A stretch of 64,000 nucleotides of DNA from Bugula neritina. Its lineage: Eukaryota; Animalia; Bryozoa. Position numbers and translations under genes: made by a program. How positions within the stretch are numbered: the first letter of the stretch is position 1; the number at the start of each line of letters is the position of its first letter. Of the stretch, positions 1 to 64,000 are shown piece after piece. The stretch covers positions 9,062,581 to 9,126,580 of the forward strand of contig OZ037767.1 in NCBI GenBank assembly GCA_964035545.1. The letters are read 5' to 3'. The notes beneath the pieces are model-generated. The model did not search any database. It saw only the letters and a program-made list of their open reading frames with translations, and was not told the origin of the DNA.

Positions 1-230
1 GTGTCACATGTATCACAGTGTCACATGTATCACGGTGTCACATGCATCACCTTGTCACGTGTATTGCAGTGTCACGTGTATCACAGTATCACATATTTTA
101 CAGTGGCACATGTTTCACAGTGTCACATTTATTGCAGTGTCACATGTATCACGGTGTCACATGCATCATGGTGTCACATGCATCACCTTGTCACGTGCAT
201 CGCAGTGTCACATTTATCATATACATTATA
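1..230. repeat. 17-bp minisatellite (GTGTCACATGTATCACA-like) in intron 3 of sulfotransferase copy A
   Basis: Degenerate tandem copies of gtgtcacatgtatcaca; the same satellite sits in the equivalent intron of copy B (10915-11105). Confidence 0.9.
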
Positions 231-573
231 GAATAAAGTAAACCTGTAGGCCAGTTCATATGGAATTGCATATCCCTATAAATTAGTTTTCCTACGTCAC
301 CAAACATTTATAAACTGAGCTAAACTATATTGCTTGTTTTCTTGATCAAAATGTTTGCAAGAGAGATCGGGATTTCAGTGCAAAAACAGATTATCACAAC
401 TGAGGGAATTTCTTTCTTTTCTACTTAAACTTTTTAAATTTGTTTCAGATGCAACTAAACTCTAGCTAATTTATTACACATGTATCTTGCAATTTTTTCA
501 AACCTTCTACTGTGATTATCCGATTGTTATCTACAAATATTTATATTCCAGTATATAGTGTGGGAATTCAAAC

Positions 574-1410
574 CTTGGCCTGGTTTCTGCCAGTCTATAT
601 GCATCTTCTTGTTAGGGCTAGGAACCAATATGTTCAGTTGGTTACTTCTCACAAATCTCGATAGCAGAGTGAACAAGGTGGATGTTCCAGTTTTCTCAAT
701 TTTCACCATCACAAATTGTTTTCTTTTGTTCGGACAGAGGTTTGCTAATTAGAAGTAAAACAGTTGTCAGAGTACTAGAGATAACTTTGCACTGCTTAAT
801 ACACCACAACTCTTTAAATTTTAGTAATATTGCATATAACATGTTAGTGTGCTGTTTAGTATTTAAACTTTATTAAACATGTTACTTTTAGCATGATTTT
901 TAGCAAAACTTAACATATAACTGCTAGCATGATGTTTAGTATAGCTCTACATAAAATGAAAGCATGCTGTTTAGCACTTACATGAATGCATCTGTGGTTT
1001 AATATCTTCATCTTCACTATGCTTTATAAATGGAGGTTTCTTTGAGTTTTCCTGTGTGTAGGACAGCCTTAGGGACACATCTCTTAGTGCTGAGCTCCTA
1101 GAGATTTATTTACATACAGTGAAGTGAAAAAGTGAGTCTGCATGTATGACTATAAATATGCATGTATGACTATAAATATGTATGATTATAAGTATCAACA
1201 TGTTACATTATACTGCAGTAGAGTGTAGAGTGACAGGTGGTGAAAAACTGAGCACTCCCTATTAGAAAAAGCTGATGAAAACTGAGATTGAGAATAATAC
1301 ATACTTACATTGCAGATGAGTTATAGAAAAAGAATGCAAGATAAATAAGACTGATAAAAAAACTCTATAAGTATTAATATTAAAGTGATTTTGATTTTTC
1401 TTAGAGCCAT
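574..1410 (-). CDS. Galactose-3-O-sulfotransferase-like protein, paralog A, 5' part only (3' exons lie beyond the window start); apparent +1 frameshift in exon 1
   Basis: Exons 1410-1309, 1097-982 and 744-574 with GT-AG boundaries. CPNKRKQFVMVKIEKTGTSTLFTLLSRF matches the Gal3ST 5'-PAPS-binding region (FLKTHKTASST). Collinear with paralog B. Exon 1 is 102 nt where phase requires 101, giving TAA at 1323-1321. Confidence 0.75.
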
Positions 1411-1599
1411 TGTATATACCTTCTTCCTTGCTACTATCTAAATACTGAAAAGAATGCTGTTATATACAAACGTTGCATTATACACACAGTTGAACAAATA
1501 CAGCATCAAACTCTAATTTCAAAGAGCTATGATATTGTTATGAGGTTTTATGCCTCACTAGTTAAACTCAATTCAACTTGAACTCCATCGGAAGTAGGT

Positions 1600-1751
1600 G
1601 CAGTAATGAAGAAATTGAGAAAAGCCAGTGTTCTAGAAGAAAAATGTAGCAATGGAAGTTGTGTTCTCACAAGAATTTAAACCCGCCCCCCAAACCAAAA
1701 TTTAATAATAAAACTAAAAAGCTTAGGCTATCTCGATTTTTCCACTACTGC
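1600..1751. mobile_element. MITE family A (~150 bp, ~26-bp terminal inverted repeats)
   Basis: gcagtaatgaagaaattgagaaaagcc ... ggctatctcgatttttccactactgc; further copies at 34438, 35557 and 57381. Confidence 0.75.
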
Positions 1752-2787
1752 TCTTAAATTTCAATTAGAAGACAGATAAAATGCAGTTAATTGATATAAT
1801 AAAAATGTTTTAGATTCTAGAAGCATGGTAATTATACAGAAATATTTTACATAGTACATACTAACAGCAAACTAGTATGGCTGTTGTAGCACATGGCTTG
1901 TTATTTTTAGAGCAACATTCAGTTAAAAAGTTTGCAGTTAAAGAGGTTGAATAGTGCCAGCCTGGTGGCACTGGCATTAAAGTATAATTGGGCCAAAGTC
2001 AGTCTAAAAAATACAAACTTTCACATCTATAATTCCAATAACTAAATATATCCATTCATCAGGTTGATGATGTTATATAATAATATCAACTCCCAGCTAG
2101 CAAATCTTATTTTCCTGAAGTATCTGCATCTCACTGGGTAACTAAGTTCAGCATATTATAAAACGCAAATTATCTAGGAATTTTCCTTCTGACGTGATAA
2201 AACAATCCCAATTCAGGCATCACTGGCTATCTCAATCATTCTTTAGGGTACAGGCTATTGCTGCTGTTTCATTTAGATCTTCTTCTAGCCCTTCCATTTT
2301 GCCAGACATGCCATTCAATTAAAATGAAAGCAACTAGAATATTTGATTTCTTAGAATCAACCACAAGGCAAACCCTCATATTACAATTCTTCAATTGTCT
2401 GAGAACTTTGAAATCTTAAAACTATCAACAAGCCAGTCTGTTAAGACGATTGTTTAATTTGAGCTGAAGTATTATATTTCTTCTTATGTTGTATTTCATA
2501 GAGAAGCTCGGCTGTATATTTCAACACTATGCCACTTGTTCACTGTTCCTAGTATATTGTGTTGTACAGAAACCAAAGCACTCTTAGTCACAACTTAGAA
2601 TTATCTTCTCTTGTCAAGCAATATAATGATGTCATAGCAGTGATACCGTTTGTTTGAACATTCTCAATGAGTTATTTTAGTGAGCATGCTATGCTATATG
2701 TTCTCCTTGTATTGCTTGCTTGTATTTGATTTAGGCTTTTGTGTTCTAAAAATTAAAATAAACCATTCTAGATTATTATATTATATT

Positions 2788-2995
2788 GGAGCAGCTGTGG
2801 TCTAGGGATTAAAACATTGGCCTAGTAAACACCAAGTCATGGGTTCATCCTCAGTAAAGGCCATTCATTGCTGATGTTAGTAAGAGCATCCAGTCATATT
2901 TATGCTCCTGTGCGACATGGGAATAAGTCTATAGCCCACTTTACAAAGCCCAAAGGGGTTCTCACAAGGATAGTGACTATAAACTTGCATGAGTT
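2788..2995 (+). mobile_element. tRNA-derived SINE
   Basis: ggagcagctgtggtctaggg head (A-box-like), B-box-like gggttca, shared tail gatagtgactataaacttgcatgagtttt; five copies in the window. Confidence 0.8.
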
Positions 2996-3671
2996 TTTTC
3001 TTTCAACCTTCTTATTTCCACAGAGATAATATCTCATTACATGAAACACATTGAGAAAGCATCTTCCAGAGGTGCAAACTTTTTAGCCGCTAAAAACTAA
3101 CTTACAGATTATTTTGACAAGTCAAACCCAGTTTATTCTTTGTACGAATCTCCATGAGAAACCAGTCTCTTATGATAATTAATCTGTTGTTTATGAATAC
3201 TTAGGCGGAGTATGATGAAGGAGTATACACACTGCGTCATGAACTTTGTCTGCTAGCGTAAAAAAAGCACCGGTTGCTTTTCTAGTTATAAATCAAAAAA
3301 TGCTTAAATAAGTGATATTGTATATTTTATTATTGATATTGAATTAATTTTCCAATACATACATTGTCTGTAAATAGATTCAATAAGCTGTTTGAAGCTG
3401 GAGTATGGTTGGGCTCTATTTTATATAAAACCAACAGTAGCAACACCTATTGATATAATGCTTGACTTACATGTTGCATAAGCTACTACTATAGGCTGTA
3501 ATTTAGGAAGTTGGCCTACTAATTTTTTTAGTAAGTAATTTAAAAAGTTAAGTGTAATTCACAAAAAAGCTTCATGGGGTAATTTTTTTAATTTACAGCA
3601 AAATTTAAAAGTTTAATATGCACATACATTCTAGTTATTTGTTACAATAGATGGTATTTTGGACATCTTTG

Positions 3672-6600
3672 TCATTTACAAATTCCTTTCTTAAACGCAT
3701 ATGCAGAAGTGCAATCATAAGCTTTTCTACTATAATATATGATATCTCTGCACAAAGTGGGTGTGAGTACAAACTGCGGGTGGTATTGAGTAGACTCCAC
3801 AATGGAAGAATGTTGAGACCTAATGGTTTCCAGGCATATCTGGTTAGTAACTCTGGTATTTAGCTGAGTGAAGTACGTCACCTACAAACAGACAAACAGA
3901 TTAGTCTTATGATGTGCGGAGACAAGCTGAAGACATGGGAGACGGTCACTTCACATGTCGTAATGGAACACTCAGATCTCTTGCACTGCATTCATTTAAT
4001 CATAGTTATAAAAGAATTGTATTTATAATAATTATAATAATTTTCAGTTTTTTCACCTCCTCCCAGAATCCTGGTTCCTTTAGTTCTGGTTGACTCCACC
4101 AGAGTTTTGATACAGCGTCATATAATATCTTATCCCCCAGATTAACTTCCTTAGATAACACTTTCTTGATAGATTCATGAGATAACTTTGTTAGTCTTGA
4201 TGATAGTACATTTTGACTAACATAAAATATATCTGAATATTCCCAGCAAAACCTTTTTTTCATTATTACTAGCGACGCATCAAATTTCTCATTTAACATC
4301 GGTAAATCAATCCTACAACAAAATATAAAATGTCGTCCAGTGGCTTAATTTTCAATGCTGCAGGCAACTGTTAGGTTAACAGTCTAGTTGCAGCAGAAAA
4401 GTCTAGTAGGGTTTAAATATGGTGAATTTACTTTCAAAGAAAATTGAAAACTATGAATCTAGCATGATTTAGTGTTCACTCTGTATCTGGTTTTCAGTAG
4501 CTGATTTTAGAGTCATCTTAAAGTTACTATATCAATCTTGAATTTTATTTCTTTTACAAATCAGAAATTACTGTTGAACAGTTTGCTAAAGCTTACCACA
4601 GTTTTCTAGATAATAATTCTACTACCATCAACTTACCTCGGAACAATGTCTTTTACAAACTCTGTTATGGCCGTCATGTTATCTTTCTGATTGTAGTCAA
4701 ATCCTAACCATTGCAAAAATGGAAGATGAAACCAGCTCATCATACCCGCATGCCATGGGGTTCTACTTTTGAATAGAAGATTGTTATCCTGTATAATCTT
4801 ATTAGGATCCTAAAATCAGAAACAACAAAAACTGAGAAATCCAGTTATATATGTTTAGTACAAGAGCTTCTTGTCATAACCAATTAATGAAATTTTATCT
4901 CAAGTTACTATTGTGTGGATATTTCCTTCTCTAGTCAGTGCAGTACAAATACCTGCAAAATAAATTGCATTTTGCTGTACTACAATAACCGGTTTGTCTG
5001 AATATATATAAACCATATTATTATACATGCAGATGTAAGCAACAAAGACATAACATCATATATTTTTATTATCGTGTCAAATAAGTATTCAACTATCACC
5101 ACCGACTACCACCAACTACCACCACCTACCACCACCTACCACCACCTACCACCACCTACCACCACCTACCACCAACTCCCACCAACTACCACCAACTACC
5201 ATCATGCACCAACTGCCACCACCAGCCACCACCAACTACCACCACCTACCACCAACTACCACCAACTGCCACCACCAACCGCCACCAACTACCACTAACT
5301 ACCACCAACTACCACCAACAACTACCACCAACTACCACCAACAACTACCACCAATTACCACCACCAATGTTAGTTTTAGTAAAATAATGTTATTGCTGTA
5401 GATTCAACTGGTCTCTATTGCCTATTGAAACATGCTATTTCAATTTTCTAATGCTCAATATAATAATATATGGTAGGCAATAACTTTGACTTTTTATCAC
5501 AGTGGCAGGGTAAGTCAGCATTACGCAGGATAGTTAAGGGCAACCTTTTAGCTACAATTGCCTAGCTGAGGTTTGCATTGTAATCATATAAGAATTCAGT
5601 ACCAGTAAAATAAAATCTCACCTAATTGTGCTAGAGTCAAAATTTAAAAACTATGTTGTAGATCTTCTTTTTCCCCAGTGTAACCTTTTTGGAAATTTCA
5701 ATTTTCATTTTTTTTGCAAAGTTATAGACAAAAAGCTGCCCAGTTTTGGCCAATTTTGTCTGAAAAGCTGACTTTTCAGTACCAGTAAAATATCTCAGCA
5801 GCAAAATATGATATCTGATTAAAAATTGCATTGCTGGAATCCTGAGATATTTTTCCAGTGTAAGTTTTTTTCTTTTTCCAATAACTCTTCTAGATTGCCC
5901 ATAAGTTGGTAATTTATACACTGAAAATGCCATATTTTTTCATGGGTATTTAGCAGCGCGCAGCACTTCACGCTTCAATGAGCACGTAGAGATGAGAAGA
6001 TATTGGCGCGTACACACTAATTACAGGCTTGCTAGCTGGCAGGCTATAATGAATAGCTTGCTTTGTACGTTGTTTATTTAGCACCCATAATGGAATGTTG
6101 ATAGATAACGCAGCTCTAATGAAGGTTGCTGCTTATTGGTTGTAGTTTGATATTAGGCTAAACAATTGCAAGTAGGCAACACGCATGTCACCCGCAAAGC
6201 CATATTATTCAAGAACCTAAACTACATTTTGGGGGAAATTTATCATAATAATATTCTTAGTAGGGATTCTGTGTGGTTTATTACTGCGGGCAGTAGCCGA
6301 CTAGATTATATGATGAAGGAAAATTTAGGGAGCTCCTTGCAAGAATGGATTTTCTGTACTAATTTGCAAGCTCTATAAGAAGATTAATGCAACGAAAGGG
6401 AATGCTTGAGAATTCTTGCTGTTTTGAAAAGTTCAAATTTACATATTTTTATGTATATGCTTATAAAATTTAATATATTGTTTCAGCCCATGGGAGTGTA
6501 TTCATATAGTATATTGTACATTAATATTCAATTATTTAAAATTGCAAATCTCATATTTATAGGTTTTCTGAATATTTTACAATTTGCATCATGTAAAACA

Positions 6601-9600
6601 TTAATAATAATTCCACTTAAAAACAGAAAATTTAGTATATTGTTTCATGTGAGAATGATTTATTGATTGAAACAAGTACTAGCTATAACTTGGTAATTTA
6701 TTCATCACTATACAAAGTGAGAAGTTGTGGCTAATTCCCATATAATATGAGTTTCACTAGTTTGTAGTGGGATATTAGAGGTAATGGTGTATAACTTTTA
6801 TAGTTTGGTAAGAATGTGATCACTTCAACACCAATTTGCTTATAATTATAATAACGCATTGTGTCATAATAACGTTATTATAAATTTGGTTTTAGCTATT
6901 TGAGGTATATTGTACTAACAGCTTGAGTCATAACATTGAATGAGTCACCAATTAAACAGTGAAGTAATATTATGCCACAGTCATTCTCACCATTCTATAA
7001 TTTTTGTGTAGCCTAATTCACTATACAGTGTATATAATATATATATACAGTGCTTATAGCATTCACACTATTTTTATAGAAACATCATTATGGCTGTATG
7101 TTGCTTATATTTAAATCATATTATTTATAGCCATATAAGGTAAACTTTGTTGATTCACTATTTAATGTAATGCTTATACAGAAATTATTGCATCATCATA
7201 ATATACATGATAAAAATTTGTATGAGCAGGTTACTGTGTGTGTAGTCAAGGCTGGAATAAGAACAAGTGGCCTGTAATGTTTATAATAGAACAATGCAAC
7301 AGAACAATACAATCAAAGTAAATACTGCATAAGCAGGTTAAGTTTTATTTTTCAAAGATGTAAGTTATGGTGTTGATCAAAGTATATTTATGTAACTATT
7401 AATGAAAATAAGTTTGTGGCAATTGATTTCATAAAAACTGCTTCAGCTCTTCAAACAAAAGAAATAATTTATATAAATACAATATGCTGTTTACTTTAAT
7501 CTAAGATTTTGCCATCAATAAGCTATTGTGATCGATGATTACAAATGACGATTAGCAGAGAGTCTATCACAAATATTCTATCATGTGTGATAGTTTTGTG
7601 GGTTATGAATGCAGCTAGTGCCTTACATACTTGTTACAAAGAACAAGGCAAGAAATAAGGTAGAAGATAAGGTAGCTTTATTGTAGTCGAATGATCCAGT
7701 AGTCCGTATCCAGCGAGCTCCAGTAGTAGACTGAATCTACACTGAAACTCGCTGGCTTTTATATACACGCAGGACAAAGACATTCCTTTGTTGCCGAGAT
7801 CGGAGGCCCGAAATGCCGAATTGGCATCTCGGCACTTCGGTAGTCCGGTAGTCCGATATGCCGAAAATCAGCATATCGGTGTTTCGGAGGACCAAAGTGC
7901 CGATCTCGGCAACCAAGGACACACACACACAACATAAATCTACCACACATGGTTGGTCGTTAGACAATGCTAGTTGTCGCTGCTACCAAATATTATAAAT
8001 AAAACCTATCAGGAGTGTAGAGTTTGTACGTTTAGTTTATACAACTTCAAATGTTCATACATGAATAGAGCATAGCAATTAATATAGATGTAGCTTAAAT
8101 GATTACTGCACGTAACTGGAGTTTTTTGTTTAGAATTGGTTATTCTACCAGCAGAGGTAACAATTGGCTTTTTCTTTAATTGAAGTTTTTCCAAAAAAGA
8201 TTGGCCATATACCTAATCACTATGCACATTCATCTTTGTAGTAAAACCAATTACAACACTCTCTAGTAGAGATGCCAATTGCAATCTTCCCTAGTTGGAT
8301 TGGCAATGCTCCTAGCAATTATGCCAAATCTGCCTAGGAGAGATGACAATTGCAGTCTCTCCTAGTGGAGATACCAATCGCTATCTCCCCTAGTAGTAAT
8401 GCCAATTAAAAACCCAACTAAGAGAATACATAATTTACTACTAAAATTTGCACACTCAATTTTCTCACCTACCACAGCAGCTTATTGGTTTTTGAAAATT
8501 TATGCTATGTTCATGTACATTGAAATTAATAGCTTGTTTTTAGTTGCGCCAGTCTTGCATAAACACCATAAAATGCTGAACTGGAAAGGATTCACAGCTT
8601 ATAGCTCACTGCATATATTTATTGTTTTTGATGATACCTATTAGTCAATGACAACCTCAAACTTTCACACGAAATAATTATGAACATCATATAATTAAAA
8701 CCTATCAGGAGTGTAGAGTTTGTACGTTTAGTTTATACTACTTCAAATGATCATGCATGAATAGAGCATAGCAATTAATATAGTTATAGCTTTGATGAAT
8801 ACTGTAACTGGAGTTTTTTGTTTGGAATTGGTTATTCTACCAGCAGCGGTAACAATTGGCTTTTTCTTTAATTGAAGTTTTTCCAAGAAAGATTGGCCAT
8901 ATACCTAATCACTATGCACATTCATCTTTGTAGTAAAACCAATTACAACACTCTCTAGTAGAGATGCCAATTGCAATCTTCCCTAGTTGGATTAGCAATG
9001 CTTCTAGCAATTATGCCAAATCTGCCTAGGAGAGATGACAATTGCAGTCTCTCCTAGTAGAGATGCCAATTGCAATCTCCCCTAGTAGTAATGCCAATTA
9101 GAAACCCAACTAAAAGAATACATAATTTACTACTAAAATTTGCACACTCAATTTTCTCACCTACCACAGCAGCTTATTGGTTTTTGAAAATTTATGCTAT
9201 GTTCATGTACATTGAAATTAATAGCTGGTTTTAGTTGTGCCAGTCTTGCATAAACACCATAAAATGCTGAACTGGAAAGGATTCACAGCTTATAGCTCAC
9301 TGCATATATTTATTGTTTTTGATGATACCTATTAGTCAATGACAACCTCAAACTTTCACACGAAATAATTATGAACATCATATAATTAAAACCTATCAGA
9401 AGTGTAGAGTTTGTACGTTTAGTTTATACTACTTCAAATGATCATGCATGAATAGAGCATAGCAATTAATATAGTTATAGCTTTGATGAATACTGTAACT
9501 GGAGTTTTTTGTTTGGAATTGGTTATTCTACCAGCAGCGGTAACAATTGGCTTTTTCTTTAATTGAAGTTTTTCCAAGAAAGATTGGCCATATACCTAAT

Positions 9601-12161
9601 CACTATGCACATTCATCTTTGTAGTAAAACCAATTACAACACTCTCTAGTAGAGATGCCAATTGCAATCTTCCCTAGTTGGATTAGCAATGCTTCTAGCA
9701 ATTATGCCAAATCTGCCTAGTAGAGATGCCAATTGCAATCTCCCCTAGTAGTAATGCCAATTAGAAACCCAACTAAGAGAATACATAATTTACTACTAAA
9801 ATTTGCACACTCAATTTTCTCACCTACCACAGCAGCTTATTGGTTTTTGAAAATTTATGCTATGTTCATGTACATTGAAATTAATAGCTGGTTTTAGTTG
9901 TGCCAGTCTTGCATAAACACCATAAAATGCTGAACTGGAAAGGATTCACAGCTTATAAGCTGTGAATCCTATATATAGCTCACTGCATATATTTATTGTT
10001 TTTGATGATACCTATTAGTCAATGACAACCTCAAACTTTCACACGAAGTAATTATGAACATCATATAATTAAAACCTATCAGGAGTGTAGAGTTTGTACG
10101 TTTAGTTTATACTACTTCAAATGATCATACATGAATAAAGCATAGCAATTAATATAGTTATAGCTTCAATGAATACTGTAACTGGAGTTTTTTGTTTGGA
10201 ATTGGTTATTCTACCAGCAGCGGTAACAATTGGCTTTTTCTTTAATTGAAGTTTTTCCAAGTAAGATTGGCCATATACCTAATCACTATGCACATTCATC
10301 TTTGTAGTAAAACCAATTACAATATTGAGTAAGTAGAATATTCTTCAATATTACTATCACTTAGCCAACAGGAAGTAAGTCAAACTTCAAAATTAATACA
10401 AGATTTATACACAAACAACTTTTATGAGAAACTAACCATGAAACTGCATTTAGCTGATAGTCAACATGCTTTTAAATATTTCAATACTACATAAATGTTG
10501 ATTTTCAACGTCCTGCTTTAAAACAGTCATATTAAACTGTGATAGATTTACCTTGCCACTAGTACCTATGTCTTTGGCAAAAAAATTAATAGCTGACTTT
10601 ATCCATGAAGTTGGCTCTCGCACTGGAACTATTAACTTGAAATCTTTTTTAATGTGTCTGTCAAAGATTGATCTGTTATATTTAGCATGATGGATAAGAA
10701 CATCCGCTCTGTCCACCTTTTCTGGACCAATCTGCCAAACTGAAAGAAAAAGGCATTAACATTTTTATTATGTTTTGTTAAATTGGATTTAAAATGACAA
10801 ACAAATTTCACATTTCTCTTAAACTTTATTTTAGTACGGGCTTGTATGATAATTATGGAGTTGAAAAATCATAAAATTAGCAGCATCATGTTAATTTAAA
10901 TCAAATTATGTATCATTTTACATATCACATGCATCACAGTGTCACATGCATCACAGTGTCACATGTATCACATGCATCACAGTGTCACATGTATCACATG
11001 CATCACAGTGTCACATGTATCACAGTGTCACACGTATCGCAGTGTCACACGTATCACAGCGTCACATGTACCATAGTGTCACATGTATCACAGTGTAACA
11101 TGTATCCTGGATTCTTTTATCTAAATAAGGAGAACATTTTTGCATTTCTACGAAATTTGTTGTACTTGTTACAAGCGCGAAACTATAGAGTATAAACTCT
11201 AGCATTTATTATATGTATATCCTGCAAGTTTTTAAAGCCTTCTACAGTCATCAAATTTTTATCTACAAATATTAGAGTAGTGTGGGAGTTCCAACCTAGC
11301 CCTGGTTTTTGCCAGTCTATATGCACCCACTCGTCAGGGCTAGGAACCAATAAGTTCAGTTGGTTACTTCTCACAAATCTCGATAACAGAGCAAACAAGG
11401 TAGAAGTTCCAGTTTTCTCAATTTTCACCATCACAAACTGTTTTCTTTTGCTCAGACAAAGCTTTGCTAATTAGAAGAAAAACACATGTCAAAGTAATAG
11501 AGATAACTTTGCACAGCTTAATACACCACAACTTTTTAAATTTTAGTAATATTGCATAACATGTTAGTGTGCTGTTTAGCATTTAAACTTTATTAAGCAT
11601 GTTTCTGTTAGCATGCAGCATGCTGCTTAATAAAACTTCACATAACATGTGAGCATGCTGTTTAGCATGCTGTTTGGCACTTACACGAATGCATCTGTGG
11701 TTTAATATCTTCATCTTTGCTATGCTTTATAACTGGAAGATTTGAGTTTTCCTGTGTGTGGGAGAATTTAGGTGACACATCTTCTGGTGTCGAGCTCCTA
11801 GAGATTTATTATATATGAGTGAAGTAAAAGACTAGAAGAATAAACATATATGACTATAAGTATGTATGACGTTACAAATATATATGACTTTGTACATTAA
11901 TGGCTATAGCAATACACTCGTCTTACTATGTATATATATATATAAGATAAACATGTACCACATATATGACTATTAGTATATTATATACAGTAGATCGAGT
12001 AACAGAGCACAATTTTTATTAAAAATTTGATGGAAACTGAGATTGAGACTAATACATACTTACATTGTAGATAAGTTATTGGAAAGTAATGCAGGATAAA
12101 ATATACCGATAGAAAACAATATTGGTATTAAAAGTATAGTTTTTAACTTTTTTTGAGCCAT
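3672..12161 (-). CDS. Galactose-3-O-sulfotransferase-like (galactosylceramide sulfotransferase family) Golgi type II membrane protein, paralog B, complete, ~402 aa
   Basis: Seven phase-consistent exons: 12161-12064, 11797-11685, 11466-11296, 10739-10552, 4809-4637, 4312-4057, 3881-3672 (1209 nt). N-terminal hydrophobic anchor; VKIEKTGTST (5'-PSB), HHAKY, VREPTSWIKSAINFF (3'-PB) and DLPMLNEKFDASLVIMKKRFCWEYSDIFY all match Gal3ST family motifs. Confidence 0.88.
5096..5367. repeat. (ACC/ACT)n degenerate trinucleotide microsatellite
   Basis: Runs of accaccacctaccaccaact; intronic. Confidence 0.9.
7785..7918. mobile_element. Small GC-rich MITE-like element with 19-bp terminal inverted repeats
   Basis: cctttgttgccgagatcgg ... 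ccgatctcggcaaccaagg (18/19 complementary), with internal repeated ccga/tcgg motifs. Confidence 0.65.
8001..10323. repeat. Tandem array of ~690-bp units (3 full plus 1 partial) with internal ~30-bp palindromic subrepeats
   Basis: Unit start aaaacctatcag at 8001, 8697, 9388 and 10071; units nearly identical; lies in intron 4 of paralog B. Confidence 0.92.
10915..11105. repeat. 17-bp minisatellite (GTGTCACATGTATCACA-like) in intron 3 of paralog B
   Basis: Tandem cagtgtcacatgtatca units. Confidence 0.9.
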
Positions 12162-12873
12162 AATATACCTTCTTCCTTGCTACTATCTAACTACTGAGGA
12201 GAAAGCTGAATAAAAACATTGTGTTATGCGCAAAGCTAAACAACTACAGCATACAGCCATACAATGGCTCCAGTTACAAAAGGTTATCAACTCAGTTTAA
12301 TTAAATAGAAGACTGAAAAAATGCTGTTCACCAATATAAATATGTTCTAGAAGATTTTCATTGTATAGAAACTTTCTACACACTGGTGAAAACTAGCTAG
12401 TAACACAAAACACAGAAAGTACAGTCAAACTCATTCAGTACATGTCACTGCAAACTCATTATGACCATATTGATTACTTTAATTTTGTGAAGAAACTATT
12501 ACATGTACTAGTAATTTAAACTGCCAATCAAATGTAAGGTAATACTGCACCGGCACACATTACACTAACTGTTGAATGGTAGACATAACAATACAAGTTT
12601 CATCCAAGTTATATCTTTATAATTCTGAGTTGGAAACAATGTATAAATAAAATCTATGACTTTTGATAGAAAAAGATCTAAATAAAAGTTAATGTTTAGT
12701 TGTCTCAGAGTTGTGCACCATATTGAAATATAACTTTTTTAATTCATTGATATGCTTATTGAATTATATAACAACAAACATGATGGTAAATTGTACTTGA
12801 TTGTTTAACAGAAACTGAGGCCAACTAATCATATTTTACATTAAGTCTGTAATAAGTAAAAAAAGTAAAAAAA

Positions 12874-13073
12874 GGGAGCTGCCGTGCAGGTTTAGGGGTT
12901 AAAGCACTTGAGTGAACACAAAGTCTTGAGTTCAAACCCGACAAAGGCCATTGGTGATGTCAGGAAGAATTGCTCCTGTGCCTCATCTCAGCAAGTCTTT
13001 AGCCCGTTCTAACAAAAATCCTTTCCATCAGGGGTTTCTCACAGGGATAGTGACTATAAACTGGCGTGAGTTT
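12874..13073 (+). mobile_element. tRNA-derived SINE
   Basis: gggagctgccgtg head, B box gagttcaaaccc, tail gatagtgactataaactggcgtgagtttt. Confidence 0.8.
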
Positions 13074-13799
13074 ATAATAAGTAAAAAAAATCTCAAGAAG
13101 TGATCCACAGGGCTTGGATCTCCTCAGCTGCCATCAAAAACTTTACACAAGTGGAGAATGGCCTGTTTTGTCAAGATTTCATGCAGTCAAATTGTTGAAC
13201 AATTAATACTGCAAAATGTTTTAGTGGTAGTAGGCTACTCTACTGGGCTGATCATTATTTAGCAGTTCTACGAAATTTATTATTTCATTTTATTTCATTA
13301 CTTTCCAAATCCATTATTGAGAATAGTGAATTAAATTTCAAAATGAAATGATTTACACGGCCAGCCAAAGCAGTTAAGCCATTGCCAAATACACCAGAGT
13401 GTCGCCCCTGCTGACAATGATCACTTATGTGTGGCAGATAACCCAAGCAGTAGATTTCACAGCAGTCAAAATTCCGCTATTTCATTACGTTTTTGATAAA
13501 GTAATAGCGTGAAATCTAATCTGGATTCATTGATAGCTGCAACAGTATCCTTTCTTAATAGTTTTAGATATAAATAACTGTAGCCTAAGTTATTTATAAG
13601 TTACTCAGTTATATGCTTAATTCTAGTCATGTGCTTTGCTGTTGCTAATGAAACCTGCTTAAAGGTTATAATCTTTGCCATTGGTGCTCATCAAGAGATA
13701 TCCTGGGACTAAAATCTTCACCAGTTCTACTTGAATTCTTACAAAGAGCTTTTTAAAATAAATCTTAAATTAGGGCTAAGCAGGTTAAGAAAGCTAATA

Positions 13800-14080
13800 T
13801 TATTCATCTGTTTGTTGATGACATACTTCACTCAGCTAAATACCAGAGTTACTAAACAGATATGCCTGGAAGCCATTAGGTCTCAACATTCCGCCATTGT
13901 GGAAGCTACTCAATACCATCCGCAGTTTGTACTCACATGCACTTTGTGCAGAGATATTATGTATTTTAGTACCTAGGATAGCTTATGGCTGTACTTTTGC
14001 ATATGCGTTAAGAAAGAAATTATAGTAAACGACAAAGATATCTAAAATGCCATCTGTTGTAGCAAATAAATAGAATGCGT
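13800..14080 (+). pseudogene. Inverted orphan copy of the terminal sulfotransferase exon plus 3' UTR (pseudo-exon)
   Basis: TYFTQLNTRVTKQICLEAIRSQHSAIVEATQYHPQFVLTCTLCRDI aligns with exon 3881-3672. The acceptor is mutated (tttgttg vs tttgtag) and an indel gives a premature TAG at 13974-13976. Confidence 0.85.
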
Positions 14081-14130
14081 GCGCGCACACACACACACAC
14101 ACACACGCACACTCACGCGCGCACACGCAC
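14078..14130. repeat. (CA)n/(CG)n microsatellite
   Basis: gcgcgcacacacacacacac... Confidence 0.85.
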
Positions 14131-14263
14131 ATTAGTCGATACTAGTGGAAATAGTATTCTAAAGTAGGTGCACTATACTACTTAACTAGATATAGCAAGG
14201 CTTAGAAATAATAGTAGAAGTATGTAGAATTAATGTAGAATTACAAACATGCTTATACGACTA

Positions 14264-14498
14264 ATGTGGGTCATTTTACTTAATTTAGTAAACACTCGAA
14301 ATCTCCAGTTTTAGCTATTTTTCCCAATTTAGCTGCTAACATATATAGGTTTTTGCCTAAAACTAATAGCATATCAATAAATACAACTAAATAGTCAAGG
14401 TTATTTTTATTTTGCCTAATTTCCCATGTTTTTTCTAATTATTTAGCTAATTTGGACTTGCAAACCGTTACGGTTTTTTCGTAACGGTCGCACATATA
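14264..14498. mobile_element. Single-arm copy of foldback/MITE family B
   Basis: atgtgggtcattttacttaatttagtaaacact... matches one arm of 19467-19896 and ends in the hairpin accgttacggttttttcgtaacggt. Confidence 0.75.
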
Positions 14499-15173
14499 GA
14501 ATATTAAGTGCATATGACAATGACCTGTGCTTTAATGTTGGGGAATCCCTTCCCAGCCTTTTCTGTTATGCGTAGTTAAAACCAGCACATAAAAATACCA
14601 TGTATAGTAAATTTCAATGGATTTTATGCAAAATTTAATGTTAGGTCATAATTTGCTGGTGTGTACTAAATGAAGTAAACTGACTCGTGTATAAAATATA
14701 GTATTATATATACTGCATAGACTGCACCTAACCATGAAGTTATATTATAATATTTTAATATCATTAAGCTATAAATGTGTCCAGAACAGGACAAAGCGGA
14801 GATAGATGAGAAAAGGTGAGAATAAATGTGCCTAGAATCCAGATAAACTTTATTGGTAGTTATTCTCTCTTTGCACAACAAAGGCCAGCAAGTAGCTTAT
14901 CATAGTTAAAACTAATTTTGGAGATACAATCTTGATAAGATTAAATGAAAAACTTCCATTTGTTTTTGAAGATGTGCCTAAAGTGAATGTGAACTATTTC
15001 TATAAGGGAGATAACTCTAAAATGAGTTTAGCCAACCAAAAACGCTGTTCTAAGCTAGGAAATGTATTTGCTGTGCTCGTTGACATTTTGTCAACCGGCT
15101 GAGACCATTATTATTATAAAGCTTTTACCAATTGAAGTTGATTTCTTTACCCTGTAAACATTTCTTTTTGAAA

Positions 15174-17197
15174 ATGCTACCTTCATTGCTTAGATCTTCT
15201 GCTTTAATGGGTAGAAGAAATGTTACCCTAAATATTCAAAAAGCTAATGTTGTGTCTGGCCCACCTAAAGTACCGATATCTTTAACGGTATGAGTTACAC
15301 TTTATCTTTTTCTAATTCTTGAGTTGAGTTACTAACTGAAGAATTTGAATTACAATTAGTAATACTGTAACGGTATAGCTCTAACTGAGTTAGAATAATA
15401 CTATTGCTAATTGTAATTCAAATTCTTATAGTTTTACTTATTGTTTATTTGTTGTTGTAAAACTGGAAGTCAAAACCTGATGTAACACTATTACTATAAC
15501 TATAAGTATAGTCTACAAGTATAACTATAAGTATTTATAACTATAAGCAAAGTGTAAGTATAACTGTACTATAAGACTAAGTACAAGTCTAAGTAAAGCT
15601 AAATGTTGAACTTGATAATTATTAGTAAATGTAATAGTTAAATGGATTTTCACTGAGTTACACTAACACTTACAGTTGACTGTTGAGGATTTAGAATTTA
15701 AGTTATTGTGTAGCAGTTCAACTTTATTTATGTTATTCGCGTAGTATTTCTCTTACTCTTAGTCACACTCACTGTCGTGGTCATAATTTTAATATATGAA
15801 GTTATTAGTTAATAATTATAATGAAGTATGAGTATGACTATGAGTAAGATTAATTTTATTATTATGATTATCATTGTGATTTAACGACATTCGCAGTCGC
15901 ACTCAGCACTGTGACGGACACACCCACCGTGACAGTAGTTGTAAATCATTAATTTTAAAAATAAATGTTATTAGAAACTTCTTGCCTTTTGGTCATTTGT
16001 GGACGAGTCTTGCTTTACAGTTACAACTTTAACTTAGTCTTACAGTTACAGTAGTAAGAGTGAGGCCACCATGATCATGAACTGATCATGATGATGATGA
16101 GAATAATTTAGTTTCAGTTTCAACATTATGATCATCATTATGATTATCATTATGACCTATGGGTATCGCTATCATCAAATTTAGACACACACTAAAAGTA
16201 AATAACTGATACTCAATTATAGCTTACAGTACATTGAAATTCAATAGTTCCAATTCTGTTTACTGAAGCTCAAACCACTATAATATTACTTGTCAGCTGA
16301 CACAGAAAATTATTTCTAAACTTTTAATTTCCTGCATTGTCTATAACCTCGATCTAGGTAAATTTTGCTCGTAATCATTGCCAATTTCTGTTAATATTGT
16401 TTATGGAGTTTTAGTATTTAAAGTTAGTTTCTCTCAACAGTCTCAAGGTTATGGATATTTAAAAATTCACAGTTTTCTAATAAAAAAATTATTTCAGGTC
16501 ATATTATCAGATAGAAAAATTGCTTTGATGTATTTGTTATTTTAGTTTTCAATTCATTTTTGTTATGTTCTGAATTTGACATCCATTATTAGTTTGCAGC
16601 ACAAAATGGCCAGTAACAATTAGTCTCATCATAAAAAAATACTGCAATTGCTGACAGAATAGTGAGCTGCTGTAGTTTGTATCTACAGCTATAAATTAAT
16701 GCATGTGAGGGATGTAGTAATTGTCTGCGATGAAATTCAGCAAATGGGAATTTAATTTAGTCCATTGACTCTTTCACTGATTTTTAGTTTATCTATAAAC
16801 TGTCAGAATCATTAATTTGAGGTCTTATCATTCTGACATTATCATGACTGACATGGAAAATAGTTAGTAAGAAAGAAGCTTCAATGCTTTTACAGATTGT
16901 TACCATTTGCTGTAAAAAAATCTTCTTGCTTTATGTTTACATCTGTAGTAACAGTTTATTTTTTCAACATACACATTCCATCTGTTATGGTGGTCGATAG
17001 GTTGGGCTGAAAGCTTAGGAAACTATTTTTTCATGAAATGCATCTAGTTTCAAATTTTGTAATTAATTCATAAATTGCTGTGATTGTAGGAAAAAGTTGG
17101 CTTGACTGTATTTCTGGCTGTTGGTGTTTTTGGATACCCAATGTATGTGTTGGCAAATGTTAAAAGATATAGATTCGGAGACGTTGACAGTGAATAA
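15174..17197 (+). CDS. COX8: Cytochrome c oxidase subunit 8, mitochondrial (73 aa, two coding exons)
   Basis: Exon 15174-15287 MLPSLLRSSALMGRRNVTLNIQKANVVSGPPKVPISLT|gtatga and exon 17090-17197 EKVGLTVFLAVGVFGYPMYVLANVKRYRFGDVDSE*. Basic presequence, VVSGPP..IS..EKV motif and single TM with P..VL..VK.Y match insect COX8. AATAAA at ~17628. Confidence 0.85.
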
Positions 17198-17988
17198 TAG
17201 TATTCCTTCAGTTTGAGGTAAGTGAGTGTGATGGTAAACCAACAAAAACCTAAACAATGATGTACATAATTGAAAATAGAAACCTAGAAAAAGTGTTATC
17301 TTTATTACTTTCACCTAGTTGTATTAAATAGAACCAACCCTGCATTGAGTAGTATTTTAGGTTGTCTTGTTCCTTTATGCTTTACATTGAGTTTAATTTG
17401 TAGAGATTTCTCTGATGCTACAATGATTGGGTGATAACGAATCTTAGACACTTCTCTGGTGCTCATGTAGCTTCAAGCCTTGCATTGCCAAAGAGAAACT
17501 ATATAACCCCATAATATTTACTCACTCCATGTCAATCATTGTACAAAAGAACGATTTCTCATTAGTATTTGGTCTCGTGTAATCTTCTAATTATTATCTG
17601 CTTATTTTCAACCTCATAGATGTATACAAATAAAATATTTTGTAATTAATAATTTTTGGTTATGATACAATTATGTGGGGAAAAATAATATCAGCTAAAT
17701 TCCACAACAACCATTTATCGTGATAAATTAAGGCTTTATTTCCAAAAATATAAAAAATTGAGCATGTTAAAAATAAATACATTATACAACATTGTAATAT
17801 AAGTAATAAAACTAGCAAATTCATAGTCAAACGCCAATTACCAAAAAAGTCCATTCGTAAATAAAAGCTAATAAAGTTACTCTAATAAATTTACAAAACT
17901 TGCTTTTTAGCAGAGGGCATCTAATGTATAATTTTGCCAAGCTTAGAGCTTCCTAAGGTGATCATATAAACATGGTTCAACTTAAATT

Positions 17989-20900
17989 CTAACTAACCCC
18001 TTGTACTACCGCTGGTATGTCATTTCTGCTTCCAGACTGTAAAGTGCTGAGTACACTTGCTTTTCTATTCTTATTTAGTACTTTCATTTTAGCTTTTAAA
18101 TCGGATTCAACATCATCTTCTATCTAGAAATTGCATTAAAAATATTGTTTGTAGATTCTTAACACGTAAAACAAATTTTGATTATGTGACATAAAATAAT
18201 CAGAACTTCAAATCTACATGATCAGCAGTTTAAAACAGGCTTATTTTACCATTGACTACTGTTTTATAAGTAAGTCACTTAACAGATAAAGCTGAGCAAA
18301 GATTTAAAAGCAAAACAATGAAATTGAAAATGCAATTTACTAAGTCAGAAACTAGGAAAATGACCTTTTATCTATACCCATGCCATATAAGATAGTACAT
18401 ATAGATACATGAAACAGCTGCTGTACACAGATTGAGGTATATATATTTATATATTAGTCCAACTATATAGTGTGAAACAAAGTTAGCTCAACAATAGTAT
18501 GAAACGATCCGTATTGCTATCTGAAAGCCATGCAAATAGAAACTATACTCAATAAGCAGTAGACAGCAACAAATAACAATGCATACGAGCATAAGCAAGA
18601 AATAGCTAGCACAGGGGTGGGCAAACCTTAATACGAGACTGAGGAGGGGAATCCTCGCCATCTGTGTCCTGCAGAATTACAATCTTAAATAATTATTTTC
18701 GTTTTAACAAAAGTTAAAAGCAATTATCTCAAAGCACTCCATTAAACAATGTCCCAAAACAAGCATTGTGTAATTTGGAAGCATCCATAGTTGAGCAGAA
18801 TTATTGATACTTATAATTTTAGACTTAATGAACTTGTTTTGTCAGTTTTAGTGCAATTTGCAATGACTTTTGTTAGTTCAGCAACTAGCATTTTCTGCAA
18901 CTCATCAGTTAGGTTTCAGAACAACCTAGTTAGCTAGCACACCTCAACTTTCCTACCCTGTTTAGACATGATAGTAATACAGAGAATTAACCAAACGTTG
19001 GTACATGTCCTTCCATCTGCAATTAGCGGAATCATATTAGAAAATTCATCCAGCACAGGCATACAGTTGAAAATACAAAAATAAATCTGTAAATTTGTGA
19101 TAAAATATTATTAAGATTGCTACAGTAAATACTTTAATGAGTATAAATTTCATCATGATTTGTAAGCACTATTCCTTATATAGTAATCTATCCACATTTC
19201 ACTAAACTATCTATCAATATTAGATAATATAATAATTTTTTCCATAACCGTCTTTTTCTGTACAGACTGAACGTACCTTGACCTTGAGACCGTCTGTTAT
19301 ACTGTAGGTCAGAGAGGATACTTTGAGTGCGTGCATTGGACCAGGCTTTATCATCGGTAAACTAAGCCTCTCTTCTTTGGGAGGCTGAGAATTTTGGAAG
19401 TCCTCATAACGTTTCTGAAGAGTCTTTTGTCTTTTACTAACTGCAGTTATATAAACCACATACCCATATGTGGGTCATTTTACTTAATTTAGTACACACT
19501 AGAAATCTCCAGTTTTTAGCTATTTTTCACAATTTAGCTGGTAATGAACATGCTTTTTGCCCATAACTAGTAAAGTATCAATAAATACACCTATATAATC
19601 AAGGTTATTTTCAATTTTGCTTGATTTCCCAGAATTTTTCTCAATTATTCAGCTACTTTCGATCGCGGGACTGTTACGAAAAAACCATAACAGTCCGCAA
19701 TCCAAATTAGCTAAATAAATAGGAAAAAACATGGGAAATCAAGCAAAATTAAAAATAACCTTGATTGTTTAGGTGTATTTATTGATATTTTACTAGTTTT
19801 GGGCAAAAACCAATGTTCATTAGCAGCTAAATTGTGAAAAATAGCTAAGAACTGCAGATTTCCAGTGTGTACTAAATTAAGCAAAATGGCCCATATGTAT
19901 TTTTCAAAGACTATAAGCTGTAACTTGAAAAAAAATAGAAAAGTTCAAAAATGTTGCATAAGTCATAAGTACAGACTGGACAAATGAAAACAAATATATT
20001 GTTATAAAGAAGGTAAGAAGATAAGTAGATTACAATACAAGAGAAATTAAAAACAGAATATGAATCCGGTCCTGGCTAGGACTTGGTACAAGTCTAGCTA
20101 TAAGAATGAGCAACTAAAAAGTAAGGCCCACAAAAGTTTCCTTAATAGTAAAGATTCCTGTGAGAGAATCATCCGTTTCCTGTCGTAGCAGTACAAACAG
20201 TTCTCTTGTTTACACTCAAAAGTGGTATTCAAATCACAGGATTCAAGTTAGTAACTAGTGCAGCATTACTGAGAATATAATATAATAATAAATGGAGTAA
20301 TAGAAAGACTGAGAATGTATACTGATGGCTGTGGTAATAGAGACTGGCAATTTACTGGCTCGTTTATTTGGATCTTCTGGAGGCTTATATGTCTTCATAA
20401 AGCCAGCCCAATATGGCAGCAGCTCCTTGAATATAACAAATTGGGCCTCATCAAATAAACTAGCTATTATTTCCTTGCCTTGCATCACTTTCACAGCGTT
20501 CTTTATCATGCGATTGCACATCTCCGATGAGATATCAATCTATTAATAGAACATATAGGCCTAGAAATCAAAACTCTAAAACAATAATTGTACAGTCAGT
20601 GAAACAGCAATGCCAACTTATTCTAGTGAAGCAAAATCAACTGTGAAACAAATAATTATGTTAAAGAATTTGATTCCCAAAAACCACGCAGAGAAATTAG
20701 TTTTCGAAATAAGATAATATTTGTACTATCATAAACATTCTACCATATTTTAAGGACATAGGGCAACAAATAACAATGAATAAAGCTTTCATTGCTGGTA
20801 CATGAGATATTTTCAGACAAATTGCATATGAATATTATCTACTTGTAGAAAATTGACAAGTATCACATCAAAAGTTTGAAAAAAACTTTAATTGTTTGAA

Positions 20901-23900
20901 TAATCATCACTAGAGATTTCACTCAGACTAGCTACGCTGCCACTGCCAGAGTGTTCAACTGTTTTCTCTTTTTTGCTGGCCGGTCAGAAACCACCCAGTG
21001 GCTGTGAATTTACTGCAACTTTTGAAAAGATGTGGTGAGTGTTTGACCACTCCTTTTAGTGACACAGTGTGCGGGTACCTACTATAACTCATTAGTTAAT
21101 TTAATAACTACATAAAAGTAAATACAAATAAGCTGAGCCATTTGAAATACAGCATGAATTTGAACCTGGCAGGAAGGGTGTATAGAAGATTCTAGAAAGC
21201 AGTCTACAATAGCTTGACACTTCCTCTTAACCAACTCCTCGTCAGTGAAACTATGTGTCAGCTCCTTGTACTTCTGCACCTCCAGGTAAAACATCAAATC
21301 TGCAATAAAACTATATGTACTGCAAAGTTATGCTTGGCTAGAATAGCAAATGAAAGTAGAAAAACCAATGATTTAAAATGGGGTATTAAGTATGTCGGAT
21401 GTGAAGCAAAAACTACCTACATATAAATATTAAAATGGATTGTTGACTTTAATTCATCATTAGCTACAACTTATGGAGTACGTTCAGAGCTCTATAAGTA
21501 CAGATACTATGCTATTATTAATAGAGTGCCCAGTTTCCCCAACAAAATAAAGTTTGGCAGTCTGAAACTTATAATTTCTGCCGCTTCAGTAAAGTAAAAA
21601 TATTCAACAGGCAATCTTGTGAGTGATTTGGAGTTCAGAATGATGTCAACAGAGCGATCACATGATAACACATTGTCAGAAAATCAGCACTACACTACCT
21701 TTATCTATGAGTGGGCTATTGTCCTCCTCCCCATGCTTGATGAGGTACTTCCAGAAGTAGTCTATTTGCACCGTAGGTTTACCATTCAGCAGAGACTCTT
21801 GCAGACTGTGCATCAGAGACAACTTATCGTCTTTAGAAGGTGGGGCACGCCCAGTCTACATGACAATACAATATATCAGACAACTAGTTTATATGCTCCA
21901 TCACTGTACAAGCATACTAAATAAATACTTTATAACAACATGCAGCAAAACAATTCAACGTTGTTACGCAGAAATATATCAACATAAAATAATTGTGTTG
22001 ACCATTACTACTTTCATGTAGGATAAAGCACCTTACTTCACACTAAATAAAAGAATTAACTGGTGATAACCTGCTAATTTCCAGTACTGATTTTCATAGT
22101 GAAGTGTGCATTTAATGATATTAAAGACATTTGTATGTTTACATTTAAAGTTTGAAGCAAGTTTTCAATAGAAATAAATGGCGCTTGAGCAACCATAGTG
22201 AGGGATGCCAGGCATGCTATGATTCATTACGAGCTGTGCCCACAAGGCATGTTACATAACATTTACCTGTGCAGATACATGTTACATCACATTTACCAGC
22301 ACAGGTACAGGTACAAGCATTTCACACAAATACAAACACACCACACATAGACCGGGAGCTGTTGCATGCACCAGATGTTATATTCTACTAACTCTATATT
22401 ACGCAGCACTACATCTACCTGCAGTTAGCAGAGTACTCTAAAACCTGGCACATTGTGACTCTTGTATTCCATAGCTTTGATTATTATGCAGTACGAAGTA
22501 AAACTGCAGCATATAAAGAAATAAAATATTCTGCAGGTATGGTTATACTTCAGTTGACATTCCACAGTTACAACTTGTGCGTACAAATACTTAAGAGTGA
22601 AAACTAGCCAGAAACTAATGGTGTAAGTTAGTAACCAGCTAGCACTTATATACTTTAGAAGTATTTTGAGAGGCACAGCAAAAACACACATGTAGATAGA
22701 ATATTGAACTGGCATCATGATAAATAATCTAAAATTCTAATGCTACTATCACTTATATAATTTTCAGCAAAAAGTAAGTTACAACCTTTATCATCAAAGT
22801 TGAGGATTCATTTCCTTTTCATACTTTGTCACTTAAAACTCGTTGCAAACATTATTATTACAAGGTCTTCATTTCGTACATTCACGTGTACATCAAACTA
22901 GCATAAGTATGTCTGCGCAACACGCTACACATTTTGATGAGTTCATCAAATACTTAGAATATACATTTGTATGGATAAATAGCCTAAGAACACAGTAAGC
23001 ATGCTACATGCTATACGAAGGCACGACGACTTACACCTCTGTACCCCTTAACGGGTGGTGGCTCAACAAACCACTCGACTATTTGCCTTATAACGAGGCT
23101 AGGTCTTGGCTTTATACCAATACTATGTTTCCGCACCACATCTTTTATACTGAGCTGTTGTACAAACAATAGTATGTTGTAAAAAAAATAAGAAATAGAA
23201 ATCAAGCAAACAGTTCAGCTTGCAGGGTATGTCCTTTACTTGAGTATATATTGTATGTTTTTGTGCAAAGAAAATCTTTGTGAAATGATTTCATTAAAGC
23301 CTTTCACAGCATTTTCTTTTCAGATGTTATAAGCAGAAGCAAAATATACTCTTGCATTTGGGGCACCCAAACCAACTCATAGCATGGCTGATGTGCAAGG
23401 GTCCAGCGTGCAGCAAAAGCTCTGATTCATTCACTAAACAAACAAGCCATCATCAACTCAGTTGTAGTGTTTTACCTGCTTCTTTTTACGCTGCTTAGGT
23501 ACAACACCGACAGCGTTGTCACTAGCAACACTACCCTTGTCGTCACCTTCGCCGTCATCCTTTATATCACAACATAATTCAACAGTAAGCTGATGAAGTT
23601 GACACCTTTATACTAATTCTTACAGATGGTCAGTACCACATGTCATAGAATAGACTGGTAATACAAGATATGTAGTCCTGAAGAATTTATCATACATATG
23701 CAAACAGACAAACAGACAGATAATTTACACCTTACCCTGCGTTGGCGACCACCTTTTCTGCCTTTCCCAATCCCTGCATCTGCTTCCATCCTCATGGATA
23801 GCTCAGCCTGCGACATGGTGGCCAGCACTTTTGGCTCGACGCCAAACTCCTCTGCCTGGCTCTAAAACACAGCACCAACCCTTAACACCACATTTTAACT

Positions 23901-26900
23901 TAATAAACAGAACTCAAAACTTTGAGGTTAAAATCCCATCAGAAAATTAAACACTCAAGCAAACTTTCAACCATAAAATAGGAATCTGAAAATGACTGCA
24001 AGATATATTCATGTAGTGAATGTAAGTACAGTTCTGTTGCTGTAATAAGAACCAAGTATGAATAATGAGAGATACAAACATAAACATGATGGTTTTTGAG
24101 AGCCACATGGCGGGATATAGAGCAGTAAGCAGGTTGCTATAGTATAACTAGTGAAGACTAGCTACACAAGCTGGGGTAGTACTAGCAAGCATCTACTCTA
24201 TTCAATAAACGTCCAATAATAATAAACAAGATAATTCCACTAAAGACAACATGAAAGCAGCCTAAATTGTATCTCTCAATACATAAGAGCAGTTGGTGTA
24301 AACTGGCTGTATTTTTGCACAGTGAAACAGGTACAGCTGGAGATACTCAACACCAAACTGGGAAAGGCTGTACTCAGCGCTTTACCTTATTCCGAACTTT
24401 TGTACGTTCAGCTTGAAATGCCTTTAGATGGTGCCCACTTAAAGACTGGAAATTTCAAGCAAATTAAAGATTTGATAAGAAAAAACATTAGCTAAGAAAG
24501 AGCTAGTTGGTGATTTAATTATGTTACTGTAGTCTGTACAGTGGCCAAGATTATTATCTAAACTGAAAAGTTAATTTACAGCAAAGTGAACAGTTAGTTT
24601 CAAGTCAAGCAGAAAAGAACACATGTTAGTGAGAGTGAAAAGAAAAAAATTGCAGTCATTGCATTTGTGCATAGGAGCCTGCTCTAACCAAGATATTTAG
24701 ACTAATACTTTTACTCGTTTTTAACATATTGTTGAAATCATTGAAATATAACAAGTAAAGAGAGTTATGTTTCAAATGTTGAAAAGGCAAAGTTAGTAGT
24801 AAGCAACAGTATACAAGTTGGGAACAGTATACAAGTGAATAAGATTTAATAAACACGAACCTCAAAAAATTGCTGAAACATTGGGTTTATAAGAACGACT
24901 AACAATCTCTGCGCCTCGTTGAATGTGGCTGTCTTAGGTCGGTCCTTCTCAGAGGCAAGACGACTCTTGAGCTTCTCACTTGTAACTTTAACTTGCTTCT
25001 TTGCATTAGACTCCATGAATGTCTTGTAGATAAATGCAGCCTGTTTGGTAGTAGAAACACCGAAACACCGTTAATAAAAACATACCATTATTCATTATTT
25101 TATTCAAGTCACTAAAATAAAAAATCACAGTTACATTTATTTAGCTACTTAATTTCTTAATTACTTCTTATAAATCAAAATACTGGCATGTAAAATACTA
25201 AAATACTCTCTACTTGTGAGATTAGGACATGAGACATGTTTGGGTTATTGACTTCTAGCAACAGATTGAATAGAGAGAACATCATGCTGCATTGACATCT
25301 TCAACATACCACAGTTACCATGACACCGTTTGAGTTCTTAAAACAGACAGAACTTCATAACACAATTAATAGATAAATACTATTATAGAATATATTAATT
25401 AGCAAAGTAGTTGAGAATTGTTGGAGCAACTGTATACCAACCTGGAGATCTTTCTTTGTTTTTGGTTTATTTTCTGTCTTGTGGTAGTTGTCTACTTCCA
25501 GATAGAAATTCACTACATTGATCATGTCTTTAGAGTCGTTCTCGAGTAAGTACTTCTTGAACAGACTCATCATCCTGAAGTTATGAGCAGAATGAAATGC
25601 AGAAAGCGTGAATAACAGTCAGAAATCAACGGCAATATCAGACTATAAACTGAACAGCATATCAGACTATCTGTCTGAATGCAAGCCAATAAGGTTCACA
25701 GCACTCAGCCTATATACATTAAGTTTCTAATCTTAGCATTATGCAAATAAATTTTTTGTTCAATGTTTGGGAACAGTTGCATCGAATGAAACCCCAACCA
25801 TAAATTCATCCATACAGAGCATTTGCATTCTTCGCATAATGCGAGGAATGGAAATGCAGTAAAAAAATATAGTGTGAAAATAAAACTAGACCCGCACTAA
25901 CTATATTTACTACCAGTTTAGTTAGTTCTATAGTATAATTAGTACCATTTTTTACCGTAATCTTACTTTTAGTAAAAATATAACCTACTGTCGGCTTTTC
26001 ACCATTTCAACAAATTCCACATCTTTCTCGTGCAAAGCAGCGTGAATTCTCGCTGATTTCCTGTCATCTTTAGTAGGCGAGTCCCTCGAGTGGCCACTCT
26101 TCCTTGACTTACCGGACCGGGGAAACAGACTCTCCCCAAACTCATCCGTCTCTAAAGGTTCTCCATCTGGTCCTAAGGCTATTTCGCCCGATTGTCTGCT
26201 CTTGGCATTCAAATCCTAACCAATAACAATACAAATATATAATAAAACAAAAACATTAAACAAATAGTTTACACTTTTTAAAATTAAAAGTCAAAATTCA
26301 TGCTTTAAAATGATTGGATGTATAAAATATATTATTAATCAAAACAATATATCAACACAAATACTATCAGACACACAAGCAGTAGGCACTATTATTGTAG
26401 GTCATAGCATGTTCAACAATAATCTTGTCGAGCAAATAGCTTTCATCTCATATGTGTATTGTACATGTATATATTTGTACTTTGACAGTCTAATTTTACT
26501 GAGCATTGCCAAGTGTACAGGTACAAATAAACAATGAAGAAGCATAACTAATGAAAAAATATAAATAGTGTATCAAAATTGAAGTATGAAACATCAATGG
26601 AGCCTGTAATTTAATTACTTACACTATGAAGGAGTAGGCGTATATCAGTATGACAAAATGGGTGTTGGAAAAATGCACATAACAGTTACAATGCGAATTT
26701 GCTAGTGAGACTTAGAGGTGTGCATATATTGCAAGCATATGAGTTTAAACACCAAGTTATATAGTCCCACTTCCTGGGTGACTTCATTTGAATATTAAAT
26801 TATTTAAATGCAATAAAATAAAAAAGTGAAATAATAGGCACAACAAAGAGGCCCAAGAGAGAGCACACAACTCATTGTTACTTATTAGAAAAAATTGAAA

Positions 26901-29900
26901 GCAAAATGTCTGCATTGCTAATAATTTGGTTGAAAATAGTTTGCCACGAAAAAGCGTAAAAAAGCAAAGATGTGAATCCTATACATCTAGAAATTTTCAA
27001 TCTTATGGAAATGTTAAAAACACGTTATAAATAAATAATGTGGACACATCAAAGTTATTGATCAGACAATTAAACGAAAAGGAGATTCCATGTAATACAA
27101 GACAAGGAAAGTATACAGGAATCAAGAAAATAAATAGACAGATCTAAAAATTCTGCTGAAATTTTGTATAAACTTCCATTTTTTAAATAATACTTACCTC
27201 TACTAAAGTAGGGTCTCCTGACTGTATCAATTATAATAACTATACTTCTAATGTACTCAAGATGAAAAATAGTGCAAATGTTTTCAGGGCAATAAAATGT
27301 CAACTTCATGATTTAATTATTTCATTAAAAGAGATATCCAAACTTCAAAGAGACCTAGAACTTGAAGAACATAGGTTCAACTAGTCTATCAAAATAAAAC
27401 AAGAAGCACATTGTACTCTTTAGAACTTTCACTAGTAACTTTACAGGAAATACTGCAATTGGGCTTATATATAAAACCATCAACACACTATGGAACTGCC
27501 TGCCTACAGTGTTACAGGAGATATTTTATTGTAAGCAGGGCTCAAGATTAGGCAGTAGACAACTCCAACTTTGACCAAGATGAAACCACTCCAATCAATA
27601 TTATCTATCATATACAACCACAGACAAATGTATAAAGAATCAGTTTTATAATTTCTTTCAGGAATAAACTACCCCAACACACACTGGCTCTGGAGAGAAA
27701 TTCTGACTGTTATTATACCATACCACTATCAGCTGCTGTTGCTGCCTCTCTTTTTGACGAGCCTTAACAGCTTTTAGAAGAGCTTTTTGTTCACGAGCTA
27801 GTTGCTTTCTCCTTTCAATTCGAAGTTGTCTTCTTTCCTCTCGAGCTGATTTAGTTAGGGGAGTTCGTTTGATCACCAAAGTCGTGACGGATGAAGAGGT
27901 GGGAGGCCTGTTATACATACAAACATTATTCAGTTACGGAACTTTGTCAAAAGCCGTTGGTGATATGTTATACCAATTCTTGTTTCAGCAATAATTATTA
28001 TTTCAGTAGTAGTTAGTATAGAGTCTGAAATAGGGGCAGATCAAACAGATTCCCTATATACTTATACATCATTCTGTTAAAATAGGTTTTATATGCAGTA
28101 TAGCAGTTATTTAGTTTAACAGCCATCATAACTAAATACTTATATATATATATGGCATGGTATAGTTAGTATACACAGTCATACTACGAACAATATATTT
28201 GAGCTGTAAAATGGTTAGTCTATTGGCTAGTATTTTAGTTGGTATATTAGTTACTATAGTAGCTGGTATAATAGTTAGTCTAGTCACTAGTGGGTAATAG
28301 AGTAGTTAGTATAGTAGTTATATAATAGTTACAGTAATATAGTGGGTAGTAGAGTAGTTAGTATAGTAGTTATATAATAGTTACAGTAATATAGTGGGTA
28401 GTAGAGTAGTTAGTATAGTAGTTATATAATAGTTACAGTAATATAGTGGGTAGTAGAGTAGTTAGTATAGTAGTTATATAATAGTTACAGTAATGTAGTT
28501 GTTAGTAAAGTAGTCCGTGCAGTAATTAGTCAGGTAGTCCATCTAAATTAATAGAACATATGATATCATAAGCAATATTTTATAATAAATATTCTAATAA
28601 AAATACCTTCATAATGATTTACAAAGCTGCAACTTAACAGGAGTTTCTATAAGCTAAAAATAGCAAATTGAGATAAAAGGTGTGGCTGATAGGTTATTGG
28701 TAAGCTACTCATGTGCTATACCATTATTAGTATGGTGTATAATGTGAAGGTTATTGGTGGATTGATGTCATGACAAAATACCGGGCATACAAGCGGGTAT
28801 AAAGAGCTAATAGCGGACATGTTGAAGCAATAAGTAATCACAGAAGACTAGCAGTGGGATATAAAAGCTTTGTCATTCTCTAAAATACCATAACAAAATA
28901 CTTTAATATCTATTTTCCATTTGATGTAATAATTAGGTTTTAATTATCAGTATTGATCACATGACTTTAGCCAACCATAGGTGACAAGGGTTCAAGCATT
29001 CCAAATCTATTCTATTTGCATAATTATATAATATTTAGTTTATGTCAGGTTGTTAGTCAGCTTCTGTGATATAAAATATATGCAAGTAGTGCTAATAAAT
29101 ATAAAGTAGAATGATACCTCTTTTGGAAAAATGATCTAAAATGAATATAGAGAAGGCATTAAAACCTCAACACATAAAGTTATCAAACTCAGCCCATGTA
29201 ATGAAATTAAATAAGTTACCAGTTGAAAAGTTGCCATTGGAATTAGTGAGTCACCACATTAAATTTGACCTCTGTTAATAAAGCATTACCTAAATACATC
29301 AGAGAAAACATTTAGTATGACATGCATGCCGTTCTAGTATCATACTGTGGCTAGGGATATATACAAGGAGAGTTTCAAGGGAGACAACCTCTTACCTGAT
29401 TCTCATGAAAGGTTTGGTTACTATGACTCTGGAACTGTCAACATCACATGTTATGTGAATTCTCTCCAGAGGAAACTGCGGTCTTACGTCTTCCTCGCCA
29501 AAACGAGCTGCCTGAGCACTAAAAGTATGGGATACGGTATGCTATGGAACTACATTAATATATTATAGTACTTGTATGCATACATGAGGTATGTACAATA
29601 CGTGTGTAGAGCATAGTATATGCAGGCATCAAGTGAAAACCTGTTGAATAGTTGGTGTCTCTCAGCCTACACATACAAAGATAACCTGATAAGTGTTGGT
29701 AACTTAGCTGATACAGTGTGAAAACAAAAATAAGTAAAAATGGCACTTCAACACTTTACAATTCAGATTTTCATTTTCTTGCAGTATTGCAAGTCTTAAT
29801 ACTAAAAAAATGAGCCAAAAATAATTTACAAACTGAAGGCACACATTCACTAAAAATGAATAACATGCTCAAAGGTCAAAAGTAATCAGCTTCGAAGAAT

Positions 29901-32900
29901 TTCCTTATTACAAGTTATGTTATGTAAGTTACTCGAGAGAAATGCAGTCACTCTTTGCAACCGCTCTACTCACTCGAGGAAGAGCTTGACGTCATACTTA
30001 AGGTAGAGAGTCCAGGGCTCTACGAGAGCGTCTATAGCAAAGGTCTTGGCTTGTTCAAGGAGATCTACACCAACAAAGTCTGTAGACATTTCTAGGTGTT
30101 TGAGTATATTCCTTCTACTCTCAGTGTCCAAGTCTAAAATTAGACAAACTTTAGAATAGCATCTTACCACTCAGTTAAAATACTTATTACATGCTTTAGA
30201 AGACATATTAGGTAAAAGATTTTGCTGCTATCCAATATTGTATTCAGAGAAAGTTAAATTGTGATTCGCTGAGTAGATAATAGATAATTTATGGTAAAGT
30301 CATAGTGATAATAAACTGTGAATATAACCCTCATATAACTATTTATGTCCAACGCAGGCTGCATAGTGCTTTGTAAGCATACAATATGCAATATAAACTA
30401 CATACTGCTAATTCTCATAGTGTAAAACTCTGCGTTACACGGCACTGTATATAGTAGTTAACGAGTACAGGAGTTGGTGCACTTACCAATATCACGAGGA
30501 CTCGAGTCCGCAATGTACATGCTGTAAATATTCCAAGCCTGATTCATCCTCAGCAGACGATCAGCTGACCGATCTTCTGCATCTCCGTAGTCTGTTACAG
30601 CTTCCCAAAACAATAGCTTAGACAGAAGAGTACATTTCTCAAACCTACATAACGTTAGAATGTTCACGTGTGTATGTCTGCAAGTACTGTTATAATATAT
30701 TCACAGTTGGATAACCTAATAAACATATATGCAGTTTGTACAGATATGAATACATTTAGTCTGCCTTACTTTGCTAAATAAGCTCTGAATGGTCCGCCAG
30801 CCTTTCGATCCGTCTGCAGGGCATGCAGCATTTTCGACTTTAAGTCGGGTCTATATGAAAAAAATAGAACATTGCGCAATAGTAGAGGTATGTGTTTATT
30901 AGAGGCTAATTATAGAATTCATACATATAAAAATAATACTAAAAATTTAATCAATTAAAACATACAATAGGTTGAGTTAAATGACAACAAAAAGACATTG
31001 ATGCAAGAATATTATGCTGCCCATTAAAATGTCTGTATGACATCACCAATGCAACAGTTCCTTAGTATCTCATCGCATAGTCTGCATTAAACTAAATATA
31101 TACATATTATTTTTCAAAATATTTAAAACAAAAAACTTTTGATGATCTTACTAACATTGTCACGAGCTTCACAGGTCTGAGAATTCCTCCAGATTTGACA
31201 CGGGAGTCAAGTTTACGACCACCTTGAGACACCTGTGTCCAGTTGTCATGACCATAGGTGGCAAGTTGGAGTATTCGGTTATGATCAATTGGTAGCGAAT
31301 TGACAAAGGAGATCTTGGGAAGAAAATGATCACTGAGTCTATCCAGTTTAGTTTGCGATTCTTTTTGCACAGCTGTGTTTAGTTGGTGAAAACCAAGCAG
31401 TGTACTAAAGCCATATAATATAATATAATATAATATAATATAACATAATATAATATAACATAATATAATATAACATAATATAATATAGGACTGCTACTCA
31501 AACTGGGCAACTAATCAAATAATATATTGTTGCATAATCGGAATTTATCAGCCCAGACATGTAGTATTATAATACGTAGAAGCAAGTTTATTGCATCCCA
31601 ATTGAATTATCACAATTGGGAGTTTTCTTTCCTTTAGTCATAGTGCAAATCTAGACTAAAGCTACAAGAACATTCAAAATAGAATTCGTCCAGTTCAAAA
31701 TTGTATTGAATTTAAACATTGCCATAAAAATGATTGAGTATGTTAAACAAAACTGACTGAAAATTAACTATATACATGAATACGTAAATATGTATATACA
31801 TAACGAAAACCTACTCATAATTCACTGCTAATATCTTACTTCAATTCATTAGCCTTTTCTTTATGAAGAATGAATCGAGGTAGCCAGTAGGTTCTCAGTC
31901 GTCTCAGTATGTCGTACTGAGTTCGTATGAATACTGTATGACTCAGCTGATAGGAGCACGCTGCCTTTCTAATCTGCGTCTTGGCATCTGCCGTGAGACT
32001 GAGTTTGTACTTGTCTTGGATATCTCTGTAAAACAAACCAATTTCATCTTCCGTAATGCAGTGTAATGGATTGGAGAGTTGTGATCCCCACGTTCTAGAA
32101 CTTTCTAGAACGCATGGCATCATTATTATAATTATACTCCGTAATGTAGTTCTATTGTTAATTATAATATTGCAACAGCCAACACACAATACCAGTTCTA
32201 ATGTTACTATAAAGTCGTGTATAAGACTAAACAGTTCAAATAAGATTACCGAAACAGCTGGTTCCGTGAAGCCATTTTCATAATTTCGTCATGGTCTGCC
32301 ATTGTGTCTTTGAACGTCTCACAGTCGAGCCAAAAGTTGAATAAATCCATTCCATTGGTTCCGGCCAGAAACTCTTTCAACTCTTCCATGCCAGCTCTCT
32401 GAAAACATCTTACATGGCAATAAAATGCTACTAAAAGAGAGTCTGTAGAAAATATTCATCAAACTTATAATACATATTTATAGAGCATTGGCAGTCATTT
32501 CAATCTATATGAAATATAATAACTAATATTCTATAAAAGCATTTGTCACATTTTTACTGCTCAGTAGCAAGTTGCTACATTGAAATAAGCAAAAGTTTTT
32601 ACACCTAACCTTTAGTACAAAATGCTTGGTTTGAAGAAAATGATAAAAACTTTTTAGTACTTACCCTAAATACCCCATAAGAATGGGTAGCATTGTGTCA
32701 TTAATATTGTTTGAGTGTTTAATTGCATTTCAATGTTTAACAGATATTATAATATATCCTTTTTTTTGTACATTTCAATAAAGCAATTTCATAGTTGATT
32801 AAATTAAATAACTATTTTGGAAAAAATCACATACATCAGTGGATTTGAACCCATATACTAGTCATTAGGCCACTGCTGGTTCAAATCCTCAACTTTACTT

Positions 32901-35900
32901 TTTCTCACAACCCTTTTTATGATGTGTAATAACAATAAGGGAATGAGAGGTAGCATGTACAACACACTCACACTGGCAAATATTCTCTCCTTCATTTGTT
33001 GAAGGGACATGTTGAACTTTCCCTCAAGGTTCTTCATATCAGACTCTGTTTGTTGCTCACTAGCCTTGTCCTCATTGTAGGACACAAACTTCTGTCCGTC
33101 CAAAGTACCTTCCAGTCCGTCATCAAGGAAGATATCAGTGAAATCTGTGTACATTGGTATATGGAGAAACTCTTTGTAGTTGATCGGTGCAGATATAGAC
33201 CTAGATTAAATTGTTAGATACATAAATGGCACTACTGTTGAGACATTCCAAGAGCATTGAAAGCTTTTGTTACATTGAGTTAATATGTCAACACCAATCA
33301 CACATCATTACAGCTTTAATTGGAGTTTTATAGCTATTTTATGCCTTTTCTGTATTTTGTATGGCATAACTTATGTACAGCTATTTTGGCTATAACACAA
33401 AAAGCTAACTTTAAGACTATTATATAAACTCAGCACTTTATGACATTCATTATTTTTCAATCAATCTTTGCTGGTAAATACACATCTATTAAAGCAAGAA
33501 AACTACATGGTCACATACATACTTTTCTGGTGTTGCATATTAACATGAAATAGACAACGTGCATGGATTAAATAACAATTGCAACTTTGACTATTTCCAG
33601 CCGCAATAATTTAAAAAACAAGATTACCTAAGTGGCTTTATCCTTCGTTCAGAGTACAGAGCATTGGCAATGTTCTCTACAATAGATATATGATGAGATC
33701 AGGTGTTTAACCTTTAAAGTCATGTCATTCCATACTATATGATGATTCCTATTTAGCAGAACATCAAGCCTTAATTTATTATTATAACATAACTCAAAAC
33801 TATAAAGTCAAGCATATAAACTAGTAAAAGGATTGAAAATATTAAAAATATGTGAAAACAGGTAGACATGTAGTAGGTGCACATAGTCTACCCGAAACAT
33901 AAAACAGTAAGTTTTATGTTATATATTGACCCAGTTATAATTCAAGTCGACTATAAAAGGCAACAGGTTTCAACAGTGATAAATAAATAATACATATATC
34001 AATCTTATGACTCAATCAACGATTGTATAAATATTAACCAGTAGCATTAAAAAATCGGTGTTCTTGCTTATTAGACAATAAATATGTAGTTGCAATCTTA
34101 TTGATGGAGAGCCCAACTTCTAAATACCTTGCTCTTCAACCGACAAGAAGGTAGCTTGTCTTGTAACACCTGATACATCTCCATTTGTGCCGTCTGGGCT
34201 CACTACCCCACCCTCATCCGAGTCTCTTCTGTTGGAGAAAATAACCCTCTTAGTGCGGCTACCATGCCTACCAGCCTGCTGCTTCGTACTTTTCCCTTTC
34301 TCACTCTTCGCAGACCGTGCTAATGTTAAACGTACAAAACTGTGTGAATAGAAGTTAATATAAGTATAATACTGTTTAGGGACAACTGTTATAACAAATT
34401 ATATTCTCACAAACTATACTGGAAAATAGAGGTAAGTACAGTAATGGATAAATTGAGAAAAGCCTGTGCTCTAGATGAAAACTGTAGCCAAAGAAGTCAT
34501 ATTCTTGCAAGAATGTCATCCTGCACCCCTTTAACAAAAAATAAAGAACTTAGGCTATCTTAATTTCTCCACTACTGTTCATAAATGGGATAATGAATGC
34601 AAAATTTGTTCATATATAACTGTTGCCCAACCCAAAGTTAACAAAATCATGAAACAAAGACTATAGTGATTCTTAAGTCATTTAAATTATTTGTTTAATG
34701 AAAAATTATAACTACTTCAACGGAATGTCTTGTAATATGATAACACAATCAATAATATATCAAATAAAGTCCATTGCTTTATTAATGACTCATTTTACAA
34801 TTCAATAAAAAGAATAATAGAAATTAAGTTGTTAAGAAATGCAGTAAATACAGTAAATACTAATTCAGTCTGTGACAGTTGTGTGAAAGTTTTGAGTCAA
34901 CAAGACAGAAGCCTCAGACGGTGAAACTGACGTACCATGTCCGAGCTGTACGGGGAGGCTGATGGCCCGGCTGCCGTGCTGATCAGCGCCATATCTGTCG
35001 CTTGAGCCACTCCACTCTTCATCATAGTCATCTTCATTAGCCGAGTTATCTGCTGAGTTACTGAGTGAGGAGACGTAGCTCTCCGTCTGCCTACTATAAC
35101 CTCGGATTTGTGAGGATTTATGGCTAGCGCTGGATTGAAATCTTTCTTCTAGTGTCCTCAGCAACAATTTCACTAGTTTCAGTTTTCTAAAGAGAGTTGT
35201 TCTACAACATAGAATTATAATAAACATTTACATACTTGAGGAAAGACTACTAACTCCTATAGCATGAAATTAAAACCTAGTAATACATGAAAACTAGAAT
35301 TATGCAAGAAAATACTGATTCAAAATAGCGGTTGTGTAGACAGTAACAAAATTATTAACATAATAGTAAAATCATTTTAAATTAAAATTTCTCCTTAAAT
35401 GAGGCTTTTAGGTTCAAAATAAATATTTTATGAACATCATGACTATTATGCAAGTTTTTGAAAGTCTTAGGTGGTGAGAGTTTATTTATTATTTTAAATA
35501 ACCACAGTAAGAAAAATATTGAATTTGACAACACATCTCTGTTTGAAGAGGTAGGAGCAGTAATGAGAAATTGAGAAAAGCCTGTGTTCTAGATGAGAAA
35601 TGTAGCAAAAGAAGTTATGTTCATGCAAGAATTTCAACCCACGCCCAAACCAAAATTTATAAAGAAATTAGGCTATTTCAATTACTCCACTACTGCTTCG
35701 AAATGTCATTGAATTCAAGCCTTTGAAAATCTCACCATTCATTTATTATTATAGAATTCCAGTTAAATTATGTGGAAGATGTCCTTTTCGCAGATGTTAT
35801 GATTTATATTTATACCAAGGAAATACATCTGTAGCTTTTAAATGTAACAAAACAAACAACTCCAACACTAAAATATTTGGAATACAACTTAAAACAGATC

Positions 35901-36864
35901 CTTACTTTAACAAACTAGTTGACAGTTTTATTCTCTAAAACCTGCTGACAAAACTTACTCTAGAAAATATGGCAGCCGATTATTCTTGCACCACTCCAAC
36001 ATGCTCTCTCGTTCTTCATCTGAGACGCCATAACGTTTCTCACTTCTAGATTCAAGAGCAGATCTTGACAAAGCAGATGTAGGGAGTTGAACAGAAGCTC
36101 TACCTGCGTCAGGCTGGGCAACAATTTCCTGGAAGGTACCTACCAGCCGATCATACTCTAACGGCTCGGCAAATGCCTGAAATTAATATTACAATAGAAG
36201 AAAAATAAGAAAATGACTTTAAGAAGTGCACAAAAACTCACTCACGCAAGTTTACAGTCACCATCCCTGTGAGAAAACCCCTGATGTAAGAGATTTTTGT
36301 TAAATGGGCTAAGGACTTATTCAGATGAGGCACAGAAGCAATTATGACTGGATGCTCTTCCTAACATCACCAATGGCCTTTGTTGGGGTTCGGACCCATG
36401 ACTTCATGTTTACTAGGCAAACACTCTAACCCCTAGACCTCGGCTGCTCCATTTAGTTTCTGATAGAATTTATACAATTCAATAACCAAAAAAAAAAAAT
36501 TTCTAGCATTAACTTGTGTGTACAAAGTAGTTCATTTGTGTACTAGCTACTAGTTTCTAACAAGGTTCAGTTTCTACTGTGATTTCTACTTACGGGTAGT
36601 TGAAGAAATGCATTGAAATAATCTAAAAATTGGTCATCATAAGTGAGCAAGTCTTCTAAAGTGTCTTCATTCAGATCAACAGCTAAAACAAATGTGCAAC
36701 AGATTAAAAACAACATCAGCTAAAATCTATTGCAACCCTGCCAGAAATACAAAGGAATGTATTCAGAAAAATAATAAAATTACATTACAGTCAACTTGTT
36801 GCGGCAAATAATTTATTGGTTTAAATATAATTTTAGTATTATAAATACTTAAACTACCTGGCAT
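17989..36864 (-). CDS. RGS22: Regulator of G-protein signaling 22-like protein (multiple RGS-like domains), ~28 exons
   Basis: Start exon 36864-36858 plus 36682-36594 give MPAVDLNEDTLEDLLTYDDQFLDYFNAFLQLP (RGS22 N-terminus). Further exons: 36176-35959 (WCKNNRLPYFLE), 35201-34936, 34319-34128, 33676-33628, 33200-32972, 32398-32250 (FLAGTNGMDLFNFWLDCETFK), 32025-31840 (LRTYWLPRF), 31404-31156, ~30850-30770 (ALQTDRKAGGPF), ~30643-30488, ~30133-29974, 29518-~29396, ~27907-27724, ~26215-25989, ~25574-25442, ~25040-24861, ~24445-24386, ~23861-23736, ~23560-23476, ~23154-23035, ~21855-21699, ~21299-21166 (FYLEVQKYK), ~20539-20350, ~19440-19276, ~18668-18635, ~18123-17989. The last exons are less certain. 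Confidence 0.8.
19467..19896. mobile_element. Foldback/MITE family B, ~430-bp almost fully palindromic element
   Basis: Left arm atgtgggtcattttacttaatttagtacacact... is the reverse complement of the right arm ...agtgtgtactaaattaagcaaaatggcccatat; central hairpin gactgttacg-aaaaaac-cataacagtc. Confidence 0.85.
28290..28500. repeat. 52-bp minisatellite, about 4 copies
   Basis: agagtagttagtatagtagttatataatagttacagtaatatagtgggtagt at 28299, 28351, 28403 and 28455. Confidence 0.9.
31413..31487. repeat. (TAATA)n pentanucleotide microsatellite
   Basis: atataatataatataacata... Confidence 0.85.
34438..34578. mobile_element. MITE family A copy
   Basis: acagtaatggataaattgagaaaagcc ... ggctatcttaatttctccactactgt. 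Confidence 0.7.
35555..35696. mobile_element. MITE family A copy
   Basis: gagcagtaatgagaaattgagaaaagcc ... ggctatttcaattactcccactactgc. Confidence 0.7.
36233..36450 (-). mobile_element. tRNA-derived SINE
   Basis: Reverse complement of the SINE at 2788/12874; head ggagcagccgaggtctaggggttagag, B box gggtccgaaccc. Confidence 0.8.
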
Positions 36865-37824
36865 GTTTATATTATTAGACATCGTGAAACCCAATGAGGC
36901 TACCTTAAACACAAAATGTCACATGCACAAGCAATACAGATTTCATAATAATTGTTGTTTTCCCACATTCAAGAAATGTTTTATGGTGTTTAAAGTGTAA
37001 TGATAAATACGTATAATTACCTTAATGATATAAAATATGGTTTAATTTGTTAATATTGCTCCATAATATATATGCAAGTATAATATTAATATTATGTTGA
37101 ATCTTTTGTAAATACAATCACTTTTCATTTTTACACGTCAATTTAATTAAATTGGCTTGTAACAAAAGTCTTAACCTATTCACTAGTTATTACTATTTCC
37201 ACTGCAAAAGTTAGTGCTTCTTTTAAATCAAAAATATTATTTAAACATTTACTCAGAAGTAGTGGTAAGTTAAGAAATAGTTTGCTACTTTAACAATAAT
37301 CCACAACACCTGTCTGCCAAAAAAAAAGAAATTATTTCATCAACAAACCTTTCATTTTACCCACAATCTTTGCTGATCTCTATAATTACGAGTACTTCAT
37401 CCTGCCAAAAAGTTGAGAACAATATAACACAAAACATTGTAACTAGCATAGACACCAATACATTTAATTACAGAAAAAATTCACCCTCCACATTCTACCT
37501 ACTTGTCATACAAAATACTAGAAAAAAACAATTATCAACTACGCATGAGTAGATTGCAATAACTGTTACCAGCTTGCTAAAACAGTTTTACAGTAAAAAT
37601 AATTATGGCTATTCACTCCTATTCGCAAATATTTGACATTTAGGTATATAAAAATAACGTAATTGTTCATTCAGTTCAATTTTACAAATCAAAATAATAC
37701 AACAAAAAATTAAAATTTTTACATGTGTATAACAACATGTGTACAGTTTTTACACTTTAACTTTGCAAACTTTACTTTCTTATCAGTTATTACAGTTTCA
37801 TTTTAAAATTGACATTTGTAATAC

Positions 37825-38101
37825 TGTAATGGGGCGTGGTTTACGCCTCATGCGTATCCCCCTGCCAATCAGAGAGTGATTGGCAATTATTGGATGAAGC
37901 CAAGCAGAACAATTTATATTAGTTAGTTAGCGTATACTTGCCGTGATGTAAAGTAACCTTGTACTACTACTTATAGAGATTTTTACGCCATTATTACAGT
38001 TTTATAATAAAGTCTTACACACGAAAATAAGAGTGAATTGCTTGTGACTAAATGCACATTGCTCACTAGAAGCCCACACAAACATTGTGCTTCGCACAAC
38101 A
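37825..38101 (+). repeat. 5' LTR
   Basis: TGTAATGGGGCGTGG...TTCGCACAACA, identical to 44965-45241. Contains GC box GGGGCGTGG, inverted CCAAT pair and AATAAA at ~38006. Confidence 0.97.
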
Positions 38102-38102
38102 G

Positions 38103-38120
38103 TGGTGGCAGCGGTGGGAT
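38103..38120 (+). promoter_or_regulatory. Primer binding site complementary to the tRNA-Leu 3' end
   Basis: TGGTGGCAGCGGTGGGAT, 1 nt after the LTR, is the reverse complement of ATCCCACCGCTGCCA-CCA of eukaryotic tRNA-Leu(AAG). Confidence 0.9.
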
Positions 38121-38153
38121 ATTTCTAGCTGAGACAATGAAGAGACGGAGAAT

Positions 38154-41100
38154 ATGACAGAGCACACAACGAAGCACCCGGGAGGTAAGCCAGCCAATTT
38201 CTTGCATATGGAGGAGGTGTATAGAAGTAAACTGACCGCTCCCACCTTCACGGGTGTAGAAGACGTAGAGCAATTCATTGAAGAATTCCACGATGTAGCA
38301 AACGTCGCTCAATGGCCGCCACAAGTAGCCCTCGTCAAGCTGCGGGAAGTATTGACGGAGCGCGCTAGACCGTTTGGACAAGGACGGAGCGTGGCGGAAA
38401 TACTCACTACACTACGGAGCCGTTTTGGCATCCCCGCTCTGGAAGCCAGAGCCCGTCTACAGGTGCTACGCCAGGCGGAAGGCACTCCACTCCGCGACCA
38501 CGTTGCCTTAGTGAAGAGGCTGGCGCGGAGCGCGTACAGCGACCTACCAGAAGCACACCGACGGTACTTTACTCTCATTGACTTTATGCAATCCCTAAAG
38601 GATGTGGGTCTTTGCCATCAACTACAGGCAAAGGGAGTGACCACCCTAGAAAGTGCCCTACAAGTCGGAGAAGACTACCTCTGGGCCGAACGGTTACATA
38701 CAAGGAAACCAGAAAGCACACAAGTCACCGCGGAGATAGCCCAATCACTTGGAGGGAAGATGGGCCAGCTGAGTACCAGGCTGAGACAGATGGCAAAGAC
38801 TCTTACTAATGCCGGGCCCCCTAATCAAGGACAAAAGAGAAAGACTACCCGGAGTGAGAGCAACAACCAGCCAGGGCCTCCCCGCTCCAGAGACCCCCAA
38901 CCCAGGAAGAGAGAACAACCCCAGGTATGGCAGAAACCACGAAGGACCACCCGCCCTCTTGGGCGACCGGAGCCGTTCGTGCTACCACTCACCAACCGCT
39001 TTAGCCAGCTACCGGAGACGGAGCTGGCCGGCGAGGTCCCTCGGGACATCGGAAGGGAAATAAACACCCCTCCGCCAAAAAAGCGGCGCTCGCCTACCAC
39101 CAAACGGACACCACGCCGTTTGACCGAGGCTACGCATGCTGGGGAGGTAAGGTTGCAGCCACATGGAGAAAGCTACTTCCTGCCCGGGAAAGTAGCCGGC
39201 AAGGCCGTCACGTTCTTGCTGGACTCCGGTTGCAACACAAACCTTCTCAGCAGACGAGTCTTCGATGCCCTCCCTGCCCAGGTGAGGAAGGGATTAGCTC
39301 CCTACACCGGGGAACCTGGCACCCTCGCAGACGGGTCGTGTATCCCTTTCTACGGTGTTGTAGAGCTGCCTGGTCGCGTCCGCGACCAGGCCATCCAAGA
39401 GACATTTATCCTCAGCCAGCTGGAAGAGGATGCTATCCTGGGGACGCCGTTCTTGAAACGACACCAGTGCCACATAGACTTCCATAAGTCCGCCATACTA
39501 ATGGCAGGCCGGGAGCTCTCTTGTGTCGACAAGTTCGGTCGCCCCCTGGTCGGGGGCGTGCAGGTGGTCCGTAACTGTACGGTACCCGGCCGCTCCCGGG
39601 CGACCATTCACTGTAGAGTGAATGACCGCCAGCTCTCTGGACTAGGGGTTGTCGAAGGAACGCACCAGAGAATCCAACTCGCCAGCAGCTTAAATCGGCT
39701 GACTGACCGAGGGGAGATCTTGGTGCAGTGCGTCAACCCCTTTTCAGAGTCGGTGACACTACCGTCTGGATCCCTATTGGGCCGTTTCCACACGGTCCAA
39801 GAGGGAGACATAGGACCGTCGCTGGGCGAAGCGACGGAGGGTCCCCAAGAGCGCCCGTCTGTACGGCGGGGGACCGTCCCGGAACACGTCCAGGAACTAT
39901 ACGAGTCAGCCTGCAAAGGCTGTGCGGGCAACAAGGAGCGCCAGGCTATGGCCCAGTTGCTGCGCCAGTATGGGGACGTGTTCAGCAGCGGAGACCAGGA
40001 CATGGGCTTAACCAAAGCCATCTGTCACGAGATACCGCTAGCTGCCGGGACTTTGCCTATCCGCCAACCTACCCGGAGACTGGGACCAGAGAAGGAGAAG
40101 GAGGTCAGCCGACAAGTCCGGGATCTTCTGGACCGCGGCATCGTAGAGCCTGCGCATAGTGCGTGGAGCTCGCCGGTCGTCCTGGTCCGGAAGAAAGACG
40201 GCAGTTGGCGGTTCTGTGTGGATTACCGCAAACTTAACAGCGTAACCATACAGGACGCCTACCCTTTACCTCGGATCGATGAATCCCTGGACGCCTTAGC
40301 CGGCAGCAAGTACTTCAGTACTTTAGACTTGCTGAGCGGTTACTGGCAAGTCCCCCTCAGTCCCGACGCCCAGGAAAAAGCGGCGTTCATCACCAGGGAC
40401 GGGCTGTGGAAGTGGAAGGTACTGCCCTTCGGGTTAACCTCTGCCCCTGCCACCTTCCAGCGGCTCATGGAACAGGTCCTCAGCGGCCTCCACTGGAAGA
40501 CACTGCTCGTCTACCTCGACGACGTCATCGTGATCTCCCCAGACTTCGCGACCCACGTCAGTCGTCTGAGGGAGGTCTTCGAACGACTCCGAGGTGCCGG
40601 TCTCAAGCTTAAACCTTCCAAATGCGCTCTCTTGCAGCCGGAGGTGAAGTACCTGGGGCACGTAGTCGGCCGTAATGGCGTGGCGACGGACCCCGATAAG
40701 GTGCGGGCTGTGGCCGACTGGGTCACCCCCCAGGATTTGACCGGACTCCGGGCTTTCCTGGGGCTGGTAGGGTATTACAGACAATACATACCAGACTTTG
40801 GGGGAGTTGCAAAGCCACTAAATCGGCTCACCGCAAAGGGGGTGGCCTGGCAGTGGACACCAGTCGAACAGAGGGCATTCGACAGTCTCAAGAGCCGCTT
40901 GCTAGAAGCTCCAATCCTGGCCTACCCAGACCCCACTCTGGAATATATCCTTGACACAGACGCCAGTGACCAGAATGTTGGTGCTGTGCTGTCGCAAGTG
41001 CAAGAGGGCCGTGAAGTAGTCGTAGCTTACTACAGCAAATCACTCTCACCTCCAGAGCGCAATTACTGCACCACTCGCAAAGAGTTGTTGGCAGTAATTA

Positions 41101-43445
41101 AGTCAGTGAAACACTTCCGGCCTTATCTCTACGGTAGGCCGTTCCGCTTGCGGACGGACCACGCCTCCTTGATCTGGCTGTGCAAGAGGGCTGAACCGTC
41201 CAGTCAAGTCGCCCGATGGCTTGAAGTCCTAGCCGAGTTTTCATACCGAATCGAACACCGACCCGGTAGGAAACACGGCAATGCGGATGGACTGAGTCGG
41301 CGACCGGACGAGGGGTGCAAACAGTGTCACAACATCGAGAGAAGGGACGGGGGTCCCCCAAGATCCGAGTTGGCGACACTGGACCACCCTGGAGTGAGCT
41401 ACGATTGGGACCAAGGTCAACTCAAGCCAAGGAGCCCTGACCCACCAGAGGCTGTCAACAACCTCCGCGCCAATCCTGTCTTAGCTCGTAATGTCAGAGA
41501 GCTGCAGAAACTCCAGGAGGACCTCCCTGGGGTGGTAGCCGACGTATATCGAGCTAAACGGGAAGGGCGACGACCCAGCGAAGAACAGCTGCGGCAGGGG
41601 TGCGCCGAGTTACGGCTGTACTGCCAACGCTGGGACTCCCTGCGGATCGGGCCAGATGGTCTGCTGACCATCACCTTGGCCGCCGACCAGGGACACCCTG
41701 GTCGAGAAAGGGTGATCTGCCCAACCGCCATGCGCCGGGAGCTAGTATGGGACACCCACCGACAGGCTCACGCCGGAATCCGGAGGGTGCTTACCAAGCT
41801 AAGGCTCCGGTGGTATTGGCCCCAAATGGAGCGTGACGTCCGACTAAGGATCAAACAATGCGAAGTCTGCCAGGCCAGCAAGCATGGCCGTCTTCCTAGG
41901 GAGGCGGGACGGCGTAGGCTCTATGCTGGCAGGCCCTGGCAGGTGGTAGCTGTTGACTTGGTCGGACCCATGCCCCTCACCCCCAGAGGAAACAGCTGGA
42001 TTCTAGTGTTGACCGACCACTTCACTAGGTGGGCAGACGCACTGGCTATCCCAGACGCGTCTGCCCCGACAGTGGCCAGCACACTAGACCAGCGTGTATT
42101 CTGCTACTTTGGGCTGCCCGAGCAACTACACTCGGACCAGGGGTCGCAATTCCAGTCTCAACTGATGAGCGACCTCTGCCGCCTCTGGGGAGTAAACCAA
42201 AGTAGGACCACTCCGTACCACCCTCAAGGTAACGGAGTGGTCGAACGCAACAACCGGATGCTGGGCGACGCACTCCGCAGTCTATTACTCGGCCGAGGCC
42301 AGGAGGAATGGGATCTCGTGTTGCCACAGGTTATGAGGGCCTATCGCAGTACGCCCCATACCAGCACCGGCGAGACCCCCAACCTCTTGACCTTCGGTCG
42401 TGAGACACGAGTGCCCGACCACCTCGCCTATCACATTCCAGAACCAGAATACTCTGTCCACGAGTACGCTGGGGAAGTGGTGGAGCGTCTGAGAGTCGCA
42501 CACGAAATACTGCGAGAGAAGCAGTGGCAGGTGCGACAGGAAGACGCTGATGAACCACCTCTCTACCAGGCCGGAGACTGGGTCTGGATGATCAACTACC
42601 GTAGGCGTCGAGGACAGGCGGCTAAATTACAGCCTAAGTTTGTAGGACCCTACGTAGTAGTTGAGGTGATGCCCAATCACACTTACAAGTTGGAGCGGTC
42701 TGGGCAAATATCTGTCCAGAATGAAGCCCGCTTGAAACCCTATTGGGCTAGCCCAGGTGCAGCCGGGGGTGCCCCCCCATTGTTAGAGCCCAGGAGGCAG
42801 ACAACAATGCGCGGGCGGCGGCGGCATAAACCCAATGATGAGTGGGTCATGCCACGGACAGAAGACTTGGCAAGGCAAGAGAGACCGCCTCCCCCAACGG
42901 GGCCACACCCTCTGCCTCCAGAGCCAAGCCGTCCGACCCCAGAGCTACCACCACCACTTCCGGAAATAAGTATACTTCCAGAAGTGCAAAACCCCCACAC
43001 GGGAGGGGCTCCGTCCGGAGAGAACAGAGGGGAAGAAGGAACAACAGCTGACGGGAGGCAGGAAACACCACCAGTGGAGAATAACAACCCACTGGTGAGT
43101 ACACCACCTCCCTCACCAGCTACACCACCTTCCCCGGCGTCTACCACTAGTACATCTCCCCTCCTTGAAAGGGGACAACGCACTAGAAGGCCCCCAGCTT
43201 ATCTTCAAGACTTCGTATGCGACCGCGTTACAAGCGGCAGGTATGGAAGTTCAGCTGGGCGCCGTACGGAAAGACTGGCAGCAAAGCGTGGGAGTTATGA
43301 ACACCACGGAAAAACCAAGTTTTGCGAAAACGGAATAGCGAGTGGAATTACCACTCTCCGGGCACACATTTCCGGTCTCGCACAACAAACACGCTGCCCA
43401 GTCTTTTCCTACGCCGACGCGGTCAAGAGTAGACGTGCTTTCTAA
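38154..43445 (+). CDS. Gag-Pol polyprotein (capsid-like Gag, aspartic protease, RT, RNase H, integrase), 1763 aa
   Basis: APTFTG..EQFIEEF Gag start; LLDSG protease; RFCVDYRKLN, LPFGL and YLDD RT; TDASD...ELLAV...TDH RNase H; H-x3-H...CEVC zinc finger, VDLVG/HSDQG/VERNN DDE triad and GPY module of integrase; RT-RH-IN order is Gypsy-type. Confidence 0.97.
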   Translation: MTEHTTKHPGGKPANFLHMEEVYRSKLTAPTFTGVEDVEQFIEEFHDVANVAQWPPQVALVKLREVLTERARPFGQGRSVAEILTTLRSRFGIPALEARARLQVLRQAEGTPLRDHVALVKRLARSAYSDLPEAHRRYFTLIDFMQSLKDVGLCHQLQAKGVTTLESALQVGEDYLWAERLHTRKPESTQVTAEIAQSLGGKMGQLSTRLRQMAKTLTNAGPPNQGQKRKTTRSESNNQPGPPRSRDPQPRKREQPQVWQKPRRTTRPLGRPEPFVLPLTNRFSQLPETELAGEVPRDIGREINTPPPKKRRSPTTKRTPRRLTEATHAGEVRLQPHGESYFLPGKVAGKAVTFLLDSGCNTNLLSRRVFDALPAQVRKGLAPYTGEPGTLADGSCIPFYGVVELPGRVRDQAIQETFILSQLEEDAILGTPFLKRHQCHIDFHKSAILMAGRELSCVDKFGRPLVGGVQVVRNCTVPGRSRATIHCRVNDRQLSGLGVVEGTHQRIQLASSLNRLTDRGEILVQCVNPFSESVTLPSGSLLGRFHTVQEGDIGPSLGEATEGPQERPSVRRGTVPEHVQELYESACKGCAGNKERQAMAQLLRQYGDVFSSGDQDMGLTKAICHEIPLAAGTLPIRQPTRRLGPEKEKEVSRQVRDLLDRGIVEPAHSAWSSPVVLVRKKDGSWRFCVDYRKLNSVTIQDAYPLPRIDESLDALAGSKYFSTLDLLSGYWQVPLSPDAQEKAAFITRDGLWKWKVLPFGLTSAPATFQRLMEQVLSGLHWKTLLVYLDDVIVISPDFATHVSRLREVFERLRGAGLKLKPSKCALLQPEVKYLGHVVGRNGVATDPDKVRAVADWVTPQDLTGLRAFLGLVGYYRQYIPDFGGVAKPLNRLTAKGVAWQWTPVEQRAFDSLKSRLLEAPILAYPDPTLEYILDTDASDQNVGAVLSQVQEGREVVVAYYSKSLSPPERNYCTTRKELLAVIKSVKHFRPYLYGRPFRLRTDHASLIWLCKRAEPSSQVARWLEVLAEFSYRIEHRPGRKHGNADGLSRRPDEGCKQCHNIERRDGGPPRSELATLDHPGVSYDWDQGQLKPRSPDPPEAVNNLRANPVLARNVRELQKLQEDLPGVVADVYRAKREGRRPSEEQLRQGCAELRLYCQRWDSLRIGPDGLLTITLAADQGHPGRERVICPTAMRRELVWDTHRQAHAGIRRVLTKLRLRWYWPQMERDVRLRIKQCEVCQASKHGRLPREAGRRRLYAGRPWQVVAVDLVGPMPLTPRGNSWILVLTDHFTRWADALAIPDASAPTVASTLDQRVFCYFGLPEQLHSDQGSQFQSQLMSDLCRLWGVNQSRTTPYHPQGNGVVERNNRMLGDALRSLLLGRGQEEWDLVLPQVMRAYRSTPHTSTGETPNLLTFGRETRVPDHLAYHIPEPEYSVHEYAGEVVERLRVAHEILREKQWQVRQEDADEPPLYQAGDWVWMINYRRRRGQAAKLQPKFVGPYVVVEVMPNHTYKLERSGQISVQNEARLKPYWASPGAAGGAPPLLEPRRQTTMRGRRRHKPNDEWVMPRTEDLARQERPPPPTGPHPLPPEPSRPTPELPPPLPEISILPEVQNPHTGGAPSGENRGEEGTTADGRQETPPVENNNPLVSTPPPSPATPPSPASTTSTSPLLERGQRTRRPPAYLQDFVCDRVTSGRYGSSAGRRTERLAAKRGSYEHHGKTKFCENGIASGITTLRAHISGLAQQTRCPVFSYADAVKSRRAF

Positions 43446-43480
43446 TCCATCTGCATCCAAGCTTGAACGTCGAGTATGAG

Positions 43481-43488
43481 TATAAATA
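43481..43488 (+). promoter_or_regulatory. Candidate internal TATA box upstream of ORF2
   Basis: TATAAATA 50 nt upstream of the ORF2 ATG (43531), in the short gap between pol and ORF2. Confidence 0.45.
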
Positions 43489-43530
43489 CCGAGTTCCCAG
43501 GTAAGCTTGCTTAGATCTAACACTCCACTA

Positions 43531-44625
43531 ATGGAAATAGATCTCACCTCAGTCAACTCTGATTTAATCGATCTGATTGAATCACAGTTACTGGAGACAG
43601 AGTCACACGTGAATGACGACGAGAACATAGTAATGGCGGATGATCTACTAGATCTGGAGCTTGATAATATGTCTCTCAGTCAGTTTACACGTTCTGACAC
43701 AGTCTCTCGAGTGCCGTATAAAAAGATGCATGACTCTCAGACTAGTAACAGTCGATTGTCATCAGAATTATGCTGTAAAGATCAAACTCGATCTAACAAT
43801 AATTCTGCTCTTTTAGACGCCACTCGCTCTCCTGACTACGGAGATATGCCACCATTAGAACTGGCCTGGAACAGTGAGACACCTCCTACCTCCCTACCAG
43901 ACGTGTTACTTCAGCAGCATAGCTGGGTCGCACCAGAGACGGAAAAGCTGATTCAACTACACCGCGGCCATGACGGATGCACCACCTGCAGGCTGTGTCA
44001 GCAGCACTTCTCCACCCATCGCCGTTTGCGTGTCCACGTACCGCAGCACTTCCTAACTACTCTCTGTCCCTGTGGTGAATATAGTTACCACAGGGACTAC
44101 ATTCTCAGGCACCAGCGTACTATGGACTGCCATGTAGGACACTTGTACGATGTGGACAAATACAACTTCCCCACCTTTCTCAATCTAATCAAACCTTTCA
44201 TTAAAGATCTCCCCCGCTTTGAACGGCTCAAACACGGATTCCCCTCACCTCGCATCATCACTCACGGACCATGTCCAAGACCTCCCGGACATAGGAAACC
44301 TACCAAGCCGTCTCACTCTCCTCCCGCACAGACCATACCTCGTCCATCCACCCTACCTCGAGTTCTACTTCACCGAGTTGAGATACCCCAAAAACGACGT
44401 TCCCCCTCCCCCACTCCGATGCAGCCTTCTTCTAAACGACGATGGAGACCCTCCTCCCCGAAACGGCAGGCCCCTACAGCTCGCAACATAAAAGAAGTCG
44501 AGCTCCGTATGTATGAATTAGAAGCCGAGATTCAACGGTTGACTCCCAGAGTTGCTGCGGCCACTTCCGAAATGAAGACCCTTAAAGCTTCCGTGGCCCT
44601 CCTCAAACGGGGCGATCAAGACTGA
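43531..44625 (+). CDS. Retrotransposon accessory ORF2: C2H2 zinc-finger / coiled-coil protein (364 aa from ATG; frame open from before TTG 43507)
   Basis: Intact ORF inside the LTRs. CRLCQQHFSTHRRLRVHVPQH is C-x2-C-x12-H-x3-H; CPCGEYSYHRDYILRHQRTMDCH is a second variant finger. Acidic N-terminus, Pro/Ser/basic region, C-terminal heptad repeat; no signal peptide or TM segment. Confidence 0.85.
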   Translation: MEIDLTSVNSDLIDLIESQLLETESHVNDDENIVMADDLLDLELDNMSLSQFTRSDTVSRVPYKKMHDSQTSNSRLSSELCCKDQTRSNNNSALLDATRSPDYGDMPPLELAWNSETPPTSLPDVLLQQHSWVAPETEKLIQLHRGHDGCTTCRLCQQHFSTHRRLRVHVPQHFLTTLCPCGEYSYHRDYILRHQRTMDCHVGHLYDVDKYNFPTFLNLIKPFIKDLPRFERLKHGFPSPRIITHGPCPRPPGHRKPTKPSHSPPAQTIPRPSTLPRVLLHRVEIPQKRRSPSPTPMQPSSKRRWRPSSPKRQAPTARNIKEVELRMYELEAEIQRLTPRVAAATSEMKTLKASVALLKRGDQD

Positions 44626-44953
44626 TGGCAGCTGTATCCTTCCCCTCTACTCCTCTGACTATCCACACCTGCAGGTGGTGACGATCTCTCTCTGTTCCTT
44701 CCCTCCTCTGACCGTCTCTAGTCGGTGTTGCACGATCTCCGTACATGTGATTACAATATTCCGTTTTACTATTTTTTTTATATATATACTTTTCTCATGT
44801 CAATCTAGATTGCTCAATAGTGTGTAAGCTCTTTTGGAAATATCCACCTTACGTGATGTTCAGATCTTATATTTTTTTTTTTTGGTTTTTTTTGTAATAA
44901 ATTGTTTTATTTTTATTTTTTTGGGTGCATATCAGGAAGGTATGCTTCCTGCT

Positions 44954-44964
44954 GGGGGGGGCGG
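44954..44964 (+). promoter_or_regulatory. Polypurine tract
   Basis: GGGGGGGGCGG immediately before the 3' LTR. Confidence 0.85.
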
Positions 44965-45241
44965 TGTAATGGGGCGTGGTTTACGCCTCATGCGTATCCC
45001 CCTGCCAATCAGAGAGTGATTGGCAATTATTGGATGAAGCCAAGCAGAACAATTTATATTAGTTAGTTAGCGTATACTTGCCGTGATGTAAAGTAACCTT
45101 GTACTACTACTTATAGAGATTTTTACGCCATTATTACAGTTTTATAATAAAGTCTTACACACGAAAATAAGAGTGAATTGCTTGTGACTAAATGCACATT
45201 GCTCACTAGAAGCCCACACAAACATTGTGCTTCGCACAACA
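44965..45241 (+). repeat. 3' LTR
   Basis: Identical to 37825-38101 (offset 7140 bp), followed by the TSD ATAC. Confidence 0.97.
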
Positions 45242-46000
45242 ATACTTGTAATCACACGCATGACTAGTGCTCACGGCTTGGTAAAATATTTATTAAAATA
45301 AAAATACAGGCATTGTCACTACTACATGCCAAACCAAAATTAAAAGTATATAAAAAAATACATTCAATTTGCAATTTGTATAATCCTAATCTAGACTTAT
45401 ATTGACAACTTAATCGCTACAAACGATGGTCAATCTCAAACTCAACATAATTATAAAAAATGCAATGATTTATTACAGATCAAATAAAAGAGATCAAGTT
45501 ATTACTCACACTGCAGAGAAAAGAAAACAATAATGAAGTATGCAATATCAACTTTCATCTGCATCATCTTTATAGCTGTTATCCCTATTAGTATTACTAT
45601 AATCTAAAGCATTTTGTGTTAAAATGAAGCAATTAATGATTAATCAATTCAAGTTTTTTTATTATAACTATATCAATATCATTATTAATAATAATAACAA
45701 TATTATAGTTATGATATTAATATAAATTATTCAATTTTATATTGATATTGTGATTACTGATTATCAATATGATTATGAGTCTTATCAATTTGAATTAGAG
45801 CGAGAGTTAACCTTGCGACTTATCTTTTGAAATGAAGTAAAAGAACAATAAGATAAATAAAAACAAGTTGAAACGTTTTAAATAGTTGCTTGAGACCCAA
45901 AAAACAACACTACTACGAACTTATATGATCATATTGATATTATTTCATCAGTAAACCCCACATTAGGATTCTAGTAGTAGTACAGCACTTTGCTTGCGAG

Positions 46001-46014
46001 GTTGCCATGGAAAG
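46001..46014. promoter_or_regulatory. RFX X-box-like motif in a putative bidirectional promoter (RGS22-like / GALNT)
   Basis: GTTGCCATGGAAAG matches GTTNCCATGGNAAC at all but the last base; lies in a locally CpG-richer stretch ~290 bp upstream of the GALNT ATG. Confidence 0.5.
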
Positions 46015-46289
46015 GTAAGACTAATATGTATAACATTCGTGCGGATGTTACAACCTCCCGCACTAATATTTTAACCAGCAAATTGAATACTCGCTATCGG
46101 ATACTCCAGGTAACGTGGTTATTAACGAGTCCAGGTCAAGATATTTATCACTTCAAAAGACCAACGTTTCAAAAGTAATGATAAAAACTACAAATAAAAA
46201 TCAGTAGAAACCGTTGGCGTCGCCTTGTACTTGTACCACAAAATAGCTGACGTTATTTTACATCATACTTGAAATATCTACCTAACTAG

Positions 46290-49200
46290 ATGAGACGATG
46301 TATGCGATGCATAACTACATTAATAGCCCTATGGCTATTAATGATGACGATGTATTTATTTCATTTATGGGGTTTCCCTCTTTTCTCTAAATTAGTAAGT
46401 ACTACTTTTATTTAAATTTGATCATGCTCATTTAATATCTGTTAAGACTTAATACAACCCCTAGAATTTTCAACTTTTATACCCAGGTAATTGTAGTTCT
46501 TATACCATTAAATTTATTAATAATAATAATATTAATAATCATATTCATAATCAATATGAATATCATAATCATAATGATTATCATTATGATTATGATAAAA
46601 TTAAATATAATAATTATTAATATTATAATTATAGTGATAATCATAATATTATTAATGTAAATCATTAATCATAATATTAATTCAATTGAAAATTATATTG
46701 ATACTCAATTATTTATAACACATTTAATAATACTAATAGTTAATACTGGCTGGACTGTGATGTTGTTATGTATTTGTAAAAATTAGGAGTTTTTTAGTTA
46801 TTCATGAACCTACCATGTTATAGTAAATCATAGCCTTTGGGTTAGCTTGGAGAGGGTGTATTGATCTATGTTGCTTGTCTTTGCTGCAAGGTAACTCCAT
46901 CTCCTGTTCTAATCTGTAGAAAGAGTTTGGCCTCTGGGCTAAGGTATTTGTCTAGCGGTCCTTCACAGTCTAGGATCCTGGGCTGAGCATACACTAGCAT
47001 ACCTAACACCTAACTCATTCACAATCTCTCGGTATACACACAAGATATGTGTGTTCAGAGGCTGTGTATCTGAATACTCTATGCACAATTTCCACAGTCT
47101 ATTCCACACATACTCTCATATATTCTTAATAAATTATTCCTAGTTATCATGAAGGCCACTCCTACACTATACTTTTTTATTATTGCAGCTATATTTATTA
47201 AATGAAGTTGTGCTCTCTGTGCATATAGACTAATAGCAAGAAAAGATAACTAAGTAATTCAAAACTATGGTATGTGCCTTTCGTTCAGGTTGTTTGTCTG
47301 GTGGTTATTCCCAGTTTTGGTTTCTGTCGTGTTATGCCCTATCACATTCTTAAATGTGTATTCACAATATCTTCTCAACTCTACCTTAACAAGTACTCTC
47401 TATACACTCTTTAGCTACATTCTCATACATACTTTCTTATGTACTGCTATTCATTATGTTATTCATAACCATCACACTAGCCACACCTACATTCTGTAAA
47501 TGTAGCCAGATTGACCTGAATTATAATTATGTTTTTGTCATGACTAGGGATAGCTGTTTGATTATAAATTACTCACTTGATCGAGCTTAAGTTTCAATAT
47601 TACTTGAACTTATATGGGATTTAACTAAGCATTACTATTATTAGAATGAATAGTCTATTTTTTAATTTTATTGATAAATGTAAAATCAATAAAAAGTATA
47701 TGCATTCATAATCATAGGTTGCACTACAATAATTATAATTATTGTGATCATGCTTGTCTGATTTTTAATGTTTTTAGGCTGGAAGCAACTCTATAAGTAA
47801 AGTAGCAATGGCCAAGTTTGACCACAAGTCATATATTGATAAAAAGAAGTTGGCAGTTTCTGACGACCCTTACAAGTCGAATAAGTTCAATCAGAAAGCT
47901 AGCGATAGCATGGCGTTAGACCGGCCTGTTCCAGATGTGCGCCTTCCTGGGTAATGATTAGCTTCATTATGTTGACAATATTACATCCAGTAACTGTTGA
48001 CGCATCTAAGAGATGGGATAGACATTCTATCTACATGTTGTAAAACTTTAAGTGTAAAATTAAAATAAAATGTTTTAGTAAAGTTAGTTTGCATCTCGGG
48101 CATTTAGCCAGATTGGAGCCTGTGTAGCTTTTGTGACAGTCACCAGTCACAATTGGTTACAACTTCACAGCCAGTCTCTACTGGCCACACCTATCAATGC
48201 AGAATCACATGTTTTAATTATTTAAAATGATTGCATTAGCTCGTAGCTGAAGTTTTCAATATCATTTTATTTATTTAGCATTTCAGTATTCCAATATTTC
48301 CCTCCTACTGTAATGTACTTTTTTCGCTTGACTGACTAAAATACAAAATTCTGATATGATCTATTAATGTAATACCATTCTATTATCTATAAATGTAATA
48401 AAATGGCAGTTAATTATACAACACTTATTGATAAAGAAAACTTTCCCTGATTGTATTATTCTTGACACTAGTAGACACCAACCCTGGAGGTAGTATTGTT
48501 ATATTTCCTGATAGGTTGCAAAGGAACTGATGTTTTACTGCTTGTTTATTTTATCAAAGTAGGTTAATAGTGTGATAAGACAATTCAGGTGCCACAGAAT
48601 ATTATCCTTACAATGAGTAAAGACATGCTTATCAACTCTTGATATATAGCGATGACTGCCTATTGTTTACAGGGTTATAATTGACTGTATTTGTTCTGTA
48701 GGTGTTCCAAAATAGAATACAACCCTGCGGATTTACCCGACACTAGCGTGATTATAACATTTCATAATGAGGCTCGATCAACCTTACTCCGCACCATTGT
48801 CAGGTACTCAGTCTTTGAGGGCTTTTAAACTGCTCCCTGTCTATTTCATGTGTGCAACCTTTTGTTTGTCTTTCACCCACGTTCAATATTGTAAGCTATT
48901 CCAATCATCAACTTTGTAGTATATTCTTGTATAGCAATGTGCTGTCTGTGTGTCTATTTTCAGTGTGATAAATAGAAGTCCGCCATCTTTAATAAAAGAG
49001 ATAATATTGGTTGATGACTTCAGTGATGACGGTAAGATGAATTTTCAATTTTAAAATCAATAATTGTACGAATATATGATGTTGAAACGTAGAGAGAGGG
49101 TGAGCTCAAAGCTACAATATTCTTACGTTTAAACCCTCTCCTTATGTGTATTGTATAATATATGTGCTAAAGTAGTTTAGTTTTGCCCTCTTAGTCTTTG

Positions 49201-52200
49201 ATTTCCACACACCATTATTTCATTCTCCCACCTCACCATTCTTTCTACCCCACCCTAAACCCTTGTAGATCTCAGGTAGGTAAAGCAAAGCATTATTAAC
49301 AGTGTTATTTTATTCCTCTATTTCAATCGTCTTGCAACTACAATCTGGTGATAGAAACTTTGGTTTCTCACCACATTCTCTTAGTCTGCAGCCTCACTTT
49401 GATTGCTCCTTTAGCCTCAGTAGTCAAATCACTTCCTGTTTGACCTTGACATATTCTTTGACTCTTGAGGCTATGCCTGGCTGCACCTCCTCGTACTCTG
49501 CCAGACATCCTTTAATCTTTAGTTGATGCATAGATTGTGCTGTAGCATGAATACATGGTTTTGTTGACTGCAATACTAGTGTCAGTAATGATGCAATACT
49601 AGTGTCAATACTGGGTACATCTAATATATAAATAGCAGGTGAGGTCTCTCAGGATTACAAAGTTACATATTATTTCTGTGCACAGTTCACCAATTTCTCC
49701 TCTTGTGTTGTGCGTAGAGTCTGATGGAGCCACTCTGGCAACTATTGATAAAGTGATAGTCATAAGAAACAAGAAGCGGGAAGGGCTAATTAGGTCAAGG
49801 GTCAAGGGCGCTGACAGCGCTACTGGGAAAGTGCTGACCTTTTTGGATAGTCACTGTGAGTGTAACGAGAAGTGGCTGGAGCCGCTGCTTTCCCGGGTTC
49901 ATGAGGTAAGATGTCTTCAGCAGCCATTGTTGTACATGCTGCGGCGCTGAAATTGAAGATGATTTCCTTTTATTGGAGTCATTTTACTTCATTTAATACA
50001 CACCAGCAAATTAGGGCTGAAAATTGAACTTTTGGTATTTTGAGTTTTAGTATACTGTTTTTAATTATATATATTAGGAACAATGAAAATGATCTTGCAA
50101 CAATAAATCGTAATGTCATTACCATAACTGCAAAGCGGAAATTTATTTCTATTGGGCACACCCATCATTAAAATTTTTAAAACTATCATTTTAATCATTC
50201 TATTCACATCTGAAACATGTTAGTTAAACAGAGGAGAGGTCAATTTATTTAGCTCTAGTGTTGATGTATTCCACAAGTTGGACTTCCTGTAAAACACGAC
50301 AATATGTGATGTGGTAGCAGTAGGTTACTGCTCGTGAAGGCTATTAGGCTTATATTATGGCCGCAAGAAGGCTTAGCTCAACAGACACACCGAGTGATGT
50401 ATTCAAATGCTTCCGCTGTGACCGCATATGCAGATCACTGATAGGACTCAGAAGTCATCAAGCTACTCACAAACAGCTGTTTGCAGACATCATACTCTAC
50501 TTAGAGGGATAGCAAAGAGAGAGAGAGAGACTATTAGTATTAGTATTACTATTAGTATTACTCACTTAGAGGAATAGCAGAGAGAGTGAGGGGGAGGGAG
50601 AGAGAGAGAGGGGGAGGGGAGGGGAGGGAGAGAGAGAAAGGGGGAGAGGGAGAGGGGGGAGAGGGAGAGGGAAAGAGAGAGAGATTATTGCTACCACATT
50701 ACAACGTTGTGTAGTTTATGTTCTATTTGAAGGATTAAAGGGTTTAGTGTTTGTGGGTTGTCAAATAGGTTTCATAGAATGATATGGTTCATTGGTTTGA
50801 TAGTTTAATGCCATTTACTAACTGTTGTGCAAAAGTCATTATGAAAACTTACATTATGGCTAAAAGTGTACCAAAAAATGTAGAAAATAAGTGAACTTTA
50901 CTAGGTATTTAATTATTTGGTTTTATCTGTTAACACTACATTAATTTTGGGCAAAAAATAGATATATTAGCAGCTAGAATTTTATTAAATGGGCAAAAAC
51001 TGAAGAAACACAATGTGTACTAAATTGAGTAAATTCACTCATAAAGTTGTGTTGCTGTTAAAAAATAGTTTATACTCTAATCAGAGGTTTCTAGTTTGTT
51101 GAAAGTGTTAAGACCTAAAATGTATATATAACAGCTAATTTATTATATCCACCACTGCTGTTTATATTATATATCCACCACTGCTATTTATATTATATAT
51201 CCACCACTGCTATTTATATTATATATCCACCACTGCTATTTATATTATATATCCACCACTGCTATTTATATTATAAAAAACTCACCCAAGTTTATAGTCA
51301 CTATACCTGAGAAAATCCCCTGATGAAAGGGTTTTTAGAGCGGGCTAAGGACTTATTCATATGTGGCACAGGAGCAATTAGGAATTGTTGCTCTTTCCAA
51401 CGGCAACATTGTGCTCAAACCACGGATCTTGTGTTTACTAGGCTATTACTCTAGCTATTACACCATGACTGCTCCATACTTCCATTTATATCATGCTGAT
51501 GCTATATTTAGAACCGCAAGGCAGTTGTCTCCCCTGTGATTGATGTCATCAGCATGGATACATTCGCATATGTGGCAGCTGCTAGCAACTTGAAAGGAGG
51601 GTTTGACTGGAACCTGGTGTTCAAATGGGACAGCATGACTAAGCAGGAGATGGCAGAGAGAGCTAAGGACCCACTGTCACCCATCAAGTAACTTCTTTCT
51701 GTCATATGAGTTGTGATGACATTTGCTTGCCTAAAGTGTATAGTCTAGTATAGTATAGTACAGTATAGTATAGTATATTACAGTATAGTATAGCACAGTG
51801 CAGTATAGTAGAGTATAGTAGAGTATATTATAATATAGTGCAGCTGACTTCAATGCTGACACTAAAGGAATACACAAGTTTTATATTTCAAAGAATCAAA
51901 GTGCTTTGTTCTAGTATTTTCTAGTACTTTTCATAATAAAGCAACTTTGAAGGATTGGCATAGAGAAATAGAACAAGAAAGTGTAGCCATTCCATGAAGA
52001 CATTGTTTAGTGTTGATGTACCACTGTGTGGTGTTGTAGGACTCCACTGATAGCTGGTGGACTGTTCAGCATTGAAAGGAAATGGTTCTATGACGTTGGT
52101 AAATATGATATGCAGATGGAAATCTGGGGCGGAGAGAATCTAGAAATTTCTCTTAGGATTTGGCAATGTCACGGTTCACTGGAGATTCTACCGTGTAGTC

Positions 52201-55200
52201 GAGTGGGTCATGTTTTTCGTAAGCAGCACCCTTACACATTCCCCGGAGGCAGCGGCAATGTGTTTGCAAAGTAAGCAAGTCAATTGAAACTTATTACTCA
52301 TATAAAGATAAAATTTCTCTTGCAAGATATTTCTATTTGCTATTTCAGTATTGTGAGGTGTTTGCAGTCTTAGTGAGGTTTTCACTACTGAGTAAAGTGT
52401 GAATACAAATTTCTACTGTAGAAACACTCGTCGAGTGGCTGAGGTTTGGATGGACTCGTATAAAGAGAATTACTATAAAGCTGTCCCGTCAGCTAGATAT
52501 GTTAAATATGGAAAGTAAGTGTTTCGCAAGATTTCTCTTTACTGTCACATATTACTGCACTGTTGATAGCTCTATCAATCTGCTAGGTAGTTTATTATAG
52601 CACCACTTGTTATGGTAGCTACTTATACAGTTTTCAAGTATCATTACAGCTTGGACTTTCAGAGCAATGTGCAGCTTTTTCTCTGTCTGACGATGAAGCA
52701 GTAAATTGATATCAATATGATGCATGACTTCATAAAATATATTATTTCATGAAAGGTAGTAATGTTGTCACGCCCAACTATAATTGTTAAGAACTTGGTG
52801 CTATTATTTTAAAAATATTGCAGGTTTAAGTGAAATACTCGCATGTATGTTTTAAATGTGTGTCTGAGGATTGGTTGGGTTTAAATGGACTTTTCTCTGT
52901 CCACAGCTCCTGTATTTTAGGGGGATCTGGTTTATGTACTTTTTGGTTTTTGAATTTCAGTGCCTAGTGAAGCTCATCTTGTTATAATAAGTGTATATCC
53001 TCTTCAATTTTTAAGCTTCACTTGTTTATGAACTTTAGTATTATGGAGAGGAAACAACTTCGAGAGAGGTTGAAATGCCAGCCTTTCCAATGGTACCTGG
53101 ATACAGTATACCCAGAGTTGAAGTAAGTTACTTAGTCTCATTACTTAGTCAATCTGCATGTCAACCCAATCCCTTGTCTCCACATAATCCACCAGCTGCC
53201 AAATATCACAAATTATTGATTATAATCAACATGACTAACACTAATGTAATAATCAAATCCATGCTTCAATATACTATGTAATATATTCTCTAACTTCTAC
53301 TCAGTACTCACTACATCTGGCCTTTCATCAGTTGCCATCCTCGATAGTTGGGCTGGATCAACTGCCAATCTGATAACACATGCTCTTGCGATTATAACAT
53401 TGAAATCTCCGTTACCCTAAACCTGACTTTCTCATTCTACACAGTTCTATATATTCAAATAGCTTCTCGCAAACAAAATTGTGAATGTTCTATGAACCTT
53501 GCATTGCAAAGTTGGTCAGAATTAATTCTTAATTTAATTAAATTCCAAATTTCTCTAGGATTGGTCACAATTAATTTTCAATTTATGAAAAATGGAAAGA
53601 AATTTGCTATAAAAACATTGTACAATAAAAACATGAAATGTACAAGTTAAACTGTGGTGAGCAAGAATGAATATTTTCAACTAAGTTCCAAGTCACTACT
53701 GTTTAATAGCACTGTTTCAGCGTTACATTTTTAAATGAAGAATAATGTTCAGAAAAATTTCTTCAATGTTGCTACCTGATAAATGCTGTTTGTTTACAAC
53801 TTGGCATAGGGTTGCTATGACTACCATTTGATTTTCTTTCTGTTTTAACATCCCTCAGTTTAGTTTATCAACCCATCTGTGCATAGATAAAGACAATCAA
53901 CTATATATTTTTTATAACCACTGCTACGCATGTCTATTTTAAGATATCATTGCAAACATTGAAATTGCACCAACTTTATTGCTGCCTTTTTGATCTGTCA
54001 GACTTATCAGGTGATGATTACTGCTAACCTGCTAGTGGCTTACTGTGCGTAGTAGAACTATCAGTGCTAATGTGTTTGTTGGTGATTGGTTTACCCACTG
54101 TTTTGTTTGTAGGCTGAAGACTTGAAGCTGCCTCATCCACCCTACAAACTGCTCATCACCTTATATTATGTTCTATGTGATTGATCACTCGGTCTCTTTC
54201 TTAAATTGCCTTTTTTAGTCTATATACTTTATATTAGAAGTCAATTACCACATTTCTATTACAAATAATTCTGTGTTTGATATGATTATTAACTCAATTA
54301 TATAGATCGAACATACATTTGATTTTAATTGATTTGATTTGCTCCGCTTTACCTTCAAAAATATAGTCATTATTTATTTTAACATTTTACTCCTGGACAT
54401 GATTTTTTTATTATTTTACTAGCTCTCATTTTTTGGATATGATTTCAATGATGCCATTAAGGTGCTACAATACTCTTTAGCCATATGTTAATCTATGTTA
54501 TGCTAAATACATTTACTAAATACTTTAAAACAGGGCTTGGGCACATTTTATAGGTTATTAAATTGTGTGTGTTTTTTATATTATATATATATACACAATA
54601 CATTTGTTATAGCCAATTTGGAGTTTGTTGGTTTTGTTTATCATTTAGAAGTGTAAAGAAATCGCCGTATGTCTAATGAGTAATGCTTTCTGCATACAAC
54701 ATTGAATATATTTCAGTCTGTGATTGTAGCACCATGTTTAGATACCAGACATACAACCCTACTGGTACTGTTATCATCTCTAATCGATTTCGATTTGTTT
54801 TGGTTGTTTTTCAAAAAGTTTAAGTCAACTCATCTGTAATGGCTGTTCCCTGTTTAAAAAATCTTCTATTTTTCTGTGTAGACGATCTATTCACAGCACA
54901 AAGACTGGTAAACTTTCGCCTGATGGAATGCAGTGCGTACAGATGAGTAGGAGCAGCTTAATCAAGATGGCCGACTGTGATGAAAGTGAGTAACAAAACA
55001 GGCTGGCATCACGTAATTGCTGTGTTTAATGTATGTTATGTTTATATATATACACACACGCGCACGCATATATTTACATATACATATGTATGTGTGCGTT
55101 AGTGTGTATACATGTATGCACACACATTGCTGTGCTATGTAGGTGACAGCCAGCAGTGGAAATATAACAGTGACTTTCAGCTACGGCAAGGCGACCTCTG

Positions 55201-56170
55201 CCTGTCTATTGTGGAGGAAGGCGCAGCACCTGCAGTACACGCTGATAAATGTGATGAGAATTCAGAGCTGCAGGTAAAATATTTACAGGTGCTATATTCT
55301 AGTTACGCAGGCTTGAAGCTCGGGAGCCGAAAAGTGGCTGTCATTTTGATTTGTAGTAGAACTCTATGCAGGTGGCCGTTTTCTCATTTCTCTGCTTCAT
55401 TTTTGTCTTCCTTAAAAAATCTTCCAAAGTAAGTCGAATTAGTTTCAATGTCAGCCAGCACTGTAGCAGTCGTATTGACATGTGGCAAAGCTGGGTGCAT
55501 TATATGTATAATACAGTTTGCATGGTAGTATGTTGATGAGAAAGCTGATAGGTGAGAAATGTGTGCAGCTTTTCAAGTCTACTTTATTATAGCTATAATT
55601 GATGTAGAGTTAGGCAAAAACCCACGGAAGTTTATAGTCACTATCCCTGTGAGAACCTCTGTTGGAAAGTGTTTTTTGAAGCAGGCTAAGGACTTATTCA
55701 TATGTAACACAGACACCATTGTGACTGAATGCTTTTGTTAACATTACCAATGGTCTTTACTAGGGTTCGAACCTATGGCTTTGTGTTTACTAAGCCATCG
55801 CTTTAACCTCTAGACCATGGCTATTCTCTAGTTGTACATAAAGTTAGTAGATGTGTTTCTATTCTTCCCAATATTTTGTGGTATGTTATCGTTCACTGGT
55901 TAACTGGAGGGTAATATCCCTGGAATCTCGGGTCCGTGCATATTCATGATGCTCACTACCCTGCTCACTGCTTTTAGTACTAATATCGAAGTGATGTGTA
56001 TATTGCCCCGCACAATTTGATTGTAGAAATGGATAGTTGAAATGGACACTGGCTCAGTACGCCATATTGCACTGGATCTGTGCGTCATCAAACTCTCGGC
56101 CAATAAGCTTTCTCTTACAGACTGTGAGATTGAGTCTCGGGAAATTCTATGGTTTTATGTGACAGAGTAA
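46290..56170 (+). CDS. GALNT2: Polypeptide N-acetylgalactosaminyltransferase 2-like, ~532 aa, 12 exons
   Basis: Exons 46290-46394 ([24 protein letters not shown], signal anchor), 47778-47950 ([14 protein letters not shown]), 48702-48803 ([17 protein letters not shown]), 48964-49031, 49718-49905 (FLDSHCE, DxH), 51512-51687, 52040-52270 (WGGEN; [21 protein letters not shown]), 52422-52514, 53039-53122, 54882-54985, 55143-55273, 56027-56170. Phases are consistent (1599 nt). Confidence 0.9.
50517..50683. repeat. GA-rich low-complexity tract
   Basis: gagagagggggagggag runs. Confidence 0.8.
51139..51273. repeat. 26-bp minisatellite, 5 copies
   Basis: tttatattatatatccaccactgcta; ccacc at 51149, 51175, 51201, 51227 and 51253. 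Confidence 0.9.
51277..51475 (-). mobile_element. tRNA-derived SINE
   Basis: aactcacccaagtttatagtcactat ... catgactgctcc, the reverse complement of the family. Confidence 0.78.
55617..55828 (-). mobile_element. tRNA-derived SINE
   Basis: agtttatagtcactatccctgtgagaac ... gggttcgaacc (B box) ... tctagaccatggc. Confidence 0.78.
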
Positions 56171-56955
56171 TACTTTTTAAGTAACAGCTTCTTTAAGTAA
56201 CACTCTTTTTAGTAGTACTCCATATTAAGTAACACTACTTAAGTTTTTTAGTTACAACAATATATTTATTTTCGAGGCATATTACTACTTAACATTCTAT
56301 CAACTCCCCATCACTTTTTTTAGTTTTCAGCTGTCAAATGTATTGGTTTTTTACTGAACATACTGTCATATAAAATATAAATATTTTGACTCTTAGTTTA
56401 GTCATTTCAGCTGTAGTTAGTGTCATGAGACGACCTTTTGTGGGTGTCTGTAGCTGGAATACCAGAGTCGTGTTCTCGTCTTAAATCGAAATCCATACTC
56501 ATTAGATTACAATGGGGCTCTGCAATGTATAGGCCTGCTATATTATCGTATCAGCAGCTGTCCAATTCAATCTCATTTATTCACTTTACTCACTAACTTT
56601 TACAGAAAGTGGTAATAGTGAAAATATTTCCTACCATTAAGTGCTCTCCGATAGATTATGTCATATAAAAATTCAATTGTAAATGTGATAATTGTTTCTT
56701 ATTGATTTACCATGAAACAATACTAAATTATTTACTGGATGAACTATGATTTAGACTATGTGTATGATGTGCATTCGGTATGTATATTGTCACTGTTATG
56801 GTGATAGCATTGTCTGGCAACAATACCTGTAAATGTGGCTCTTCTGCTTGCTATTGATTTTATACACTCCAACTACACAACTGCATGGGACTACATGAAC
56901 CATGTATTTAAATTGATACACATTTCCATGTTGACTTTTCACATCTTCCTTTGAG

Positions 56956-59900
56956 ATGGGGTGGGGGGTCTCCTATGGTTTATTGTTTTCTTTGCTACGA
57001 ATAAGTTTTACATCTGGTAAGTAAAATATGTTTATTTTTACAAAGTAGTAGTGGTGTTGTTCACCTGCAGATAGAATATATAAGTGTTACAAATGTGGTT
57101 TTAATTAGCATTTTTTGAGGTAAAATGATGAGATTGGTTAACTTTATTTCCCTTGATTTCGTGGAATCAAAGACACAGCAATTCAAATTTCCCTTCACTG
57201 GAATGAAACTGATTTTTCTTAAATTCAGTTGTCAAGCTGATCAACTGGACAATGTCCTACGTACAATCAGCTATGCGCCGTCTACTGTAAGCAACGCAAA
57301 TACCAGAACTCAGATGCATAATAAAAGTTTTAAAATATCAAGCAGTGAATAAGGTGTATCACAGTATTATTGAGGTAGGTGCAGTAATGAAGAAATTGAG
57401 AAAAGCTTGTGTTCTAAATTAAAAATGTAGCAAAAGAATTTCAACCCGCACCCCAAACTAAAATTTAATAATTAAATTGAAGAACTTAAGCTATCTCAAT
57501 TTCTCCACTATTGCTCCTAAATGGTATTATTCTGCAGCAGTTCACAGTTTGACGAATGCAAAGCTTTTGTTTCTATGCCTTGGCTTGTATCTTCATTTCC
57601 TCTGTACAGCTCAATGTGGGAGTCCACAGAGTTTCTCTCATGCTACACCTGAGTCCTCCGACACTTCCTCTCCAGTCGGCACTGAACTGGTTTACCACTG
57701 TGATGCTGGTTATGAGTTCGTAACAGGAAGTAACACACATACAGTAGAATGTTTGGTTGATAATTCGTGGGAAGTTATAACTGACTGCGAGAGTAAGTAT
57801 GAAGGGCAGTGGTGGGTGCTGGCCTCACTTCTCGGGATAATTTGATTATTCACACTTTTTTGCTTGATGACATCATGTGTAGACTTGTTTGCGCTACGAG
57901 TAGACTTATACATACTATTTATCACTGACAGGAGTTTACTGTCCAGTTTTCCCTGGAGATGTAGTCACAGCTCCTAGCAATGCTATTCAGTTTGGGGATG
58001 TGGTAGAACTATCTTGCCCAGACATGAATACGGAGAAACTGGTTGGGGCTAGAATAAATGAGAAGCTTTCTGTGACTTGTACGTCTAATAAAACATGGGA
58101 TAACTGGGATGGTGAGATCACAGATGGCTGCCTTCGTAAGTTTAGTGCATATTGGTACATGTATATATCACATAACTGTATTCACACATATATCATAACT
58201 GCATGAACATATCTTATGCGTGAGATTGAAAATCATTTTATGAGTATGTTATACTACAATGTATTTGTAGAAATGTTGTTATATTAGAACGAAATTAACT
58301 TTACTTTCATACTTACAAAATAAGTAGTATTTTTAAACACATGTCTAACCCATTTGCAATAATATCTATTTGCATTGCGGCTTATTTTTAAGGAGAATGT
58401 AATTCTGAATCATTGATATTTTCAAGTATTGTTTCAATTTAAGGAGCAATCAACTGAATAGTGCAAGAATTCATATCAGCTTGTGGTTTGCAAACATCAA
58501 AGTGAATTACAATTTGTAAAACAGAAAAGTCTGTTTTCATCGCATTTGATACGAGTGTCAGTCTGTACTTTGCAGCCATAGAGTGCGTCAACCCTTTAGA
58601 CGCTCACTCAGTTGGAGACTCGGCTGACACCGCCCGATACACATCTGTTTCCTTCACATGTGATACAGGCTATCTATACTCTGATGGCTCTTCTACAAAG
58701 CTGTTCACATGCAATGCAGACGCTGAATGGGAAAGTGGAGGAACCACCAGCTGGAGCTGCCTTCGTGAGTTCCACTTCTGTGTTCACAGCTCCATTTCTG
58801 ACCAGCCAATCTGTTTGTTCTCACTTAGCTCAAGGCTCAACCAGCTATTAGTTTACCATCTGTTGTAGCTCAAATATGTACGGACCTGCGCAGTATGACT
58901 GCCTTGGAGCATGTAACCTTGGAACCTGACACCAGTCTGGTAGGGGTGGAAGTGACCCTAACCTGCCATACTGGTTATACGTTTCCTGACAGCAGTGTAC
59001 AAGTGACAGCGTTGTGCTATGGTAACCAGACTTGGAACATTCAGCCTGTGGACTGTGAACGTGAGTAGAATATGACAGACCACACTTAAATATGATCTTT
59101 TATTTAATACTTTGATTTTACTTTTAGCAAAAGTTGTATGCATCATGTAGGAGGCTTTATTAACTGTTTGTATATTATGTGTAGATGTGTAGAAATACGT
59201 AACTCTATTACAAGTTGTATTCTGCTGTCACACTCTGATATATAAAGATGCTAAGTGTACTATAAATCACAACATATAATATATCATTGCAGCTAAAATC
59301 TGTCCTGAAATATTCAACGTATCAAATGCCAACGCCAGTACAACTGACAACTGGTATCCTACTCAAGTTAACTTCACCTGCTTTTCATCCTTCACCTTTC
59401 CGGATGGTTCTACAGTCAGATCTACTCAGTGTAACCAGTATGGGAGATGGTCTGATGTCATCCCTCCTTGTGGTGGTGGGTTGTCCCTACTAGTTACAGT
59501 ATTAGTTACTATACAGTATTAGTTAATATCTAGTATTAGTTACTGTTCAGTATTGGTCACTATCTAGTATTAGTCACTATCTATAAGTATCAGTTACTAT
59601 ACAGTATTAGTCACTATATAATATTAGTCACTATCCAGTATCAGTTAATATACAGTGTTGTTTTATCATCTCAAACCCTATGTCTTAGCTCGCATTCTAA
59701 ATTTGTTGATGTCCTATAAATTTGCTGCCACATCTATAGAATAATTTTGTCTAGCAATGTTGAGTAGTCCATCTTTGCTCTAGCCATTGCTCAAAGTTAT
59801 TACCAAATAATACAAATCCAATAATTGTTATTGAATATCTCTATTGCTATTTGTAGCCCTTAACACTGATGGACTTGCTAAGAGTTTGATTTTTAGTAAT

Positions 59901-62313
59901 ATTTTTTAGTTCTTGTGTCATTTTAAGATACTAAATTATGCAAAGAAAACACAGATTGCCAATAAAATTCCTTTAAACTTCAAGAAACTCAAATAACTTT
60001 ACATGCTCGAAAATCGATACGTGATTTTTATTTATTATTGTTTTTTAGAAGTTTGCTTAATATATGCAACAACACTTGACTTGCCTACTTTTCATTATCT
60101 ATGTGCGATGTGTTCCTAAAATTCGACCTCATTTCAAACTGGCGCAGTCTTTAAATATTCTTGATTTGCGTAATAAAACATTCAGTACTTCCATTTAGAA
60201 ACATCATTTCCTGTTCTATTCATGCAGATACCGTCAAGATCGATAACGGGTTTGAAGAAGTTTCAGTGAATGCCAAAGGAGCTCAGTCGTTTGGCATCGT
60301 AGCGCTGTCCATCATTGGAGTCATCATTGCCTTGCTCGTAGCTGCTGACGCACTCACTTTTGGCATGCAGATAGCCGTCTTGAAGGTGCGCAGCAGATTT
60401 TCTGTCAGAAGTTTACTTGCAAAAGCTACTAATGTGATTTTACTAATAATAAATTTTGAGATTTCGCTTGAAAGTTTTACACAGAGCTAACTTTTATTGT
60501 GTAACTTCAGGAAAATTTGAAGTATTGGCAGAAGAAAGATGATGACTTAGTATCTCTGGATGGGGAGGAAATGATGAGAGCCTCAACTGTTAGTTTAGGT
60601 AACTTTGTTGAAGTCTGTGGGAGACAACTTCTATACAGTTTGATGTGCTATATTTACTGCCCTTCCAAGCTTTGCATTATGCGAATGGATTTTTATAAAT
60701 TCGGCGTTTGGAAAAATTGCCTGGAATAGAACCACAATCATAGGTTCATCTGCAACCAGGAATTCATCCATAAGAGCGTCTATTCACATAATGTGAAGTA
60801 ATGGACAGCAGTTATTGTGGCTATATAATATATTAACTGGGATAAATCGTGCTCAGTAAATTTTACATTGTTGTTTAGGAAGTTTTATTTTGATCTATCT
60901 TTATAAATTATTATATAATAATATTTTTTCTTCGGTTGGCCATTGACTATAAAAATTCAGTCCCTTTCAGTATATTTAAGGTTACAAATACACAATAAGT
61001 TCAGAGTGTTTATGCAGTGTATAGTTTTTGCCTAAGTTTGATATCTTCAAAATACTTGAATATTTTATACATGAAAGGGAAACATTGATCTGGATCTAGT
61101 ATAATATGTATAGAGTAAACAAATAATAAGCTTATTGCTTGTTCTTTGAAGGAAGAGGTAGGATTACTCCTGCTGCCAGTACTGTAGACCTTCAGTATCC
61201 GGAGAAGTTTACGAGAGACAACAAGTTATCTAACCCAGTGCAGGAAGTAGAGATTGTGAATGAAGAGAGACTCGACACGGAAGTAGTAGGAAAGAAGAAC
61301 CTGATACCTCGAACAAGGTAAGCTCCTTCGATATACTTTGCTATTTGTACACTCGGGTAATACTTCTTTTTTGTTTATTATACAGTAATGCATTATTATA
61401 AGTTTATAATATTCCAAGTTGATATCTGAAAACATTTAGGTTTCTTGTCTTACATTTGAATTTGCTACTTATTTACAAGTTCCTATAAGTTACTACAATT
61501 AAGCTGTAAATAATATGTCTGCTGTTCCTGTAAAGTTACATCAGTCAAAAAATACACTCTATCATATTTTATTACATAAGAAGAATGTGTTTAAAAATAA
61601 ATTTCAGCAAAGTTTTTTTAGTAAAAGTCTTGTGAAACATTTGTCTTATAGATTATGAAGTTAAGTATCTATTGTGTTTATTTAGATGTAAAAATGAACA
61701 ATTGAACAGCTGGCAACTTAATGTTTTATTAAGTTATATCTTTAATAGTGAGCTGTGGTTACAAGCACCTAGTAGTTATCTGTTCTTTGTCTACGCAGAT
61801 GTAGAAAGCTCATATTTAAAGCTGCACTAATTGTAAAGCACTGTACTATGTCACAACTAAACAATGGTGTTGAAACTCATGTTTTCTTATTTTTAAATAA
61901 TTTAGATTTTTTTCAATAGAAATATTTGGTTATATAAGTGTCATCCATGATGATGAAAATTACCATATTAGGTATTAACACTCACTACCAGTAAATAAGA
62001 GCAATAAAAACACAGATGCTTCTGGTGTAGGTTCTAATACAAGCTCATAGTTAAATATTATACAGTTAGTACAGTTTGTAACTTTTAAGCCACTTGATGA
62101 AGAGTGCCTTGATATACTATTAAGATCTTTTTATAACAGAATAAAATCAGCCAAGGTATTGTAAAGAACAATGTTGTATATAGCTCCATTTCTGTGCAGT
62201 AACCACACTTGGCTCTGTTGTCTTGTATCACGTGTTTAGCTGCAATAATGCTTTCTGACCTGCAGGTATATGTCTGAGGTATGCCTGTGAGAGGTTGAGA
62301 TTATGTAACTACG

Positions 62314-62403
<90 letters not shown>

Positions 62404-63690
62404 CTAGTGTAAAACGTTATTGTCTCTCAGCATACTTGGTGCTTTACCTGCAGTCATTAAATTTAGGCTATAGTATAAATGAAACTGTTGGAATATTTAA
62501 TACAATAAACAAAGGATTTGAACAGCGTCTGCATGTATTTTAATATTCTGACTTATCCCAACACTGTAGTAACTGTAAATAGGACGCTCTGTTTATTCAG
62601 GACTTGCATGTATCACATTATCTACAGAGTGACTTTTTATTCCATACTTGTTCTAGTATTTAAAACACTTTTCTGTAAAAAATTTATATGATTGGTCTTT
62701 GGAGTTGGACACTGTTAACCGGTAAACTATCATACAAATGTTTAGACTGAGTTTTGTCGTAAGAGTGGTGATAGAGTATTTTCATACAGCAACTGGTATA
62801 CAGTATTTAGTAGGTACAGCTGCTGTCCACAGTTAAGCTGTCGCTGTCAAAACTTTGTTGGGTTGAGTCCTAGAGTAATGCATTGATACAGTTTTTTTTA
62901 ATTTTGAAAATGATAAAATATAACTAACGTCACTGCTTTCATATAATGTTATAATGAGCTTAATGCTTTATATATTGTGCACCCTAGACTGCTTTCTTGT
63001 TGTCTACACTTATATAATATACTCATATAACAGCAGTGTGTTCTACTGGCATGTATTATATTATTTTACTGGCATGTATTTCAGGTTAACATCAGCCAAA
63101 ACAGACCTGCAGAAGGCAGTACAGTCCGCCTTAACTGTCCAGTCAGTGAAGAAGAAAATGACAACTATTGTGAGGAAACTCAACTTTAACACCACAGCTC
63201 TGCCGTTGGGAGCTAACAACTATGGTCACAACACAAGTACGAGTTTTTGATAACAAAACCAGAATATATGGACTATTAACTTTTGGTGAAAACCTGAACA
63301 AATCAAAATTATACTGATTGTCTTATAGTGTGATGAGTTTCATGGTTTTGCTTTGATTAGCTGGCTCACCATTTGTAACACTGCCATTATAAACAATTTC
63401 TAGTTTTTATTTCCTTCGTAACTTTCTCCTGTTCTAATGCTGTAGTCACATGTGCATTGCTTTGCTTCATTGTGGCTTTTGATAAAATAGTTTATTAGGA
63501 AACTGTAAATAGCAATAGTTTAAACTTCATCTTTTTTGTGGCATGTTTTTATTATATAGCTTTTTACTTATTTAATTTTCTGTGGTGATTTTAGTCCTTC
63601 TATTTGTTTACAGACGTGAGACCTCCATCACCGCTAAAGGAAGACGACTCTGATTCTGAATATTATTCAGATGACTCAGATGAAGATTAG
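56956..63690 (+). CDS. Type I membrane protein with five sushi/CCP domains, ~550 aa, 11 exons
   Basis: Signal exon 56956-57016 (MGWGVSYGLLFSLLRISFTS). Five phase-1 exons each encode one C...C..G...C...W....C module: 57610-57792, 57932-58135, 58576-58764, 58869-59060, 59293-~59475. TM exon 60228-60385 (FGIVALSIIGVIIALLVAA). Cytoplasmic exons 60511-60598, 61152-61317, 63085-63236, 63614-63690. Confidence 0.82.
57381..57518. mobile_element. MITE family A copy
   Basis: gcagtaatgaagaaattgagaaaagc ... gctatctcaatttctccactattgctccta. Confidence 0.72.
59490..59655. repeat. Degenerate ~17-bp minisatellite (agtattagttactatac)
   Basis: Tandem agtattagt(t/c)actat units. Confidence 0.7.
62314..62401. 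repeat. (TA)n microsatellite
   Basis: Long uninterrupted TA run. Confidence 0.95.
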
Positions 63691-63697
63691 CTTCCAC

Positions 63698-63820
63698 CTG
63701 TCTCAAGTCGTTCTTAAGTCGGTTTCAAGTCTGTCTCAACCTGTCTCAAGTCTGTCTCAAGTCTGCCTCAAGCCTATCTCAAGTCTTTCTCAACTCTGTT
63801 TCAACTCTGTCTCAACTCTA
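63698..63820. repeat. 11-bp tandem repeat (tgtctcaagtc) in the 3' UTR
   Basis: Repeated tctcaagtctg / tctcaactctg just after the stop codon of the sushi gene. Confidence 0.75.
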
Positions 63821-64000
63821 CCTGTTTTGTTATATATTTATTTCTCCATATTTTCATCTGCATTCATCAATTTGTTGTCTAACTGTCTCCATGTAGAACT
63901 TCTCTCTCTCCCAGCACTCCTTCTGTGTCTGCATATACGTACTGTTACTCCTTTGTCTGTTGTATGGTAGTTTATATTACACCTACCTTCTTCCAGTTAT

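What the first reader, a model, noticed from the sequence alone, without database searches (positions are those of the whole stretch)
43531..44625. Gypsy retrotransposon carries a transcription-factor-like zinc-finger ORF in place of env
Seen: an intact 364-codon ORF between pol and the PPT. It has (i) a strongly acidic, Leu-rich N-terminus (DLIDLIESQLLETES...DDLLDLELD), (ii) a canonical C2H2 finger C-x2-C-x12-H-x3-H (~43987-44049) followed by a variant C-x-C-x12-H-x5-CH finger (~44065-44133), (iii) a Pro-rich linker and basic SP-rich stretch (KRRSPSP...KRRWRPSSPKR), and (iv) six heptads with hydrophobic a positions (I,M,I,V,M,V) and d positions (V,L,L,A,L,L) at ~44488-44604. There is no signal peptide, furin-cleaved fusion peptide or TM. 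Established: 3' ORFs of Gypsy elements are typically env-like, while trans-activators at this position are a feature of complex retroviruses (foamy virus Tas, HTLV Tax). Inference: a dimerising DNA-binding activator or anti-silencing factor encoded by the element, that is a 'complex' retrotransposon with its own regulatory gene. I cannot confirm novelty without a database search.
Basis: partly seen in the sequence, partly recalled or inferred. Interest (0 to 1): 0.9.

Follow-up and report, generated by a model that had tools for sequence, protein, structure and literature searches.

The report
Gypsy retrotransposon's own zinc-finger accessory gene
A young, intact jumping gene in an animal genome carries, after its replication genes, an extra conserved gene for a protein with a double zinc-finger motif of no catalogued family and a predicted coiled coil, which likely works in the nucleus to switch on the element's own expression, much as regulatory proteins of complex retroviruses do.

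Summary
Confirmed. A 7.4-kb Gypsy element (identical 277-nt LTRs, 4-bp target duplication, single gag-pol frame) has an intact 364-codon ORF2 before the PPT. ORF2 is a real, selected gene: 71 close homologues, 290 clusters at 50% identity, and 19 of 26 listed variant sites are synonymous (8.5 expected). A distant homologue (33% identity) directly abuts PPT-LTR-PBS-gag of another Gypsy element, and others are joined to protease or integrase pieces, so the link to Gypsy is old. It is not env. Corrections: the second finger ends in Cys200, not His201; the two fingers are predicted to form one compact domain of no Pfam family, without TGEKP linkers; the coiled coil models as an antiparallel, not bZIP-like, dimer (borderline). 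Bryozoan annotated genes carry the same domain, so capture or domestication occurred, direction unknown. A TATA box in the pol-ORF2 spacer suggests an internal promoter. Best reading: a nuclear trans-regulator of the element's transcription (0.4); rivals are RNA export and integration tethering. Non-env accessory ORFs in Gypsy elements are known (CERV, GENE23, brtn), and this scan noted unrelated zinc-finger ORF3s elsewhere; this family was not found in print.

The parts
37821..37824 (.). Target-site duplication ATAC (left copy; right copy 45242-45245)
37825..38101 (+). 5' LTR, 277 nt, TG...CA, 100% identical to the 3' LTR; 9-bp inverted repeat around CCAAT at 37863-37885; AATAAA at 38006
38103..38120 (+). 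Primer-binding site, complement of a tRNA 3' end (reads as tRNA-Leu; assignment recalled, not from a call)
   Evidence: the same motif follows the LTR in L024
38154..43445 (+). ORF1, single-frame gag-PR-RT-RNaseH-IN with SH3/GPY-F-type tail (Gypsy order)
43446..43530 (+). 85-nt pol-ORF2 spacer with TATAAATA at 43481 (candidate internal promoter) and a CAG|GTAAG site at 43500
   Evidence: single-base indels of other copies cluster here (table 4)
43531..44625 (+). ORF2, 364 aa accessory gene (P0002)
43531..43668 (+). Acidic Leu-rich N-terminus (aa 1-46), candidate activation domain, predicted mostly disordered
   Evidence: net charge; 76% identity in close homologues
43891..44250 (+). Conserved double zinc-finger domain (aa 121-240): W132, C2H2 finger 43987-44049, CxC-x12-H-x5-C finger 44065-44130, YEVD-like strand; predicted as one compact fold
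   Evidence: pLDDT about 77-93 by 10-residue block; invariant columns
44392..44466 (+). Basic Ser/Pro-rich stretch (aa 288-312), candidate nuclear localisation signal
   Evidence: RKRRW-like motif kept in close homologues; function inferred
44476..44613 (+). C-terminal coiled coil (aa 316-361), predicted antiparallel homodimer
44954..44964 (+). Polypurine tract
44965..45241 (+). 3' LTR

Best explanation
ORF2 is a conserved, selected accessory gene at the 3' end of an invertebrate Gypsy lineage, and its product is likely a nuclear, dimeric zinc-finger protein that would raise transcription of the element in trans. Shown: the intact gene, its position, purifying selection, the Zn-ligand motifs and the old association with Gypsy gag-pol. 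Predicted: one compact double-finger fold and an antiparallel coiled-coil dimer. Inferred: a short mRNA starts at an internal TATA promoter in the pol-ORF2 spacer; the protein enters the nucleus through the basic stretch; the basic helix of finger 1 binds DNA or chromatin at the LTR and perhaps the internal promoter; the acidic Leu-rich N-terminus recruits co-activators or counters silencing. This is the logic of foamy-virus Tas (recalled), reached with an unrelated protein. That ORF2 is a real nuclear accessory gene I put at about 0.9; that its job is transcriptional at about 0.4.
For: Real gene: 71 homologues among 2615 candidates; 290 clusters at E<=0.001; identity 83% in the finger core and 76% in the acidic N-terminus against 42% in aa 101-120 and 53% in the Pro/basic linker; 19 of 26 ORF2 variant sites synonymous against 8.5 expected, p=1e-4. 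Element-borne: L024 has a 33%-identical domain ORF ending 17 nt before a PPT, a single LTR, the same PBS, gag (39%) and protease (60%); P0213/P0216 fuse a related Gypsy protease (38%, E 3e-44) to the domain; P0117 has the integrase-tail motif in frame before it (E 0.002); P0140 joins the integrase SH3 region (76%) to the second half of ORF2. Nuclear regulator anatomy: finger-1 helix basic at +2 (R/K 56 of 68), +3 (R 45) and +5 (R/K 52); the family profile matches C2H2 fingers of solved transcription factors over finger 1 (best E 1.3e-6); heptads in the last 75 residues of 18 of 26 long homologues by a crude scan; homodimer score 0.32 against best of 3 controls 0.01, contacts agree in at least 83%, pLDDT at least 77; that mark was reached by 21 of 30 homodimers and 0 of 23 single chains in microbes, 17 of 29 (animals 7 of 16) and 0 of 30 in eukaryotes. 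Promoter: the first + strand TATAAAW after the 5' LTR falls in the 85-nt spacer, none in 5.3 kb of ORF1, chance 0.02; internal promoters in this spacer are published for Oikopleura Tor4b env (PMC4402516, passages).
Against: No assay. Not a canonical DNA-reading array: 0 of 68 domains have a TGEKP linker, the linker is hydrophobic, finger-1 position +6 is mostly V/I/L (48 of 68), finger 2 has a CxC start and a variable fourth ligand. The dimer score sits exactly at the mark, only 1 of 7 eukaryotic dimers without an older solved relative reached it, coiled coils are common among solved structures so the pass may be from memory, and the geometry is antiparallel, unlike bZIP. One subgroup (P0117, P0109) has lost the basic helix. 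In-frame joins to the integrase tail fit a tether better than a separately regulated activator. The TATA box is a post-hoc observation, and read-through translations of the spacer in more distant copies (P0131, P0079, P0152) differ at that place. Only 11 of 71 close homologues align end to end. The variant test used the 26 ORF2 sites among 40 rows shown of 369. AlphaFold was given no zinc and an alignment of 30.
Confidence: 0.4

Rival explanations
1. Integration or chromatin tether: the double finger binds a chromatin mark, DNA feature or host protein and guides or protects the integration complex, like the chromodomain at the integrase C-terminus of chromoviruses; here it is split off as a separate gene.
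For: Domain in frame behind the integrase-tail motif in P0117 (E 0.002) and P0191 (motif only, E 0.21); packed, non-canonical fingers suit protein or chromatin binding.
Against: In this element and its close family ORF2 has its own conserved Met and acidic N-terminus, and 1-nt indels of other copies cluster in the spacer; the fusions may be deletion products of dead copies; no DNA context for them.
Confidence: 0.2
2. Rev/CERV-like RNA factor: a nuclear, oligomeric, zinc-binding protein that binds the structured genomic RNA and promotes its export or protects it from splicing or decay.
For: Cer1 CERV is a nuclear, proline-directed-phosphorylated, Cys-containing accessory protein needed for gRNA export (PMC10309623, abstract and section 15); ORF2 has nine S/T-P sites and the element has four strong donor motifs; the pol RNA folds far better than shuffles (z -7.6 and -7.4; down to -5 against synonymous shuffles).
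Against: No sequence link to CERV was tested or seen; the acidic N-terminus and C2H2 finger fit transcription better; no splice joint among the rows shown.
Confidence: 0.2
3. Decoy or adaptor against host defence: the protein binds a host silencing or restriction factor through the finger domain or coiled coil, without binding nucleic acid itself.
For: Same domain plus C-terminal coiled coil in annotated bryozoan genes (Watersipora XP_067940963/4, XP_067944745; Bugula KAF6040922/3), so a host counterpart exists to mimic; antiparallel dimer model.
Against: Basic finger-1 helix is kept across most of the family; host genes may be domesticated from the element rather than its source.
Confidence: 0.12
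4. Passenger: a host gene fragment captured recently and carried without function.
For: Annotated host-like homologues exist; 60 of 71 close homologues are partial.
Against: Synonymous excess, region-specific conservation, retro-linked domains on both sides of the tree with over one substitution per site between them, same terminal position in L024.
Confidence: 0.05

Closest known systems
CERV of C. elegans Cer1 (PMC10309623; abstract and section 15 read)
   Same: Non-env accessory protein of an animal Gypsy-type element; nuclear; Cys-based motif; oligomerises; regulates the element's own expression.
   Different: CERV comes from a spliced mRNA, has G-like and M domains with a C4 loop and acts in RNA export; ORF2 is a single exon with a C2H2/C2HC pair, acidic N-terminus and coiled coil. 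No homology shown.
Plant and fungal accessory ORFs between pol and 3' LTR: Grande GENE23, Retand, Boty brtn (PMC7264820, parts 1-2 of 3 read; PMC8365987 passages)
   Same: Family-wide extra gene before the 3' LTR; GENE23 is nuclear and has its own promoter; regulatory role proposed.
   Different: Those are antisense and unrelated in sequence. That brtn resembles a Zn2Cys6 transcription factor is recalled and suggested by a scan note; the paper was not held.
Foamy-virus Tas / HTLV Tax (recalled)
   Same: 3' regulatory gene; for Tas an internal promoter, DNA binding and an acidic activation domain.
   Different: Retroviridae with env; no C2H2 pair; no sequence or fold match (viral Foldseek had no hit at E<=0.001).
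Bdelloid rotifer ORF3s (PMC5408684; abstract and section 10 read) and Oikopleura Tor env promoter (PMC4402516; passages)
   Same: Sense-strand non-env ORF3 in invertebrate Gypsy-like elements; internal promoter in the spacer after pol (Tor4b).
   Different: Bdelloid ORF3s are enzymes (GDSL, DEDDy); Tor's gene is a true env.
Classical C2H2 zinc-finger transcription factors
   Same: Finger 1 has the full C2H2 signature and matches solved C2H2 proteins.
   Different: No TGEKP linker, CxC second finger, flanking W-helix, YEVD strand and helices form a larger unit with no Pfam family.

Membership tests
Ty3/Gypsy LTR retrotransposons | LTRs with TG...CA, target duplication, PBS and PPT | tested here: met
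Ty3/Gypsy LTR retrotransposons | pol order PR-RT-RH-IN | tested here: met
Ty3/Gypsy LTR retrotransposons | Placement in a named clade by RT phylogeny | not testable with these tools
   No reference RT set held; Atlas gave only generic RT clusters
env / errantivirus-type ORF3 | Signal peptide, furin site, transmembrane anchor | tested here: not met
   Max hydropathy 0.66, no furin motif; 1 of 71 homologues above 1.6
Classical C2H2 DNA-binding transcription factor | C-x2-C-x3-F-x5-L-x2-H-x3-H finger | tested here: met
   Finger 1
Classical C2H2 DNA-binding transcription factor | Tandem fingers joined by TGEKP-type linkers | tested here: not met
   0 of 68 domains
Classical C2H2 DNA-binding transcription factor | Sequence-specific DNA binding | not testable with these tools
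   Needs DAP-seq or EMSA
bZIP-like parallel leucine zipper | Parallel two-stranded coiled coil next to a basic helix | tested here: inconclusive
   Model is antiparallel and borderline; basic stretch is Pro-rich and not helical in the model
Chromoviruses | Chromodomain at the integrase C-terminus | tested here: not met
   No chromodomain in P0001 or P0002
Complex retroelement with a trans-activator (Tas/Tax-like) | Accessory gene raises LTR transcription in trans | not testable with these tools
   Reporter assay needed
Complex retroelement with a trans-activator (Tas/Tax-like) | Subgenomic mRNA for the accessory gene | tested here: inconclusive
   TATA motif in spacer; only contig data were available to lay
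CERV-like RNA export factor | Homology to CERV domains; need for gRNA export | not tested
Known fold for the aa 121-240 domain | Structural match over the whole domain | tested here: inconclusive
   Foldseek gave only weak C2H2 matches, best E 2.1; VIA list was filled by the coiled coil; domain not folded alone

The most novel reading that the evidence does not exclude
An old clade of invertebrate Gypsy elements is 'complex' in the retroviral sense: it encodes its own zinc-finger transcription factor from an internal promoter, sets up a Tas-like feed-forward loop on its LTR, and this undescribed double-finger module has been domesticated more than once as host genes in bryozoans.
Probability: 0.25. 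Interest if true: 0.85.

Novelty: new variant of a known kind. Interest (0 to 1): 0.62.

Why it matters
Most Gypsy elements are thought to rely on host factors for transcription. A lineage that has kept a nuclear zinc-finger gene over large evolutionary distance gives a direct test of whether retrotransposons without env can encode their own regulators, as complex retroviruses do. It also defines a zinc-binding domain family without a Pfam entry that is shared between elements and bryozoan host genes, a clean case for studying capture versus domestication.

Tried and rejected
No whole genome held, so copies could not be counted or aligned for dN/dS. Protein-pattern scans found no confirmed locus in metagenome contigs (0 of 119 stretches) or viral contigs (0 of 31 with ORF2; 0 of 3 with integrase). 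A degenerate DNA motif gave 27 metagenome, 14 genome and 3 viral loci; only L024 (1 of 44) is a homologue, the rest match the motif alone. The search for long fusions found nothing but also missed the known 1145-aa P0213, so it says nothing. One search added only close family members. No RNA holder listed; all laid runs were contigs, so no start, strand or level could be read. Single-sequence AlphaFold was unusable (mean pLDDT 45). No fold match at E<=0.001 in PDB or BFVD; VIA rows were all coiled coil. An in-frame gag-ORF2 splice like Drosophila env was tested and rejected: the donor at 38184 is phase 1 and the acceptors at 43500 and 43514 are out of phase. A special RNA element in the 5' part of ORF2 (z -2.9) was rejected as special because 14 of 27 windows of the element reach z<=-2.5. 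Rfam: 0 matches. The tree cannot give the direction of transfer: 68 domains, 131 columns, no root; holding the 6 retro-linked rows together against the 6 bryozoan rows was not rejected (p-AU 0.17). Sequence look-ups of earlier scan notes were empty. Ten literature searches showed no description of this ORF; Repbase reports and most subscription journals are not covered, and no supplements were read.

Full report
The element. The window is AT-rich animal DNA (about 33% GC, host exons with sushi and glycosyltransferase domains) into which a 7,417-nt LTR retrotransposon is inserted at 37825-45241. Its LTRs are 277 nt and identical, with TG...CA ends and an ATAC target duplication; a PBS follows the 5' LTR and a G-rich PPT precedes the 3' LTR. 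One frame, 38154-43445, encodes gag, protease, RT, RNase H and integrase in Gypsy order. The insertion is therefore young and apparently intact. No genome was held; runs holding related sequence are labelled 'organism A' and 'symbiont metagenome', and hundreds of their contigs lie on the ORF2 stretch at 80-100% identity, so the family is multicopy.

The observation. ORF2 (43531-44625, 364 aa) is as described. It has no signal peptide, transmembrane segment or furin site. It has no Pfam zinc-finger hit itself; 10 of 34 family members hit zf-C2H2_4 at E<=0.1.

It is a real, selected gene. A word-seeded search gave 71 homologues of 45-83% identity among 2615 candidates, and a profile search gave 290 clusters at 50% identity, 150 of them listed. 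Conservation is uneven in the way function predicts: 83% in the finger core, 76% in the acidic N-terminus, 42% in aa 101-120, 53% in the Pro/basic linker; W132 and seven Cys/His residues are kept in over 90% of covering homologues, C200 in 62 of 62, H201 in only 38 of 61; heptad d positions are almost invariant Leu. Of the 40 variant rows that read laying showed (369 in all), 26 fall in ORF2; 19 are synonymous against 8.5 expected for the same base changes placed at random (p=1e-4), 17 at third positions. Against this, only 11 of 71 homologues align end to end; the rest are contig fragments or decayed copies, as expected for a transposon family.

It belongs to the element, and has for a long time. 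Locus L024, the only true homologue among 44 motif hits, carries a long open frame with the domain (33% identity) whose stop lies 17 nt before a PPT, followed by one LTR, the same PBS as here, gag (39%) and protease (60%). Of 243 stored proteins compared with ORF1, P0213/P0216 carry a related protease in the same chain as the domain, P0140 joins the integrase SH3 region to the second half of ORF2, P0117 has the integrase-tail motif in frame before the domain, and P0152 and P0191 show weaker tail matches. Retro-linked domains sit at both ends of the domain tree.

Host counterparts. Of 30 distant representatives looked up, 4 clusters hold named proteins, all from bryozoans: Watersipora subatra XP_067940963/4 and XP_067944745, Bugula neritina KAF6040922/3. 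They have one or two copies of the domain, most with a C-terminal coiled coil. They do not form one side of a branch, which would fit repeated domestication, but the tree is unrooted, short and the AU test is not decisive (p 0.17). At 18-35% identity this is not recent capture.

What the protein looks like. With 30 aligned sequences AlphaFold models aa 121-240 as one confident unit (block pLDDT 77-93): helix with W132, finger 1, a strand from the inter-finger linker, finger 2, the YDVD strand and two helices; aa 316-363 form a long helix; the rest is disordered. Across 68 domains the finger-1 helix is basic at +2, +3, +5 and hydrophobic at +6, finger 2 keeps R-D at +1/+2, the linker is aromatic-hydrophobic and never TGEKP. 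Profile search of PDB matches only finger 1 to ordinary C2H2 proteins; Foldseek's top rows are C2H2 proteins but not significant; the Atlas's nearest clusters are unnamed. Residues 308-364 model as an antiparallel homodimer, score 0.32 against 0.01 for the best of 3 controls, at the mark and possibly from memory (full calibration in Best explanation).

How it may be expressed. The 85-nt spacer has TATAAATA 50 nt before the ATG, the first such motif on the + strand after the 5' LTR (chance 0.02). No variant inside it is among the rows shown, while the base before it varies, but translations through the spacer of more distant copies differ there. An in-frame splice from gag does not work. An internal promoter is thus the best guess; Oikopleura Tor4b uses one at the same place for env (PMC4402516, passages).

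Mechanism. I commit to a nuclear trans-regulator of the element's transcription (0.4): acidic Leu-rich N-terminus, basic finger helix, NLS-like stretch, dimerisation and a likely own promoter all point that way, none is tested. Rivals are an integration/chromatin tether (0.2; integrase-tail fusions, packed fingers), a CERV/Rev-like RNA factor (0.2; strongly structured pol RNA), a decoy of host factors (0.12) and a passenger (0.05).

Known and new. Accessory non-env ORFs are known in Gypsy elements: Cer1 CERV (PMC10309623, abstract and section 15), bdelloid GDSL and DEDDy ORF3s (PMC5408684, abstract and section 10), plant and fungal antisense ORFs including nuclear GENE23 (PMC7264820, parts 1-2 of 3), and accessory genes noted for Tat and fungal chromoviruses (PMC2774666, passages). 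Passage searches of surveys of annelid LTR elements, env-carrying metazoan Gypsy elements, metazoan zinc-finger genes and Troyka found no mention of such an ORF (PMC8220671, PMC8556966, PMC13524379, PMC10547256, PMC12440569; PMC8365987, only names brtn). Ten full-text searches (listings only unless named above) showed no description; Repbase and subscription journals are not covered and supplements were not read. Scan notes on other genomes report unrelated zinc-finger ORF3s (unchecked); none matched by sequence. Verdict: a new variant of a known kind, with a new domain family; interest 0.62.

Noticed in passing
window 39010-43950 (+): The pol-coding RNA folds much better than shuffles: z -7.6 at 41980-42250 and -7.4 at 39550-39820 (0 of 200 shuffles as stable), and down to -5 against synonymous-codon shuffles; the start of gag and the 3' half of ORF2 do not.
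   Followed up: partly
window 43500 and 44935: A strong donor motif in the spacer and a T-rich acceptor just before the PPT could splice ORF2 out while leaving PBS and PPT; no such joint among the rows shown.
   Followed up: partly
window 43702-43830 (ORF2 aa 58-100): This predicted disordered stretch is as conserved (85%) as the finger core (83%) in close homologues; reason unknown.
   Followed up: partly
P0213/P0216: A probable non-autonomous derivative: Gypsy protease and the zinc-finger domain in one 1145-1208 aa frame with no RT, RNase H or integrase detected.
   Followed up: partly
P0221, P0224, P0176: Bugula and Watersipora proteins share an extra N-terminal motif ahead of one or two copies of the domain; the two Bugula genes have adjacent locus tags.
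   Followed up: no
window 38137-38157: A six-codon upstream ORF starts 17 nt before the gag ATG and overlaps it out of frame.
   Followed up: no
window 37863-37885: 9-bp inverted repeat with two facing CCAAT boxes in the LTR, a candidate site for a dimeric factor.
   Followed up: no
window 49636-49950, 55103-55432, 57462-57845, 58506-58868: Host exons: glycosyltransferase family 2 and ricin-type lectin pieces (GalNAc-transferase-like) and sushi repeats; the AT-rich flanks hold many satellites and small dispersed repeats.
   Followed up: no
L024: ORF2-like gene, PPT, one 719-nt LTR, PBS and gag in that order: a tandem pair sharing an LTR, a circle, or a collapsed assembly.
   Followed up: partly
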